Shown here: piece by piece, positions 1-64,000 of the stretch
Layout: each line of letters opens with the position of its first letter
Position numbering within the stretch: position 1 is the stretch's first letter
IMG/VR virus record: IMGVR_UViG_3300024262_000013
Length of the DNA stretch: 64,000 nucleotides
Strand: one strand, 5' to 3'
DNA from: a virus
Lineage: Duplodnaviria > Caudoviricetes
Notes under the pieces: generated by a model
The model's input: the letters and a program-made list of their open reading frames with translations, nothing else
Database searches by the model: none
What the model was told of the DNA's origin: nothing
Translations under genes and position numbers: made by a program

Positions 1-1
1 G

Positions 2-340
2 AAGAAAAATGTTGAGAAAAAATTTGATGCTTGTGTTAGTAGTGTTGGTAAAGATTTAAAGGAACATAAGAGAAAAGTTAGGCAAATTGAAGAAAGTATT
101 GTATCTTTGATAAAAAATACCAATAAACCTTCGATGACTAAAAAAGACTTAATTAATATGGTTGAACAGACACCAGGAACTAAAGAAGCCCCAGTAAAAA
201 CACCTACCCGTACTAAACCTGACCGAAAGTCACCATACAAACCTAAACATAAGCCAGCACCTAAAGCTAAGGTGGGGGATACTGATTTACCTGACTTTCT
301 TAAGTTTGATAATCTAAATATATCATTCAAAGATGAGTAA
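2..340 (+). CDS. 5'-truncated hypothetical protein with a Lys/Pro-rich C-terminus
   Basis: Frame 2 is open from base 2 (KKNVEKKFDACV...) into the track ORF 107..340, so the true start lies upstream of the window. Its stop overlaps the next start. Confidence 0.7.
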   Translation, partial: KKNVEKKFDACVSSVGKDLKEHKRKVRQIEESIVSLIKNTNKPSMTKKDLINMVEQTPGTKEAPVKTPTRTKPDRKSPYKPKHKPAPKAKVGDTDLPDFLKFDNLNISFKDE

Positions 341-1604
341 AAAAGTAAGAGAACAAATCGAGTATGATGGACCTGAAAGAATGGACCAAGGAATTCAATC
401 CAAATTAGAGAAAGGCGAAACTCCTATGTCTGATAACCCAGGTTTACCACGAAAAGACGATGATGAACTTGATAATTCTTTTGAACAATTAATTGCCTCC
501 AAAAGGTTTCGTGATGTGATTGAGAAAGTTAAGAGATATACAGGTGTTGACGATGTTACACCTAATCAACTCATGAACTTACAAGGTATGATGATGCAGG
601 CAGTTCAAGATGTTAAACAAATAGAATCGAGTAATGAAGGTTATTTAGAACAATTAGCCGTTAATTTAGTAAAGAAAGAATTATCTATACCTGATGACGC
701 GTTTCAATATGATGTAGAGTTAACTTCTATGCCAGGACAAATAGATATGTCAGGTATGAAGAAAGATTCTGAAGAACCTGAAGATGAAGACGTTATCGAA
801 CAATTTGGAGTAAGTGAAGACCAAGCCGAAGATGATTTAGAAAATTTTATGGCTGCTTTTGAAAAATTTGATTTAGAAAAGGCAAAAAGACGTTTTATTA
901 ATTCATTAATACAAGGAGCGTCTAAAAAGGGACATTACATGTTTCACTTAGTTAAAGAAGAGTTAGAAAAAATAGACCCTAAATTATTAAATCTTTATGG
1001 TGTATTAATGTCGGTAAATGATTTACTATACTGGATATTACCAGATGAGATGGTAATGAAAGCGGCTGAAAGTGGACAGGGAATGGAAGGTAAAGAAGAA
1101 GTTGATGATACAACGGACCCACCCACCATTAGAGCTAAGGGATTATTCTTCCCAATACTTGTACACGAACTTTTAAAGGGTGTTTACGAGGTTTTCGGAA
1201 CTCAGGGGTTACCTGATGACCCTAAAGCCGCAGGAATGGTTATGGCATCCCAAGACACCTTACCTTACGAAATATGGGATTTACGTTTAGGTCCTGTAAT
1301 TTGGGAAAAATTTATGGAATCATATCCTGAAAAATTATATGATGAAGACCTGAGAGAAATACAAAATTATTTATTCTCAAGATTTTCATCTTTAACTACT
1401 GATGAATTTTTTGATGTGGCTAAAATGATTATGTCAGGTTCAAGTGATGGTAAAAAAATTGTATCTAAGATGGTGGATGAGATTATAGATGAATTAAAAT
1501 CTCAAGATTATGAAGATGCAATATCACAGTATGACGATGATGATGACGATGAGGATGATGGTCTTGCGGGTCTTTTAGACGGGTTGGGTATTTCTTTATC
1601 ATAA
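333..1604 (+). CDS. hypothetical protein (423 aa, acidic C-terminus) directly upstream of terminase
   Basis: Long clean ORF co-oriented with the packaging genes; no recognisable family motif. Confidence 0.8.
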   Translation: MSKKVREQIEYDGPERMDQGIQSKLEKGETPMSDNPGLPRKDDDELDNSFEQLIASKRFRDVIEKVKRYTGVDDVTPNQLMNLQGMMMQAVQDVKQIESSNEGYLEQLAVNLVKKELSIPDDAFQYDVELTSMPGQIDMSGMKKDSEEPEDEDVIEQFGVSEDQAEDDLENFMAAFEKFDLEKAKRRFINSLIQGASKKGHYMFHLVKEELEKIDPKLLNLYGVLMSVNDLLYWILPDEMVMKAAESGQGMEGKEEVDDTTDPPTIRAKGLFFPILVHELLKGVYEVFGTQGLPDDPKAAGMVMASQDTLPYEIWDLRLGPVIWEKFMESYPEKLYDEDLREIQNYLFSRFSSLTTDEFFDVAKMIMSGSSDGKKIVSKMVDEIIDELKSQDYEDAISQYDDDDDDEDDGLAGLLDGLGISLS

Positions 1605-1624
1605 AAAAAACTTATTATGTATAG

Positions 1625-3397
1625 ATGGGACTATCAAGAGAGCAGGCTTTATTGGAATACGCGAAGTGTATAAAAGATACCCCTTACGCTTTAAAAACCT
1701 ATTTACAAACTTACGATAACACACAGTCACAGTACGTACCTTTAGAATTATTTTCAGACCAAAAAACCCTTATCAACGACTATGATAATTATGAGGAAAA
1801 TATAGCCTTAAAGTATAGACAGGCAGGTGTTTCAACGGTCACTGCTGCGTGGGCATCTAAAAAAGTAGTTACCGCATCTAAGAAAAAACCCGAAAAAGTA
1901 CTGATTATTGCCAATAAATTAGATACTTCCCAAGAATTCGCTAATAAAGTTAGAAGTTTTATTGACCAATGGCCAACATGGTTTGGTATCTCATATTCTA
2001 ATGAGAAAAATTCACAAAGACATTTTAAGTTGTCAAATGGTTGTGAGGTTAAAGCAGTTGCAACTTCAAAAGATGCCCTTCGTGGGTACACACCAACCAT
2101 ACTTATTTTTGATGAGGCGGCTTTTATCGACGCTGATGATGACTTTTGGTCGGCGTGTATGGCATCTTTGTCTACAGGAGGTAAAGTAATAGTTATATCA
2201 ACACCTAACGGATTTGACCCGATATATTATACAATTTACGACCAAGCCTTAAGAGGTATGAACGATTTTAAAATTACAGAAATGTACTGGTATCGTGACC
2301 CTCGATACTCCAAAGACTTACAACTTATTAAATGTAATGATATTATACACTATATGTTAAATCGTGATGATTATGATGACAATAAAATAATAATTAGATA
2401 CGGAGATATTGACCCTCGTGAAAGGGATTACGAGGATATTAAATTAAAATTAGCAAATGGATACAAAGTTTATTCTCCATGGTTCGAAGGTATGGCTAAA
2501 AAACTTAAATTTGATAGAAGAAAAATCTCACAGGAATTAGAATGTAATTTCTTAGGTTCAGGAGATAACGTGATTCCAAGTAGTACTATTGAGATTATGA
2601 AACAAAACTACATACAGGAACCAAAAAACAAATTTATAGGTGGTTCATTGTGGCAGTGGAAAGAACCAATAGCTAATCATAAATATATAATGGGTATTGA
2701 CGTATCTCGTGGAGATAGTGAAGATTATACCACATTTACCATTATTGATTTTGATACCAGGGAACAAGTTCTTGAATATTTAGGTAAAGTTCCTCCTGAT
2801 GTGGTTGCTGAGATAGCCTTTAAATGGGCAACTATGTATTCTGCATTTGTAGTGATTGATATTACAGGAGGTATGGGAGTGTCAACGTCAAGAAAATTAC
2901 AAGAATTAGGTTATAAAAATTTATATGTTGAAGGTATTAATGCCGCAGATAAATGGAAATATAATGTGAAGTCCATGGAGAAGATTCCGGGGTTAAATTT
3001 CAATAATAAACGTGTACAGATTGTTGCTTCATTTGAGGAGGCATTAAGACATAATTTTGAAATTCGTTCATCAAGACTTTTAAATGAGTTAAATACTTTT
3101 GTCTACGTAAACGGTAGACCTGACCACCAAAAGGGTCAACACGATGATTTAATTATGGCTATAGCTATGGCAATCTATGTTGGTGAGAACTCATTTACAC
3201 AATTAGAAAAAGTTACCAACCAAACTAAAGCCATGATGGAGAGTTGGTTAGTTAATGAGACACCAGTTAAAAACACTTCTAACGATTTTCATCCGAGTTT
3301 ATCGGCATTACCGGGAGGGATACACCACAACATAAACAGTGGACAGGCAACTAAACAAGACTATCAAGATAATTCTTGGTTATTTGGAAAATTTTAA
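1625..3397 (+). CDS. terL: terminase large subunit (T4 gp17-like)
   Basis: ATPase motifs LKYRQAGVST, ILIFDEAAF and VISTPNG; RNase H-like nuclease motifs MGIDVSRGDSED and HDDLIMA; adjacent to the portal gene. Confidence 0.95.
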   Translation: MGLSREQALLEYAKCIKDTPYALKTYLQTYDNTQSQYVPLELFSDQKTLINDYDNYEENIALKYRQAGVSTVTAAWASKKVVTASKKKPEKVLIIANKLDTSQEFANKVRSFIDQWPTWFGISYSNEKNSQRHFKLSNGCEVKAVATSKDALRGYTPTILIFDEAAFIDADDDFWSACMASLSTGGKVIVISTPNGFDPIYYTIYDQALRGMNDFKITEMYWYRDPRYSKDLQLIKCNDIIHYMLNRDDYDDNKIIIRYGDIDPRERDYEDIKLKLANGYKVYSPWFEGMAKKLKFDRRKISQELECNFLGSGDNVIPSSTIEIMKQNYIQEPKNKFIGGSLWQWKEPIANHKYIMGIDVSRGDSEDYTTFTIIDFDTREQVLEYLGKVPPDVVAEIAFKWATMYSAFVVIDITGGMGVSTSRKLQELGYKNLYVEGINAADKWKYNVKSMEKIPGLNFNNKRVQIVASFEEALRHNFEIRSSRLLNELNTFVYVNGRPDHQKGQHDDLIMAIAMAIYVGENSFTQLEKVTNQTKAMMESWLVNETPVKNTSNDFHPSLSALPGGIHHNINSGQATKQDYQDNSWLFGKF

Positions 3398-3425
3398 ATG
3401 TTTAGTTTAATTCAAATAATGTTAC

Positions 3426-3432
3426 TATTTAT
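3426..3432 (+). promoter_or_regulatory. TATTTAT putative late-promoter motif (portal)
   Basis: Lies 12 nt before the ATG at 3445; the same motif recurs before about 20 virion-associated genes. Confidence 0.6.
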
Positions 3433-3444
3433 GTAAAAAGAAGT

Positions 3445-5307
3445 ATGGCAGAAAATTATACTATATGGCAAAGACTTACTAAGGTGTTTGGTCCTGACTC
3501 AACGTTAGACCAACAAGCCCCGGTATTTCAGTTTGATAAAAAAGAACTTTTAAAGACTCCTGATAAGAAAGAGTATGAGAGAGAGAAACTTCAAGCCCAA
3601 CAAACTCTTTATCTTGGTCAACAATGGCAAAAAATTGAGAATAACTTATACACTCAAGCGGTATATTACGAACCAACTAGATTAGCTTCATTTTATGATT
3701 ATGAGAGTATGGAATATACTCCTGAAATATCTGCAGCCTTAGATATCTACGGTGAAGAATCAACAACCGTGAACGAAGATGGGCATATACTACAGATATA
3801 TTCTGAAAGTAAGAGGATTAAATCAATTCTTGGTGACTTATTTAACAATAGACTCGACATTAGTACTAACCTACCTATGTGGACAAGAAATACTTGTAAA
3901 TACGGCGATAACTTTGTTTACCTTAAGTTAGACCCTGAAAAGGGAGTTATGGGTGTACAACAACTACCTAACATTGAAATCACTCGTCAAGAACGAGGAA
4001 TGAAAATGAAACCAGAACGTAACAGTGTCGATAGTGAGAATGATGCTCTTAAATTTTTATGGCAAAATAAAGATATGGTACTGAATACTTGGGAAATGGC
4101 TCACTTTAGATTATTAGGTGATGACCGTAAATTACCTTATGGTACCTCTATGTTAGAAAAGGCCAGGAGAATATGGAAACAACTAATATTATCTGAAGAC
4201 GCTATGTTAGTTTACCGAACATCAAGGGCTCCCGAAAGAAGAGTCTTTAAAGTTTTTGTTGGTAATATGGATGACAAAGACGTTGAACCGTATGTACAAA
4301 GAGTGGCAAATAAATTTAAAAGAGACCAAGTAGTCGATTCTACAAATGGTAATGTTGATTTAAGGTATAATCAAATGGCGGTTGACCAAGATTATTTTAT
4401 ACCTGTTCGTGATGCTAACGCTCCGAATCCAATAGATACTTTACCAGGTGCACAAAATTTATCTGAAATCGCGGATATTGAGTATATTCAGAAAAAATTA
4501 TTAACCGCTCTTAGAGTACCTAAGGCATTCTTAGGGTTTGAAGAAGTAGTCGGTGACGGTAAAAATTTAGCATTACAAGATATTAGATTCGCTCGTACAA
4601 TCAATAGAATTCAAAAATCTATGATTCAAGAATTAAATAAGATAGCAATCATTCATTTATACTTATTAGGTTTTGAAGATGAATTAAATAACTTTACATT
4701 AGGTTTAACTAACCCATCAACACAAGCTGATTTACTTAAGGTGGAGCAATGGCAACAAAAAGTAGCTCTTTATCGTGACGCGGTATCTGACCCAGGAAAT
4801 GGGATTCAACCAGTATCTTCTTCATGGGCTAAGAAACATATTTTAGGTTTTTCAGATGAAGAAATTAAACTTGATTTACAACAACAAAGAATTGAAAAGG
4901 CGGTTGGAGCCGAATTAGAGAAAACTTCTGAAACAATTAGTAAGACAGGTATATTTGCAAATATCGATAAGTTATACGGCGACAAACCTGGTGAAGGTGG
5001 AGCACCTGAAGGTGAAGTAACTGAACCGTCAGACACAGGATTTGGTTCCGATGGAGGTGGTAGTGATTTTGGAGGTGACTTAGGTAGCGACTTAGGTAGC
5101 GACTTAGGTAGTGACTTAGGTGATACCGGTGGAGATACCGGTGGAGATACCGGTGGAGAGGTAACACCTGAAGGTATTAATGAAAAAGACTTAAATATGA
5201 TATTAGAAAATGATATGGTAACGGGTATTTCTGAAATAGATTTATCAAAAGGTAGAGTATCTTTAGGTAAAATCGAAGATGAACTAAGAACATTACTAGA
5301 TAGTTAA
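3445..5307 (+). CDS. gp20: portal protein (T4 gp20-like)
   Basis: SMLEKARRIWKQLILSEDAMLVYRTSRAPERRVFKVFVGNM and EDYF-like QDYFIPVR match the gp20 core; gene order is terL-portal. Confidence 0.95.
   Translation: MAENYTIWQRLTKVFGPDSTLDQQAPVFQFDKKELLKTPDKKEYEREKLQAQQTLYLGQQWQKIENNLYTQAVYYEPTRLASFYDYESMEYTPEISAALDIYGEESTTVNEDGHILQIYSESKRIKSILGDLFNNRLDISTNLPMWTRNTCKYGDNFVYLKLDPEKGVMGVQQLPNIEITRQERGMKMKPERNSVDSENDALKFLWQNKDMVLNTWEMAHFRLLGDDRKLPYGTSMLEKARRIWKQLILSEDAMLVYRTSRAPERRVFKVFVGNMDDKDVEPYVQRVANKFKRDQVVDSTNGNVDLRYNQMAVDQDYFIPVRDANAPNPIDTLPGAQNLSEIADIEYIQKKLLTALRVPKAFLGFEEVVGDGKNLALQDIRFARTINRIQKSMIQELNKIAIIHLYLLGFEDELNNFTLGLTNPSTQADLLKVEQWQQKVALYRDAVSDPGNGIQPVSSSWAKKHILGFSDEEIKLDLQQQRIEKAVGAELEKTSETISKTGIFANIDKLYGDKPGEGGAPEGEVTEPSDTGFGSDGGGSDFGGDLGSDLGSDLGSDLGDTGGDTGGDTGGEVTPEGINEKDLNMILENDMVTGISEIDLSKGRVSLGKIEDELRTLLDS
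5077..5157 (+). repeat. two adjacent 12-nt tandem repeats in the portal C-terminus
   Basis: GACTTAGGTAGY about 3.75 copies (5077-5121), then GATACCGGTGGA 3 copies (5122-5157), encoding (DLGS)n(DTGG)n. Confidence 0.9.
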
Positions 5308-5327
5308 TATTTATAATAAAAACAGTT

Positions 5328-6062
5328 ATGGATAAATTCGGACAAATAAAATCAAATATAGAATCTTTAATGACTAAGTCATATGGTAAAAATTCGTTTA
5401 AAACCAATATAAGGTCATTTAAAAGCCATATTATTAAAAACGAAAAACTTGCTGAAGCGTATTTTTTATATGATGAACTTTCTAAAAAGAAAGGTCTCTC
5501 AAAAGACATCGTAGATGATTATGTAAATGAATGTATTGAGAAAATAAAAGATATACTAACAACTGAATCCACTAAACTTAAAGAAGTTAATATGTGGGTT
5601 TCTGAAAGCTTAGAAAAAGAAACAATTAATCAATACTCGGATATTGATACTGTTGTTTATATTAATTCGGTAAGAAAACTTGAGGAAGTTTTAGAATGTA
5701 AAAATAACATAAAAAAGATATTAGGTGAGAATAAAGAAGTTTTAAACGTAACTGAATCGATTAACATTCCTTTAAGTTCTATGTTAAAAATTGCAACTAA
5801 CACTTTTAATCGTGAGTATGGTGACATTAGTGAAGAAGAAAAAAAAGAATTAAAAAATCTTTTATCATTGTCTAAAACTGAATTAACTGAAGAAATAACT
5901 ATTTCTAAAGGTGTTGTATTAAAAAAGTTAACTGAAAAAGTTAATGAATCGAACGATGAGGATTTAAATAATAGAGTTAATGAAACCATTAATAGGATTA
6001 ATGAGTCCGAAATATCTTTAACCTCTTTATATAAATTAAGACAATTAGAGCAAGGGTTATAA
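5328..6062 (+). CDS. hypothetical head-module protein (244 aa)
   Basis: ORF follows portal; TATTTATA at 5308; many [ILV]-x-E sites (VTES, LTEE, VNES, INES). Confidence 0.8.
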   Translation: MDKFGQIKSNIESLMTKSYGKNSFKTNIRSFKSHIIKNEKLAEAYFLYDELSKKKGLSKDIVDDYVNECIEKIKDILTTESTKLKEVNMWVSESLEKETINQYSDIDTVVYINSVRKLEEVLECKNNIKKILGENKEVLNVTESINIPLSSMLKIATNTFNREYGDISEEEKKELKNLLSLSKTELTEEITISKGVVLKKLTEKVNESNDEDLNNRVNETINRINESEISLTSLYKLRQLEQGL

Positions 6063-6087
6063 CCCTACATAACATATAAAATAAAAA

Positions 6088-6120
6088 AAAGGGTTCAGTT
6101 TTCTGAATCCTTTATTTTTT
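6088..6120. terminator. bidirectional intrinsic terminator overlapping the bS21 stop codon
   Basis: Stem AAAGGGTTCAG / CTGAATCCTTT with a TTTT loop, an A-tract on the left and a T-tract on the right, between convergent genes. Confidence 0.7.
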
Positions 6121-6286
6121 GTATATAAATTGCTTTTTGTTTCTCTTTTCTTCTCTTAGTGGACTTTTTAGTGTACTCTTTTTGCTCACGAAGTCTATTT
6201 AACTGTTTAGTTTTATAAACTTTATTTTTCCACCTTTTAAGTGCTCTATCGATATTTTCTTTACTACCTATTTTAATTATAATCAT
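6095..6286 (-). CDS. rpsU: 30S ribosomal protein bS21 (phage-encoded)
   Basis: 63 aa basic protein with ENIDRALKRWKNK, LREQKEYTKKSTKRR and KAIY, the bS21 pattern of Flavobacteriia type. Confidence 0.92.
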   Translation of the reverse strand: MIIIKIGSKENIDRALKRWKNKVYKTKQLNRLREQKEYTKKSTKRRKEKQKAIYIQKIKDSEN

Positions 6287-6301
6287 ATATTACTTATTAT
6301 A

Positions 6302-6308
6302 ATAAATA
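6302..6308 (-). promoter_or_regulatory. TATTTAT putative late-promoter motif (bS21)
   Basis: ATAAATA on the + strand, 15 nt upstream of the bS21 ATG. Confidence 0.55.
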
Positions 6309-6326
6309 GATTCACTTTATCAATAT

Positions 6327-6358
6327 TTTGACTACCGACCTTTTTATGGTTATATTTT
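6327..6358 (+). promoter_or_regulatory. host-sigma-type promoter candidate
   Basis: TTTG-N20-TATATTTT, one mismatch to the Bacteroidota -33/-7 consensus TTTG...TAnnTTTG. Confidence 0.5.
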
Positions 6359-6394
6359 CGTAGAACAAATAAACAATAGATATTATGAATTTAT

Positions 6395-6832
6395 ATGAAA
6401 AAAGGAAAAACATCCCAGTTATCGGGATACAAAAACGCAAAGTGTAGTTATGGTACAGTAGACGCAAAAAAATTAAAATCGGTTTATATCCTAATACAGA
6501 GTTGGGTAGAACCAGTGGTTAATGTAGACAATTGGTCACGAACCACAGGAATGTTAGAAAGAAATATTAAACATCATTTATTAGAGGTAGTTGACCCACT
6601 AATATTTGAAAAACACAATATAGTTGATTTAGATTTAAGGAGTAGTGGTATACAATTAGGTAAAAGAAGTTTTATGAATTTGGAAGTAACTTTATTTGTA
6701 AAAGAAGAATTAGACTTTAAATCTATCATATTAAGAGATAGAGTAAAACAAATAGTAAATACACTTTATGGGTATCCATTAATGAAATCTAAACATTTCA
6801 TATTACATAAAACTAAAAAACAAACAGTTTAA
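6395..6832 (+). CDS. hypothetical protein (145 aa)
   Basis: Clean ORF divergent from bS21, behind a host-type promoter. Confidence 0.75.
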   Translation: MKKGKTSQLSGYKNAKCSYGTVDAKKLKSVYILIQSWVEPVVNVDNWSRTTGMLERNIKHHLLEVVDPLIFEKHNIVDLDLRSSGIQLGKRSFMNLEVTLFVKEELDFKSIILRDRVKQIVNTLYGYPLMKSKHFILHKTKKQTV

Positions 6833-6855
6833 ACTATTTATAGTAAAACTATTAA

Positions 6856-7242
6856 ATGGAAGTTATAATTAATGAAAGTCAGATGTTAAGGTTATTTGAA
6901 GTTAACACTACTTTAGATAACCTTAATAACCTTATAGACCCTAAAAAATTTATATATGAATTTGGTTATAAGGATAGCTTTATTGAACCGAGTAGTGTTA
7001 TGTTAGAAGGTAATATTGAAGATGAAGATATAGGTGTTCGAGTCACTATTGGTAAAGTAGTGTATAACGGACAAGATGTTACTGAGTTTGCAAATAACTA
7101 TGTTTTTTTCTCAGGAGACGGTGACGACTCTAACTTTACATTAGAATATAAGGTATTTATTAGTGATAAAATAAATCAGTTATTGAGGGTAACTCCAATT
7201 AAAATAAGTGAGTGGGACGTTTATATTGGTATTGAATACTAA
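6856..7242 (+). CDS. hypothetical protein with a MEVIINESQMLRLFE leader (candidate internal head protein)
   Basis: TATTTATA at 6835; N-terminal leader with INE and LFE sites. Confidence 0.7.
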   Translation: MEVIINESQMLRLFEVNTTLDNLNNLIDPKKFIYEFGYKDSFIEPSSVMLEGNIEDEDIGVRVTIGKVVYNGQDVTEFANNYVFFSGDGDDSNFTLEYKVFISDKINQLLRVTPIKISEWDVYIGIEY

Positions 7243-7270
7243 ACGTGACATATTTATAAAATAAAAAGAT

Positions 7271-7993
7271 ATGAAGATATTAGGACCAAATGATACGGGT
7301 AAAGGAATTTTAATTGAATGGGACGCTGGATTTATTAACCCAAACGATAGACGTAACGCCGATGTAATAAAAGAATCATATGGTCAATTAGACCATTCTA
7401 AACCTTTTGAGTTTTACGCAGTATTACAAAAATACGACACACCAAATAGAAACGGTAGAATATATCCTGAAAAGATATTAAGAAGAGAAGGTGAAAAATA
7501 CCAAGAAGCGATAAAGAAAGGGTTATCTATTTCAGAACTTAATCACCCTGAATCATCATTAATTGATTTAGACCGTGTATCGCATTTAATTACTGAAATG
7601 TGGTGGGAAGGTAATGTATTAATGGGTAAGATAAAGTTATTAACTTCTCCAGGGTTTCATCAGACAGGTGTAGTTTCATGTCCCGGTGACCAAGCTGCAA
7701 ATCTTATGAGACAAGGTGTGACAATGGGGGTTTCCTCTCGTGGTGTCGGTTCATTAGTGAAAAAAGGTGATAGGAACGAAGTACAGGAGGATTTTGAACT
7801 AATTTGTTTTGACTTAGTTTCATCTCCATCGACACCAGGAGCTTACTTATTCTTGAATCAAGATGATAAAATGAAGTATGATGAAAACATTGAAGAAGAA
7901 ACTAAATTAAGAAGTGCTGAAGGTGAACCTGAAAAAGGTTTAGAAAAATCACTTGACTTAATGAAGAAATTAACCGATTATTTAGGATATTAA
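7271..7993 (+). CDS. gp21: prohead maturation protease (T4 gp21-like)
   Basis: ELNHP, GVSSRGVGS and FDLVSSPSTPGA motifs; lies upstream of scaffold and capsid genes. Confidence 0.93.
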   Translation: MKILGPNDTGKGILIEWDAGFINPNDRRNADVIKESYGQLDHSKPFEFYAVLQKYDTPNRNGRIYPEKILRREGEKYQEAIKKGLSISELNHPESSLIDLDRVSHLITEMWWEGNVLMGKIKLLTSPGFHQTGVVSCPGDQAANLMRQGVTMGVSSRGVGSLVKKGDRNEVQEDFELICFDLVSSPSTPGAYLFLNQDDKMKYDENIEEETKLRSAEGEPEKGLEKSLDLMKKLTDYLGY

Positions 7994-8017
7994 TTAATAA
8001 CTAAGAAAAAAAGTAAA

Positions 8018-8227
8018 ATGGAAGAAAAGTATTTTGTCGCAAAAATTCAGTATGACTTACCTGATGAACATTCAGGTAAAATCAAAAAAATTAGAGAAGA
8101 AAAATTAGTAAAAGGTTTCAACGTAACAGATGTTGAGGCTAAAGTTACTAAATCGTTTGAAGGATTCACACATGATTGGAGAATATCCGCATGTGTTGAA
8201 AGTAAAATTGATGAGGTAATCGAGTAG
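8018..8227 (+). CDS. small protein resembling DUF4494
   Basis: YFVAKIQY...KKIREEKLVKGFNVTDVEAKV resembles the N-terminal pattern of the Bacteroidota-associated DUF4494 family (recalled pattern, not searched). Confidence 0.55.
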   Translation: MEEKYFVAKIQYDLPDEHSGKIKKIREEKLVKGFNVTDVEAKVTKSFEGFTHDWRISACVESKIDEVIE

Positions 8228-8252
8228 CCTCGACACACATAATATAATTTAT

Positions 8253-8280
8253 AAATCGGGATAATACCCGATTTTTTTTT
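8253..8280 (+). terminator. intrinsic terminator
   Basis: Stem AAATCGGG / CCCGATTT with a 6-nt loop, followed by a long T-tract. Confidence 0.8.
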
Positions 8281-8367
8281 GCCTATTGTTTCCTAAATGG
8301 ATTTTTTTTTAATTTCGGCATATTTATAATAGAAACTATAAATAAACATTTTGCAAAAAAAACTATA

Positions 8368-9747
8368 ATGAAACAAAAAAAACAAAACTTAGTTGAAGAA
8401 GCGCTATTACAAATGGAGAATTTGAAAGAAGCCGTTACGGAGAATGCAAAAGGAATACTTGCTTCTACTATGAAGGAAGAAATCAGTGAATTAGTAAAAG
8501 AATCTCTAAATAATGAAGAGATTGAAGACGAAGTGTCTGTTGATGCAATGGAAGGTCAAGAAATTGAAAAAGGTGTAAAACACGAAACAAAAGAACAAGA
8601 CGAACTTGACATTGAAGACGACATGGAACTAGACGATGAAATGGAAATCGAAGACGAATCCGATGAGGATGAAGATGAGATTGAAATTGATTCTGATGAA
8701 ATGCTTATGATGGATTTACCAGGTGATGAGTTAGAAGTGGATGATGAAGAAGAAATTCTTTTACCGCTTGACTTAACAGGTGCATCTGACGAAGAAATCC
8801 TTAAGGTCTTTAAAGCTATGGGTGAAGAAGACGGAATCGTTGTTACAAAAGACGGTGACGAAATCACACTTAAAGATGATGAGGCTGATGTTGAATATCA
8901 AATTCAAATGGAGGAATTCGGAGGTAAGAAAGGTGACAATTCAAAATCACATGAGGACTACGAAGAATCTAACGAAGGAGACGAAGTAGTTTATGAAATT
9001 GAACTTGGTGAAGAAGACGATGAAGAGTACGACCACTATCACGGTGCGGAAGAAGACGACGCGGCACATATCGAAGACTTAGAAGACGATATGGAAGATG
9101 ACGCTGAGAAAACTGAAGCTAAGGAGAATTGGGGTTCTAAGAAACACGAATACAGACGTAAGGATGTAAACGGCGTTGAAAAGAAAGCTGGTGAAGGTAA
9201 AGGTGGACACTTTAAAGATTACGAAGGAGAGGCTACAGAAGGTATGACGAGAAGTCACGCTTCGGGACAAAAAGCTTCATCTGACAAATCTAAAGGTTTA
9301 TCAAGACCGGGAGCTATTCCTAATAGAGCAAGGTACAATGAATCTGCACTTGAGAAAGAAGTAAAACAATTAAGAGAAAAGAATGGTGAGTACCGTAAGG
9401 CACTTAACATCTTTAAAGAAAAACTTAATGAAGTTGCTGTTTTCAACTCAAATCTAGCATATGCAACTCGACTGTTTACTGAGCATTCGACAACAAAACA
9501 AGAAAAAATAAACATTTTAAGACGTTTTGACTCTGCGGAAACAATCAAAGAATCAAAAAGTCTTTATAAGACAGTAAGAGAAGATTTAGAATCGAAAGGA
9601 AATTCTTCAGTTGTAACTGAATCAGTTGCATCTAAAGTACAAAAATCACCATCTAAAGGTTCTGCTACTAATCTTATCGAAAGTAAAACTTATGAAAATC
9701 CTCAATTTATGAGAATGAAGGATTTAATGAGTAAACTTCAAAAATAA
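8368..9747 (+). CDS. prohead core scaffold protein (T4 gp22-like position)
   Basis: Very acidic, coiled-coil C-terminus, many [ILV]-x-E sites; lies between protease and capsid genes; TATTTATA at 8321. Confidence 0.8.
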   Translation: MKQKKQNLVEEALLQMENLKEAVTENAKGILASTMKEEISELVKESLNNEEIEDEVSVDAMEGQEIEKGVKHETKEQDELDIEDDMELDDEMEIEDESDEDEDEIEIDSDEMLMMDLPGDELEVDDEEEILLPLDLTGASDEEILKVFKAMGEEDGIVVTKDGDEITLKDDEADVEYQIQMEEFGGKKGDNSKSHEDYEESNEGDEVVYEIELGEEDDEEYDHYHGAEEDDAAHIEDLEDDMEDDAEKTEAKENWGSKKHEYRRKDVNGVEKKAGEGKGGHFKDYEGEATEGMTRSHASGQKASSDKSKGLSRPGAIPNRARYNESALEKEVKQLREKNGEYRKALNIFKEKLNEVAVFNSNLAYATRLFTEHSTTKQEKINILRRFDSAETIKESKSLYKTVREDLESKGNSSVVTESVASKVQKSPSKGSATNLIESKTYENPQFMRMKDLMSKLQK

Positions 9748-9772
9748 AATTAATTAAAAAACAAATACTAAA

Positions 9773-11539
9773 ATGGGAGCATTATTAGAATCAGGTCTTG
9801 TTGGTAACATTGGGTTAAAACACCTTAAAGTTATCAAAGAAGACACAATCAACAAATGGGACAAATTAGGATTCCTAGAGGGTCTTAAAGGTCACGTAAA
9901 AGAGAACATGGCACAACTATATGAAAACCAAGCGTCTCACTTAATTAACGAAGCATCTGCTTCAGATAACTCAGGTTCATTTGAAACAGTAGTCTTCCCT
10001 ATCATTAGAAGAGTATTCTCTAAATTATTAGCTAATGATATTGTATCAGTACAAGCGATGAACTTACCAATCGGTAAATTATTCTACTTTGTACCTAAAA
10101 TTCAAAACCGTCATACGACAGGTGGTGAAGATGTTCAACGACATTGGAAACCTTTTGGAGCACCAGGTGCTACAGGGTCTACAGGTTCAGGATATGGCAC
10201 CGGTAAAAACTTGTATGATAGATTCTACGAAGGAGAAACACCAAATTCAAACCCAGAAGGTTTATTTGACTACTCTAAAGGAGCTTATTCAGGTGTAGTT
10301 ACAAGTGTAACTCCTGTATCATGGTCTGGTTCAGAATTAGTAGTTGCTGCGGCATCTGCTTATACAGGTAACCAAAGAACTATCTTAGTTGCTTTATCAG
10401 GGTTTAGTAATGCAGGTGCAGGTAAACTAATCGGACCTTCAGGTAACGATATGGATACTGAAGAATTCTTATCATCATTAGAAGTTAAAGGTTCAGGTGG
10501 AACTTTTTATAACTTTAATGTTGTAACACAGAAGTATGGTAAAGGTATCGTACAGTACGGTAATGAAGCATCAACTAATTTCCCTCCAGGAACTTACACA
10601 GGTAACGGTGGAAAATATGATGATATTTGTGACGCTACAGGTATAATCTATTTATCAATTGACACTTCAACACCAGCTGTTGGATGTCCTACTTGTTCAA
10701 TAGATGGATACACAGGTACCACATTTACTTTAGGTTCAATACCTTCTTTCTCAGCGGCTTACAGAATCTACGCTAGTTTAGAATTTGAAGACCAAATGGG
10801 TGAGGTTTCTTTTGACCTTGATGCAGTTACTGTATCGGTTACAGAAAGAAAACTAAGAGCACAATGGTCTCCAGAATTAGCACAAGATGTTTCTGCATTC
10901 CACAACATTGATGCTGAAGCTGAATTAACAGCTTTATTATCAGAACAAGTGGCTGCTGAAATTGACCGTGAAATCTTAAGAGACTTAAGAAAAGGTGCGG
11001 CTTGGACATTACGTTGGGATTACAACGGATGGAAGAGAGTGTCTAATGGTTCAGTTAACTATAACCAAAAAGACTGGAATCAGACATTGATTACTGCGAT
11101 TAACCAAATCTCAGCTCAAATTCACAAATCTACATTAAGAGGTGGAGCTAACTGGATTGTTGTTTCTTCGGAAATTTCAGCTATCTTTGATGACTTGGAA
11201 TACTTCCACGTATCAAATGCGGCACCAGACCAAGACCAATACAACATGGGTATTGAGAGAGTAGGAACGTTATCAGGTAGATATCAAGTTTACCGTGACC
11301 CTTACTTCCCACCAAACACAGTGTTATTGGGACATAAAGGTTCTTCATTATTGGATACAGGGTACGTTTACGCACCGTATGTACCATTACAGTTGACACC
11401 TACGATGTATAACCCGTTCAACTTTACTCCGATAAAGGGTATTATGACGAGATACGCTAAGAAAATGGTTAATAACCGTTTCTATGGTAGAATCGTTGTT
11501 GATGGTGTTAGAACATTTGATTTGAACTCTTTAAGATAA
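9773..11539 (+). CDS. gp23: major capsid protein (T4 gp23-like)
   Basis: VFPIIRRVF, VQAMNLPIGKLFY, RKLRAQWSPELAQD, AEIDREI, YAPYVPL and GIMTRYA motifs; candidate maturation site INE60-A61. Confidence 0.97.
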   Translation: MGALLESGLVGNIGLKHLKVIKEDTINKWDKLGFLEGLKGHVKENMAQLYENQASHLINEASASDNSGSFETVVFPIIRRVFSKLLANDIVSVQAMNLPIGKLFYFVPKIQNRHTTGGEDVQRHWKPFGAPGATGSTGSGYGTGKNLYDRFYEGETPNSNPEGLFDYSKGAYSGVVTSVTPVSWSGSELVVAAASAYTGNQRTILVALSGFSNAGAGKLIGPSGNDMDTEEFLSSLEVKGSGGTFYNFNVVTQKYGKGIVQYGNEASTNFPPGTYTGNGGKYDDICDATGIIYLSIDTSTPAVGCPTCSIDGYTGTTFTLGSIPSFSAAYRIYASLEFEDQMGEVSFDLDAVTVSVTERKLRAQWSPELAQDVSAFHNIDAEAELTALLSEQVAAEIDREILRDLRKGAAWTLRWDYNGWKRVSNGSVNYNQKDWNQTLITAINQISAQIHKSTLRGGANWIVVSSEISAIFDDLEYFHVSNAAPDQDQYNMGIERVGTLSGRYQVYRDPYFPPNTVLLGHKGSSLLDTGYVYAPYVPLQLTPTMYNPFNFTPIKGIMTRYAKKMVNNRFYGRIVVDGVRTFDLNSLR

Positions 11540-11560
11540 TATATCTTAATTATAATATTA

Positions 11561-11589
11561 AAGGGGACCTATACGGGTCCCCTTTTTTT
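11561..11589 (+). terminator. intrinsic terminator after the capsid gene
   Basis: Stem AAGGGGACC / GGTCCCCTT followed by a T-tract. Confidence 0.85.
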
Positions 11590-11779
11590 ATCTAACGTTT
11601 TTCCTTTCAGTTTTACAAAATGATGACTCTTCTCCAAAGTACTTACATCTTAAATCTGTAAGTTCTTTTCGGTGTTCTTTAAACTTATCGTTATCATGTG
11701 GTCTATGACCATTTGAAACCGCCATGGTTATTTCAGCAGCTAATTCACATATTCGTGAACTTATATTTGAATTTTTCAT
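11588..11779 (-). CDS. small hypothetical protein (63 aa, MKNSNISS...)
   Basis: Start moved from the track position 11806, whose ATG sits inside a terminator stem. Confidence 0.5.
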   Translation of the reverse strand: MKNSNISSRICELAAEITMAVSNGHRPHDNDKFKEHRKELTDLRCKYFGEESSFCKTERKNVR

Positions 11780-11791
11780 ATTATTAAACAT

Positions 11792-11818
11792 AAAAAAAGG
11801 GGACATCGTCCCCTTTTT
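11792..11818 (-). terminator. intrinsic terminator for 11828..12235 (probably bidirectional)
   Basis: Stem AAAAAGGGGAC / GTCCCCTTTTT with an ATC loop; a 7-A tract on + gives a U-tract on the - strand. Confidence 0.8.
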
Positions 11819-11827
11819 ATTGTTTGA

Positions 11828-12235
11828 TTAAGATTTGTGTATTTCAGGTTCAGGAACTGATGGTTCCTTATCTTCGGGTGGTGTTGTAAGCACTCTTATC
11901 GCTCTTGATACGATTTCAGACTCCTCAATACTAAAAACACCTCTTTTGTGGGCGGCTTTTGCGGCTTGTACCACACAATATAAAGATTGGTCACCTGTTA
12001 GATTTTGAACGAAACGGTCTAAATCCGCTACGTTATGATAGTTTATCGTATCAAACAATGAACCGATTGGTTTTGGTTGTTCTTCAGGTGTACTTGTTTC
12101 TTGACCTTCAAGTATCTCATTTACTTCTTTTACATTACTATCAACAGGAACAGTTTCAGTTTTTTTTGTTCTTGTTTTCCTAGTTATAGGTTTTTGAGTA
12201 TTCTCTTCCAACTCAGTTTTTTTAGCTTTAGCCAT
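11828..12235 (-). CDS. hypothetical protein (135 aa)
   Basis: Clean ORF followed by a terminator. Confidence 0.7.
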   Translation of the reverse strand: MAKAKKTELEENTQKPITRKTRTKKTETVPVDSNVKEVNEILEGQETSTPEEQPKPIGSLFDTINYHNVADLDRFVQNLTGDQSLYCVVQAAKAAHKRGVFSIEESEIVSRAIRVLTTPPEDKEPSVPEPEIHKS

Positions 12236-12314
12236 TTTGTTTTTTATTTAAGGTAATAAGTTTATTTCTTGTTATATTTATTAATAGATAACAGAAGTAT
12301 AGTAATAATCAAGT

Positions 12315-14591
12315 ATGAGTGAATATATTTTATCAGAAGATTTAGCAGTATGGTTCGGTAATAAGAAAAAAAAGAAAAATTCTTCACAACCGAAAGGACC
12401 ATGGGTTAATATTTGTAAAAAGAAAAAAGGTGGGGGTCATCCACCATGTGGTCGTGAAGACGCAGATAAAGGGGGGTATCCTGTTTGTCGAGGAGCAGGC
12501 GTTGCCGGTAAGATGACTCAAAAAGAAAAAGATTCCGCATGTCGTAGAAAACGTGAAAAAGAAAAGAATGACACTCAATCAGGTAAAGGTCAAAAACCAA
12601 CAAGAATTAAAGTGAAAAATTATAAAAAAAAGAATGAATCTATAGAAAGATTAGTTAGTTTAGTGTTAGAGAATGAAGTTAGTGATGTTAGTGATGTTAG
12701 TGACGTTAATGTATCTAGTAAAGTAATTAAAAGTATTTGCGACTCTAAAAAATTCTGTAGTGCTCAAGGACCAATAACGTTCGGACAATTAAAGAGTATT
12801 GTTGATAGTGCCAAAAACAAAAGATTAGCCAAACATATCGGTGAAGGTGGATTTAAAGCGTTTATACGTTTAATGCCTTGGTTTATACCACAAATTGCCG
12901 TCGCTGGAATGTTTACCTCAGCAATGAGAGCGGCAAATAAGTTATTTGGACCAACATTAAAGGAAACCCCATCATATAAATCTTGGTGGTCGAAAGCAAT
13001 CATGAAAATGTTTAGTTTCGCCGAGGGAGATATAAATCCATCTGACCCTTTTAGTAAAATATTCTTTATAAGTGATGGTCTAATGAATTTAATGAATAGT
13101 GAAAATAAATTAAAATTTGCTTATCATATATCTGAAATTGCGTCGACACAACCTGACGATGAACCAGTGCCTGAATTTTTTGTTGAAAATGAATTAAGAA
13201 GTTGGATAAATCAACGATTTTTATTGGACCCACCATTACAACCAAAACGTTTAGATTCTTTCGATGATGTCCAATTACCTTTAGATAATTCAGATGATGA
13301 ATCATATGATGATAGTCAGGATGAACCTGACTTAATAGATACTAAATTAATCGAATCGGTTTTAAAGTCATATACTAAAGAAAAAACCGTAATATCTGAA
13401 GAATTAAAATATCATATTGATAATAGTCTTTCATTAACTGAAAATGTTTTTAGATATGGTAGTCCCAAATACTTTGACGTAATTAACGAAGCACGTAAAT
13501 TATATAATGAAGGTTACAATCAATGGTCAGAAGAGGAAGTGGAGTTAATAGAATCCGATAGAGGTAGATTTTTTAATTATAAGGGTGAAAGATTACCGTT
13601 TGATTTTCCAATGGTTAATGAACAGGCATTTAGTTGGGACGGAACATATGCCAATGAAATTGATGAACAAGGCGCGGACACGTCTTGGTCTGACGATGAA
13701 GATAAAATAACCCTTCAAGATATTTTAGAACTTACAAAAGACATTAAAATCATAAATTTCCCAACTAAGGAATTGGCAAATATTGTCCTAAATTGGAATG
13801 ATAATCCTGAGGAAATAGAAAGAATTAGTCAAGTAGAAATCTCATCTCAGTACCCTATTTTAATTATGGTAGACGAAAATGATATAATTCAATGGATATT
13901 AGATGGAAATCATAGAGCACAAAAAGCATTAAAGTCTAATTCAGAAACAATACCTGCAAAACTTATTAAACCATCGAATCTTAATCCTAAATCTAAAAAA
14001 ATATTTGGTTTATCTGAATCCGATTATAAAGGTAAAGATGGTGATAACGATTTAAATTACAATGTCTTACTAGGGTATACTATGGAGATGTCAAAATCTG
14101 CATGGGCCGAGTCAAATAAAGATATAAACCGAATAGGTGCACTTAAGGAGTTAAAAATGTATTATTTAGATTTAAGAAATAATAAAACCCCTATGGCTTT
14201 ATCAGTACCTGCGGAGGTAGCTAAGAAGACTGTTGAGAAATTGGTCGGTGAGTTACCTAACGAATCATTATCATCACTTGAGGAATTAGGTGCAAGTCTA
14301 AAGACACTTAGTGAAGCCGAATATAAGGGCAAAGATGTTAGTTTAAACAAACCTAAGTCAGGTGGACCTAAGAAGTGGTATGTGTACGTTAAAAACCCTA
14401 AGACGGGTAAGGTAATCAAAGTATCGTATGGCTCCCCTGTTATGACAGCTAAATGGAATGACCCAGGTGCTCGTAAATCCTTCGCTGCTCGACATAGGTG
14501 TCATATGAAGAAGGATAAGACTAAGGCGGGTTATTGGGCTTGTAGAGCACATAAAGACTTCGGAAAAAACGTCTCAGGGAGATTTTGGTAA
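12315..14591 (+). CDS. multidomain late protein: basic Cys-containing N-domain, ParB/Srx-like domain, basic C-domain
   Basis: YPILIM...WILDGNHRAQKA...IPAKLI (DGNHR at 13902-13916) is a ParB/Srx-type core. Modules are separated by LSE, KNE, LTE, INE and VNE sites. TATTTAT at 12275. Confidence 0.75.
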   Translation: MSEYILSEDLAVWFGNKKKKKNSSQPKGPWVNICKKKKGGGHPPCGREDADKGGYPVCRGAGVAGKMTQKEKDSACRRKREKEKNDTQSGKGQKPTRIKVKNYKKKNESIERLVSLVLENEVSDVSDVSDVNVSSKVIKSICDSKKFCSAQGPITFGQLKSIVDSAKNKRLAKHIGEGGFKAFIRLMPWFIPQIAVAGMFTSAMRAANKLFGPTLKETPSYKSWWSKAIMKMFSFAEGDINPSDPFSKIFFISDGLMNLMNSENKLKFAYHISEIASTQPDDEPVPEFFVENELRSWINQRFLLDPPLQPKRLDSFDDVQLPLDNSDDESYDDSQDEPDLIDTKLIESVLKSYTKEKTVISEELKYHIDNSLSLTENVFRYGSPKYFDVINEARKLYNEGYNQWSEEEVELIESDRGRFFNYKGERLPFDFPMVNEQAFSWDGTYANEIDEQGADTSWSDDEDKITLQDILELTKDIKIINFPTKELANIVLNWNDNPEEIERISQVEISSQYPILIMVDENDIIQWILDGNHRAQKALKSNSETIPAKLIKPSNLNPKSKKIFGLSESDYKGKDGDNDLNYNVLLGYTMEMSKSAWAESNKDINRIGALKELKMYYLDLRNNKTPMALSVPAEVAKKTVEKLVGELPNESLSSLEELGASLKTLSEAEYKGKDVSLNKPKSGGPKKWYVYVKNPKTGKVIKVSYGSPVMTAKWNDPGARKSFAARHRCHMKKDKTKAGYWACRAHKDFGKNVSGRFW

Positions 14592-15139
14592 TGATATATT
14601 CAGATACACGACTATCACATAACAAAAAACGTAGAGTTTTTAATGAATCCGTTAACTCAGAAGAGTTAAAATGGCATAAAGATGAGTACAACCGTACAAT
14701 ACTCGTAGAGTCAAGTGACGGTTGGAAACTACAAATGGACGAGGAACTACCTCAGGACCTTAAGGTTGGACAAAAATACTCTATTAATAAAGAGACATAC
14801 CACAGAGTAATTAAAGGTTCTGGTGACCTTAAAATTGTTATAATAGAGGATAATGACTATATTCGAGTTCCATCACCTGTTATAAGTCAAATGAAAAAGG
14901 GTTTAGTGTACTCTAAAAAGGGTGGTGAAATTAATAGATTTATTGAAAAAATTGTAGAAAATAAAGTAATACATAAAAATGATTTAAATAAAATTAAAAC
15001 ATTTTTTGATAATACTAAAGAAATAATCACTTTAAATGAGTCATATAAGGGTAATCCCGAAAATGACAAGAAGTACGTTAAATGGTTATTAAATGGAGGA
15101 GATATAGGGTACCAATGGGTTATTTCTAAATCAGTTTAA
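14591..15139 (+). CDS. two-domain hypothetical protein (cupin-like N-domain plus LNGGD domain)
   Basis: Start placed at the TAATG overlap with the upstream stop. ELKWHKD...YHRVIKG is a cupin-like pattern; the C-domain resembles 40162..40626. Confidence 0.7.
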   Translation: MIYSDTRLSHNKKRRVFNESVNSEELKWHKDEYNRTILVESSDGWKLQMDEELPQDLKVGQKYSINKETYHRVIKGSGDLKIVIIEDNDYIRVPSPVISQMKKGLVYSKKGGEINRFIEKIVENKVIHKNDLNKIKTFFDNTKEIITLNESYKGNPENDKKYVKWLLNGGDIGYQWVISKSV

Positions 15140-15351
15140 CTCCATTCCTGAGCAATATCACGATTAAAGTTAGTTGGTTTAATTCCAATACTATAGTTTG
15201 GATTACCATACGACTTAGGTTCCATAATATAAAAATAGTCTAATGCTTTTTCAACACAAGAAGCTTCTGTTTCAAGAATAACAGTTTTTTCGTTATTAAC
15301 TTCATCGATTTTAGTAAATTGGTAAGTTGGGTTATTATATCCTCTATTCAT
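15136..15351 (-). CDS. hypothetical protein (71 aa)
   Basis: ORF with a TATATTTG (-7-like element) upstream at 15372-15379. Confidence 0.6.
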   Translation of the reverse strand: MNRGYNNPTYQFTKIDEVNNEKTVILETEASCVEKALDYFYIMEPKSYGNPNYSIGIKPTNFNRDIAQEWS

Positions 15352-15390
15352 GGTTTTAAATGTTTAAGTTACAAATATAGTATTAATTTT

Positions 15391-15789
15391 TTATAATTTA
15401 TTAATTTTCTGTGGAAATATTTTAAACCTATTAACCAAAGATTGGTTATTCGGATTACTTTTAAGTTCTTTTATTAGGGATTTAGCGAATTCAAAAGTTA
15501 TTTTATTATCCTCAACTTCTCTAAATACACCACAATAGAATTTACGGCAATTAGTGGGTCTATCATCATAAATACCACATAAGTTACAACTATCTAAATG
15601 CTCACATTTTTTTTTAAATAAATGCATTCCTGAGTTTAATATAATAGATTCCCCATTATGATTAAACCCCTTATCGGGCGTTATAGTATTAAATAAATGA
15701 GTTTTAGATTCCTCAACATGAACTCCTGGCCATAATATACTGTTACAACATAAACCACACCCAGCACATAAATCTTTAGTATGTTCCAT
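15391..15789 (-). CDS. YkgJ-like cysteine-cluster (Zn/Fe-chelating) protein
   Basis: CAGCGLCC plus CEHL...CGIYDDRPTNCRKFYC, the 8-Cys pattern of the family. Confidence 0.8.
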   Translation of the reverse strand: MEHTKDLCAGCGLCCNSILWPGVHVEESKTHLFNTITPDKGFNHNGESIILNSGMHLFKKKCEHLDSCNLCGIYDDRPTNCRKFYCGVFREVEDNKITFEFAKSLIKELKSNPNNQSLVNRFKIFPQKINKL

Positions 15790-15819
15790 TCATGTGTTTC
15801 ATTATGTAAATCTCAATTA

Positions 15820-16074
15820 TTAATTTTTATTGGTACAGTACTTACCTGAACATTTTTTTACACCATCTTTATCTGGCATTTTACCCTTACAAACTTGAAC
15901 TGCATAACCATTAGCATAAGCTGATGGATAGACATCGTACTTTGCCTTAGCGGCGTTTTTACCTCTTGAACATAAAGTGGTATCTTTTTTCTTTTTTCTA
16001 CTTCTCTTCTTTTCGTTAATTACTCGTGTAATAATCTCAAGAATGTCGTTTTCGGTTATTGTTAATTTTATCAT
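15820..16074 (-). CDS. small basic protein with an ITE/INE leader (candidate internal head protein)
   Basis: Acidic leader MIKLTITENDILEIITRVINE, then a K/R-rich domain containing YPSAYANGY. Confidence 0.7.
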   Translation of the reverse strand: MIKLTITENDILEIITRVINEKKRSRKKKKDTTLCSRGKNAAKAKYDVYPSAYANGYAVQVCKGKMPDKDGVKKCSGKYCTNKN

Positions 16075-17534
16075 TTTCTATTAACTATTTGGAATTTAAG
16101 TTCTCTTTTATAAGTATTAATTTCCCTATCGGTAATAACCTTTATATCAATAAAATATTCATTTGGTATTTTATCGTCAGTATTAAAAATAAAATAATGA
16201 CTATCTGGTGTTCTATTTAATTTTGTCCAATCTTGAACTTGAACTTCAGTTTTTCCTTCTCTAACATATACCCGGTAATAAGCGTCAACTTTATTTAATA
16301 TTTCATTTGTCGTATACGCTTTCTTAATGATAACATTAACTTTACGAGTATCGGGACCTAATATCTTTTCATCTTGTTTAATCCCGTAAAAATCAAAACC
16401 ATATATTGAAGGGTCATTAGTTGTGGAACCTATTTGGTATAAGTCCGATAAATCATTAACTACAAATTCATTAGTTACGTTAGAAATATCTACTCCATTT
16501 ATTTTTAAATTCTTCCATGTATCATAATACATACACGGTATATTTGTTTCGGTTACTCCTGACACTATAACTTCATATACACCATTAGTTACTTGACACG
16601 TAGTTAAATTTGAGTATTTAACCGCACCTGACATATCCGTGATATCTACAGTGGGTAGTTCATCAAAATTCTGAGGATTACCAAATTGGTAACTATAAAG
16701 ATACAACCTATTTGATTTTTTCTCATAAAAAATATTTCTATCATCTTGAATTAAGTCATCATGTGTAGTTTCTAAATAAGGCTCATAGAAAGTTTGAGTA
16801 TGTCGAGTAAAAAACCCAACAGAATAATTTTCAGTTAGACCTGTAATATTTTCAACTTGAGGGTAATAAGCGACACCCCATCCAGTCACACCTGTAGTGG
16901 CTCCTGTTAAGATATCGTTAATTTCTTGAGTCATATCAAATTTAATGTCTTCATTACCGAACTCAAAATGTTGTGTATCAATAATTGTTAAACCTGAAAA
17001 ATTAAGTCCTGAATTTAAGTTACTATTTAAATTATCATAAACACCAGGAACCGACCATTTTGAAATTGTTTGTGGCTCATACCAGTTAGTTGGTCTACTT
17101 GAGTAGGATTTATCTGTGGGTAATTCTGTAAAATCATAATAATCGTACCCAACACCTTCATCCCATGATTGAATATCACCTGTTGACCCCGAAACTTTTG
17201 GAATTCTAAAAAGTACTAAATCAAAGGAAGTTGCTCTCCTTCTACCATTTGACCAAGTATCGTTTAGTAATTCCTTATCGAATGATGAGGTATTAGTCAT
17301 GTTAAGAATATGTGTCATATTCTTTGAGCAACCCGTAGAAATTTGGCCTCCACTTATTTGATTAGTTAAACCTGATAACTCAATGTTGAATAAAAGTCGA
17401 CTATACCCTTTTGGTGTTATTACATTATTTACCCCTCCAAAGAATAATTCGCATATGGGATTTCTACCTGTATTAGCATAAGAATTTGAAACGATTGTAG
17501 TGTTCCTATTAAAATATGATTTATAAACTGACAT
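16071..17534 (-). CDS. putative virion structural protein (487 aa)
   Basis: TATTTATA 14 nt upstream; S/T/G-rich; beta-rich C-terminus; lies downstream of the spike gene. Confidence 0.7.
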   Translation of the reverse strand: MSVYKSYFNRNTTIVSNSYANTGRNPICELFFGGVNNVITPKGYSRLLFNIELSGLTNQISGGQISTGCSKNMTHILNMTNTSSFDKELLNDTWSNGRRRATSFDLVLFRIPKVSGSTGDIQSWDEGVGYDYYDFTELPTDKSYSSRPTNWYEPQTISKWSVPGVYDNLNSNLNSGLNFSGLTIIDTQHFEFGNEDIKFDMTQEINDILTGATTGVTGWGVAYYPQVENITGLTENYSVGFFTRHTQTFYEPYLETTHDDLIQDDRNIFYEKKSNRLYLYSYQFGNPQNFDELPTVDITDMSGAVKYSNLTTCQVTNGVYEVIVSGVTETNIPCMYYDTWKNLKINGVDISNVTNEFVVNDLSDLYQIGSTTNDPSIYGFDFYGIKQDEKILGPDTRKVNVIIKKAYTTNEILNKVDAYYRVYVREGKTEVQVQDWTKLNRTPDSHYFIFNTDDKIPNEYFIDIKVITDREINTYKRELKFQIVNRK

Positions 17535-17556
17535 AAACTCTTTTTAATATAAATAC

Positions 17557-19119
17557 TTAGTTTATACGAATATACTTATTTAGTATCTTTTGATTTGCAT
17601 TTCTAAGTTCTTCTAGTAACTTATCTTGGGTTACACCGTTAACAGAGGTACCATCAGGAACCATACCATGGTAAGGATGGACATGTCCGATTACGTATTG
17701 AACAACTAAATTTAATAATTCAACTAATTCTTCCCCTCGAACTATTGATGATGTTTTAGGTTCAATCTCATCAGAAAGAGTATATTCTTCAATACCGTAT
17801 AAAGTGTTTGATAAATTTACTTTTCCCGTACTACTCTTGGTTGATTTATGGGATAATAAGTAGACGTAGTCACCTCCCAATATAGATGCGGTATTATTTA
17901 ATAACACTTCTTTTTCTGGAATTATAACATTTTTTTCAGGCGTAAATGGTACGTCACCTCTCTTACTTTGGTCATAAACTAAACCATACCCCCCCTTTAA
18001 ATCTGACGGAATAATTTTTATGCCCGACATTAAATTAGCAACAAATAGTTTTTCATTTGTTTGCGAAGTATCTGAAGTTAATTTTCTATATAAACTATGT
18101 TGAGGTCTAAAGTAAATTGGAAAAATTGATTCAGCACCTGACCTTAACCTAAATGGGCCTAAAGGGGTAACTGAAGTAGTAATATTGGATAGGTCAGGAA
18201 CTAATCTTTCTGACACCCCTTCAATAATCTCATTTATTAATGAGGTTAATTTATTAACGGTTAAACCTATAAATTCAAATTTTTGGTATAAGTTTTTACC
18301 ACTTTCAACATCTGTAGTTAAATTAAAAGTTTGGGTACCAATTCTTTCACTTGGAGTTAGAGTATAAATGTATATACCGCCCGTATATGCGTCTGAATTA
18401 TTATCAGGGTTAATCACATTATATTCCACCAATAGTTTAATTGGTTTATGTCTATATTTAAACTTATATAATTTTTCAGGTGTACCGTAAGTTGTTTTTT
18501 TATTAAACTTACTGAGTTGGAGAAAGGACCTATTATCGTTACCTACTGGGTACACGTTAGGTTTTGCCACCCCATTAAATTTACCGGCTCTTAAAAGTAC
18601 AGTATCATTTTTAACGATAATGTCCGCACTACCTCTACCATCAATTGAAATATCATCAGGTATAGAATAGACTCCTTTATTATTTGATTCAAACTCTAAA
18701 CCTGTTTCAGGATTACGTAATTGTTTTAGTTGTTTATTCCTACTACCTAAATTACTTTCGCTTACCGCTGAGTCGTATGGTTCTTGGTTAGTGTTCGTAA
18801 GTGATGAAAACACTCCAGAAACATAAAATTTATCACGATTAGACTTATCATCCGGATTAGAATAAATAAGATGAACAAACTCACCTTTTTTGGGTGAGGT
18901 ATTAATAAAAACTGGTAATAGTGGTCTAATAACAAAAGGGTCCTTAGGTCCCCAATATTCGGTAACACCTATAGAACTATTAACACTCTTTTCTCTATCA
19001 ATCGTATTTTCAGTTTTTAAAATTGCACGAATACGACCTAATCCCATTGGGTCATTATTGTCTATACATTCTCCAACGTATATTATCCTATTGTTATATG
19101 GGATGTTAGTGTTTGCCAT
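17557..19119 (-). CDS. baseplate central spike/hub protein (gp5/VgrG-like OB fold)
   Basis: N-terminal GECIDNNDPMGLGRIRA is the gp5-type OB-fold signature; C-terminal GHVHPYH is a spike-tip H-x-H motif. Confidence 0.75.
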   Translation of the reverse strand: MANTNIPYNNRIIYVGECIDNNDPMGLGRIRAILKTENTIDREKSVNSSIGVTEYWGPKDPFVIRPLLPVFINTSPKKGEFVHLIYSNPDDKSNRDKFYVSGVFSSLTNTNQEPYDSAVSESNLGSRNKQLKQLRNPETGLEFESNNKGVYSIPDDISIDGRGSADIIVKNDTVLLRAGKFNGVAKPNVYPVGNDNRSFLQLSKFNKKTTYGTPEKLYKFKYRHKPIKLLVEYNVINPDNNSDAYTGGIYIYTLTPSERIGTQTFNLTTDVESGKNLYQKFEFIGLTVNKLTSLINEIIEGVSERLVPDLSNITTSVTPLGPFRLRSGAESIFPIYFRPQHSLYRKLTSDTSQTNEKLFVANLMSGIKIIPSDLKGGYGLVYDQSKRGDVPFTPEKNVIIPEKEVLLNNTASILGGDYVYLLSHKSTKSSTGKVNLSNTLYGIEEYTLSDEIEPKTSSIVRGEELVELLNLVVQYVIGHVHPYHGMVPDGTSVNGVTQDKLLEELRNANQKILNKYIRIN

Positions 19120-19316
19120 TATTTAGTTCTACTTTTATATTCATTTAAGATTTTATTGTAGATTAATTCACTACTATCTAAATGATGTGTTAATTTTATT
19201 ATATTCTTTTTAGTTTCTTGGAAATCATTTTCTAAAAAATCCATTACCTCCATCAAGTCTTTATTGGGACTTGTCTTATATTCTAATAATATTTTTGTTA
19301 CTTTTTCTTCAGTCAT
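19119..19316 (-). CDS. small hypothetical coiled-coil protein
   Basis: Start moved to the ATG at 19316 (MTEEK), immediately after the upstream stop; this removes the 47-nt overlap in the track call. Confidence 0.65.
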   Translation of the reverse strand: MTEEKVTKILLEYKTSPNKDLMEVMDFLENDFQETKKNIIKLTHHLDSSELIYNKILNEYKSRTK

Positions 19317-19317
19317 T

Positions 19318-21291
19318 TTAATAAGATTTTCCAGATGCTTTAGCAGGTAACGTTGAGCCGGCAACTACCGGTGGTACCGCTAATGGTGGTATCCACACTT
19401 CAACCTTACCGTTAGATAGTTGTTCTTGATAACTACCCTTTATTTGTTGGGCTATTGCCGGCATCGCAATATTTACTGCTCCACTTGGTAAATCTCCTGT
19501 CGGTATACCTAAAGATTGAAATCTTTCAGTAACTTCAGTCATGGCTCTTGTCGGTGAAAACCCACCCAATAATGAGCTAGCTGCCAACGCAAATGATGGT
19601 AATGAAATACCTGATGCTGCGGCGCCTAAGTTTAAGAGTTTTAATATTTCATCAACTAAACTTTTACATTCCCTATAATCAATAAACCCCTTTATTAATT
19701 GTATTAACATAAATATTACACCGGCTATCATCGAGGCTTGTTTATTTTTAGCTTCTTTTATCACTTCTATTATTAAAGTTTCTACTAGTAATCTTAAGTT
19801 CTTTTTTAATAGAATAAATAATTCCTCCACAAATATCGCGGCAATCTTACTTAACATATTAGTAATAAACTTACCGAAAGTTTTAATAAAAGACTCTAAA
19901 CTACTAAATGCTAAAATATTTGAAAAATTAGGGTTAACCGATTTCATAACAATTTGTAATCCTAAAAGCATTTTTGGTCTTAGTATTGCAAACATTACCG
20001 CTTTAGGTATTATCTTTAAAAAATCACTGTTTATTGCGACGTTTAAATTTAAATCTACACCCGAAGGAATATTTAATTTCCAATCTTGGTCTTTTGACAT
20101 ACCATTTACTAATGACATTAAATTATTGGCGTTATCGCCAGCATTACCATTATCATCATTAATTAACTGAGTCATTGAGTCTAATAATGCTTCGGTATTA
20201 ACGGGGAACTTTAGATTGTTACAATCCGTAAATTCAGTAACCCCTTGAATCATATTATTAACCTCTATTTCAATATTTTTTAAATCTACAGGTGCCATCT
20301 CAAAAAATGATTGGTCGATATTATCTAATTGACCTAATTTAGCGGTTCCTTGAACATCTATTTCTTTTTTACTATCAAAACATAAACCTAATATTCTTTG
20401 TATTATTTTTTCAAATTTACTTTGTTCCTCTTTTTGGTTGACTGAAATACCACCTGATATATCAATAATGTTAGTTAACATATTCATAATCTCTACCGAA
20501 ACCATACTAAAGTCAATTAAATCAATAGACCCATAATAGTCTCGTAAAAAATCACCTACATTATTTCCCGTTAATCTGTTAGATAATGTTACCTCATAAA
20601 AATCACCAAAAATTGGTGTTGATGTGATTGGGTCATTATAAGTTGTCACATATTTTAAATCAAAAAGACCTACTCCTGATGCTCCGGGATAACTATTACC
20701 ATACTCACTGTTGAATGATGTTCCTTGATTTTGTAGTCGATTATAAAGTTCTCTATCCATCGAAAATGGTTGAGAACCAACTGAAATGTCATTTTTTTCA
20801 TATCTTAGAGACCATGGTTTACCTGATGGGTCATTTTTTAATAACTCTTTTAAATCAATATCGGAGACTGGAACATAAATTGGTTGATTATTAAATTCTT
20901 GTTCTTCAGAACAACCGGCAACCTTTAAGACTTCATCTGTAATTATTTCACCTATTCTAGACTTAGTATTTTGACTTGCCATTAGAACTTGCTTGATAAG
21001 GAAATCCATAGTTGAGGAACCAGTATTCTTAAACTTATCTCCACTTGGCATGGATTTCTTAAGTAAGTTAGTTAACTCATCGAAAGTGTTTTGGAACTCT
21101 TGTTGAGCTCTTTGTTTAATGTCACCCATAGCATTAAGTTGCTTTAAGGTTTCACTCTTAGCTTTTGAGATATTACTGTCTAATCCGTCACTTAATTTTT
21201 TTATCTTATCTTCGTTAACCGTGGTTTGGATGGTAGACTTATAAGAATCAATTTTAGAACTCGCTTGATTAAATTTATCTTTAATTGGCAT
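19318..21291 (-). CDS. hypothetical protein (657 aa), probably tail/baseplate-associated
   Basis: Long ORF in the same operon as the spike gene; no family motif recognised. Confidence 0.75.
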   Translation of the reverse strand: MPIKDKFNQASSKIDSYKSTIQTTVNEDKIKKLSDGLDSNISKAKSETLKQLNAMGDIKQRAQQEFQNTFDELTNLLKKSMPSGDKFKNTGSSTMDFLIKQVLMASQNTKSRIGEIITDEVLKVAGCSEEQEFNNQPIYVPVSDIDLKELLKNDPSGKPWSLRYEKNDISVGSQPFSMDRELYNRLQNQGTSFNSEYGNSYPGASGVGLFDLKYVTTYNDPITSTPIFGDFYEVTLSNRLTGNNVGDFLRDYYGSIDLIDFSMVSVEIMNMLTNIIDISGGISVNQKEEQSKFEKIIQRILGLCFDSKKEIDVQGTAKLGQLDNIDQSFFEMAPVDLKNIEIEVNNMIQGVTEFTDCNNLKFPVNTEALLDSMTQLINDDNGNAGDNANNLMSLVNGMSKDQDWKLNIPSGVDLNLNVAINSDFLKIIPKAVMFAILRPKMLLGLQIVMKSVNPNFSNILAFSSLESFIKTFGKFITNMLSKIAAIFVEELFILLKKNLRLLVETLIIEVIKEAKNKQASMIAGVIFMLIQLIKGFIDYRECKSLVDEILKLLNLGAAASGISLPSFALAASSLLGGFSPTRAMTEVTERFQSLGIPTGDLPSGAVNIAMPAIAQQIKGSYQEQLSNGKVEVWIPPLAVPPVVAGSTLPAKASGKSY

Positions 21292-21302
21292 AATGGTTAA
21301 TT

Positions 21303-21677
21303 TTAATCTAGATTATAACCACCTTTTTTATCGTCATTACCTAAATCCTGTTGTATTAGGGTCTGTAATGTATCGTCATCAATATCGGATAAACTGAAAT
21401 CTTCACTTGTAGTGTTACTAGTTTTTTCCCATATTGATGATTGTAATTTTGATAGTGATAATTTTTTCTCTATGGTATCGTTTACGATTTTCTGTTGTTC
21501 CTTAATAACAGGACCAATAACGGTCATATCTTCAGGGTCCTTTAACATCGCTAACATTTTATTTTGAATCCTTATGGCAGTCGCTCTCTGTTCAACAAGT
21601 TCATTATAAATTTCTTGCATAAGAGAAAGAACTGAGTCCTTACTTAATACTATTTGTTTTTTTTTAGGTCTTGCCAT
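21303..21677 (-). CDS. helical hypothetical protein, weak candidate for terminase small subunit
   Basis: TATTTATA upstream (21684-21691). KIVNDTIEKKLSLSKLQ loosely resembles the gp16-type helical hairpin. The ORF is secure; the function is speculative. Confidence 0.35.
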   Translation of the reverse strand: MARPKKKQIVLSKDSVLSLMQEIYNELVEQRATAIRIQNKMLAMLKDPEDMTVIGPVIKEQQKIVNDTIEKKLSLSKLQSSIWEKTSNTTSEDFSLSDIDDDTLQTLIQQDLGNDDKKGGYNLD

Positions 21678-21706
21678 AATATTATAAATATTTATAGAAT
21701 AACTTT

Positions 21707-22567
21707 TTACAGATTATGTAGCTTATTTGTTAGCTCGTAATATAATTTTTTGTACTTCCTCATTGATGTCCTTATCTCTTTAGTGGACATATTGGTCATA
21801 TCACGTAAAGATAATAGTATAATATTCTTGTTAAATTTGTTATTATCCGTACCAATAAAAATGTTACCATAGTTCTCAAATAACTCTATTAGTGCGTACC
21901 CTAACTTTAATTCGTTATTATTTAAATCGTTAGATTCTATATAATTCTCTAATTCTTTAATAAAGTGTCTAATTACATCTGTCGCATCTACTTTCTCATG
22001 TTCGAGATAATAAATCATATCAGGTCTACTTTCTAATTTAGTCGTGATATCTTCATAAGAAATTTTTCGATTCTGTTCTTTTTGGTCTTTTATAATCATA
22101 CCCATTAGGTAATTTTTACAAATAGTACCAAAATAAGAATACGCCTTTTTATTCCTTTCAGGTTTAAATTTTTCTACTTTAGTTATTAAAAATGAATGTG
22201 TATCATGATTAATTTCACGAAACTCCATACCTTTTCTATAAAGTTTATATCTACGAATGATTGATTCTATCATTTTATCTAAAGGTGTCCTTAGAAATTC
22301 ATTATATATTTCATTTTTTTCGGTATATGTAGAAGCCGTTAGAAATAATCTAACCGCTCTTTCTTCTCTCTCAGCAAAATAATTAGTGGGGCTTGGTTTT
22401 CTCCCCCTCTTTTTTGGTTCACTAGATTCGTCAGTCTCAGTACTACCCGACACTACCTCAGTAGTTACAGTGCTACCGGATACTAATTCAGTAGTTATGG
22501 TATTACCTGACACTACAATCTTAACTGATTCATCATTAGAAGTAGTGTTTTTGGGTTTTAATATCAT
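21707..22567 (-). CDS. phage sigma factor, T4 gp55-like (late transcription)
   Basis: FKPERNKKAYSYFGTICKNYL resembles sigma region 2 of gp55-type proteins; preceded by an NYF...helix region. Confidence 0.7.
   Translation of the reverse strand: MILKPKNTTSNDESVKIVVSGNTITTELVSGSTVTTEVVSGSTETDESSEPKKRGRKPSPTNYFAEREERAVRLFLTASTYTEKNEIYNEFLRTPLDKMIESIIRRYKLYRKGMEFREINHDTHSFLITKVEKFKPERNKKAYSYFGTICKNYLMGMIIKDQKEQNRKISYEDITTKLESRPDMIYYLEHEKVDATDVIRHFIKELENYIESNDLNNNELKLGYALIELFENYGNIFIGTDNNKFNKNIILLSLRDMTNMSTKEIRTSMRKYKKLYYELTNKLHNL
22441..22520 (-). repeat. 30-nt degenerate tandem repeat (about 2.7 copies)
   Basis: Encodes VVSGNTITTE-LVSGSTVTTE-VVSGST in the sigma factor N-terminus. Confidence 0.8.
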
Positions 22568-23373
22568 TAAACATCCATTACTTGATAGTTTATGTCTCTA
22601 TCCTCAATAAAAAAATGTTCTTTTTTAGCGGTATCTATCCAAAACGCAACTTCGTCCTCAGTTATTTTTTTCTCACCAAATTTGTAATTCCAAAAAATTC
22701 CTCCTTCTCTCATGTTCATATGTTTATATCCAATTCTTGGTATTGTCATAATATTTACTGAATTATAACTCAGTCTTAGTAGGAACTCATATACAAAAGT
22801 TAATTTCATAGATTTTTTAAATCCGCCAAAGTCATTAAATATTGATTTCTTAATTACTATTCCACTTGTTTGAAAATTTTGATAGTTTAATAAAACTTCA
22901 TTTGTTAAGTAACCAATTTCAGAATTCATATTAGCTGCAAAGGTTGCTTCATTTGTGAATCCAGCAAAAACTCCTTTCTCGTCTACATCAAGAACTAAAG
23001 GTAGAAACCCTGAAACCTCTGGGTAAGCTTCCATATATCTTTTAACGTTTTTAAACCATATTGATGCGTATTCATCATCAAATTCAATTAATGAAACCCA
23101 TTCATTTTTAGCGTTTTCAACACCTAAATTTACTTGAGACGCAAAATCAACATCTCCAGTGTTTTCTACCAAATTCACTGTAAGACCACTGTAGTTGAAA
23201 TTTTGTACTACTTCTTTTAACGATTCTTCATCGCTGTGTACAATAACTAACTCATCAATCGGTGTTGATTGTTTTGCTATTGATAGGATACAACTACTAA
23301 AAAAATCTACAAAATTTTTAACTTTCGATGAGTTGATAGGTAGTATCGCCGATACATTTAATTTATTTTCCAT
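22567..23373 (-). CDS. glycosyltransferase family 2 (GT-A)
   Basis: VSAILPI, FASQVNLGVENAKNEWVSLIEFDD (DxD-like), and a C-terminal EFLLRL...IPRIGYKH segment. Confidence 0.85.
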   Translation of the reverse strand: MENKLNVSAILPINSSKVKNFVDFFSSCILSIAKQSTPIDELVIVHSDEESLKEVVQNFNYSGLTVNLVENTGDVDFASQVNLGVENAKNEWVSLIEFDDEYASIWFKNVKRYMEAYPEVSGFLPLVLDVDEKGVFAGFTNEATFAANMNSEIGYLTNEVLLNYQNFQTSGIVIKKSIFNDFGGFKKSMKLTFVYEFLLRLSYNSVNIMTIPRIGYKHMNMREGGIFWNYKFGEKKITEDEVAFWIDTAKKEHFFIEDRDINYQVMDV

Positions 23374-23378
23374 AATTA

Positions 23379-24443
23379 TTAATTTTCTTCTTCTACTTTA
23401 AGTTTATCTAATTGAGATTCGAATGTAACTTTTCTAATATCTAAGTAACCCGTGAAGGTATTTATGACGTTAGACTCGAACTCTTCTCTGTTTTGAAATT
23501 TATTAGCGGTTTCTAAACCTACGGTATATAACTCTTCATTTATATTATCCTCTAACCAATTTTGAGTGAATTCAGCAATAATGTCAGTCATCTGATTTAA
23601 CTCATATGTCCATATCCCATTATTCTCTAACATCCATTCAGGTTTTAAGTTAGGTACCTTACCAATTACAGGTGTTTTACTTGCCATAGATTCAAGTGGG
23701 AAAGTACCTACCGATGACGTGTCGTCTACCCATATAGAAACAAATGAGTCCTTTAGGTACTCTGCGAACTCTTCTTGATTAAGACCTCTCATATCTCTAA
23801 ATGTTACCCATCTAAATTGTGGGTATTTTAAATAAAAGGTTTTAATTATTTTCATCGTATCCCTCTGTTCACGAGTATGTATAGAAATAATTGGTTTAGA
23901 TGGGACTTCTTTAGGTGAAAATATTTCAGAAATGAAAGGTGGAATAATATCAAATGTGACATTTTTCATAACACTCTTAACATATTCTGTCTGTTTTTCA
24001 CTTGTAGTGATAGCCTTTAAGAAACCATATTGTGACCAAGTGGTACCTGGTTGAAGTGTTTCTAACATATGGTCATACGCTTGACAAGAAATAATTTTAC
24101 CACAAGGTAAATTTGATACTTGCTCTAATACGTGACCGTATATTTCAGGAACGACCATAAAATCCTCAGGAGAAATTTTTAAATTTTCTCCATCAATAGA
24201 TTCGTGAGGTAATTCCATATATTTCTTACCTAACCATTCAGAAACTCCCGTATATTCTTTTGTTTCATGAATTATGATTGGATTAAATCCGTTATTTTTA
24301 AGAGTTAAGGCAATCTCATAAGTTTGTCTTACGGATGCCCTAGCATTACCCTTAGTATCTTGTGTTAAAAAATAAATTCTAACTGATTTATCTTTTAATC
24401 TCTGAACTGATTGTTCAACTTTATTTAATAGTTCTGTGTTCAT
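23379..24443 (-). CDS. glycosyltransferase, GT-B (GT4-like)
   Basis: C-terminal SVGTFPLESMASKTPVIG donor-binding motif; N-terminal PEIYG...QAYDH. Confidence 0.75.
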   Translation of the reverse strand: MNTELLNKVEQSVQRLKDKSVRIYFLTQDTKGNARASVRQTYEIALTLKNNGFNPIIIHETKEYTGVSEWLGKKYMELPHESIDGENLKISPEDFMVVPEIYGHVLEQVSNLPCGKIISCQAYDHMLETLQPGTTWSQYGFLKAITTSEKQTEYVKSVMKNVTFDIIPPFISEIFSPKEVPSKPIISIHTREQRDTMKIIKTFYLKYPQFRWVTFRDMRGLNQEEFAEYLKDSFVSIWVDDTSSVGTFPLESMASKTPVIGKVPNLKPEWMLENNGIWTYELNQMTDIIAEFTQNWLEDNINEELYTVGLETANKFQNREEFESNVINTFTGYLDIRKVTFESQLDKLKVEEEN

Positions 24444-24446
24444 AAT

Positions 24447-24749
24447 TTAAATATATTTTATAATTCCGTGTCTTAATAAGGTATTAAATGCAATTTTAAA
24501 GGGAATACTTAAACTCTTTGAAGTTCCACGTATACCTAAATTATTATCTAATTCTTCTCTTTCGGTTAATACAACCTCTAACATCATTTTTATTGTTTCA
24601 AATTTTACAACACTAATATGTTGTAAAAATTTATCTTCATCTTTATCTTCAGAAATTACCACTTCTTCATTATCTGACTTTGGTATGTTAACTTGTGACT
24701 CTAAAGATTCAAAATCAACGTAATAGTTCTCACCTAAAAATTGTAACAT
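24447..24749 (-). CDS. hypothetical protein (100 aa)
   Basis: Tightly packed ORF within the operon. Confidence 0.7.
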   Translation of the reverse strand: MLQFLGENYYVDFESLESQVNIPKSDNEEVVISEDKDEDKFLQHISVVKFETIKMMLEVVLTEREELDNNLGIRGTSKSLSIPFKIAFNTLLRHGIIKYI

Positions 24750-25399
24750 TATTTTAATTTTAATTTTTTATATAGTTCTTTAAATTCAACGATATCATTA
24801 ATACTATATTTCGATTTAACTTCTTCATTATATGATGTGGAGTACTTAATAACTGTTTTATTCTGTGGTTGTTCTATGATGTGATTTGGGTTTGCCGTAA
24901 TTAAAATATCCACCTCATCCCACATACTGTCTAATGTAATATTAGAATAGAATTTTATTTTTTCAACTAAACACCCATACTTTGATAGAAAAAATAATGT
25001 CGATGGTTTAGACTTACCAATTTCATCAGACACGATTATCACTTCATGGTTATCTCTTAAGGTTTCGTATATATCATTTAAAACATTAAATGTGGGTCCG
25101 CTGATAGACGGTGAATGACCAAAAATTTGCATGGCGAAATCAACGTAGAAAAAATCATATAAATCTTCTTTATTTTTAAATTTAAAGTGATTTATTAGAT
25201 TATCTAAAGATTTTACCGGTAAATCTAGTTCGTATTTAAAAGTGTCTTTATCTCCTTTTTCATCGAATTCTTCAGTTTCTTCATTATAAGTTAATGTGTT
25301 CTCATCTTCAAACTCATCAATATAATATTTTTGATATATTTGTTCCGCTTTTAAAAAAGTGTCTCTTAGTACTCCGTTAATGTCAAATGCTATTCTCAT
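24749..25399 (-). CDS. HAD-family 5'(3')-deoxyribonucleotidase-like protein
   Basis: RIAFDINGVLRD (DxxGVL motif I), VIIVSDE, and K...DILITANP pattern. Confidence 0.7.
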   Translation of the reverse strand: MRIAFDINGVLRDTFLKAEQIYQKYYIDEFEDENTLTYNEETEEFDEKGDKDTFKYELDLPVKSLDNLINHFKFKNKEDLYDFFYVDFAMQIFGHSPSISGPTFNVLNDIYETLRDNHEVIIVSDEIGKSKPSTLFFLSKYGCLVEKIKFYSNITLDSMWDEVDILITANPNHIIEQPQNKTVIKYSTSYNEEVKSKYSINDIVEFKELYKKLKLK

Positions 25400-26100
25400 G
25401 TGTCGTATCTATCTAATATTTTAGTTATTAATGGATTACGTATAATGTCCTCATTTTTAAAGTTAAACGTACCAACTTTTTCCATATCTTTAAATCTCAT
25501 GGTAGCGTCATATAATCCTGATTGGGTCTTATCACGATACCTATCTGTCTGGTCAATATCTCCAGAAATAAAAAATTTACTATTAAATCCTATTCGTGTT
25601 AATAGTAATTTCATTTGACTCGGTGTTGAGTTTTGAGCTTCCTCAAAGATTAATAACGAGTTATCAATATTCATACCTCTCATATATGCTAAGGCAAAAA
25701 CTTCAATTATATCGTTTTCCTTTAATTTCTCTCTAACTTCTTTACCTATGATTTTATTTAATAAATAATATGAAGGGAAAATATAGGGGTCTAATTTTTC
25801 TTCGAGATTACCAGGTAATGCTCCTAATTTTTCTTCTGCCTCGACCGCGGGTCTAACAATTATAATTTTTTCATAAGAATTATCTGTTTCCATTAAAAGC
25901 TCTACAGCTGCTTTCATCGCTATATATGATTTACCAACACCTGCTGGTCCGGTACAGATTGTTATCTCACTTGATTTTAATATATTATAGTACTCTTTTT
26001 GACTTTCAGATAAAAACTTTTGTTTAGGGTTTTTAGTTATTATTTTATTAATTAAATCTTTTCTCGGTATTTTATTATTCGTCTCTACTTTTCTTGCCAT
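25396..26100 (-). CDS. phoH: PhoH-like ATPase
   Basis: GPAGVGKS Walker A, RPAVEAEEKLGALPG, AYMRGMN, EEAQN and SGDIDQTD motifs. Confidence 0.95.
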   Translation of the reverse strand: MARKVETNNKIPRKDLINKIITKNPKQKFLSESQKEYYNILKSSEITICTGPAGVGKSYIAMKAAVELLMETDNSYEKIIIVRPAVEAEEKLGALPGNLEEKLDPYIFPSYYLLNKIIGKEVREKLKENDIIEVFALAYMRGMNIDNSLLIFEEAQNSTPSQMKLLLTRIGFNSKFFISGDIDQTDRYRDKTQSGLYDATMRFKDMEKVGTFNFKNEDIIRNPLITKILDRYDT

Positions 26101-26120
26101 TATTATATATAATTTAAATT

Positions 26121-27116
26121 TTATTTTTGATGATTAAATCCGGTCCAGTATTCAATCATTTCATCTAACATACTCTCAAATGTGTAGTTAGGCGACCAAT
26201 TAGTTTTTTCTCTTAATTTACTATTATCTCCCTTTAAATCTTTTAATTCTTCAGGTCTAAAATATTTATCATTAACTTTAACATATTCCTCTACATTTAG
26301 TTCTAGTTTATTAAATACGTATTCAACTAAGTCTTTAACTGAGTGTGATACCCCTGTAGAACATATAAAGTCATCTGGTTCGTCTTGTTGTAATATTAAC
26401 CACATAGCTTCGACATAGTCTTTTGCGTGTCCCCAGTCTCTTGTTGCATCCATATTACCTAATACTAACTCACTTCTAAGTCCTTTTTTAATTTCAACGG
26501 CAGTTTTAACCACTTTATTAGTGACAAAATTAGTACCTCTTCTTGGTGACTCATGATTAAATAAAATTCCATTTGAAATAAACATCCCATATGAGTTACG
26601 GTAATTTTTTGAAATATTATAGGCAAAAACTTTTGAACACCCATAAGGCGAAACTGGACTCATCGGAGTATTTTCTCGTTGGTAACCATCATCATCAGTA
26701 TTGTTTCCAAACATTTCAGATGAAGAAGCTTGGTATATTTTAATGGTTGGGTCAATTAATTTTACGGACTCTAATAGGTTGAGTGTACCAATAGCGGTAA
26801 CATTAGCGGTATATATCGGTTGGTCAAAAGATATTCTTACGTGTGACTGAGCAGCTAAGTTATAAATCTCATCAGGTTTACATTTTTGTATTATCCTTAT
26901 TAGTGAGGATAAATCAGTCATATCAACATACTCTAAGTTATCCTTTATTAACTCATAAGATTTACCTAAACGATTAGTTTGGTTTTCTGAAACTGAATTA
27001 CGTTTTACTGTTCCCCAAACTTCGTATCCTTTTTGTAATAAAAATTCAGCTAAATAGGAACCATCTTGACCATTAATTCCGGTTATTAAGGCAACTTTAT
27101 TTTCTCGTTGTTTCAT
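26121..27116 (-). CDS. gmd: GDP-mannose 4,6-dehydratase
   Basis: ITGINGQDGSYLAE, LAAQSHVRISF, YQASSSEMFG, SPYGCSK, NHESPRRG and RDWGHAKDYV motifs. Confidence 0.97.
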   Translation of the reverse strand: MKQRENKVALITGINGQDGSYLAEFLLQKGYEVWGTVKRNSVSENQTNRLGKSYELIKDNLEYVDMTDLSSLIRIIQKCKPDEIYNLAAQSHVRISFDQPIYTANVTAIGTLNLLESVKLIDPTIKIYQASSSEMFGNNTDDDGYQRENTPMSPVSPYGCSKVFAYNISKNYRNSYGMFISNGILFNHESPRRGTNFVTNKVVKTAVEIKKGLRSELVLGNMDATRDWGHAKDYVEAMWLILQQDEPDDFICSTGVSHSVKDLVEYVFNKLELNVEEYVKVNDKYFRPEELKDLKGDNSKLREKTNWSPNYTFESMLDEMIEYWTGFNHQK

Positions 27117-27993
27117 AATTTTGTTTAAACCAATCTACCGTTTCTTTTATTCCGACTTCGATAGGGGTGAATTTAAAATCGGGTAAGTACTTTTTTATTT
27201 TTGAGTTGTCTGAAGGTTTTCTGAATTGACCTTCAGGTTTATCGGTATTAAAAATTACTTTACCCTTAAAGTTAAACTCGTTTACTAATAAATCAACTAG
27301 TTCTTTAATTGAAATCTCTTCTGAGGTAGTAAGTATTATTGGTTCGTCTTCATTATACTCATTTAAAACCCATTCGGTTAGTTTAGCAATATCTTTTGAA
27401 TAGATGAATTCTCGTAGAGGATTGCCTGAACCCCAAACCTCAAACGGAGTATTATTTTTTTGAGCTAAATACATTTTATGTATTAACATAGGCATAACAT
27501 GACCGTGTTCTAAAGAAAAATTATCATTAGGTCCATAAATATTTGTTGGTATTACTGATTTATATTGTAACCCGTATTGTTCTCGATAGGCCCTAATTTG
27601 TATGTCAGCCATTCTTTTTGCATAAGCATAAGCATTATTAGAGGTGTGAGGTTCACCCAAATGTATTTTATCTTCAGTTAATGGATAATCAACTTCATTA
27701 GGAAAAACACAGGTGGATAAAAAGGTTACTAATTTTTTTACACCACTCAATCTCGCTTGTTCAATGACGTTAGTATTCATCATAATATTATCGTAAAAGT
27801 ACTCACCTTTATACTTCATATTAGAACCTAACCCACCAACTTTAGCTGCGGTGTGAATCACTTCTTTCGGGTTATAAAACTTAAACATTGATTTTACGCT
27901 TTCACTATTTCTTAAGTCAAAATGTTGAGTGGAAATTTTTACATCTCCCTTTAATGATGAACCTACTAATCCATTTCCAGTTATTAATCTCAT
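27097..27993 (-). CDS. fcl: GDP-L-fucose synthase (epimerase/reductase)
   Basis: HTAAKVGGL, FLSTCVFP, YAYAKR, PTNIYGPNDNF and WGSGNPLREFIYSKD motifs. Confidence 0.95.
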   Translation of the reverse strand: MRLITGNGLVGSSLKGDVKISTQHFDLRNSESVKSMFKFYNPKEVIHTAAKVGGLGSNMKYKGEYFYDNIMMNTNVIEQARLSGVKKLVTFLSTCVFPNEVDYPLTEDKIHLGEPHTSNNAYAYAKRMADIQIRAYREQYGLQYKSVIPTNIYGPNDNFSLEHGHVMPMLIHKMYLAQKNNTPFEVWGSGNPLREFIYSKDIAKLTEWVLNEYNEDEPIILTTSEEISIKELVDLLVNEFNFKGKVIFNTDKPEGQFRKPSDNSKIKKYLPDFKFTPIEVGIKETVDWFKQNYETTRK

Positions 27994-27994
27994 A

Positions 27995-28810
27995 TTACGA
28001 TATTGCTCTACCTTTTAGTTTATTCCAATCTTGTTCGGGTCTAACCTCTAAGTTAGTTTTCCAAGCTGCGTCTAATATGTTCATATTAACTCCAACATCA
28101 TTTGCCATAGAAATAATAGCGTTAATATCTTTAGGAAAACATGTACCACCAAAACCTAATTTACCATCAGGTCCAGGTACGTGTAAGTGTGAATCTCCAA
28201 CACGACCATCAGATGAGAAACCGTATACCGCGTCATCCCAATTAATTCCGACTAATTTAGCTAATCTATGGTATTCATTCATTAATGAGACTTTAGTCGC
28301 AAAAAATGTATTATTCATATATTTTATAAATTCGGCAGTTTTTGAATCGGTATGTATGAAGTGACGATTCATAAATCTATTTGAAAATAGTTTTTCAACT
28401 TTATCGGTTAGTTCCTTATCACCACCAAAAATTATTCTAGATTGAGTTAACATATCTAATTTAGCCGTTCTTTCAGTTAAAAACTCAGGTGAAAATATTA
28501 TATTTAAATGGGGATATTTTCTCTGTAACTCTTCTGTAGTACCAGGTAAGACAGTTGATTTGATAATATAAATGGGTCCCTCAACAGACTCTTCAAAAAC
28601 TTTTTCAATGAAGGATAAGTCTTGTCTACCGTCAACACTCATAGGTGTTGGTACGCATACAAATATAAAATCTGATTTATGTGTTTCACCTTTAGTATGT
28701 GTCGATTTTAATGGGTCTATATCATACACTCTAATTTCATTTGTTGGTGAAAACGCAAAAATTTGTGACTCCCCTACAAACCCGTTTCCAACTATACCTA
28801 CTATTTTCAT
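27995..28810 (-). CDS. short UDP-glucose/GDP-mannose dehydrogenase-family protein (no C-terminal domain)
   Basis: GNGFVG, FVCVPTP, KSTVLPG, SPEFL, KYMNN and GFGGTCFPKD (catalytic Cys); ends about 40 aa after the catalytic motif. Confidence 0.88.
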   Translation of the reverse strand: MKIVGIVGNGFVGESQIFAFSPTNEIRVYDIDPLKSTHTKGETHKSDFIFVCVPTPMSVDGRQDLSFIEKVFEESVEGPIYIIKSTVLPGTTEELQRKYPHLNIIFSPEFLTERTAKLDMLTQSRIIFGGDKELTDKVEKLFSNRFMNRHFIHTDSKTAEFIKYMNNTFFATKVSLMNEYHRLAKLVGINWDDAVYGFSSDGRVGDSHLHVPGPDGKLGFGGTCFPKDINAIISMANDVGVNMNILDAAWKTNLEVRPEQDWNKLKGRAIS

Positions 28811-28832
28811 AATTATAATTTTAATTCTAACC

Positions 28833-28863
28833 TAAATGTACTATACTATTTAAAAATCTCAAT
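28833..28863 (-). promoter_or_regulatory. host-sigma-type promoter candidate for the leftward sugar/PhoH/sigma operon
   Basis: ATTG-N19-TACATTTA on the - strand. Confidence 0.4.
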
Positions 28864-28919
28864 TGTTTGTTTATTTTTATAACTAAATTAATAACTTATA
28901 GTATATAAAACAACATAAT

Positions 28920-30101
28920 ATGAAAAAAATAGACTTATTCAGGGTATTCATGGCCCCAACTGCGGCCGAAGAGGTAACTAAAGTAATCAATAGCGGTTAT
29001 ATCGGTCAAGGACCTAAAGTAAATGAATTAGAAGAGATGATGAAGACACACTTCAATCATGATTACGTATCAACGGTTAATGCCGGAACATCTGCTCTTC
29101 ACTTAGCCTTACATTTATTAAAAAAACCATCAACAAATCAAGTAGTTTATGAAGGAGTTATTGGTTACGATTCAAAATGGCCAGGACTAGAAGACGGTGA
29201 TGAAGTTTTAGCTACACCATTAACTTGTACCGCGTCTAATTGGCCTGTATTGGCAAATAATTTAAAGATTAAATGGGTGGATATTGACCCTGAAACTTTA
29301 AATATGGATTTGGATGATTTAGCAAGAAAAATAACTCCAAAAACTAAAGTTATAATGTTAGTTCATTGGGGCGGATATCCAAACGACTTAGACAAAATAA
29401 AAGAAATTCAAGAAAAGGCTCAACGTATGTACGGATTTAAACCCGCGGTAATTGAAGACGGAGCACACTCTTTTGGTTCAACATATAAAGGAAAAAATAT
29501 AGGTACTCACGGTAACTTAACGATGTTTTCATTACAAGCTATCAAACATATAACATCCATTGATGGGGGATTATTACTTTCACCACATAAAAAGTTAAAT
29601 GATAGAGCGAGATTAATAAGGTGGTATGGTATCGATAGAGATGGTGATAGAAAAGATTTTAGATGTGAGGCAGATATTGAAGAATGGGGGTATAAATTTC
29701 ACATGAACGATGTTTGCGCAACAGTAGGTATTGAAAATTTAAAACATGCTGATGAGATAATTGAGAAACATAAATCAAACGCTAAATTTTATGATGAAAA
29801 TCTTAAAGATATTAAAGGTCTTACATTATTAAAAAGAGAGGATGGATTTGATTCATCTTTTTGGATATATTCAGTACTTGTCGATAACAAAGACTTATTT
29901 TATAAACATATGGGTAATCACGGAATTGCGGTTTCTCAAGTACACGAAAGAAATGACAAACATACCTGTGTTAGAGAGTTTGTATGTAATTTACCTAACT
30001 TAGATAAAACCATTGGTAAAATGGTATCAATACCTGTTGGTTGGTGGGTAACGACTGAAGATAGACAGTACATTGTTGATACTATTAAAAAGGGATGGTA
30101 A
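28920..30101 (+). CDS. DegT/DnrJ/EryC1/StrS PLP-dependent sugar aminotransferase
   Basis: GYIGQGP, NAGTSALHLA, VHWGG, IEDGAH and FSLQAIKH (PLP lysine) followed by DGG. Confidence 0.93.
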   Translation: MKKIDLFRVFMAPTAAEEVTKVINSGYIGQGPKVNELEEMMKTHFNHDYVSTVNAGTSALHLALHLLKKPSTNQVVYEGVIGYDSKWPGLEDGDEVLATPLTCTASNWPVLANNLKIKWVDIDPETLNMDLDDLARKITPKTKVIMLVHWGGYPNDLDKIKEIQEKAQRMYGFKPAVIEDGAHSFGSTYKGKNIGTHGNLTMFSLQAIKHITSIDGGLLLSPHKKLNDRARLIRWYGIDRDGDRKDFRCEADIEEWGYKFHMNDVCATVGIENLKHADEIIEKHKSNAKFYDENLKDIKGLTLLKREDGFDSSFWIYSVLVDNKDLFYKHMGNHGIAVSQVHERNDKHTCVREFVCNLPNLDKTIGKMVSIPVGWWVTTEDRQYIVDTIKKGW

Positions 30102-31229
30102 ATGATATTAAGAAAGTTAACTGTAGATGATTTATCTTTTTTATTAGAAGTTAGGAATGATGAGTCAACTAGAAAATTTTTAGAAAATGATTCAGTATTT
30201 ACATATGACGACTGTAAATCATGGTTTGAGTCTAATAATCCTTTATGGTTTATAATAGAGATTGATGAAGAATCTGTTGGTTATATTAGAACTAATGGTG
30301 ATGAGGTTGGGTGCGATATACACCCTGATTTTCGTAAAAAAGGATATGCCAGACAAGCATATAACTTATATTTAGAAAATAAAAAATATGCGACTTTATG
30401 GGTTTTTGAAAACAATTTCGCTAAAAAATTATATGAGTCATTAGGATTTATAGAGGTAGTGGGTGAAGTTAAAACAATAAGGAATAATAACTATATTAAA
30501 ATGGTTTATAATAAACCTATATTAGATGCGGACCTTAAGGTCGTACAAAATGTTAATTATATTATATCTTTTTATAATGGTCCACGAAGATGTTATGGTA
30601 GTTATAGAGGTATTGAATTCGCAACTAAACATATAGAATTTTTAAATAATAATTTACCTAATATTGGATTAGTATCGTTTGTTATACAAGAAAGTAAAAC
30701 CTCATTGGATGAAGAATTAATTGAATTTATTAATTCTTCAGATATAAAATTTAATTATGAAATAATTTTAAGAGAGAATGAAGGGTTGAGTTATGGGGGG
30801 TTTTCACACGTTATGAGAAAAAACCATACAAAGTATGGTTGGAGTTTTATTATTGAAGATGACTATATACCTATTTTAAAAGATTTTTTAAAATATTTTT
30901 GGGGTGAATTTAAACAAGATATAATTTATGTCTGTTCATTTTATCAAAACCGATACGCATCTATATCTACAGGTATGATATCCAATAATTTAATGAGAGG
31001 TAATATTAATGTACTTAAAGAATATGTAGGTAATGGATATTACGGTAGTGGTGGAGATTGTCAAATTCATTTTATGACGGAATTTTATAAATTAGGATTT
31101 TGTTTTGCAGATATAACTAAGGTCGCTTATACCTTGTTTTTACATTGTCATGGGGGGAACGACCCTATTCATATAAGATATCCAAAACATAGCCGAGTCT
31201 TATTACCATTAATAATTAAACCCATATAA
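30102..31229 (+). CDS. PseH-like GNAT N-acetyltransferase fused to a GT-A-like domain
   Basis: N-terminus LRKLTVDDLSFLLEVRN and FRKKGYA (acetyl-CoA motif); C-domain from about 30552 has RENEGLSYGG and IIEDDYIP. Confidence 0.8.
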   Translation: MILRKLTVDDLSFLLEVRNDESTRKFLENDSVFTYDDCKSWFESNNPLWFIIEIDEESVGYIRTNGDEVGCDIHPDFRKKGYARQAYNLYLENKKYATLWVFENNFAKKLYESLGFIEVVGEVKTIRNNNYIKMVYNKPILDADLKVVQNVNYIISFYNGPRRCYGSYRGIEFATKHIEFLNNNLPNIGLVSFVIQESKTSLDEELIEFINSSDIKFNYEIILRENEGLSYGGFSHVMRKNHTKYGWSFIIEDDYIPILKDFLKYFWGEFKQDIIYVCSFYQNRYASISTGMISNNLMRGNINVLKEYVGNGYYGSGGDCQIHFMTEFYKLGFCFADITKVAYTLFLHCHGGNDPIHIRYPKHSRVLLPLIIKPI

Positions 31230-31242
31230 AAGAATTAAATGT

Positions 31243-31917
31243 ATGGAACATAGAAAAGAAAAAATTAATCAAATTTTTATAGGGGGGTTTGGGGGTACTG
31301 GAAGTCGAGTAGTCTCCGAAATATTTGAAGGTTTTGGTTATTATGTTGGGAGAGAAATTGGTGGTGACTCATTAGACTTCGGTAAAGGAAGATTTGTTCA
31401 ATTTTTTGATTTGTGTTGGGGTAGAAAAGAATTTTCCTACCTTTTTAACTTTATTAATGGACGCTTAAAATTCACTAAAAATTCTAATAAATTTGCAATT
31501 AAACATGGTCATTTTATGTTTATAAATGATGAATTAAAAAAAGAGTACCCGAACTGCAAAACTGTATATGTTATGAGACATCCAATAGATATGGCGGTTA
31601 AAGATAAGTATATACCACATGTAAAGTATGGAAAGTTAATAGACCGTTATGATTTGAGGGGACATCTTTTAAGCGATAGTTTAGATGGTAAAATAAAATA
31701 TTATATAAGACAGTCGATTAAATCATGTAAAGAGGCAGATTTAGTCATAAAGTATGAGGACCTTTGTTTTGACTTAGAAAACCAATTAAAAATAATAAGA
31801 GAGTTTATTGGTGACCCTAATTTAAAGTTACCGGAAATTGTTATAAAACCATCAAAATCAATAGGTACGCAAGTACAATTGTATGATAATTATGATGTGT
31901 CAATGTTAGGTTACTAA
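31243..31917 (+). CDS. sulfotransferase-like protein (P-loop fold)
   Basis: IFIGGFGGTGSR, YVMRHPID and IKYEDL match the 5'-PSB, 3'-PB and YEDL patterns of sulfotransferases. Confidence 0.65.
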   Translation: MEHRKEKINQIFIGGFGGTGSRVVSEIFEGFGYYVGREIGGDSLDFGKGRFVQFFDLCWGRKEFSYLFNFINGRLKFTKNSNKFAIKHGHFMFINDELKKEYPNCKTVYVMRHPIDMAVKDKYIPHVKYGKLIDRYDLRGHLLSDSLDGKIKYYIRQSIKSCKEADLVIKYEDLCFDLENQLKIIREFIGDPNLKLPEIVIKPSKSIGTQVQLYDNYDVSMLGY

Positions 31918-31938
31918 ATTAAAGTATAAAAAAGAAAA

Positions 31939-32607
31939 ATGGTAAATTATATTGTTGCGGTTTATGCCGGTAAAAGGAGGGGTTATTTGGGACATTTACC
32001 AATTAATGAGTTTTTAGAGAAACATTTTAATTTTTTAGAAAAAAAACCTAACCATATTAGTGGATTTACATTTATAATAAATAAATCAGAAAATGATGAA
32101 GAATGTATAAAAAATATAAATAACTTTATAGAAAAATCTAATCTTACAGGTAAACTGATAGTTCGTGAAAACTTACATGGTTCTTACGGAGCATGGGAAA
32201 GGGGTGTATTAGATACTTATACCGATTATCTTTATTCTTTTTTAATTGAAGATGATTATATTCCAAGCAGGGTAGATTTTCTTGATTTTTTTATAAATAA
32301 AATTAAAACTAATTGTTATGGTTATGTCTCGTCTTTTTGGAAAAATAATCACGCTTCCATATCTAATGGTTTATTAGACAACGGTATAGTAAAACCAACT
32401 TTTGATAAACACAATAAGTTATTTCAGTTACAAAAAGATAAAATGTATGGTGGTTTTCTGACGTGTCAACTGACCTTTCTAAATTTATTAGATAGTGAGT
32501 TTACAGATATTACAGATGTCGGACATACTATTTATCGAGCGTCGAGTAAAAAGATACTATACTATGTAAATACAGATTTGCCGTTATTAATAGAGCCAAA
32601 TGCATAA
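31939..32607 (+). CDS. GT-A-like protein, paralogue of the C-domain of 30102..31229
   Basis: Shares VNYI..Y.G.RR, REN..SYG and F(L/I)IEDDYIP with that domain. Confidence 0.65.
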   Translation: MVNYIVAVYAGKRRGYLGHLPINEFLEKHFNFLEKKPNHISGFTFIINKSENDEECIKNINNFIEKSNLTGKLIVRENLHGSYGAWERGVLDTYTDYLYSFLIEDDYIPSRVDFLDFFINKIKTNCYGYVSSFWKNNHASISNGLLDNGIVKPTFDKHNKLFQLQKDKMYGGFLTCQLTFLNLLDSEFTDITDVGHTIYRASSKKILYYVNTDLPLLIEPNA

Positions 32608-32627
32608 ATAAAATTATAAATACTGAA

Positions 32628-33308
32628 ATGAAAAATATTAAAAATAATCCAATAGATTATTACATAGAAAAAATAAATAATAAAGATAATTTCTCATTTA
32701 CTCGATGGGGTGATGGGGAATGGTTTTGTTCAATGGGTGTGCCAGGTCAAAATTGTGATGGTCATAAATATTTTCCTGAAATGAGGAAATCACTCAATAC
32801 CGCGTTAAATAACGATAAAGGATATTATAAAGCGATATGGAACTTAGACCATGGTCAAATAAAAAATATACTTCATATGTTATTACCATTTATAAAAAGT
32901 AATAATATTGACCTTAAATGGGTTAATGCGGGAATATGGGAAGATGCCGCATTAAGTGGTCAGTTAAGTCCATTAGTTAAATCCTTAGAAAGTAGAAATT
33001 TTGTTATTGTGTCAAGTGATAAGTTAAAGAAAATAGATATTAAATATACTGATTTTGTTAGTGTACCTCCAGTTAATTGTTTTTTAGATAAAGAAAGAAT
33101 TAAAAACGATATGATAAAAATGACAGAAAAATACGATGATGTAGTCTTTGGGTTATCATCCTCTATGGCTACTAACGTCATTGTAGATGAACTTTATGAC
33201 TTAATTGGGGATAAGTGTACTATGATTGATTTTGGTTCAATATGGGACCCCTTTGTAGGTCATATGGGTAGGAAATATCATAAAGAATATAAAAAAACAA
33301 ATTTATGA
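32628..33308 (+). CDS. GT-D-fold-like glycosyltransferase
   Basis: FSFTRWGDGE N-terminal motif and IDFGSIWD C-terminal motif. Confidence 0.6.
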   Translation: MKNIKNNPIDYYIEKINNKDNFSFTRWGDGEWFCSMGVPGQNCDGHKYFPEMRKSLNTALNNDKGYYKAIWNLDHGQIKNILHMLLPFIKSNNIDLKWVNAGIWEDAALSGQLSPLVKSLESRNFVIVSSDKLKKIDIKYTDFVSVPPVNCFLDKERIKNDMIKMTEKYDDVVFGLSSSMATNVIVDELYDLIGDKCTMIDFGSIWDPFVGHMGRKYHKEYKKTNL

Positions 33309-34012
33309 TAAATTGTAACCCCTATGGTGGTATTTCTAATAGGATGAAATGTATTATATCCTCTATAGTAAAACATGGAGGTATAAATCTTAGATGGGAT
33401 GTACCTAAAAGTGGTGGTGGGGTTAGATGTAAGTTTAATGATTTATATAAAAATATTTATAATGGTAATGCCATAGGTAGTGTATCTGACTGCAAATTTA
33501 TTCATCCTCAAATGAATACACATAATGAAGGAGGTAAAGATAAGTTACCTATTGACCTTAAAAAAAGATATATTGAAGTTATCAAAACTTTAGAACCTAT
33601 CGATTATATTTCAAATAAAATTAAAGAAGAGAAAGAAAAGTTAGGTGAATATTGTGCAGTTAGCGTTAGAACTTTTAGAAGTTTTCCTGCAGAATATAAC
33701 TCATGGGGTAGACATTTTAAAATAGATAACCTTTTTAGGGTAATGGATGAAATTGAAAGTAAAATTTTATTAACCTGTGATGATACTGAGACAACAAATT
33801 TAATTAAACAAAGATATGATGTTTACACTACGCCTAAAAGAACCAAATTTGGAGATTTTACTACTGTGGAAGGTATGCAAGATATATTAATAGACCAATA
33901 CTTAGGTAGTTTATCAACAGATATTTATGGTACGAATATGAGTAGTTTTTCTGAAATGCAGTGGTGGTTAGGACAATGTAAACCTAATTATCATGAAATG
34001 AAATTACATTAG
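33305..34012 (+). CDS. fucosyltransferase-like GT-B protein (NodZ/GT23/POFUT-type motifs)
   Basis: GGISNRM, AVSVRT, LLTCDD and DQYL...YGTNMSSFS correspond to conserved fucosyltransferase motifs. Confidence 0.65.
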   Translation: MINCNPYGGISNRMKCIISSIVKHGGINLRWDVPKSGGGVRCKFNDLYKNIYNGNAIGSVSDCKFIHPQMNTHNEGGKDKLPIDLKKRYIEVIKTLEPIDYISNKIKEEKEKLGEYCAVSVRTFRSFPAEYNSWGRHFKIDNLFRVMDEIESKILLTCDDTETTNLIKQRYDVYTTPKRTKFGDFTTVEGMQDILIDQYLGSLSTDIYGTNMSSFSEMQWWLGQCKPNYHEMKLH

Positions 34013-34021
34013 TAATAAGTA

Positions 34022-34867
34022 CTATCTTCTTGATGGGTGTAACCACATATTTTTTGAGTCATTAAGTAATTTCTCGTAGTCGTTATAACCATACACTTTT
34101 GAACCAGATAATTTTTCCAACCATGAACCTGTTTTCCAAACTCCCCTATCTTTAGACATACAATTAGGGCAATTATAGATAAAAACATCACCACCAAAAT
34201 AGGAGGGTATAACTGCATCACCCGCAGCTGTTATATGATGTAATGAATTAGATAATATCATAAATTGAACTTCATTATAATTTTTATCAGTTTGAGATAA
34301 TAGTGTCTCAATATCAATTACCGAAGGGTATTTTTTTAAAACCTCTTTATCCCCAATATCTACTGTGGTTTGTCCGTTATCTCTTTGTAGTTTGAACTTA
34401 TCAGGATTATCGGGTGGTCTTATATAAACGATTTGATAATCTTTTTCAAAGGATTTAATTATTTTTTCTAATATTTCACTATTGAAATAATTATGAGGAT
34501 GAGTCATCCATTCTTTAGTGTTTTTATTATTTATAGTTAATATTGGTTTTGTGTAAGTATACTCGTCATTTTTATAAAATTCTTTGAATGGCGGTGGAGA
34601 CCAATTATCATTAACAAATTTAGGTCCTTGAATATTATAACAGGCGGTATTATGTTCTTCTGTTAAAATTTTAGCTAAAATTGGTGGGTCAAAATGTTTA
34701 TTTTCTTCTTTATGGTTTGGGGAAAAATAAAATACCGGTTTAGTACCAATTTTACTTGAAGTCGATTTTAATTTTCCCTCTAAATATTGATGATATGCCA
34801 CAGGTGCGTAATACCATAAAATATAACCAAACTCATCAAACGCTTCTATATTAGGATTATTTTTCAC
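34022..34867 (-). CDS. hypothetical glycan-locus protein (possibly GT-B-like)
   Basis: Clean ORF with EFGYILW and IVYIRP; context among glycosyltransferases. Confidence 0.6.
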   Translation of the reverse strand: MKNNPNIEAFDEFGYILWYYAPVAYHQYLEGKLKSTSSKIGTKPVFYFSPNHKEENKHFDPPILAKILTEEHNTACYNIQGPKFVNDNWSPPPFKEFYKNDEYTYTKPILTINNKNTKEWMTHPHNYFNSEILEKIIKSFEKDYQIVYIRPPDNPDKFKLQRDNGQTTVDIGDKEVLKKYPSVIDIETLLSQTDKNYNEVQFMILSNSLHHITAAGDAVIPSYFGGDVFIYNCPNCMSKDRGVWKTGSWLEKLSGSKVYGYNDYEKLLNDSKNMWLHPSRR

Positions 34868-36263
34868 TATATTGTTTTATTTTTCTTTTGTTATGTCTTT
34901 CTAAAACTGTTTTATGTAATTCTCCCATATTTTGTCTAGCTGAAGTGGAGACTGAACCTTTACCTTCACTTTCATGGTGGTAATAAATAAATAATCCTTT
35001 AGGTATTCTTTTACCAATAAAACCAGCGTCCATCATTTGTACCCATAAATCATAATCAACCCAACCTTTCATTTCAGTATTATACCCTTCTATTGATTCA
35101 TATGCTTCACGAGAATACATAGAACTGTTAACAATAAATGGTCCTTGTAAGAGTCTTTCTTTTGACCACTCAGGTCTTTTTTCTAATCCTTGCATTTCCC
35201 CAACGTGTACAGTATCACAATATACGGGACTTATCTTAGGATTTTTCTTTATAATATTAACTCCTGTTTTAAGATAACCCGGATGAATCATATCATCAGC
35301 ATCTAAAGGTAGTATGTATTCACCTTTACCTTCTCTAACCGCCACATTTCGCGTATCGGAAACTCCCGTATTTTCTTTATGTATAATTCGTACACCTTCC
35401 TGTCCTTCTAATGAATCTAATTTCATTAAACAGTATTGGTCATCTGAACCATCATTAACTAAAGTAATTTCAAAATTAGTATAATCTTGATTATAAACTG
35501 ATTGTAAAGTAGGGTTTAATCTTTTGGCGTAATTATAAATTGGCATCGCTAATGTAACTAATGGTTCACCTTTCTTTATTGGTTTTTTATTAAATTTAGT
35601 TGGTAAAAGTATTGGTAATTTATCTTCGTACATACTTAAGAATTTTAACCTATTATTTTCCCATTTATCGTTCGTTTGACCTATTGATAAGTGAGTAATT
35701 CTCACATCATAAAATACCCCAATTTTAACTCCACTAATAAAATTTTTAAAACTAAATCCTAAATCATAGAAATGAAACCCATCAAAAGATTCGTCAAATT
35801 TATGTTTTATCTTAGTTTTGTCTAACGCAATAAAAAGACCGTCAACTATAACGGTATCGTCTAATTTACTACCTTTTGATTCACTATATTGATTAGTCCA
35901 TTTTTTTTCATCTTGTTGGTGATTAACGATACCTAACATCTCTTCCGTTATTTCCCACCACCTTGCAGATTTAGGAAAAAATTTAGTGCCCGCAACCCCT
36001 AAAATTCCATATTCAGGATTTCTTTTAAAGTGCTTTAATACTTTGTTACCCCAATTCTTTTTTTCAAAATATAAATCATCATGGCATAGTACGACAATGT
36101 CATTATTCGCTTTTTCTAAAATTATGTTATATACTTCACTTAAGGAGTGTGTGCCTGGATTTTCAAAAGGAATTACTTCCACTTTATGAACACCGCAAGA
36201 CTTTTCAATATAATCTCTAAATTCGGGGTTAATTTTTTTTGTACTATATCCTATTGTTATCAT
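34857..36263 (-). CDS. bifunctional glycosyltransferase with two GT-A domains
   Basis: N-domain has LCHDDL, VDGLFIA and FHFYDL; C-domain has LVNDGSDD, GVSDTRN and LPLDADD. Confidence 0.88.
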   Translation of the reverse strand: MITIGYSTKKINPEFRDYIEKSCGVHKVEVIPFENPGTHSLSEVYNIILEKANNDIVVLCHDDLYFEKKNWGNKVLKHFKRNPEYGILGVAGTKFFPKSARWWEITEEMLGIVNHQQDEKKWTNQYSESKGSKLDDTVIVDGLFIALDKTKIKHKFDESFDGFHFYDLGFSFKNFISGVKIGVFYDVRITHLSIGQTNDKWENNRLKFLSMYEDKLPILLPTKFNKKPIKKGEPLVTLAMPIYNYAKRLNPTLQSVYNQDYTNFEITLVNDGSDDQYCLMKLDSLEGQEGVRIIHKENTGVSDTRNVAVREGKGEYILPLDADDMIHPGYLKTGVNIIKKNPKISPVYCDTVHVGEMQGLEKRPEWSKERLLQGPFIVNSSMYSREAYESIEGYNTEMKGWVDYDLWVQMMDAGFIGKRIPKGLFIYYHHESEGKGSVSTSARQNMGELHKTVLERHNKRKIKQYSEK

Positions 36264-36274
36264 TAAAATCTACA

Positions 36275-36874
36275 TTAATTTCCTGTCGAACCAAAACCAT
36301 TTTCATTACGGTCTTTATTTTCGATATCTTTAACTCTTTTTAGAGTAACATCTCTACCTTGTATAACAGGACAAATCACTGCTTGAGCGATTTTATCGCC
36401 AAACTCAATAGTCTGAGAGTTAGGACTAAGATTAATTAATATCACTTTAATTTCTCCCGTGTACCCCTCATCAACAGTTCCTGGTGTGTTAAGAACAGTT
36501 AAACCTTTATTTAAAGCTAATCCACTTTTAGGTCTTATTTGTATCTCACACCTTTTAGGTACATTAATATGTAATCCTGTTGATACTAACTTTCTATCAA
36601 AGGGTTCTAACTTTACCTTTTCATTTGCTCTTAAATCAAATCCTGAATCACTACCATAGTGGTATTTAGGTTCGGGATTAATTGATTTGTATGTGTATTC
36701 GACTTGTGTTGATTCAAATTCAGTAGGAGAGAACGATTTTTCTAATTCATCGTAATCAATACCAAAAGACTCCATCATCGCCTTAGGGTCTGTCATATCC
36801 ACATCACTAAGTTGTTTTTGAATGTCTTTTAATTTGGACATATCATTTTTTAATTCGTTAAATTTCTTAAACAT
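36275..36874 (-). CDS. dut: trimeric dUTPase with an N-terminal extension of about 55 aa
   Basis: SGFDL, RPKSGLA, GTVDEGYTGEI, IAQAV and RNENGFGSTG motifs. Confidence 0.95.
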   Translation of the reverse strand: MFKKFNELKNDMSKLKDIQKQLSDVDMTDPKAMMESFGIDYDELEKSFSPTEFESTQVEYTYKSINPEPKYHYGSDSGFDLRANEKVKLEPFDRKLVSTGLHINVPKRCEIQIRPKSGLALNKGLTVLNTPGTVDEGYTGEIKVILINLSPNSQTIEFGDKIAQAVICPVIQGRDVTLKRVKDIENKDRNENGFGSTGN

Positions 36875-36877
36875 ATC

Positions 36878-37579
36878 TTATTTTAAATTATAAATTTTTC
36901 TAATTAATTTTACTAACACATTAACATCTTTTTCACAGTAATCTGATATCGGCAATAAACCATTAGAATTCCAATATGTGTCATGAACTAAATTACCGGT
37001 AATTTCACCTGTTTTAGGACTTTCAATACCCATAGAAATACACATTAAATCTAATGATGATATACCAAAATTATTACCGAATTGCCATATATCTTTAGTA
37101 TCTAAAGCTTTAACCTCCCAAGGTTTAGTCTCATATGAAGGTAATAATTTAGGTGGTAATATACCATTGGTTAAAAATCTTTTACCTAACGTAGGTATAT
37201 CAAAAAACTTAATATTATGACCACATAGGTAAAAATCTAATTTATCTACTTTATTTAATAAATCTCTAACTTTAAGTAATAATTCCTTTTCATCGTCTTC
37301 GGCGAATGTTTGAGTATGAACGTCATCGTTTGGGGTAATAAATGAAAATGACGCAACAATTATTTTAGAGAACTCAGCAACTAATGCTGCTTTATTAATA
37401 AAAATTTCTTCAGGAGTTTTCCCTTCTTGGTCAGGATATTTCCTAATAAACCAATCTAAGTAACTTTCAAAAAGTCTGGCTAATTCTGGTCTATTTTTCT
37501 TTAGTGTTGGTAAATCTTTCTCGACTCCGACAGTTTCTAAGTCAAAAAATAAAAGTTTGTTTAATGGTAAGTCTATCAT
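36878..37579 (-). CDS. stand-alone PolB-related DnaQ-like 3'-5' exonuclease
   Basis: FFDLETV, GHNIKFFDIP and YCEKDV are Exo I, II and III motifs. Confidence 0.85.
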   Translation of the reverse strand: MIDLPLNKLLFFDLETVGVEKDLPTLKKNRPELARLFESYLDWFIRKYPDQEGKTPEEIFINKAALVAEFSKIIVASFSFITPNDDVHTQTFAEDDEKELLLKVRDLLNKVDKLDFYLCGHNIKFFDIPTLGKRFLTNGILPPKLLPSYETKPWEVKALDTKDIWQFGNNFGISSLDLMCISMGIESPKTGEITGNLVHDTYWNSNGLLPISDYCEKDVNVLVKLIRKIYNLK

Positions 37580-38784
37580 TTTGTTATTGTTTTATATATT
37601 TCAGCTCTTGTTTTTGTTACATTATTTAAATCATAAGTATCTTTTACGGTTTCATATAGTCGTTCCCCTAAATCTTCTGCCCATGATGGGTTTTTAACTA
37701 ACTTCTTGATATGTTTAGCCCAATCAGAATGATTTCTACTCTCATCGACCAATAAAGCGTTACCATCTACAAATTCACCATATTTAAGCGCGTGCTTTAA
37801 GTCAATCGTATAAGGTCCTATATTAGAAGCTATAATTGCTTTTTTATAAAATCCCGCCTCTATCACTTTTAACTGTGATTTCATTCTATTAAAGATATGA
37901 TTTTTAATGGGAGCTAAAGAAACGTCAAATTTAGCATAATTTTTAGCGTATGACGTAACAGGTTGTGTCCAAACTCTATGATAGTATTTTTCATCATTAT
38001 ATGGTTGTTGTTTATACGCTAATAAATATTTTTTATATTCTTCAGATACGTCATCATGACTTCTCGTAAATATTTTTTCATACTCAGCCCAAACAGTTTC
38101 TTCAGGTTTTATATCCCTTTGTTTTTGTTTCTTTGTTTCTTTATCAATCTCAGTTACCGTACCTCTAATATCAAAACCACACAAATATAATTCATATTGT
38201 TCTTTTAATGTACCTAATTTACTAAAACAGTCATCTAATATTTTTAAATCATGTAAGTGAGATGACCCACCTAACCATCCGAATCTAAGCTTATCTGACG
38301 GTTCTGTCTTATGTTTAAATTGAGGCTCATTTGGATTAATCGCGTTGGGGAGAACAAAAACATTTTTATTAAATTTTTTAATTTCTTGTGCAAATAATTT
38401 AGTGGTGGTTGTAACATATTGAGCGGCTTTAAGATTATTTCTAATTTTTAAATGTAGCCCCGAATTAACAATCATATCGTGAGCTGGATGTTCTTTAGTT
38501 GGTAACCAATAGTCATCGATGTCTGCCACGGTCACAATTCCCCATTTATGTAATTTCTCTAATAGAGCTGGGGTACCATCATAATCTTTAGTAATGGTTC
38601 TATGGAAATGAACCATATCATAATTTTTCCAATAATTATCATCATCGACTCTAGGTTCATAATCAATATCTACATGGAAATCGTTTGGATTTTGATTTTG
38701 TAAAAAAATGTGGGGTTCGACTGAACGAAATTTACCTACTCCCGTTCTATCGGATGGTAATACTAATACTCTTATCTTTGACAT
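37576..38784 (-). CDS. glycosyltransferase, GT-B (GT4-like)
   Basis: DIDDYW, FGWLGGSSHLHDL, FNRMKSQLKVIEAG and IASNIGPY motifs. Confidence 0.85.
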   Translation of the reverse strand: MSKIRVLVLPSDRTGVGKFRSVEPHIFLQNQNPNDFHVDIDYEPRVDDDNYWKNYDMVHFHRTITKDYDGTPALLEKLHKWGIVTVADIDDYWLPTKEHPAHDMIVNSGLHLKIRNNLKAAQYVTTTTKLFAQEIKKFNKNVFVLPNAINPNEPQFKHKTEPSDKLRFGWLGGSSHLHDLKILDDCFSKLGTLKEQYELYLCGFDIRGTVTEIDKETKKQKQRDIKPEETVWAEYEKIFTRSHDDVSEEYKKYLLAYKQQPYNDEKYYHRVWTQPVTSYAKNYAKFDVSLAPIKNHIFNRMKSQLKVIEAGFYKKAIIASNIGPYTIDLKHALKYGEFVDGNALLVDESRNHSDWAKHIKKLVKNPSWAEDLGERLYETVKDTYDLNNVTKTRAEIYKTITK

Positions 38785-38839
38785 ATACTTTAATTTTACT
38801 TAAAATATAGTAAAAGATTCTTAATAAGAAAAGGAAATA

Positions 38840-39469
38840 TTATTGTTTTACCTTTTTTACTTTAAGTACTTTTCCTTCAAAGATATGTTTACCGACTCTA
38901 AGAGATAATGTCTCGTTAACTTTCTGATTACCTTCGATAATCATACCCGAACTTTTTAGTTCTTCTCTTATAACGTCTCTTACGGTATCACGTACAACAT
39001 CCCTAATCATTTGTTTTAGGTCATTATTAATTGGTAACGATGTAGTGATTTCGTTTAATGGTTGACCCACACTAGTTGATGGGTTAGTTTGAGGTGATGA
39101 CACAACTGATTCATTACTACGATTCGCATTCATTAATCTTGCTGCTCCTTCAATAATATCGTTAGATAAAACAGGTCCGTTCGTTTGTGGTTGGACTATA
39201 GGGTTCTCTAACATTAATCTTTTTATTTCATCAGGTAATTTAGAATTTTTAATTGCGTTTTCAGTTACTGGTTCACTCGGAGTTAGGGTCTGTGGCGTAA
39301 TTTGTTGTTGTTGTGGTGGTGGTTGTTGTATCATGTCTTGAGGTATATTATACGAAGCGTTGATATTTTCTGACATAGGTAATGAACCACCATGTGCTCT
39401 TGGTGTTGCATTATGCTTTTCCATTATTTTCTTAGAAACTGCTAATTTCTCCATTAGGTTACTACTCAT
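38840..39469 (-). CDS. hypothetical Gln/Pro-rich protein (209 aa)
   Basis: Clean ORF with many x-x-E sites (MSE, VTE, MLE, LNE, VNE). Confidence 0.7.
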   Translation of the reverse strand: MSSNLMEKLAVSKKIMEKHNATPRAHGGSLPMSENINASYNIPQDMIQQPPPQQQQITPQTLTPSEPVTENAIKNSKLPDEIKRLMLENPIVQPQTNGPVLSNDIIEGAARLMNANRSNESVVSSPQTNPSTSVGQPLNEITTSLPINNDLKQMIRDVVRDTVRDVIREELKSSGMIIEGNQKVNETLSLRVGKHIFEGKVLKVKKVKQ

Positions 39470-39473
39470 ATTA

Positions 39474-39863
39474 TTAATTATTAAATTTTGCGTTTAAAAT
39501 CACGCTAGACATACTATTGTCTCCGTTAGGGTTATAGTTAGGTCTAGGTTCATTAAAGGTATCATTAGTTAACTTATAAGTAAATATTTTGTCGACTCTG
39601 AATAATCTCCACCCAGGTAATGGTTTTTCACCTATAGTTGCGGTATGTGAGGCCCCTTCCGTATCCCACGCCCTAAGTACCATATTATTACCACCTTTAC
39701 TTCTACCCACACACACAGGTTCAATAGTCCTATAACCTTTACCACCAGGTTCTTTACCATCGTAATTAATAATCACAACTTTTCGGTCTCTAATTGACTT
39801 TTCAATATCATTAAGAGACGCGATTTCATTTATGAGACCTTTAACCGTGGTAAGTAAATTCAT
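39474..39863 (-). CDS. stand-alone WYL-domain-like protein
   Basis: INYDG...RTIEPVCVG...LRAWD...WRLFRVDKI pattern; leader ends in LINE. Confidence 0.7.
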   Translation of the reverse strand: MNLLTTVKGLINEIASLNDIEKSIRDRKVVIINYDGKEPGGKGYRTIEPVCVGRSKGGNNMVLRAWDTEGASHTATIGEKPLPGWRLFRVDKIFTYKLTNDTFNEPRPNYNPNGDNSMSSVILNAKFNN

Positions 39864-40162
39864 TATAACTCGAAACTTGGGTAAGGTTTGTTATGACTAT
39901 ACTTGTCAATTTTTTCATTCTCTACTCTCGCTTGGATATCCGTAGAAGTACCAACTTCATGGTTATAGATATCTAAGTATTTTGCGGTTCCTCTCCCTAA
40001 TTTATCACCATCAGCCATTGCATCTGGATGTTGAGGTGAATAAAGGTCACTATTAGGTGAATAATCATTCTTTGGGAATAATTTTGCTCTTTCTGCTTCA
40101 GCGTATTCAGATAATGTGTTTACTGGTTGAGCGAAGTCTAATTTGTCGTTTTGTGTTGCCAT
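39863..40162 (-). CDS. hypothetical protein (99 aa)
   Basis: Translationally coupled ORF. Confidence 0.7.
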   Translation of the reverse strand: MATQNDKLDFAQPVNTLSEYAEAERAKLFPKNDYSPNSDLYSPQHPDAMADGDKLGRGTAKYLDIYNHEVGTSTDIQARVENEKIDKYSHNKPYPSFEL

Positions 40163-40626
40163 TATATTAATGTTTTCATTATGTCGTTTATTTGTTTTAT
40201 CTGTTCGGTAACAGACGTATCAAATTTGTTAATACCTTTTTCATGTTTTTGATTAGGACTAACAACTATCCCGTCTTTAGTATGATATTTTATATATTCA
40301 TTTTCCATACCACCTTCTAACTTGGCTTTATTACCGATATCTAAAGTTTTTCTCCAATGGTCTAAAACACTGTTACACCATTTCTCCATTCTATCCCCAC
40401 CGTTTAAAATAAAAGACGGTTCGTCTTTAGTTCCCTCATAACCTTCAAACCAATTTTTAATTCGTTTTATCTGTTGGTAAGTAGCCACCCCACTATCTCT
40501 CATGTCTTTGTTTCTATTAAACCCTTCAACATTACTATCCGCGTCTACAGAATCAAAACACTTTGATAGGTGACCACAAAGAGATTCAGGTATCTTTACT
40601 TTTCTATCGTATAATTCTTTATTCAT
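40162..40626 (-). CDS. hypothetical protein with an LNGGD domain
   Basis: Aligns by eye to the C-domain of 14591..15139. Confidence 0.7.
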   Translation of the reverse strand: MNKELYDRKVKIPESLCGHLSKCFDSVDADSNVEGFNRNKDMRDSGVATYQQIKRIKNWFEGYEGTKDEPSFILNGGDRMEKWCNSVLDHWRKTLDIGNKAKLEGGMENEYIKYHTKDGIVVSPNQKHEKGINKFDTSVTEQIKQINDIMKTLI

Positions 40627-41371
40627 TTTTTAAAATTTTAACTAACTCATTAGTAGAAATACCATCAGCTACCGCTAATTTTTTTAAAACTTTAATGTTT
40701 CTTTGTAAGATTGGTGAGATTTTACTATTAATTTTTAAATCTTTATTGTCTGATTTAGATACTAACATATCGTCTGCCATCTTAATTAACTCTTCTTTAC
40801 TTAAAACTTTCCCCTTTTCAACCAATCTACCTTTCATTACAAAATCTTTCATTTTCTTAAAATAAGATGAGTCGTCTAATTTAGGGTCCTTGCCCATTTC
40901 TTCAGACCGACCTTTAGCCTCATCTTCATCAAAACCTAACTCATCAATAAAAAAATCGATAGTCTCATCGGCGTCCATATATTTAGTTTCATCATACCCA
41001 AAAGCGTCTTCCATATCCTCCTCACTAATTTCCCTAGGTTCAACACTTTCACCGTAATAAACTCTATAACCCCTTGTTAGAGGGTCTTGAGTGATACGTG
41101 CCATGGCAACAGTTTTATCCATGGTGGTATTTCCATCTGCACTAACAGTCGGGTCTAATATTGGTATTTTAGAATTTAACATAGTACCATCATAGTCGAT
41201 TATTTCGTCCATTTCACCCTCAGGTTTATCACTTTTAGTTGTTGACAAAAACTCTTTGTGGGTCTTACAAGGCATAAATGTATTTCTTTTATGTTTGTGA
41301 GAACCTTCACAACCTAATTCATTTGCAGCTTTCTCAGCTTGCTCTACAGTTTTATAAAGATATGACTTCAT
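40619..41371 (-). CDS. hypothetical late protein with an N-terminal Cys/His module
   Basis: Start moved to MKSYLY (41371) because TATTTATA lies 15 nt upstream; contains GCEGSHKH...MPCKTH. Confidence 0.7.
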   Translation of the reverse strand: MKSYLYKTVEQAEKAANELGCEGSHKHKRNTFMPCKTHKEFLSTTKSDKPEGEMDEIIDYDGTMLNSKIPILDPTVSADGNTTMDKTVAMARITQDPLTRGYRVYYGESVEPREISEEDMEDAFGYDETKYMDADETIDFFIDELGFDEDEAKGRSEEMGKDPKLDDSSYFKKMKDFVMKGRLVEKGKVLSKEELIKMADDMLVSKSDNKDLKINSKISPILQRNIKVLKKLAVADGISTNELVKILKNE

Positions 41372-41386
41372 TGATTCTTTTTTAAT

Positions 41387-41412
41387 ATAAATACCGCGAA
41401 CAAAGTATTTAT
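41387..41412. promoter_or_regulatory. back-to-back pair of TATTTAT motifs driving divergent genes
   Basis: ATAAATA at 41387-41393 (for the - gene) and TATTTAT at 41406-41412 (for the + gene), each 15 nt from its ATG. Confidence 0.65.
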
Positions 41413-41427
41413 CTATAAAAACCATTC

Positions 41428-43521
41428 ATGCCCAGTCAGAATATTAATAATTATAATTTTAATCGATACGATATCCGTTTAGACTATAGTAGTTACTTTG
41501 ACCTCACAATCGCATCAGATGAGAGAGATTATGATGAGGAAGTAGTATTTTCTACAAAACTAATCGCAGAAGACGATGGAGACAGACTGCCCGTATATAT
41601 TGATTTATCATCAAATTTGTCAAATCAACAAATGAAATTGTTATGGAATGTTAATTATACCGGAAATACTTTAGTTTCAGAAAATTATTATAACCCTAAA
41701 AACGTTGATTTATATTGTGAATCCGCGACTACTTTATGTGATATTGGTTTAGTTGCTACGGATAACGGTTTATACGATAAAATGACCGGTGAGACAATAA
41801 CGTTTACTATGGGTATTAATGATTTTGAAAAATGGAACCCACACTATTATGACCGCAGAATGAAATTTCACCCTGTTACGTCATATGCCGATTGGCCAAA
41901 TCATAGGTTTTCAGGTAACTCAAAAACCATATATAATGTGATATCTAAAAATAATGGAGACTCTATTGGTTATTATAATGAACTTTATGGGGGGTTTTAT
42001 CAGGGATTTTATAAGTTATTTGGTTATGATTATGAGGTTTTTCCTGAGAGGGTTAACAAGGGATGGACAATGGAGACCGTCATTAAACCGAGACAAAGGG
42101 AAGAGTTTAAAATACAGCCTTCTGAAGTATACTTAAATGATGTTTATCCTGAAAATTCGGGTATGTTCTTTTATTTTGGTACAAGGGCAGAAAATAAATA
42201 TTATCATCCATCATCAGGTAAGACTGAATCTAAAAGAGGAAACCAAGGTTCAGATGGTTTAGGTTGTTATAATTATAATTGTGGATTTAATGTTGATACC
42301 TCAGGCAGTAGTTCTACTCAATGGACATATAAAAGAGTAACTTCAGGTTTAGGGAATTGTATAAGAACATGTGCCTGCTCAAATACTGGCGTAACTAACT
42401 CTAATTGTTTTGACGTTTTTCCAACATCAGGAACAACAGTTAAACATAATACAGGTCCTTGTGGGGCATATAACACTACAATCGTAAATCCCCCTGTTGA
42501 CCCTGGTGTAGATGCGTTATCTAACGCAATGTCAATCAGATTATCAGGAGACCCTAAGAACCCCCATTTATGTGTAAAATATATTAAATTAACGGGTGAT
42601 TGTGTAACAACAGGTAGTTGTGGTACTACGGGGCTAACATACTCTTCAGGTTACTGTATAAATGAAATATGTTCAGTTAGAGGTATATATGATGATTGTG
42701 GTTATGATTCATTAATATGTTTAACCGCAAATACTGAAGAAAGATGGGTAATGTTTTCCGCTGTATTCGAAAGATATCAAACATTAGAGGATTGTGATTT
42801 AATCAATTGGGGGGGATTAGGAGATATTAGAGACGTTGTTTATCCTTCATCAATAAATGGCGCTAGTATTAATTTAATTACGCCACCACAAACACATATC
42901 GGTAGTAAAAAAGAGAAGAAAACAAGTCTTATAGATTTAAATCGAAAATGGTTAAGAAATAAAGATAGAAGACAAGGTCTTTTAAAACTATATGTTAATG
43001 GTTATTTATTTATGGTGATTGAGGATTTTGAAGAAATTATACCTCGTGAATTAAATACCCAAAAAGAAAAACAACTTGGGGTTCCTTTTAACATAAGTTG
43101 GGGAGGAGGGACACAGGGACTTAGAGAGAGTCTAATGTTCAGTGCTTGTACCGCAACTGAAGGTCCTTATATTCAAGACCCTGAAGATATGCCGAATCAA
43201 ACATTATCAGGTACTTCATTATCTGGATTGACTACCGACATTCTAATCGAACCTAATTTTGGTGGTACGTTTATGGGTGGTATATCACAATTTAGAATGT
43301 ATACGGAGCCGTTGTCAACTCCACAAATACAACATAATTATAGGGAACTAAAAACAAAGTATAATTTATATGATTTTTGGTGTATCGATTGTTTCCCTTG
43401 TCTATTAGGGTGTTACTTTAATTTTGATGCCGACGCTGCGGCATGTGATTTTGATTTCGTAGCTGATGAAATAACTTGTGATTTTGGATTTAATATATCT
43501 GATAATGACCCTAATATATAA
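41428..43521 (+). CDS. putative virion protein (697 aa, Cys-rich segments, LamG/ConA-like C-terminal pattern)
   Basis: Late motif upstream; S/T/G-rich; LKLYVNG...ISWGGG...FMGGISQFRMYTEPLS resembles a LamG-like tail. Confidence 0.6.
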   Translation: MPSQNINNYNFNRYDIRLDYSSYFDLTIASDERDYDEEVVFSTKLIAEDDGDRLPVYIDLSSNLSNQQMKLLWNVNYTGNTLVSENYYNPKNVDLYCESATTLCDIGLVATDNGLYDKMTGETITFTMGINDFEKWNPHYYDRRMKFHPVTSYADWPNHRFSGNSKTIYNVISKNNGDSIGYYNELYGGFYQGFYKLFGYDYEVFPERVNKGWTMETVIKPRQREEFKIQPSEVYLNDVYPENSGMFFYFGTRAENKYYHPSSGKTESKRGNQGSDGLGCYNYNCGFNVDTSGSSSTQWTYKRVTSGLGNCIRTCACSNTGVTNSNCFDVFPTSGTTVKHNTGPCGAYNTTIVNPPVDPGVDALSNAMSIRLSGDPKNPHLCVKYIKLTGDCVTTGSCGTTGLTYSSGYCINEICSVRGIYDDCGYDSLICLTANTEERWVMFSAVFERYQTLEDCDLINWGGLGDIRDVVYPSSINGASINLITPPQTHIGSKKEKKTSLIDLNRKWLRNKDRRQGLLKLYVNGYLFMVIEDFEEIIPRELNTQKEKQLGVPFNISWGGGTQGLRESLMFSACTATEGPYIQDPEDMPNQTLSGTSLSGLTTDILIEPNFGGTFMGGISQFRMYTEPLSTPQIQHNYRELKTKYNLYDFWCIDCFPCLLGCYFNFDADAAACDFDFVADEITCDFGFNISDNDPNI

Positions 43522-43527
43522 TAATTA

Positions 43528-43935
43528 ATGATGGAGTTTTTTATAAGAAAAAATAGTACGTTACCAATTATAAAGGTACAAATCGTAAAAGATGGTAGAT
43601 TAGGATTTCGTGAATTCGATAATTTAACAAAAGACTCTACCATCACATTCAGTATGTGGAATGAAGAAACTAATGTGTATTACATAATGAATAAACCCGC
43701 TTCGGTAATGGTTAAACCATCTACGGTCGGGTCCAATGAAGTGGAGTATTTTGTATATTACCAATTAAGTTCTCACGAAACAAGGGATATTGGTGGATAT
43801 ATAGGTGAGTTTAAAGTTACAAATAGTCAAGGTGAAATTATTTTACCGAGAAGAAAAAAGTTATTTATTAATATAACAGATTCTTTTAGTCGAGCTGATT
43901 TATGTTGTAAACCAAGTACCCCCAATGGGACATAA
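43528..43935 (+). CDS. small Ig-like/BppU-N-like structural protein (paralogue 1)
   Basis: MEFFIRKNSTLP, ITFSM and GEF...IILP pattern shared with the next gene. Confidence 0.6.
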   Translation: MMEFFIRKNSTLPIIKVQIVKDGRLGFREFDNLTKDSTITFSMWNEETNVYYIMNKPASVMVKPSTVGSNEVEYFVYYQLSSHETRDIGGYIGEFKVTNSQGEIILPRRKKLFINITDSFSRADLCCKPSTPNGT

Positions 43936-43960
43936 TAAAAATGATATAAAATAATAAAAT

Positions 43961-44314
43961 ATGGAATTTTTTATAAAACATAAAAGTGAATTACCAATTC
44001 TTAAAATGCAAGTGGTTAGAGATGGTAGAACAGACGCCTATAAGATTTTTGATACTGACTTAGATACCGCGACTATTCGATTTTCTATGAAAAATGAATC
44101 AAATGGTATACAAAAAATACTTATGAATAACGCATATATAACTGAAAAAACACAACTTAATCCTGACTCACCATCAGAATATTACATTTATTATCGATGG
44201 AGTAAACGTGATACAAACACTAAAGGTAGGTTTATTGGTGAATTTCATATTCATAATTCAATGGGTGAATTAATTGCTCCAATTAGAGAAAATCTTTATA
44301 TCAATATTATTTGA
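43961..44314 (+). CDS. small Ig-like/BppU-N-like structural protein (paralogue 2)
   Basis: MEFFIKHKSELP, IRFSM and GEF...LIAP...LYINI. Confidence 0.6.
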   Translation: MEFFIKHKSELPILKMQVVRDGRTDAYKIFDTDLDTATIRFSMKNESNGIQKILMNNAYITEKTQLNPDSPSEYYIYYRWSKRDTNTKGRFIGEFHIHNSMGELIAPIRENLYINII

Positions 44315-44341
44315 CAACTTCAATAACTTACCTTACCTTTG
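44310..44341 (+). promoter_or_regulatory. Bacteroidota housekeeping-sigma promoter upstream of DNA polymerase
   Basis: Exact TTTG (44310-44313)-N20-TACCTTTG (44334-44341), matching the -33 TTTG / -7 TAnnTTTG consensus. Confidence 0.75.
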
Positions 44342-44408
44342 TTTAAGTGTTAAAGAGTAATCGCATCAATACGATACGAGTAAATGTCTCAAACGAAAAA
44401 CAAATATT

Positions 44409-47240
44409 ATGGTATCACAAGAAGAAATTGAAATCTTCCTTAACGGAGAAGACCCTGAAAAGTATATAGTAGCGTTAGAATATGATTACGCATCAGGAAA
44501 AATATTCAAAGTAATTCAAGACCCTCTTCAGGGTAAAACAATAAAATCAGACACATTTATCCCATTCGCTTGGGTAGGTAACCTACAAGGAATTAACTTT
44601 TATGGTGGGTCTAAATCTGCTCAGAAACAAGCCATGTCTACACATGGTATTATCATAGAAACGTTAGATACACATAATGATTCACGAATGGAAGAAGGTT
44701 TAAAATATTTAGTTAAAACAACTAAAACATATAGTAACTTAGTGAACTTCTTTAAGGGTGGTGGGTTAGACCCATGGGGTCGAGGTAATTCCGACTATAT
44801 AATGATTCTAGCACCCGCGGAACAATATCTCATACAAAAAAATAAAAGACTTTTTAAAGGGTTTGATGAGTATGATGAGGTACATAGGTTCGTATTCGAT
44901 ATTGAGACAACGGGACTATCTCCAGAAGAAAGTAGAATTTTCATGATAGGTATGAAAGACAATAAAGGGTTTGAAAAGGTTATTGCGTGTGAGAATGACG
45001 AAGAAGAACGTAAATTAATTATTGAGTTTTTTGATATTATATCATTTATTAAACCATCGTTAATCGGAGGATATAATTCAGCGTTTTTCGATTTCCCCTT
45101 TATTATTCGTAGAGCCGAAATATTAGGATTAGATATCAAAAAAATATCTAAAACATTAAATCCTAAACAAAAATTAAGACAGAAAGAAGGTATGTTAAAA
45201 TTGGCTAATGAAATGGAGTCATATACTCAAACAATGATGTGGGGGTATAATATCATTGATATTGCGCATGCCGTTAGAAGAACCCAAGCAATTAATTCAG
45301 ACATTAAAAGTTGGGGACTTAAATATATCACTAAATTCATCGGAGCGGAAAAAGAAAACAGAGTTTATGTTGAGGGAGATAAAATTGGTAAAATTTATTT
45401 TGACAATAAAGACTATTATTTTAATCCTAAGACGGGTGGTTATAAAGAAGTTGGGTCAACAGGAACTGAAGACCTAATGGAAAGATTTCCAGGCCATTAC
45501 GAGAAGGTAAACGGTAACTATATTATTGAGAGATATCTTTATGATGATATATGGGAGACTATGATTGTTGATGAAGAATTTAATCAAGCAAATTTTCTAC
45601 TCTCTAAACTGGTTCCTACCACATATGAACGACTATCTACTATGGGTACAGCTACATTATGGAAGATGATTATGGCAGCATGGTCATATAAACATAATTT
45701 AGCTATCCCTAAGAAAGGTGAGAAGAGACCATTTACCGGGGGACTCTCAAGATTATTAGCCGTTGGGTACTCTACGGACGTTTTAAAATTAGATTACTCC
45801 TCACTATACCCATCAATACAGTTAGTCCATGACGTGTTCCCTAAGTGTGATGTAACGGGGGCAATGAAGAGTATGTTGAAGTACTTTAGAGATACCCGTA
45901 TTAACTATAAACAGTTAGCCTCAGATTTATACGTATCCGACCCTGAGCAATCTAAGAAGTATAACCGTAAACAATTACCGATTAAAATATTCATTAACGC
46001 TTTCTTTGGTTCATTATCTGCCCCTCATGTATTTCCATGGGGAGATATGGATATGGGTGAACAAATTACGTGTACTGGTCGACAATATCTTAGACAAATG
46101 ATTATGTGGTTTATGAAACGCGGGTATAATCCTCTTGTAATGGATACTGATGGGGTTAACTTTTCCTCACCACCTGAACGTGAAAAACATACATACATAG
46201 GTAAAGGTTTAAATGGTTTAGTTGTCGAAGGTAAAGAATACATCGGTACAGAAGCAGATGTTGCGGAATACAACGATATATTCATGAGGGGAGAAATGGG
46301 GTTAGATACTGATGGGGTATGGCCATCAACTATAAATGTTGCACGTAAAAACTACGCGTTACTTACTGACACAGGTAAAGTTAAATTAACGGGAAATAGT
46401 ATTAAATCTAAAAAACTACCCACATATGTTGCTGAGTTTTTGGACCACGGGTTAAGACTATTATTAGATGGTAAAGGTCACGAGTTCTTAGATTTTTATT
46501 ATGAGTATGTTGATAAAATCTATAACTTACAAATACCAATTTCTAAAATAGCCAACAAATCTCGTGTAAAACAAAGTATCGGTGATTATAAATTACATAT
46601 GAAAAAAAGAACTAAATCAGGTTCTTTAATGTCAAGACAAGCTCACATGGAATTATCTATAAAACATAAGTTAAATGTTGGTTTAGGTGACACTATCTAC
46701 TATGTCAATAATGGAGAAAGAAAGTCTCATGGTGACGTACAGAAAAAAAATAAGTGGAGCGCAACCGCAGCTGAAAAGAGAGAATATGCTATTGTTAATG
46801 GGAAACCAATGCCTCCTGACTCTTCCGAAATTGTACTTAATTGTTACTTAATTGATGATAAATATATTAGTGAAACACCTGACAAATTAGGTGAATATAA
46901 TATCCCTAGATATATGGCGGCGTTTAATAAACGTATTGAGCCCTTATTAGTAGTTTTTTCTCCTGATATTCGTAGTGAAGTATTAATCGACAACCCTGAA
47001 GACCGACCATTTTTCACAAAATCTCAAACAGAATTAGTTAGAGGTTTCCCAATGAAAGAAGGTAGTCAAGATAATTTAGATGAGGTTTTAACTTTATCAG
47101 AACCAGAAATTAGATTTTGGAATGATGTTAATATAAGCCCGTTTTATATGTACTTAGAAAACACTACTAAATTAGTAGATGAGAAATATGTTAATAAGAA
47201 TATGGAAATTATGAATTCTTTAATCCGTCAGAAGACATAA
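44409..47240 (+). CDS. polB: family B DNA polymerase with proofreading exonuclease
   Basis: Exo motifs FDIETTG, GYNSAFFD and YLYDD; polymerase motifs DYSSLYPSI, KIFINAFFG and MDTDG. Confidence 0.96.
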   Translation: MVSQEEIEIFLNGEDPEKYIVALEYDYASGKIFKVIQDPLQGKTIKSDTFIPFAWVGNLQGINFYGGSKSAQKQAMSTHGIIIETLDTHNDSRMEEGLKYLVKTTKTYSNLVNFFKGGGLDPWGRGNSDYIMILAPAEQYLIQKNKRLFKGFDEYDEVHRFVFDIETTGLSPEESRIFMIGMKDNKGFEKVIACENDEEERKLIIEFFDIISFIKPSLIGGYNSAFFDFPFIIRRAEILGLDIKKISKTLNPKQKLRQKEGMLKLANEMESYTQTMMWGYNIIDIAHAVRRTQAINSDIKSWGLKYITKFIGAEKENRVYVEGDKIGKIYFDNKDYYFNPKTGGYKEVGSTGTEDLMERFPGHYEKVNGNYIIERYLYDDIWETMIVDEEFNQANFLLSKLVPTTYERLSTMGTATLWKMIMAAWSYKHNLAIPKKGEKRPFTGGLSRLLAVGYSTDVLKLDYSSLYPSIQLVHDVFPKCDVTGAMKSMLKYFRDTRINYKQLASDLYVSDPEQSKKYNRKQLPIKIFINAFFGSLSAPHVFPWGDMDMGEQITCTGRQYLRQMIMWFMKRGYNPLVMDTDGVNFSSPPEREKHTYIGKGLNGLVVEGKEYIGTEADVAEYNDIFMRGEMGLDTDGVWPSTINVARKNYALLTDTGKVKLTGNSIKSKKLPTYVAEFLDHGLRLLLDGKGHEFLDFYYEYVDKIYNLQIPISKIANKSRVKQSIGDYKLHMKKRTKSGSLMSRQAHMELSIKHKLNVGLGDTIYYVNNGERKSHGDVQKKNKWSATAAEKREYAIVNGKPMPPDSSEIVLNCYLIDDKYISETPDKLGEYNIPRYMAAFNKRIEPLLVVFSPDIRSEVLIDNPEDRPFFTKSQTELVRGFPMKEGSQDNLDEVLTLSEPEIRFWNDVNISPFYMYLENTTKLVDEKYVNKNMEIMNSLIRQKT

Positions 47241-47544
47241 CATACCAATTATCTCCAACGAACTTTAATTCTACAGAAGCAAACCTTTCTAGTTGAATTT
47301 CTTCATATTCTTCATCGATTAGTTTGTCTGTTTTTATAATGGTATCACACATAGACTTAATAGTTATGTGGTTAGTCGTAGTGTTATCTAATGTTATAGT
47401 ACTAACATTAATTTTATTTTTTACAATAATTACCCCTTCTCCATTAGTTGTGTAGTTTAATCCGTTCACAATTATAGAGTCTGAAACAAACTTTTCTTGA
47501 CCGTTTATTATTTTTTTTATTGGGTATGATTTTGAGATTCCCAT
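47209..47544 (-). CDS. small beta-rich hypothetical protein, probably virion-associated
   Basis: Follows the neck gene in the same operon; overlaps the polB 3' end convergently by 32 nt. Confidence 0.65.
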   Translation of the reverse strand: MGISKSYPIKKIINGQEKFVSDSIIVNGLNYTTNGEGVIIVKNKINVSTITLDNTTTNHITIKSMCDTIIKTDKLIDEEYEEIQLERFASVELKFVGDNWYVMSSDGLKNS

Positions 47545-47545
47545 A

Positions 47546-48658
47546 TTATATTACATACATTTGACGAGGTAGAGCTCGGTACTGTAATGATTTATTAAGG
47601 TTTTCAGCTAAATTAGCCTCTCTTTCCATCATTTTATCTGGTCTTAATCTTTCTAACCTAGCAATTAACTCTTCCATTAATTTACTTTTTTCGTCCTTAG
47701 CCTCTGTAAGTAATGAATCATAATCCATTGTGACTTCAGAATCAGGTGTCTTTAAATTACCACTAAATTTACCTCGGACACGACCTAAAGTTTCTTTAAC
47801 GTATGCGACAAACCATTTCCTAACCCAAGCCTGTGCTGGGTTATTTAACTCCGCCCATAACATCTCATCAATAGGTATATCGGAAGGTAATCTAACAACG
47901 TCAGGGTTATTTGCTAAACAATCTTCCCTATCATCGGTCTCATAATACCAATACCATACTTTATATTCGTTATTTGCTATATTACCAAAATCAAACTCCC
48001 CACCAGGCACATTATAAAGATGTAGTGCTTTTTTACCTTCAGGAAGTGCAGTAATACGGTATGTTAACTCACCACTTATAATTCTTCGTTTTAAATTTAT
48101 GTCTTGCATTCTAAGTAATATATCAAATGCGGGTGTTATAGCATAATTTCCAGCTGAACCCATTTGTGAGAAACCGGCACCACCACCGAGACCTCCACCA
48201 CCCATGCCTCCCATACCACCCATAAATGGGTCGAAAAAAGCCGCGTCTAACTCCGCACGAGTAAACCATAAAATTTCATTAACTTCTCTACCTGCGGGTA
48301 TTTCATATATTTGTTGACCGTTTACGAGGTTAATATAATCCCTTTTAAGTATATAGTCACCACCCGCTTGTAGTCCAACAATTTTAGAATATGCGTAAGT
48401 GTATTGAGTTTCCCAATCTAAGGAACGTGTGGTAAATGCCCTTGTGACGGATTCTTCATCTAAGTTCATCCCATAAAGAGATGTCCATTGTGATTCAATT
48501 AACCAATCATTCACATATTGGGCGTAATCTTGAATTGAAAACTCTAATAGTGAGTCCATCATTTCATCTTCGACTTCTACACTACGTATTGGTGCACCTA
48601 GTAGGTGTTTTACACGAGTATATAGTTTTGTTCTTTGTGGTTCATTAATTACTGACAT
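47546..48658 (-). CDS. neck/head-tail adaptor (T4 gp13-like)
   Basis: RVKHLLGAPIRSVEVEDEMM resembles the gp13-type LGAP..VE N-terminus; TATTTATA 15 nt upstream. Confidence 0.75.
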   Translation of the reverse strand: MSVINEPQRTKLYTRVKHLLGAPIRSVEVEDEMMDSLLEFSIQDYAQYVNDWLIESQWTSLYGMNLDEESVTRAFTTRSLDWETQYTYAYSKIVGLQAGGDYILKRDYINLVNGQQIYEIPAGREVNEILWFTRAELDAAFFDPFMGGMGGMGGGGLGGGAGFSQMGSAGNYAITPAFDILLRMQDINLKRRIISGELTYRITALPEGKKALHLYNVPGGEFDFGNIANNEYKVWYWYYETDDREDCLANNPDVVRLPSDIPIDEMLWAELNNPAQAWVRKWFVAYVKETLGRVRGKFSGNLKTPDSEVTMDYDSLLTEAKDEKSKLMEELIARLERLRPDKMMEREANLAENLNKSLQYRALPRQMYVI

Positions 48659-48699
48659 ATGTATGTTTTCTTTATAAATATTAAGAAAACTACATTTCT

Positions 48700-50262
48700 T
48701 TAATTAATATATTCAGATGATTCGTTAAAAACGTATCTACCGTTAATTATTTTGGTAGAATTATTCTCAAAAACAACAGTTCCTAACTTATCACTATGGA
48801 AAACTAAGTAATCTGTTTTATAGGGCTTAACGTTACCAGTACCATAAACAACCACTTTACCGTTTCGTTTATTAACACCGTTAAATGGTTTTATTTGTAT
48901 GGTTTTAGACCCTTCAGGTAATTGGACAATTGCATCAATACCTTTAATCATATCATCAACATCACCTAATTCCCCAACTTTTTTAACTTTCTCGGTTTTA
49001 AAAATTTCTCTTAAACTTACAACCGCATCTACTTCACGTTTATCACCAAACTTATTAGTTTTATCTAAACCAGACATGATAGTTTTAAATGTTGGGGAGT
49101 CTGAATTAAAAATGCTATATCTTAATTCAACTAAATATTTATTTAATCTATCTACTTCCGATAATTGTTGGTTACGGTTTTTATCGTTAAAATTAATGGC
49201 ATCGATACCATATTTTCTTAAGTACTTATTAATATCACTAACTAATGTACAAAACGCAGTATAATTAGTGTTTAATTTATTAATAACTGAACGACCTTTT
49301 TGTTCGTAATCGTAAATACCTGACATTTGACCTTCAGAGTACTTATTTTTTTCATACCAATATTCTGAAAAGACCTCTTTTAATATATCCATAATGGTAT
49401 ACATAAAACGTTTTTTAATTTCAGGATTAGTATTAAATAGTCGTCTATATGTTTGAACTTGATTTCTATTACATCCGGCACTTGCCCCTTCAGAGATAAT
49501 ACTTTTTACGATTTTTGTCTCATTTAATTTTTTTGATGTTTGAGATACGTATAATTCGTTAACGTAATCCCAATTAATTACCGACCAAAAATTCCTTATA
49601 TAATCATCTCTTTTATTACGATATTTTAAGTAATATGCGTGTTCCCAGGTATCTAAACAAAGTAATGGATAACCACCATTTTTTACAACATCCATTAATG
49701 GGTTATCTTGGTTCGGTGTTGACATAACTTTTAATCTACCCGATTTAGTCAGAACCAACCATGTCCATCCAGACCCGAAGTTTTTAAGTGCCTCATTACT
49801 AAATATTTTTTTAAATTTTGGAAAATTATCAAAATCTTTGATTATCTTATTGTAGATTTCTCCATGAGCTTTTTGTTTTTCAGGTGACATGATTTTCCAA
49901 AAAAGTGAGTGGTTAAATACTCCTCCACCATTGTCTCTGATTGTTTTATTATATCTCGATATACCTTTTATTATTTGTTCTAATCCAATATCTCCATCAA
50001 TTTTACTTGATAGAGCGTCATTTAATTTTTTTACGTATCCTTTATAGTGTTTGTTATAGTGAGTATCCATAGTTTCTGAGTCTATAAATCTCTCTAAGGC
50101 AGAATAAGAGTACGGCAATTTTTCAATACCTATTTTTTTCATTTCTGTTAAAATTTCTTTAGGGAATTGCGAGTTTTTGTGATTAACTTCTGTTAATTCT
50201 TCTCGGCTATTTAATTTATGTTCTATAAATGAGATTTTATTTATTAATCTTTTGAACTTCAT
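48700..50262 (-). CDS. sod: Mn/Fe superoxide dismutase fused to a 40-aa leader and a C-terminal PD-(D/E)xK-like domain
   Basis: LPYSYSALE, HYNKHY, GGVFNHSLFW, GSGWTWL, NQDNP and DTWEHAYY show all four metal ligands. The C-domain has GDKRE...DDMIKGIDAIV...TIQIKP. Confidence 0.9.
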   Translation of the reverse strand: MKFKRLINKISFIEHKLNSREELTEVNHKNSQFPKEILTEMKKIGIEKLPYSYSALERFIDSETMDTHYNKHYKGYVKKLNDALSSKIDGDIGLEQIIKGISRYNKTIRDNGGGVFNHSLFWKIMSPEKQKAHGEIYNKIIKDFDNFPKFKKIFSNEALKNFGSGWTWLVLTKSGRLKVMSTPNQDNPLMDVVKNGGYPLLCLDTWEHAYYLKYRNKRDDYIRNFWSVINWDYVNELYVSQTSKKLNETKIVKSIISEGASAGCNRNQVQTYRRLFNTNPEIKKRFMYTIMDILKEVFSEYWYEKNKYSEGQMSGIYDYEQKGRSVINKLNTNYTAFCTLVSDINKYLRKYGIDAINFNDKNRNQQLSEVDRLNKYLVELRYSIFNSDSPTFKTIMSGLDKTNKFGDKREVDAVVSLREIFKTEKVKKVGELGDVDDMIKGIDAIVQLPEGSKTIQIKPFNGVNKRNGKVVVYGTGNVKPYKTDYLVFHSDKLGTVVFENNSTKIINGRYVFNESSEYIN

Positions 50263-50299
50263 TTTCTTTTAATTATAAATAATGGTCAATTAGAAATCT

Positions 50300-52063
50300 T
50301 CATCGTCTTACTGATATTTGATTTATAATTTGTTCCATAATGTCTCCTCTATCTTCGTTATCACCCATAACTGTCTCAAATATATTCTTTTTTCGAGACA
50401 AAATATCATAAATCGCCCCTTCAATAGAATTTTCAAAGATTGGGTAAAATACTGAAACATTTGAATTTTGACCATATCGATATGCCCTATCTTCGGCTTG
50501 TGAGTGGTCTGAAGGTACAAAAGATAAGTCATTCATTATAACGGCTTCCGCAGCCGTTAATGTTATACCAACACCAGCAGCTTTTAAATTACCGACAAAG
50601 ACTTTAATTTTATCATTTTCTTGGAATTGGTCTACCGAGTTTTGTCTGGCAATTTTACTCATTTTTCCATCTAACTTAACCGCTTTGTTCCCGAAATGGT
50701 CGGTTATTCTATTTAAAACGTTAGTAAAATTTGTGAATACAATAACTTTTTTCCCCTGCTCAATTATATTTTCAACTAATTCACAGGTCTCATTGACTTT
50801 ACTCTCAGCGATGACTTGTCTTACTTTCATTAGTTTAGAGAATTGAACGGTTAATGATTTCTGTTCACTGTCATCTTCAATCCAATTATAATATTCACCC
50901 ATTAGTCCTTCATAGTCTCTAGACTTTAAATTTAAATAAATTGGTGTAATTATTTTATCAGGTAAATCTAAAATGTCTTGTTTTAATCTTCGTAGTACAT
51001 GGGTTTTAGTTCTATCACGTAGTTCAGTTAAATTAGATGACCCATTTACGTTCCAAACTCTACGGTTACCTACATTAAATTGGTACCCCTCACAATATCT
51101 AATAACATAAGCCATCCAATTATATGCAACGGGGGACTCAACTAAATTTAGTAAATTATAATAATTTATAGGTCTCGATGTCATTGGGGTTCCCGTTAAT
51201 AACCACACTTTACCTATTGAATTAATTATGTCGTTAATAAGTTTAGTTCGTTTAGCTTGTACATTTTGTATATAATGGGCCTCATCCACAACTACTAAAT
51301 CAAACCCTTCTTGTAGAATAATAGATTCTTCTTTATTTTTTAAGTCATGGAAATTTTTTAAAATATCGTAATTTATTATTACAAAGTCGGCGCTCTCCCA
51401 TTTCTTACCCTCAACAATTGATATTGTTTTATCAGTATAATTTTCAATTTCTCTTTTCCAATTAAATTTTAAAGATGCCGGACAAACAATTAAAACTCTT
51501 TCTACTCCAGATTCTAAAGCGGCTATTACTGTAGAAGTAGTTTTACCTAAACCCATATCATCCGCTAAAATATATTTATCATGTGTTGCCAATTTTTCAA
51601 TTGACTCTATCTGATGTTCTAACGGTGGACGATGAGAATATTTTGAATAGTCAATCGATACTTTTAGGTTCTCTTGAGTTTTAATCAATGATACACGAGG
51701 TAACCAAAATGAGTGTAATTTTTCACTCTCAAAGATTTTACCCCAAATGTGAAAGGACTTATCTTTTTCAACTAAAAGTTTTTCAACAAATATTTTTTCA
51801 GGTACTTTTGTAAGTAACTTATCCTCCATCATTTTTTTACCAAAATAACTATCTAAATCAACCCATTTTCTTGCTATTTTTGGGACAAGATTATGGTAAG
51901 TATTAATATAGTCTGATTGGGCTCTTGTGAGTTTAAAATGTTTCTGTTCTCTAAACTTCTTTTGAATAGATTGTATATAGTTATTGAACCCATCGTATAC
52001 TTCTAATATACGTTGAGCCCTTACTTCAGGTATTTTGGATAATTTATCTTTATTACTTTCCAT
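50300..52063 (-). CDS. SNF2-family helicase/ATPase
   Basis: LADDMGLGKT, VVDEAH, LTGTP, GVGITLTAA and QAEDRAYRYGQ motifs. Start set at MESNK (52063); the track start is 52087. Confidence 0.93.
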   Translation of the reverse strand: MESNKDKLSKIPEVRAQRILEVYDGFNNYIQSIQKKFREQKHFKLTRAQSDYINTYHNLVPKIARKWVDLDSYFGKKMMEDKLLTKVPEKIFVEKLLVEKDKSFHIWGKIFESEKLHSFWLPRVSLIKTQENLKVSIDYSKYSHRPPLEHQIESIEKLATHDKYILADDMGLGKTTSTVIAALESGVERVLIVCPASLKFNWKREIENYTDKTISIVEGKKWESADFVIINYDILKNFHDLKNKEESIILQEGFDLVVVDEAHYIQNVQAKRTKLINDIINSIGKVWLLTGTPMTSRPINYYNLLNLVESPVAYNWMAYVIRYCEGYQFNVGNRRVWNVNGSSNLTELRDRTKTHVLRRLKQDILDLPDKIITPIYLNLKSRDYEGLMGEYYNWIEDDSEQKSLTVQFSKLMKVRQVIAESKVNETCELVENIIEQGKKVIVFTNFTNVLNRITDHFGNKAVKLDGKMSKIARQNSVDQFQENDKIKVFVGNLKAAGVGITLTAAEAVIMNDLSFVPSDHSQAEDRAYRYGQNSNVSVFYPIFENSIEGAIYDILSRKKNIFETVMGDNEDRGDIMEQIINQISVRR

Positions 52064-52109
52064 ATTGAGATATTTATAATATAACAATAAACTATGTATT
52101 TATCAATAT

Positions 52110-52625
52110 ATGAGTAACAGAAAGATACCTATAACACGATTAGAGAAGTTTTTTGGGTCCGAAGATTTTGGTTTAGAACAAAGTATGGGTCGAGAATGGC
52201 TTGAGGGTGACATGCATTTTACTATAGTTTTATATCGGGTTGACCGACAAAAAACAAAAACTGACGATGTTTATGGTGAATCATTAGAAGATGGAATACA
52301 ATTTTTACCACCTGTAGAGTTTAAAGGTTATGTTACCATTGAGTCACCTGATAATCAAAATTATGCTAGTTCTAACTTATCTCAAATGGAGCCCGGGAAC
52401 TTAAAAGTGGGTGTCTATCAAGAATCATTAGATGAGTTAAATATCGACATTGATTATGGTGATTACTTAGGGTATTATGAAACTGAGGACCGAGTAAGAT
52501 ATTATTCAGTTGTAAATGACGGCCGAGTTGTTAGTGATAATAAACATACGTATGGAGGTTACAAACCTTTCTACCGAAGTATAATTGCGGCACCTGTTAA
52601 TGACGGTGAATTTAGAGGGATATGA
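52110..52625 (+). CDS. putative head-closure/neck protein (T4 gp14-like position)
   Basis: VLYRVD...DDVYGES pattern; late motif at 52097; upstream of the tail terminator. Confidence 0.5.
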   Translation: MSNRKIPITRLEKFFGSEDFGLEQSMGREWLEGDMHFTIVLYRVDRQKTKTDDVYGESLEDGIQFLPPVEFKGYVTIESPDNQNYASSNLSQMEPGNLKVGVYQESLDELNIDIDYGDYLGYYETEDRVRYYSVVNDGRVVSDNKHTYGGYKPFYRSIIAAPVNDGEFRGI

Positions 52626-53182
52626 AAAAATTAATAAAAGAGATAAATTTAATTAAAAGTTGTATGGTACATATGTGTGAAGGTATCGAGGGCGAAAAAG
52701 TTGTGTGTGATGATTGTGGTTGGTCTTGGGATTTAAGTGACGGTGGGGATGACCCATATATTTGTCATAAATGTGGTAACAATAATCAAGAGGTAAACTA
52801 CGTAGGTGAAAAAGTTATGGTTTATTATAATTTACATAAACACACATTTTCAGTTTCATATAAGGGTAAAATTGTTATGTATGCCGATTACGTTAAATTA
52901 AATGACGTAGAGTTTAGAGTTAGACAGGGAGGAAAAGAAAAAGTAAGGGATGAGATGAGAAAAAATGTCCACGCGTTTGTTATCGGAACCTTAGTGGAGT
53001 TTTGTAATTACCCGTGTGAAGATTTACCCGATGAGCCAAATGAAAACATAATCACTTATAATCCGTATAAGTACGATTCATTCGTCAGAAAGGGAAGTGA
53101 AAAACCAATCTATAACGCTAATGAGGTTGAGATGATTAACTCTAAAAATAAAGTTTTTTTTATAAGTGAAAATAAAAAATAA
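52622..53182 (+). CDS. hypothetical protein: leader, CxxC...CxxC zinc ribbon and a conserved-looking C-domain
   Basis: CDDCGWSW...PYICHKCG; YYNLHKHTFSV...RKNVHAFV. Confidence 0.7.
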   Translation: MKKLIKEINLIKSCMVHMCEGIEGEKVVCDDCGWSWDLSDGGDDPYICHKCGNNNQEVNYVGEKVMVYYNLHKHTFSVSYKGKIVMYADYVKLNDVEFRVRQGGKEKVRDEMRKNVHAFVIGTLVEFCNYPCEDLPDEPNENIITYNPYKYDSFVRKGSEKPIYNANEVEMINSKNKVFFISENKK

Positions 53183-54222
53183 TGGGATTACCTAAAAACG
53201 TAAAGAAACATTTACCCTTAACTCTCAATAAGATTCTGCTTAAAAGGAGGGAAGAGTTGTTGGAACAAATTGAAGAAAATGGGACTTACTTACCTAAATC
53301 TATTCTACACGCCGATTTAGATAGGGGTATGTTAGATTTCGTAAAGAATGAATTAGGTATTTCAGTAAACGGTAAAAATATAAGTAATATTGATTTAATT
53401 ATTACTACCCAAAATTGGGCACAATTTACTGAAACATGGAATTTTCAAGATTTAGATAAAAATATACAACCACCCTTTGTTGCCACAGTTAGAAATCCTG
53501 ATGTTAAATTTGGGACTAACCCATCCTTACAATATACAATACCTAATCGTAGACAATTTTACTACGCTAAAGTACCCACATGGGATGGTCAAAGAAAGGG
53601 TATGGACATTTACAAGATACCCCAACCTGTGCCCGTAGATATAACATTTAACGTTAAAATATTCTGTAATAGAATGAGGGAACTGAATGATTTTAATAAA
53701 AAAGTCTTACAGAAATTTTCATCAAGACAAGCATATACCGAAATAAAGGGACATTATATCCCAATGATTTTAAACAGTTCGTCTGATGAATCTGTTTTAG
53801 AATTGGAGAAAAGAAAGTATTACGTACAAAGTTATGAATTTCTAATGATGGGGTTTCTATTGGATGAAGAAGAGTTTGAGGTTTCACCGGCAATTTCAAG
53901 AACCGCAACTATCTTTGAGGTTGACACATTGAATACTGGTCGGAAAGTAGAGAAGTATCCTTCTAATCCAAATAATTTTGATTTAGACATACGTTTTATT
54001 AATGGCGTTACATCTTTAACGGAGACTTATAGGTATGAGATTAACTTATCTATTTTAGAGAGTACTAATGTCGATAGTTACTCCACATACATTAATGGTA
54101 ATTATATTGGTGACGATGTTCCGGTTATTAAGGTTTCAACTAATGACTCAATCAAAATTGATGTAGTAAAGAATGATAATAGTAAGGAGTCAGTTTTAAA
54201 AGCTAAAGCTCGTTTACTTTAG
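53182..54222 (+). CDS. tail terminator/sheath stabiliser (T4 gp15-like)
   Basis: PQPVPVDITFNVKIF...ELNDFNKKVLQKF resembles the gp15 PVP.N..F.L core; lies upstream of sheath. Confidence 0.7.
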   Translation: MGLPKNVKKHLPLTLNKILLKRREELLEQIEENGTYLPKSILHADLDRGMLDFVKNELGISVNGKNISNIDLIITTQNWAQFTETWNFQDLDKNIQPPFVATVRNPDVKFGTNPSLQYTIPNRRQFYYAKVPTWDGQRKGMDIYKIPQPVPVDITFNVKIFCNRMRELNDFNKKVLQKFSSRQAYTEIKGHYIPMILNSSSDESVLELEKRKYYVQSYEFLMMGFLLDEEEFEVSPAISRTATIFEVDTLNTGRKVEKYPSNPNNFDLDIRFINGVTSLTETYRYEINLSILESTNVDSYSTYINGNYIGDDVPVIKVSTNDSIKIDVVKNDNSKESVLKAKARLL

Positions 54223-54372
54223 TTACTCACCATAAATATCCTTTTCTTCTTTACACTTTTCTTCAATTAATTTCTCAATGAATTTATATAACGTAAAACC
54301 GTGTTTTTTACAGTAGAGTTTTAATGTCTCATGAGACTCAGGTGAAATTTTTATGTTTTTTATTTTACTCAT
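54223..54372 (-). CDS. 49-aa ribbon-helix-helix-like protein (not in the ORF track)
   Basis: Manual translation gives MSKIKNIKISPESHETLKLYCKKHGFTLYKFIEKLIEEKCKEEKDIYGE; TATTTATA at 54423-54430 on the - strand. Confidence 0.7.
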   Translation of the reverse strand: MSKIKNIKISPESHETLKLYCKKHGFTLYKFIEKLIEEKCKEEKDIYGE

Positions 54373-54507
54373 AGGTGTTTTTTTAAAAAGGTAGAAAAAA
54401 GGTAGAAGTTTTTCATACTCTTTATAAATATAGTCTTAACATAATAGTTTTTTGGTATTTTTCATAATATTTATCAATAAATAAAAACTTAAGAAAAAAA
54501 TTACACA

Positions 54508-57500
54508 ATGGCAACATCTAACAAAGTATTTGTATCTCCGGGTGTTTATACATCAGAAAGAGATTTAAGTTTTGTAGCACAAAGTGTGGGAGTCACAACT
54601 CTTGGGTTAGTAGGTGAAACAATTTCGGGACCAGCGTTCGAGCCGATTTTCATAACTAATTACGATGAGTTCCAATCCTATTTTGGTGGTACAAATCCAA
54701 CTAAATTCGTAAATACTCAGATACCTAAGTACGAGGCAGCTTACATAGCGAAATCATATCTACAACAATCAAATCAATTGTTTGTTACTAGAGTACTTGG
54801 TTTATCAGGGTACGACGCGGGGCCTTCATGGTCAATAACAACTATCGGTAACTTAGATAGCTCAGGTACAACGGCAACAGGCGTTTTAGGACCTTTCTCT
54901 ATTTCATTTACAGGAGTTTCAGGAACATCCACAAGTGTTGGAGTAAATTACTCAGCATTACCTATCAGTATTACGGATGTGATAACTAATCCATATACAA
55001 CATATACGGGTGGAGAGTCCTCTATTATTCGTGATATGGATAGATATTTATATTCGGAGATTGTAAATAACACGACTTCAGGAGAAACATCTTATTTTTG
55101 GGGAGCGGTAAGTGCCTCCACATTTAATAGTACTACAGGCGATACGGTTAATCAAACAGGGGCTCTTGGGTCAGTTAATACTAATGTATTTAATGTAGAA
55201 GATATTCTTTTTGAATCTTGTGATTTAACCGCATCGGTTAATGACCCATGGTATTACGCATTATTTACTGAAACTGCTAACGTGTATAACGGTACAGGTT
55301 TTGGTATGGGTGTAACATCAATGACGAATGTAGGTCTTAACTTCCAAGGTACGGCTAAAGTTTATGTAACAAGCTATTCGGGTACACCATATAGCGGTTA
55401 CCACGATGTGGTAGTTGCAACTTTACGTTCAAGAGGTATAGATAACTATACAAATGATGACGGACCAGTTTATGAGGTATCAGGGGTAACTGACGTTCTT
55501 TTAGATTGTACAGGAGCGTATTCTGGTATATCCACTAATCCTTTTTCGACTTTTGCAGTCTCTGCAACAACTACCGATGGAGATAACTTTATATTCCAAA
55601 CATCATTTAACTTATCTAGTTCAAACTACCTTTCAAAGGTATTTGGTAAATCAAATTTTGCGAAACCGAAATCAGAGGTACCATTATTTGTTGAGGAAGA
55701 ATATTATAACTTATTAAATACGGGGTATCGTTTAGGTAAAGTCCGTGGATTAAGTTGTGACCTAGTTGATTTACCAAGTGCTAGACAAGATTTAGCAACC
55801 AATACAAGTATCGGATGGTACTTAGAAAGATACCAAACACCTGAAACACCTTATTTCGTTTCTGAATTAAGAGGTAATCAAGTTTACAATATGTTTAAGG
55901 TATTAACCATATCTGATGGTAACACCGCAAATAGAGAGATAAAAGTCTCTATTATGAACATTTCATTTAATAATGGGACATTCGATGTAGTTGTACGTGA
56001 TTTCTTCGATACCGATGCTAACCCAGTAGTTTTAGAGAAATTTACTAACTGTACTATGGATATGAATCAAAATAGTTTTGTAGCTAAAAGAATTGGTACA
56101 TCTAATGGGGAGTTTGAGTTAAGGTCAAGATTTATAATGTTAGAGATGAATGAGGACGCACCTTATGACTCACTACCTTGTGGTTTCCGTGGATACCAAA
56201 CTAGACAATACTCAGGAGTTAATTCACCATTCTTAGAATATAAAACAAAATACGACACACCAGGTGAAGTTATTTGGAACCCACCATTTGGTGCGGCGAC
56301 AGGTACTGACAATGAAACGAGAAGTTCAGGTGATAGAGTAAGAAGAACTTTCTTAGGTGTTTCAAACACCGTAGGGATTGATTCAGATTTCTTACAGTAT
56401 AAAGGAAAACAAAACCCTACAAATTTAGGGACCGCAACTGATTCACAACCATGGGGTTACCTTACTAAAGGTTACCATATGGATTCAGGAGCAACGGTTA
56501 TTATGATTTCTTCTAATTATATTACGTCAGGTGAAACGGCTTTTGAAGTTGGGGACGCGAGTTTCGATTCAGAACCAACTGAAGGTAGTCCATATTTTAG
56601 ATTAAATGCACGTAAGTTCACAGTAGTTCCATCAGGAGGTTTCGATGGATGGGATATTTATAGACAATATAGAACTAACGGTGACAGATATCAATTAGGA
56701 GCAGCAGGATTTAGAAAAGGGGCGGCACCATCGATAAGTTATCCAACCGCAACAGGATGGGGAGCGTTTAAACAAATTGTAGGACCAGACCAATTAACTT
56801 GGGCTAACACAGATTATTACGCTTACTTATGGGGTCAATATACATTTAATAATCCTGAATCAGTTAACATTAATGTGTTTACTACACCAGGTATTGATTA
56901 TGTAAATAACTCAAACTTAGTTGAGTCAGCAATTGATATGATTGAACAGGATAGAGCAGATTCAATTTATCTCTGTACTACACCTGACTATCAAATGTTT
57001 ACACCTTCATTAGGTAGTTTTGATACTGACTTTATTTACCCTGAAGAAGCGGTAGATAATTTAGTAGACACAGGAATAGACTCTAACTACACAGCAACTT
57101 ATTATCCATGGATACTTACGAGAGACACGGTTAATAATACACAAATATATCTTCCACCAACAGGTGAGGTTGCTAGGAACTTAGCATTAACTGATAATAT
57201 AGCTTTCCCATGGTTCGCATCTGCGGGTTACACAAGAGGTTTAGTTAACTCAGTTAAAGCACGTAAGAAGTTAACACAAGAAGATAGAGATGTACTATAC
57301 CAAGGTAGATTAAACCCAATTGCAACCTTCTCCGATGTTGGTACTGTAATATGGGGTAACAAAACTTTACAAGTTAAAGAATCTGCACTTGATAGAATAA
57401 ACGTTAGAAGATTACTACTACAAGCACGTAAATTAATTTCGGCTGTGGCGGTAAGATTATTGTTCGAACAAAATGACGAACAAGTAAGACAAGAATTCTT

Positions 57501-57702
57501 AGACTCAGTTAACCCTATCTTAGATAGTATTAGGAGAGACAGAGGTTTAATTGACTTTAGAGTTACAGTTTCAGGTACACCTGAAGATTTAGACTCTAAC
57601 ACGTTAACAGGTAAAATTTACTTGAAACCAACAAGAGCACTTGAATTTATTGATATTGAATTTTTGATTACTCCTACAGGAGCATCTTTTGAAGATATTT
57701 AA
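54508..57702 (+). CDS. gp18: contractile tail sheath protein (T4 gp18-like, 1064 aa)
   Basis: N-terminal VSPGVYTSERDLS; C-terminal YYPW, PWFASAGYTRG, LYQGRLNPI, WGNKTL and RINVRRL motifs. Confidence 0.96.
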   Translation: MATSNKVFVSPGVYTSERDLSFVAQSVGVTTLGLVGETISGPAFEPIFITNYDEFQSYFGGTNPTKFVNTQIPKYEAAYIAKSYLQQSNQLFVTRVLGLSGYDAGPSWSITTIGNLDSSGTTATGVLGPFSISFTGVSGTSTSVGVNYSALPISITDVITNPYTTYTGGESSIIRDMDRYLYSEIVNNTTSGETSYFWGAVSASTFNSTTGDTVNQTGALGSVNTNVFNVEDILFESCDLTASVNDPWYYALFTETANVYNGTGFGMGVTSMTNVGLNFQGTAKVYVTSYSGTPYSGYHDVVVATLRSRGIDNYTNDDGPVYEVSGVTDVLLDCTGAYSGISTNPFSTFAVSATTTDGDNFIFQTSFNLSSSNYLSKVFGKSNFAKPKSEVPLFVEEEYYNLLNTGYRLGKVRGLSCDLVDLPSARQDLATNTSIGWYLERYQTPETPYFVSELRGNQVYNMFKVLTISDGNTANREIKVSIMNISFNNGTFDVVVRDFFDTDANPVVLEKFTNCTMDMNQNSFVAKRIGTSNGEFELRSRFIMLEMNEDAPYDSLPCGFRGYQTRQYSGVNSPFLEYKTKYDTPGEVIWNPPFGAATGTDNETRSSGDRVRRTFLGVSNTVGIDSDFLQYKGKQNPTNLGTATDSQPWGYLTKGYHMDSGATVIMISSNYITSGETAFEVGDASFDSEPTEGSPYFRLNARKFTVVPSGGFDGWDIYRQYRTNGDRYQLGAAGFRKGAAPSISYPTATGWGAFKQIVGPDQLTWANTDYYAYLWGQYTFNNPESVNINVFTTPGIDYVNNSNLVESAIDMIEQDRADSIYLCTTPDYQMFTPSLGSFDTDFIYPEEAVDNLVDTGIDSNYTATYYPWILTRDTVNNTQIYLPPTGEVARNLALTDNIAFPWFASAGYTRGLVNSVKARKKLTQEDRDVLYQGRLNPIATFSDVGTVIWGNKTLQVKESALDRINVRRLLLQARKLISAVAVRLLFEQNDEQVRQEFLDSVNPILDSIRRDRGLIDFRVTVSGTPEDLDSNTLTGKIYLKPTRALEFIDIEFLITPTGASFEDI

Positions 57703-57724
57703 TAACTAACTATATTTATAATAA

Positions 57725-57748
57725 AGAGGGGAGTTAATTCTCCCTTCT
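57725..57748 (+). other. GC-rich hairpin between a late motif and a small ORF
   Basis: AGAGGGGAG / CTCCCTTCT (one G-U pair). It follows TATTTATA at 57713 and has no long T-tract, so it may be a terminator or a leader structure. Confidence 0.5.
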
Positions 57749-57778
57749 TAGCCAATTAAAAGTTTAAATAAAAATAAA

Positions 57779-57931
57779 ATGGAATTTAAGAAAAAAATAC
57801 TTAACGAAGCTTTAGACGTAAAGTCTAACGGTAGTAAGTCTTTCTCAGAAAAACCTCAGAATATTGTTATTTCTGAAACTCAACTAGAAAGATTAATAGA
57901 AAAAATTAATAAGAAACCAAATAGAAAATGA
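57779..57931 (+). CDS. 50-aa protein (not in the ORF track)
   Basis: Manual translation gives MEFKKKILNEALDVKSNGSKSFSEKPQNIVISETQLERLIEKINKKPNRK; ATGA overlap with the next gene. Confidence 0.7.
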   Translation: MEFKKKILNEALDVKSNGSKSFSEKPQNIVISETQLERLIEKINKKPNRK

Positions 57932-58779
57932 GTTTAAAGGGAGTCATAAGGGAATTTTTTAGCGAAAGGTTACTACGTGAAGGGTTTGACCCTGAAGGTA
58001 ATCCAGACTTAAAATATTATGCGTTCGACTGGGACGATAACATCGCTACGATGCCGACCCAAATTTTAGTATTAACTGACAATGATGAAGAGGTAGGTAT
58101 GTCTACTGAAGATTTCGCAGATTATCGAAGTATGATAGGTAAAGAGCCTTTTGAATACAAAGGTAAGATGATTGTGGGATACTCTAAGGACCCTTATAAG
58201 AATTTCGGTATACAAGGTGATAACGCATTTATAATTGATTCTATGTTAGCTAAACCAGGTCCATCATGGGGTGATTTTGTTGAAGCGATAAATGGGGGTT
58301 CCATTTTTTCAATAATCACCGCTAGAGGTCACACACCTTCAGTTTTACGTGAAGCTATTTATAATATGATAGTTACTGACCATAATGGTATTAGTAAGGA
58401 ATCTTTAATTGACAACCTTAAAAAATATCGTAATATTACGGGTGACGACAGAGAAAATTACTTCGGTATGATTAACGACTATTTGGACCTTAATAGGTAT
58501 TACCCCGTAACTTACGGTGAAGGTGATGCTGCTGACCCTGAAGAAGGGAAGATTAAAGCTTTACGTGAATTTATCTCTTATGTTAGAGATATAAGTAAGA
58601 AAATTGGTAAAGAAGCCTTTCTTAAAAATGATATAAAAAATAATTTTGTACCAATGATTGGGTTTTCTGATGATGACCCAGGCAATGTAGAAAAAATTAA
58701 AGCCTTTTTAAATAAAGAATATAAAGATAAACCAGTTAAAACATATTTAACTAAAGGAGGAAATAAAAAAGAAGTATAA
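57928..58779 (+). CDS. HAD-superfamily phosphatase with an N-terminal leader
   Basis: AFDWDDNI (motif I), ITARG (motif II) and FSDDD (motif IV); leader MSLKGVIREFFSERLLREG. Confidence 0.75.
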   Translation: MSLKGVIREFFSERLLREGFDPEGNPDLKYYAFDWDDNIATMPTQILVLTDNDEEVGMSTEDFADYRSMIGKEPFEYKGKMIVGYSKDPYKNFGIQGDNAFIIDSMLAKPGPSWGDFVEAINGGSIFSIITARGHTPSVLREAIYNMIVTDHNGISKESLIDNLKKYRNITGDDRENYFGMINDYLDLNRYYPVTYGEGDAADPEEGKIKALREFISYVRDISKKIGKEAFLKNDIKNNFVPMIGFSDDDPGNVEKIKAFLNKEYKDKPVKTYLTKGGNKKEV

Positions 58780-58901
58780 TAATTATTATTATTTTATTTG
58801 CTCTAGTAGATTACTGAAAAAAAAATAAAAGTAAATAGAAAAACTTTTAAACTGGATATTTATAATTAAATAAACTAAAAGAAATATAAAACCAAAATAC
58901 A

Positions 58902-59390
58902 ATGGCAGACTTATTAATGAAAATGCCCGTTCCTTATGAACCAAAAAGAAAGAATAGATTTATCTTATCTTTTCCATCTTCATTGGGGATTAATTCTTGG
59001 TATGTTGAGTCTACATCAAGACCTAACATCCAAATCGGGTCCACAGAAATTCCTTTTCTAAACACATCCACTTACGTGGCAGGTAGATTTACCTGGAACA
59101 CAATAAACGTTACTTTCCGTGACCCAATCGGTCCATCAGCCTCACAAGCTTTAATGGAGTGGGTTAGACTACACTCAGAGTCCGTTACAGGCCGTATGGG
59201 ATACGCAGCAGGTTATAAGAAAGATTTAGACTTAGAGATGTTAGACCCAACAGGGGTAGCAGTTGAGAAATGGATATTACAAGGGACATTCTTAACTGAC
59301 GTTAATTTCGACAGTTTAGGTTATAGTGACGATGCGTTAGCGACAATTACAGCAACATTACGTCCTGATAGATGTATTTTGGTGTACTAA
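58902..59390 (+). CDS. gp19: tail tube protein (T4 gp19-like)
   Basis: 162 aa; AGRFTWNTINVTFRD, LEMLDP and WILQGTFLTDVNF pattern; TATTTATA at 58857. Confidence 0.88.
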   Translation: MADLLMKMPVPYEPKRKNRFILSFPSSLGINSWYVESTSRPNIQIGSTEIPFLNTSTYVAGRFTWNTINVTFRDPIGPSASQALMEWVRLHSESVTGRMGYAAGYKKDLDLEMLDPTGVAVEKWILQGTFLTDVNFDSLGYSDDALATITATLRPDRCILVY

Positions 59391-59431
59391 TAGAAACAAG
59401 TATTGATAATAAAACAATCAATAGTATATTT

Positions 59432-59467
59432 AAAACCATAGAGGTCATTGAACTTCTATGGTTTTTT
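59432..59467 (+). terminator. intrinsic terminator after the tail tube gene
   Basis: 14-bp stem AAAACCATAGAGGT / ACTTCTATGGTTTT followed by a T-tract. Confidence 0.75.
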
Positions 59468-59483
59468 ATTTTAATAAACAATT

Positions 59484-60233
59484 ATGGACCAAGGAAAACA
59501 ATACGGAGAAATGAATATGGACTTACCACATGATGTGGTACCATTACCATCACAAGGTTTATTCTACACAAGTAAGAAAAAATCTCTTAAGGTGGGTTAT
59601 TTAACTGCTCAAGATGAAAATATATTATTATCAAACGCAGGGAATAACAATTTAGTAATGACATTACTGAAGAATAAAATTTATGAGCCGGATTTTAACG
59701 TAAATGAATTACTTGACGGAGATGCGGAAGCTATCTTAATCTTTTTAAGAAATACCGCTTTTGGCTCAGATTATAATTTTAAATTAAAAGACCCTAAGAC
59801 AGGGAAAGATTTTGAGACGACAATCGCTTTAGATGAATTAAATATTATAAAAGCTAAAATAACACCAAATGAAAAAGGGTTATTTGAATTTAACCTACCT
59901 AAATCGGGTGTTAATGTAAAATGTCGACTTTTAAATGTTCAGGACACTAATGAATTATCTGCGTTACCCGACTCATACCCTAATGGAGTAACTGTACCAA
60001 TTGTTACTAAAAGATTAGAAAAACACATTATGTCTATCGATGGTGATGAAAACAGAGAAAAAATATCAACCTTTATAAGTACGCTACCTATTATGGATTC
60101 AAAGTTTATTAGGAACACAATGTCAGATTGTGAACCTAAATTAGACCTTAATAGAACTACTACAGCCCCGTCAGGAGAAAAAGTGAATATGCGTATCACT
60201 TTTGGGGCGGAGTTTTTTCGTCCTTTCTTCTAG
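59484..60233 (+). CDS. baseplate hub/tail assembly chaperone (T4 gp26-like)
   Basis: VPLPSQG, YLTAQDENILL, LIFLRNTAFG and C-terminal EFF; lies between tube and tape measure. Confidence 0.75.
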   Translation: MDQGKQYGEMNMDLPHDVVPLPSQGLFYTSKKKSLKVGYLTAQDENILLSNAGNNNLVMTLLKNKIYEPDFNVNELLDGDAEAILIFLRNTAFGSDYNFKLKDPKTGKDFETTIALDELNIIKAKITPNEKGLFEFNLPKSGVNVKCRLLNVQDTNELSALPDSYPNGVTVPIVTKRLEKHIMSIDGDENREKISTFISTLPIMDSKFIRNTMSDCEPKLDLNRTTTAPSGEKVNMRITFGAEFFRPFF

Positions 60234-60408
60234 TTATAGAAAAGTTCTGCTCGATGAGTTCTACTATCTAAGTAAACATGTAAATATGTCTTACTCGGAC
60301 CTACTTATTATGCCGACATTCGAAAGAAAATTCTTTATTAATAAGTTGTCAACCGAATTCCAAGAAAAAAATGAACAAATAGAGAAACAAAGGCAAAAAT
60401 CTCGTTAA
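60202..60408 (+). CDS. T4 gp51-like short chaperone ORF; no good start, possibly reached by frameshift
   Basis: MSYSDLLIMPTFERKFFI resembles the gp51-type pattern; overlaps gp26 in the +1 frame across TTTTTTC. Confidence 0.65.
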   Translation: MGRSFFVLSSSYRKVLLDEFYYLSKHVNMSYSDLLIMPTFERKFFINKLSTEFQEKNEQIEKQRQKSR

Positions 60409-60433
60409 CTAATATTTATAATAAAAGAAAATT

Positions 60434-62362
60434 ATGTTTGAAGGTGATGGAATAGCTGGAGAGGTTAAATCGATAGAATCGAGTATTAAGTTAGCGGACA
60501 TCTCGCTTACAGCATTTGCGAGAAAATTAAAAGACAGTATCATCGATGTTGGTTCGTTAATTGAAAGGGCTGCTGCGATTCAAACTAAATCTGCCAATAC
60601 GGTTAGAGAAAGTTTAGGACAAACTAGAGCGGTAAGTAATGAGGTTCAAAAAGTTATGGCTGAGTCAGCTAAAAGTACTATGCAAATTGGTATTAGTGCT
60701 GAAAAAAATATTGAATTATTTGCCGCGATAAATAATTCAATGATGAGAAATACGTTTCTCACGGATTCACAAATAACAGGATTTCAAGCGTTAGGTATGA
60801 CCGCTAATATGACGGCAACCGAGTTAGCTACTATGGCTACCTCATTCGATACCTTAGGTTATACCACAGACCAAACACTTGCGATGATGGGAGAAATGAC
60901 CGACCAAGCGAGAGCTTATGGTTTAAACGTTTCCACATTTATGGGTGAGGTTAACAAGAATTTAAAGTTAATGGTCACATATAACTTTAAAGACGGTGTC
61001 GTAGGTCTTTCTAAAATGGTTGCCCAAGCACAAGCCTTAAGAATTGATATGGGTAAGACGGTTAGTTTTGCTGATGAACTAATGTCACCTGAAAAGGCAA
61101 TTGAAACCGCAGCTGGATTCCAAATGTTAGGGGGGTCAATTAGTAAATTAGGAGACCCATTCTCATTATTAAATATGGCTCAAACAGATATGGCGGGACT
61201 ACAAGATAGTCTTGTTGATATGGCAGCGGGGGCAGTTTCATTTAATAAGGAGTCAGGGGAGTTTGATATTCCTGTTACTGAGATGTACCGTCTTAGAGAA
61301 GCCGCAAAATTAGCTGGAATGTCATATCAAGAGTTTGCGGAGATGGGTATGAAAGCGGCTCAAAAGACTGAAAAGTTAAAAATATTAGATAATTTTAATA
61401 CTGTACCTGAAGAGCAAAAAGAACTAATCGCTAATATGGGTAAAATTGGGGCTAATGGTAATTTAGAGATAACTATGCCAGACGGTACGGTTAAAAAAAT
61501 TGGCGAAGGGTTTAATCAATTAATTGCTAGTGATTACACTCAATTAGAAAATATGTTAGATGTTAATAACATGTCAGAAATTGATGTCGCTAAGGAATCT
61601 ATGGGTTATCTTAACCAAATTGAGGCAGCTCAGAAGACTTTAATTAATTTAACAACGTTAAACTTAGTAAAAGGTGGTGGTTTTGATATTTTTGCTGAGA
61701 AAGCTACAGAGGCTCAAAAAATGCTAACTGAAGAGTTTTTAAAACGAGAAGATGAGATAAAGGTTCCTGACAATATTATTAGTGGGATTGGTCAAATACA
61801 AACACAATTAAGTATGGATAGGGAAACAGCTGCCGCGATTACTGAGGCGGTTGTTAATGGTATTAATGAATCCGCTAAAGCCACTAATGAGATTATTCAA
61901 CAACTAATTGATAAAGCTGATGGTGCCGCACTTTTATTATTAATGAAGCAAGGTTGGGGGGAAGTTATTTTAGCTATCGAAAACTTACCTGAGAGTATTT
62001 CGGGAATATTTAAAGAAACTGGAAGTAGAAAAAACCATAGTTTGAATGGTGAAACTCAGATAATCGACCACGAAACTGGGGGTAGAGGTAATCCATCAAT
62101 TAATCACGAAACCGGGGGTAGAGATAATCCATCTATATCTAGTCTTAATTACAGTACTGGTAGTATAGGTGAACCAACAACTATGATGGCGTCTAATTCT
62201 AATGTAAATGTGAGCGGTCAAGTTAACCTCACACTTGAAGGGATACCAACCAACTCAGTATTAGATAAAGATGCATTAGCTAACTTACTAATTAATAATC
62301 CAACCGCAATGGCTACGATTAATTCTCAAATAAATAATACGTTAGGAACTTATAACTCCTAA
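60434..62362 (+). CDS. tape-measure-like protein (642 aa)
   Basis: Ala/Met/Gln-rich helical composition; position after tube and chaperones; TATTTATA at 60413. Confidence 0.7.
   Translation: MFEGDGIAGEVKSIESSIKLADISLTAFARKLKDSIIDVGSLIERAAAIQTKSANTVRESLGQTRAVSNEVQKVMAESAKSTMQIGISAEKNIELFAAINNSMMRNTFLTDSQITGFQALGMTANMTATELATMATSFDTLGYTTDQTLAMMGEMTDQARAYGLNVSTFMGEVNKNLKLMVTYNFKDGVVGLSKMVAQAQALRIDMGKTVSFADELMSPEKAIETAAGFQMLGGSISKLGDPFSLLNMAQTDMAGLQDSLVDMAAGAVSFNKESGEFDIPVTEMYRLREAAKLAGMSYQEFAEMGMKAAQKTEKLKILDNFNTVPEEQKELIANMGKIGANGNLEITMPDGTVKKIGEGFNQLIASDYTQLENMLDVNNMSEIDVAKESMGYLNQIEAAQKTLINLTTLNLVKGGGFDIFAEKATEAQKMLTEEFLKREDEIKVPDNIISGIGQIQTQLSMDRETAAAITEAVVNGINESAKATNEIIQQLIDKADGAALLLLMKQGWGEVILAIENLPESISGIFKETGSRKNHSLNGETQIIDHETGGRGNPSINHETGGRDNPSISSLNYSTGSIGEPTTMMASNSNVNVSGQVNLTLEGIPTNSVLDKDALANLLINNPTAMATINSQINNTLGTYNS
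62069..62136 (+). repeat. 36-nt tandem duplication in the tape-measure C-terminus
   Basis: Encodes HETGGRGNPSIN / HETGGRDNPSI. Confidence 0.85.
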
Positions 62363-62459
62363 TCGTTATAAAATAATGTTGGTGGCTTGAGATAATTCTA
62401 CTCGTTTAGATTACGCAAAATTATGTTACCATCTATTTATCTAAAAAGAATATATATAG

Positions 62460-64000
62460 ATGCAGAGCCCGTTATCATTTGATTCAACTGAGAACTTTAG
62501 AAAAAAGTTATTAGTTAAAAATTTACAACCATACAATAGTGATGGCTTTAGACCGGCTAGTCAGCCAGGTCAAAGTGAAATCATTATTAATGACACCGCA
62601 GTTATTGATACCCAAGAGGTTGAAGTTATAGGTCAAAGCGAGGGTACTTATGCTTATGTTAAAAACCAATATGGTCCTGAAGGAGGTTTTGGTGTACCTA
62701 AATCTATTGAAGATGTTACGTTTATTAATTCAGTTACAAGTTTTAGTAATACCTTAAACCTTGATATGGGACAAGGAATACCCGCATTGGTCGGTAAAAG
62801 TCCTTACAATACATTTATTGCTTCATCATATAATCCATTCACTCTATTAACTAGTCAGAATCCACAAGGAAATAATGGTTCATTATCTCAGGATTCAGAT
62901 TTAGCGAGAATAGCTGCCGAATCACTTAAATCTGAGTTTCAGTATAGAGTCGCTCAAGAAACCTACCAACAAACAATAGGTAGGGTAAATGCCATTGACG
63001 CATTATCTGACCCATTTGATTTATTAGCTATAGTTACAGGTAACAAATCAGTCATCGAGAGAGATTGGAAAATTTCAGTACCTAAAAGTTTAATTGGTAA
63101 AGGGTTAGACTTTATAAGTCGTATTAGTGGAATTTACTCACCATACTCATGGATACCCGGAGATTACTTTAGTTCGGAACCAAAACAAATGTACTTAAAT
63201 CAGATAGCTAACCAAGTTACTGGTCTATTTGATAAGAGAGGTATATTAAAACTACCAACTGAAAAAACAGGGATGCAAATATTCTTGGATAACACAGGTG
63301 GGGGTCAACGGTCAAGACTATTTCACGGACTTAGATTAAATCGTTATATTCCTGATTATAATAGAAATTTCTTAACCGATTTATTTACTAAAGTACCTAA
63401 ACAAAATTATTATGTAGGTAGTTCACAACAAGAAATGAGGGATATTGTTGCCCCCGCTGAGTCATTGCCGTTAGACAGAGATGGTAATAAGACTCAATCG
63501 CCGGTTTATGGTTATGATGAAATTGCAAAAATATATGAGAATGAAAAGAGGGATAACATATATCAATTTGGTCTAAATCAAACTTCAACATACGATAGTG
63601 GTGGGTTACAAGGTGGGTTTACGTGGGTATCTCCTAAATATCAAGAAAGAGCAGGACAAAAAGTTGGTAAAGGTGCCGAGTTTTATGGTACCATTGATAC
63701 AGATTGGAACGAACAAGGGGTTCAAAATACTTTTACTGCAACACAATCTGTTGATGGTTCAGGTAATTATGAGTACACAACAGGCTCAATATTAGATAAT
63801 ACTCAAAAATTAATTAACGCTGCGGATGATGTTGTTGGTGTTAGAAAATTACAACATGTTGGTAATGCTATTGACCAAATATCTAAAGTTTTTCATGACG
63901 GCACTAGAGAATTAACTAAAGGTTCAAGAGTAATAGCATATAAAGATATTGCAGGCGATATTGTAGGTCAAGAATATTGTCGAGTTTTTACTAAAGACAC
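62460..64000 (+). CDS. 3'-truncated large virion (baseplate/tail) protein, not in the ORF track
   Basis: ATG at 62460 (MQSPLSFDSTENFRKKLL...), open to the window end by manual translation; TATTTAT at 62434. Confidence 0.8.
   Translation, partial: MQSPLSFDSTENFRKKLLVKNLQPYNSDGFRPASQPGQSEIIINDTAVIDTQEVEVIGQSEGTYAYVKNQYGPEGGFGVPKSIEDVTFINSVTSFSNTLNLDMGQGIPALVGKSPYNTFIASSYNPFTLLTSQNPQGNNGSLSQDSDLARIAAESLKSEFQYRVAQETYQQTIGRVNAIDALSDPFDLLAIVTGNKSVIERDWKISVPKSLIGKGLDFISRISGIYSPYSWIPGDYFSSEPKQMYLNQIANQVTGLFDKRGILKLPTEKTGMQIFLDNTGGGQRSRLFHGLRLNRYIPDYNRNFLTDLFTKVPKQNYYVGSSQQEMRDIVAPAESLPLDRDGNKTQSPVYGYDEIAKIYENEKRDNIYQFGLNQTSTYDSGGLQGGFTWVSPKYQERAGQKVGKGAEFYGTIDTDWNEQGVQNTFTATQSVDGSGNYEYTTGSILDNTQKLINAADDVVGVRKLQHVGNAIDQISKVFHDGTRELTKGSRVIAYKDIAGDIVGQEYCRVFTKD

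Follow-up and report, generated by a model that had tools for sequence, protein, structure and literature searches.

The window, by which we mean the whole stretch of 64,000 nucleotides of DNA from a giant marine phage (Caudoviricetes) that was analyzed, contains two overlapping open reading frames (ORFs) between its tail tube gene and an inferred tape measure gene, as is found for G/GT-type chaperones (Table 1). The frame-0 ORF ends with GAG TTT TTT CGT CCT TTC TTC TAG, and the second ORF, which lies in the +1 frame, has a TTG at position 60202 as its sole start-like codon inside the overlap and a first ATG at position 60286 that would leave just 40 amino acids. With C60219 skipped, residues 1-245 of the frame-0 ORF would be joined to the extension in a product of 307 amino acids (P0001) with the predicted junction GAEFFVLSSSYR and the surrounding sequence ...GAEFF-VLSSSYRK..., compared with 249 amino acids for the unshifted product. 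A first-pass annotation of the locus had given these elements, including the TTTTTTC heptamer, correctly to the base, and translation agrees with the fusion and the junction that it described. According to our own estimate from base composition, an open +1 frame of 68 codons in DNA with 32% GC would arise by chance with a probability of roughly 0.005.

Table 1. Positions of genes and sequence elements at the chaperone locus of the window
Feature	Position	Strand	Remarks
Tail tube gene (T4 gp19-like)	58902..59390	+	immediately upstream; phrog_4542 tail tube, E 5e-29; weak PF06841 match
Frame-0 ORF	59484..60233	+	249 aa; predicted short form of the tail/hub assembly chaperone, very probably the T4 gp26 equivalent
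GC-rich bulged RNA hairpin	60165..60208	+	conserved in the clade; ends 4 nt 5' of the U run, and 1-4 nt upstream of the E-site codon in the clade
Putative shift site UUU UUU C (TTTTTTC)	60213..60219	+	TTT TTT codon-invariant in 52/52 distinct clade sequences
Frame-0 A-site codon CGT (Arg)	60219..60221	+	always CGN in the window's clade
+1-frame extension	60220..60408	+	62 aa plus stop; T-like domain
Frame-0 stop TAG	60231..60233	+	4 codons past the shift site
Probable tape measure protein	60434..62362	+	642 aa; immediately downstream; by position and language-model look-alikes

The first-pass annotation had also placed the locus before the tape measure gene. The tube gene on the upstream side fits this position, and a tube gene also directly precedes the related loci in both large clades. 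The downstream ORF gave no match in Pfam, NCBIfam, PHROGs or tblastn searches or in BLASTP against annotated tape-measure proteins. Its language-model look-alikes belong mostly to the tape-measure families PF10145, PF20155 and PF06791 (scores 0.90-0.92), and relatives carry an annotated tape measure gene at the same place, so that its identity as a tape measure protein is probable from position and look-alikes. A megablast search of the locus against cultured phages gave no match. An SD-like core was found upstream of only 2 of the 47 long ORFs of the phage, and the host translation system is bacterial, probably that of a member of the Bacteroidota.

Conservation of the junction and of an upstream hairpin

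The +1 direction proposed in the first-pass annotation is kept by all 151 related contigs from three phage clades that were scored for the downstream frame, and the same junction is present in 77 of 77 close-relative IMG/VR contigs holding both parts, with protein identities of 54-96% within the window's clade. TTT-Y occupies the homologous Phe codon in 100 of the 103 distinct junctions from the three clades, which supports the postulated slip of tRNA-Phe at TTTTTTC. In the window's clade TTT TTT CGN CCT TTC TTC is invariant except for one change of CCT to CAT and for the third base of CGN, which varies between T, C, A and G and is silent in frame 0 while giving V, A, D or G in the +1 frame. 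The frame-0 stop of relatives is TAG, TAA or TGA, and each of these is read within S, N, D or E codons in the +1 frame. The +1 arrangement is also found in the cultured phages SP-15, LIS04, HSE3, GXN1, Mel-JY01 and immuto; TTT CGT is likewise present in Streptococcus phage GXN1 and Bacillus phage HSE3, and the analogous junction predicted for phage SP-15 is ...SEFFTPDSTTK.

Within the +1-frame peptide D257, E258, Y260, Y261, L262, P277, E280, R281, F284, K287 and L288 show little or no change as residues despite synonymous variation of their codons, which indicates purifying selection on this peptide. In the Flavobacterium-phage clade the conservation of the +1 frame begins at the FF motif itself (FFGLTPEYR), upstream of any start, as the first-pass annotation had anticipated for homologous junctions. 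Moreover, a natural protein of 331 amino acids (P0090) is encoded in a single frame with the sequence ...NFFGLPDNYR... at a non-slippery TTC TTC GGA CTC, and its junction NFFGLP is exactly the one predicted for the fusion. In LR756511, a huge phage of the same family, the T-like domain follows GGT TTT TTC at this FF in the -1 frame, which argues for recoding in general rather than for independent initiation. The profile of the domain matched 966 clusters in a set of 1.84 billion proteins, and IMG/VR contained more than 600 matching stretches for one clade alone. We found no publication of a +1 or -1 shift in a gene of the gp26/gp51 family.

Conservation at the nucleotide level extends beyond the slip codons. 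When 52 distinct sequences were compared, 8 of the 86 columns with an invariant residue used a single codon, and all eight (GCC CCG TCA GGA, GGG, TTT TTT and TCT) lie within 60165-60228, where they define the slip site and a GC-rich hairpin. The outer stem of this hairpin, GCCCCG (60165-60170) with UGGGGC (60203-60208), is 100% paired and shows only changes from G-C to G-U; the inner stem (60180-60186 with 60196-60202) changes in sequence but keeps its pairing in five diverged members (z-scores -1.0 to -3.8), and the internal loop UCAGGAGAA (60171-60179) is invariant. The evidence for the hairpin consists mainly of this invariance and of the G-C to G-U changes, and the shuffle statistics are modest. 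An equivalent frozen upstream element was looked for in the Flavobacterium-phage clade and was not seen there. A role of the hairpin as +1 stimulator is plausible from its position and conservation; to our knowledge, upstream refolding hairpins have so far been shown to act in this way in engineered constructs only. In such an arrangement, refolding hairpins upstream of the slip site raise +1 shifting on 70S ribosomes (PMC6321510). The invariant loop sequence AGGAGA might possibly form a pseudoknot-like pairing with the downstream UCUUCU, although covariation is uninformative on this pairing since both elements are invariant. Two further candidates were rejected: an SD-like stimulator (GGAG at 60209-60212 or AGGAG at 60173-60177), because the phage does not use SD sequences, and a hairpin spanning the slip site (GGGGCGGA with UUCGUCCU) that belongs to the minimum free energy fold of the single sequence, because columns 63 and 75 vary without compensation.

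Proposed decoding and alternative explanations

The frame junction thus contains a conserved UUU codon followed by a pyrimidine-initial codon (UUU UUU CGU, 60213-60221), and sites of the type UUU_Y are known to be prone to +1 shifting in bacteria (PMC5009743). It counts against the proposal that CGT is no more than moderately rare in the window (6.5 per 1000 codons) and that in-frame TTT_CGN occurs 5 times in 16,800 codons, about the expected number, so that the motif alone is not strongly avoided. Taken as a whole, the comparative evidence makes it highly likely that the locus is a single gene for a tail (hub and tape-measure) assembly chaperone of the gp26/gp51 family, which is decoded in two ways by +1 slippage. 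The majority of ribosomes would remain in frame 0 and terminate at the TAG, yielding the short form, while a minority would shift by +1 at GAG UUU UUU CGU. In these ribosomes the peptidyl-tRNA-Phe on UUU (G:U wobble) would re-pair one base forward, on the overlapping UUU or UUC, before a tRNA fills the CGU A-site; with C60219 skipped, GUC would be decoded next, giving the long form with its T-like tail of 62 residues. In the window's clade the hairpin upstream of the slip site probably refolds behind the ribosome and would favor forward slippage. By analogy with lambda gpG/gpGT, the N-terminal body shared by both forms would coat the tape-measure protein, and the long form, which would be rare, would bring in a further tail component by means of its extra tail; both forms would be absent from the finished virion. 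The tryptic junction peptide predicted for the +1 fusion is ITFGAEFFVLSSSYR.

Alternatively, the T-like ORF could be expressed as a separate protein through initiation, or termination-reinitiation, at an NTG shortly past the frame-0 stop (the window has CTG at 60247, and many relatives have ATG) or at the ATG at 60286. An NTG 5 codons past the stop could permit the formation of some T-only peptide of 53 amino acids, and ATG, CTG, GTG or TTG is indeed present at the codon aligned with 60247-60249 in 25 of 27 diverse clade members; gene callers routinely report the domain as a stand-alone ORF of 50-134 amino acids, and the missing ribosome-binding site says nothing about this possibility in a phage without SD use. 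However, single-step drift from an ancestral ATG also explains the NTG pattern, and at this codon the window itself has CTG and two relatives have TTA. A conserved independent start without a slippery site, which the first-pass annotation had named as speaking against a frameshift, was not seen among the 103 distinct junctions of the three clades, of which 100 keep TTT-Y, with an NTG at 60247 in most members of the window's clade: an ATG near the start of the domain is missing from 74 junctions and ATG, GTG and TTG are all missing from 21, the first ATG is scattered over 80 codons, the TTG at 60202 is absent from several relatives, and a Met at 60286 is conserved in 52%. The freezing of the slip codons at the nucleotide level, the conservation from FF onward in the Flavobacterium-phage clade, the natural in-frame fusions with the predicted junction, the colinearity of the fusion with gp51 (see below) and the -1 variant at the same FF likewise stand against two separate proteins, which we regard as unlikely.

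The same long form, with one extra Phe (...EFFFVLSS...; predicted tryptic peptide ITFGAEFFFVLSSSYR), could also result from a -2 shift on the U6 run from UUU back to UUU, which reaches the same frame as +1 and in which the tRNA-Phe of both the P-site and the E-site could re-pair two bases back in U UUU UUC. Relatives with TTT CTT TGG, TTT CTA TGG or TTC TTT CGT, however, allow re-pairing at +1 and not at -2, and the natural in-frame protein reads FFGL instead of FFFGL, so that a -2 shift is very unlikely. Transcriptional slippage, in which RNA polymerase would leave out one U or insert two extra at T6 so that some of the mRNAs encode the long form, would be in keeping with the invariance of T6 in the window's clade and with the T7 found in part of the Flavobacterium-phage clade. 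Efficient slippage of bacterial polymerases takes place on runs of about 8-9 or more, which are longer than the six U present here; many relatives have just TTTCTT, TTTCTA or TTCTTT at the site, and the sole contig from an RNA (metatranscriptome) library that covers the site (60077-60243) is free of indels, although contigs hide rare variants. This makes slippage of the polymerase extremely unlikely. Finally, the break of frame coincides with a homopolymer run, a frequent place of indel errors, and might as such reflect a sequencing or assembly error, or a recent pseudogenizing indel, in one gene of 307 codons. Error is excluded by the same offset and junction in all 77 contigs, which are independent metagenome assemblies that share T6 at 54-96% identity and are joined by further DNA runs, and together with the selection on both frames in the overlap this leaves such a reading with a virtually negligible probability.

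Membership in the gp26/gp51 family of T4

The frame-0 ORF matched the Pfam family PF12322 (T4_baseplate) with 34 bits (cut-off 24.5) and phrog_150 with an E-value of 2e-12 over profile positions 3-233 of 282. The fusion had no significant match to T4 gp26 or gp51 in pairwise BLASTP, and profiles were required to detect the relationship; the two T4 proteins, which are paralogues, share 20% identity with each other. On the phrog_150 profile, gp26 covers positions 14-235 and the short form 3-233, while gp51 covers 13-280 and the fusion 3-273. Similarly, in an hhalign comparison with the gp51 profile the fused profile is colinear through the junction to residue 242 of 249 (E 8e-5), whereas the alignment of the short-form profile stops at residue 186. 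T4 gp26 terminates 3 residues past the same FF, like the short form, and gp51 continues with a tail of about 45 amino acids bearing the motif Y-x-L-x-S-I-x-x-M-x-P-x-ER, as does the long form. In summary, profile coverage, colinearity and the end of gp26 near FF suggest that the short form resembles gp26 and the long form gp51, and that the two very probably constitute a G/GT-type pair generated by +1 slippage of tRNA-Phe. The locus had been described in the first-pass annotation as a gp26-like protein fused to a gp51-like one; this has to be revised in that the short product corresponds to gp26 and the whole fusion to gp51, while the gp51-like character of the downstream ORF holds for the C-terminal stretch of about 45 residues that gp51 has and gp26 lacks, and not for gp51 as a whole.

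When the T-domain profile alone was compared with gp51, the latter taken either as a single sequence or as a profile of 8 sequences, the match was not significant (E 0.13 and 0.085), and one of the two alignments placed the domain where it was expected. A weak match of the T domain to DUF6760 (PF20546) was seen in 2 of 14 members, with a best E-value of 0.019. The protein of the window is devoid of the paired cysteines (CxxC), as KDPKTGKD and TAPSGEK take the place of the CPxCG and CxxCG of relatives; the motif is retained in some relatives (L001, L085 and L086) and is thus no universal feature of the family. One phrog_150 gene is contained in the nearest record (G001, 52% complete), and there may be a second gp51-like gene elsewhere in the genome of the window's phage.

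An AlphaFold2 (AF2) model of the short form was obtained with a pLDDT of 86.7. Residues 130-219 of this model resemble the HK97 chaperone 2ob9 (Z 5.7, rmsd 3.1, 76 aligned residues) and YqbN 3klu (Z 5.6), both middling scores that ranked second and third among 48,161 chains, as well as ORF12 of phage p2 (3d8l, Z 2.4). Foldseek gave 2ob9 a probability of 0.72 and a TMt of 0.50, but with an E-value of 0.6, and its search of the PDB returned no match with E < 0.001. The predicted complex of the tube protein with the T domain scored 0.00, which speaks neither for nor against binding.

Wider meaning and comparison with known systems

Among long-tailed phages, T4 has been cited as the single one that lacks the conserved G/GT chaperone frameshift (PMC5009743), and for decades it has been unclear what its hub chaperones gp26 and gp51 do (PMC3004832). 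We lean toward the view that the gp26/gp51 family represents the missing G/GT-type tape-measure chaperone of T4-type contractile tails, and that its ancestor was one gene recoded at Phe-Phe (UUU UUU). Some lineages would slip by +1 (the window's own marine clade, the Flavobacterium-phage clade, Bacillus phage SP-15, Listeria phage LIS04 and Microcystis phage Mel-JY01) and others by -1 (other giant phages), T4 and a few others would have hard-wired the pair as two genes, and the hairpin at 60165-60208 would be a natural upstream refolding stimulator of +1 shifting. If true, the hard-wiring would explain the status of T4 as the cited exception to the tail-chaperone frameshift, and the single recoded gene beside the tube and tape-measure genes of its relatives suggests a candidate role for gp26 and gp51 as short and long forms of a tape-measure chaperone. 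The sites of this family constitute a large set of conserved candidate +1 shift sites in hosts without SD use, and the hairpin of the window's clade is a candidate for a natural stimulator. The annotations of several cultured phages, among them SP-15, HSE3, immuto and Mel-JY01, lack the long form or show a spurious tiny ORF in its stead, and SP-15 on Bacillus subtilis represents a tractable experimental system.

The tail assembly chaperone frameshift of long-tailed phages, as in lambda gpG/gpGT, is conserved (Xu, Hendrix and Duda, 2004; reviewed in PMC5009743). The analogy with this system, drawn already in the first-pass annotation, is supported by the position of the locus, the slip site and the lack of a conserved start, and from this comparative evidence we infer the recoding. 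In both cases two overlapping frames, the first of which has a slippery run close to its end, lie between the tube and tape-measure genes, and an abundant short form is accompanied by a rare C-terminally extended one (here predicted); part of the modeled N-terminal body of the window's protein may have a fold like that of the HK97 and YqbN chaperones. In contrast to the usual -1 shift on X_XXY_YYZ, the window would employ +1 on UUU_UUU_C with an RNA element upstream instead of downstream, and its protein belongs to PF12322 and has about 250 amino acids, roughly twice the size of gpG. T4 gp26 (208 amino acids) and gp51 (249 amino acids) are hub assembly chaperones (PMC3004832), and for T4, the only phage in which this is known, the family is needed to assemble the hub and the tape measure and does not occur in the virion (PMC3004832). 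They match PF12322 and phrog_150 like the window's protein, but have Cys pairs where the latter has TAPSGE, and are encoded without recoding by two paralogous genes, which are transcribed divergently and do not adjoin the tube gene.

With regard to the slip itself, known examples are the +1-prone UUU_Y sites of bacteria, such as that of Yersinia YopN-TyeA, and the UCC_UUU_CGU site of influenza A PA-X and amalgaviruses (PMC5009743), which share with the window the slip of tRNA-Phe from UUU to UUC (here proposed) and a CGU or CGN in the A-site; UUU CGU C is literally present at 60216-60222. The site of the window differs from these in that its E-site also holds a UUU, that a conserved hairpin lies upstream and that translation is bacterial. 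In prfB (release factor 2) a +1 slip of the P-site tRNA is likewise helped by a duplex just behind the ribosome, as is proposed here. However, the A-site codon of the window is CGN and not a stop, which follows 4 codons later, and prfB has an SD-like stimulator 3 nt upstream, whereas the window's phage makes no use of SD sequences and its upstream duplex would be formed by an mRNA hairpin, like that of engineered constructs (PMC6321510). Precedents also exist for a hard-wired pair of two genes, in the two-gene form of G/GT of Bacillus thuringiensis phage 0305phi8-36 (PMC2147016), and for +1 shifting in tail chaperone genes, in the haloarchaeal myovirus HSTV-2, for which a probable +1 chaperone frameshift is cited in PMC5009743; both of these concern protein families other than PF12322.

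The frame break in the chaperone gene

Re-reading of the window agreed exactly with the sequence description in the first-pass annotation, namely the end of frame 0, the downstream frame at +1, a lone TTG as the sole start-like codon in the overlap and a first ATG at 60286. Taking TTTC at 60216-60219 as a single step reproduced the proposed 307-aa fusion at TTTTTTC (P0001, the long form) with the junction GAEFFVLSSSYR. A scan of IMG/VR with P0001 as query yielded 80 contigs (54-96% identity), and the downstream part was in the +1 frame in 77 of the 77 contigs holding both parts. Their junctions read GAR TTT TTT CGN CCT TTC TTC and then a stop; they differ only in which stop codon is used, in a single CCT to CAT change and at the last position of CGN, where substitutions are silent in frame 0 and give V, A, D or G in +1. 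Since this offset and the junctions are conserved, further DNA runs have the same sequence at the junction, and a contig from an RNA library covers 60077-60243 with no indel, the frame break is genuine, conserved and no artefact. In public metagenome runs, contig depth peaked in a restricted block of about 40-70 nt within 60177-60250 (about 45 versus about 7 in run X12), with loose ends flanking it on both sides, which shows that in relatives diverged elsewhere the shift-site block is still near-identical in nucleotides.

The chaperone gene lies between the tube gene and a 642-aa ORF, in the order sheath, two small ORFs, tube, chaperone, 642-aa ORF (see table). A family search with the 642-aa ORF gave no match; tape-measure families form the majority of its language-model look-alikes, and the annotated tape-measure gene of relatives occupies the same place, from which it is the probable tape measure protein. 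Near its C-terminal third, at about 62030-62140, it carries a short peptide repeated in tandem (HETGGRGNPSIN / HETGGRDNPSIS). At the sequence level, the tube-chaperone-probable tape measure order, the conserved +1 offset and the slip site favor the G/GT-type recoding suggested for this position.

An AlphaFold model of the 249-aa short form (31-sequence alignment, pLDDT 86.7) gave no significant Foldseek match. In an exhaustive structural comparison against 48,161 PDB representatives, ranks 2 and 3 went to 2ob9, the tail assembly chaperone of HK97 (Z 5.7), and to YqbN (3klu, Z 5.6), each matching residues 130-219 of the model with middling Z; phage p2 ORF12 appeared lower in the same ranking. 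This apparent enrichment of tail chaperones, at middling Z, fits the gene position and T4 genetics. The best match overall was between residues 9-102 of the model (59484-60230) and 3fgx, an uncharacterised Geobacillus protein (Z 6.5). As modeled, both halves of the protein may thus be chaperone-like.

Features of the window and of related loci
Feature	Location	Remarks
Sheath gene	54508-57702	
283-aa ORF between sheath and tube genes	57928-58779	no match in Pfam and PHROG
Tube gene	58902-59390	phrog_4542, E 5e-29
Chaperone frame-0 ORF	59484-60233	249 aa; ends GGG GCG GAG TTT TTT CGT CCT TTC TTC TAG
Downstream ORF	60202-60408	+1 relative to 59484-60233
642-aa ORF, directly 3' of chaperone gene	60434-62362	probable tape measure
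Bacillus phage HSE3	L086 3716-3940	junction TTC TTT CGT CCC
Streptococcus phage GXN1		junction TTC TTT CGT CCC
Bacillus phage SP-15	L188 3117-3440	junction GAA TTT TTT CAC
Listeria phage LIS04	L189 3138-3446	junction GAG TTT TTT AGT
Flavobacterium phage immuto	L003 3665-3970	+1 extension
Microcystis phage Mel-JY01	L002 3686-3976	+1 extension
P0090 gene	L187 (Logan contig) 193-1188	natural in-frame long form

The probable shift site and a candidate hairpin stimulator

UUU_Y is especially prone to +1 shifting in bacteria, and the influenza PA-X +1 site is UCC_UUU_CGU (PMC5009743); the window has UUU UUU CGU C. By itself, the tetranucleotide is probably a weak shift site, because CGT is only moderately rare in the window (6.5 per 1000), in-frame TTT_CGN shows no avoidance (5 seen against about 6 expected), and the base after an in-frame TTT TTT is a purine in 19 cases and a pyrimidine in only 3. 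Of 86 columns whose degenerate residue is invariant among 52 distinct sequences of this clade, only 8 are restricted to one codon, and these eight lie within 60165-60228 (GCC CCG TCA GGA, GGG, TTT TTT, TCT), and this codon-level conservation points to an element beyond the slip site. Here GCCCCG (60165-60170) pairs with YGGGGY (60203-60208) as an outer stem in every sequence, and the inner stem differs in sequence between sub-clades with pairing kept (AAAGUGA/UCACUUU, GUGAC/GUCAC, GUAAC/GUUAC, GUUGACAC/GUGUCAGC). The hairpin has MFE z-scores of -1.0 to -3.8, and its 3' end lies 1-4 nt from the E-site codon; engineered upstream hairpins that refold with this geometry stimulate +1 shifting by 70S ribosomes (PMC6321510). 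We infer that the hairpin at 60165-60208 is a candidate +1 stimulator; no equivalent element was seen in the Flavobacterium-phage clade. A Shine-Dalgarno stimulator is unlikely, as an SD-like core precedes 2 of the 47 long ORFs in the window. The leaders of these ORFs are A-rich, which, together with their paucity of SD cores, fits a host without SD pairing in initiation, such as Bacteroidota.

Spread across phages and alternative routes to the downstream domain

With the homologue from phage immuto as query, at least 599 IMG/VR stretches were found, and of the 80 kept, every locus that was scored had the downstream, T-like domain in +1. The junctions read TTT CTT TGG CCT GAC, TTT CTA TGG or TTT TTT TGG, and the +1 peptide FFGLTPEYR... 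is conserved, confirming the anticipated coding conservation upstream of the first ATG. The same arrangement occurs in the Firmicute phages HSE3, GXN1, SP-15 and LIS04, each with the T-like domain in +1, where it lacks annotation or is called as a tiny ORF beginning at a late ATG. In the records of the cultured phages SP-15, LIS04, HSE3, immuto and Mel-JY01, the extension is unannotated or a tiny hypothetical ORF from a late ATG, and none carries a ribosomal-slippage join. Of the TTT TTT C/T that the first-pass annotation proposed to look for, TTT plus a following pyrimidine is conserved, at the same Phe codon, in 100 of 103 distinct junctions. A small clade (L089, L092, L093) has TTA TTT/TTC AAT CCC AGT in place of TTT-Y and may, judging from these codons, shift at CCC_A. 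In the 595-kb uncultured huge phage LR756511 (L087, about 3640-3926), the same domain follows GGT TTT TTC in the -1 frame, where the homologous Phe-Phe carries the canonical heptamer U_UUU_UUC, so the conserved Phe-Phe is probably where the chaperone family recodes, be it +1 or -1.

The sole serious rival is independent initiation, by which the domain would be translated from its own start and no fusion made. An NTG codon at 60247-60249 in most members of this clade speaks for it, but this codon is CTG in the window, and drift by single steps from an ATG, at what is a hydrophobic position, would give the NTG pattern. Comparison across clades also opposes it, since no ATG lies near the start of the domain in 74 of the 103 junctions, 21 lack ATG, GTG and TTG alike, and the position of the first ATG ranges over about 80 codons, no start codon being conserved. 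Transcriptional slippage at the U run and a -2 shift are both ruled out as general routes to the fusion by relatives with TTTCTT, TTTCTA or TTCTTT.

When the downstream domain was used as a profile (A5) to search a set of 1.84 billion representative proteins, 966 clusters matched. The best 150 comprised 148 ORF calls of 50-134 aa with inconsistent starts, one 159-aa ORF in which the domain is N-terminal and one in-frame fusion, P0090 (331 aa). P0090 contains ...CSNCGHESKNKFPIDSNFFGLPDNYRENLMDEIF..., exactly the predicted +1 junction, encoded by the non-slippery AAT TTC TTC GGA CTC and thus not a one-base deletion of the slippery site. The predicted transframe protein is therefore a real kind of protein. 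The next gene after P0090 is on the opposite strand, a context like that of T4 gp51 and not tube-chaperone-tape measure. We consider +1 recoding in this gp26/gp51-family gene highly probable, with the transframe protein as its predicted product.

Relation to T4 gp26 and gp51 and to G/GT

In T4, gp26 (208 aa) and gp51 (249 aa) are paralogues by BLASTP (E 2e-6), and PF12322 and phrog_150 each include the two. The gp26 C-terminus, ...KEFFELL*, ends three residues past the same FF, beyond which gp51 has a tail of about 45 residues. Coverage of phrog_150 is 14-235 for gp26, 13-280 for gp51, 3-233 for the short form and 3-273 for the fusion. A fused profile (54 sequences, three clades) aligned with a profile of eight gp51 homologues colinearly beyond the junction, as far as gp51 residue 242 of 249 (E 8e-5), with ...MP..ERK.. 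paired with ...M.P.ER.., and the short-form profile ended at gp51 residue 186 (E 6e-4). The T-domain profile alone had no significant match to gp51. From this coverage and alignment, the short form resembles gp26 and the long form gp51; the downstream ORF, taken as gp51-like in the first-pass annotation, corresponds to the gp51 tail only and not to a gp51-like gene. The T-like domain (60214-60405, +1 frame) also has a weak Pfam match to DUF6760, found for 2 of 14 members of the family (E 0.019), a possible link to uncharacterised small bacterial proteins that may lie in tail-like particle loci.

In a full-text search of literature readable without subscription, we found no report of recoding in the gp26/gp51 family or equating gp26/gp51 with G/GT. 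The probable +1 recoding site is a real, deeply conserved and apparently unpublished feature. G-T frameshifting is described as conserved among long-tailed phages 'except T4' (Atkins et al. review, PMC5009743), and a two-gene form of G/GT is documented in phage 0305phi8-36 (PMC2147016); a +1 site in a chaperone gene of the gp26/gp51 family would represent a new variation on the G/GT theme.
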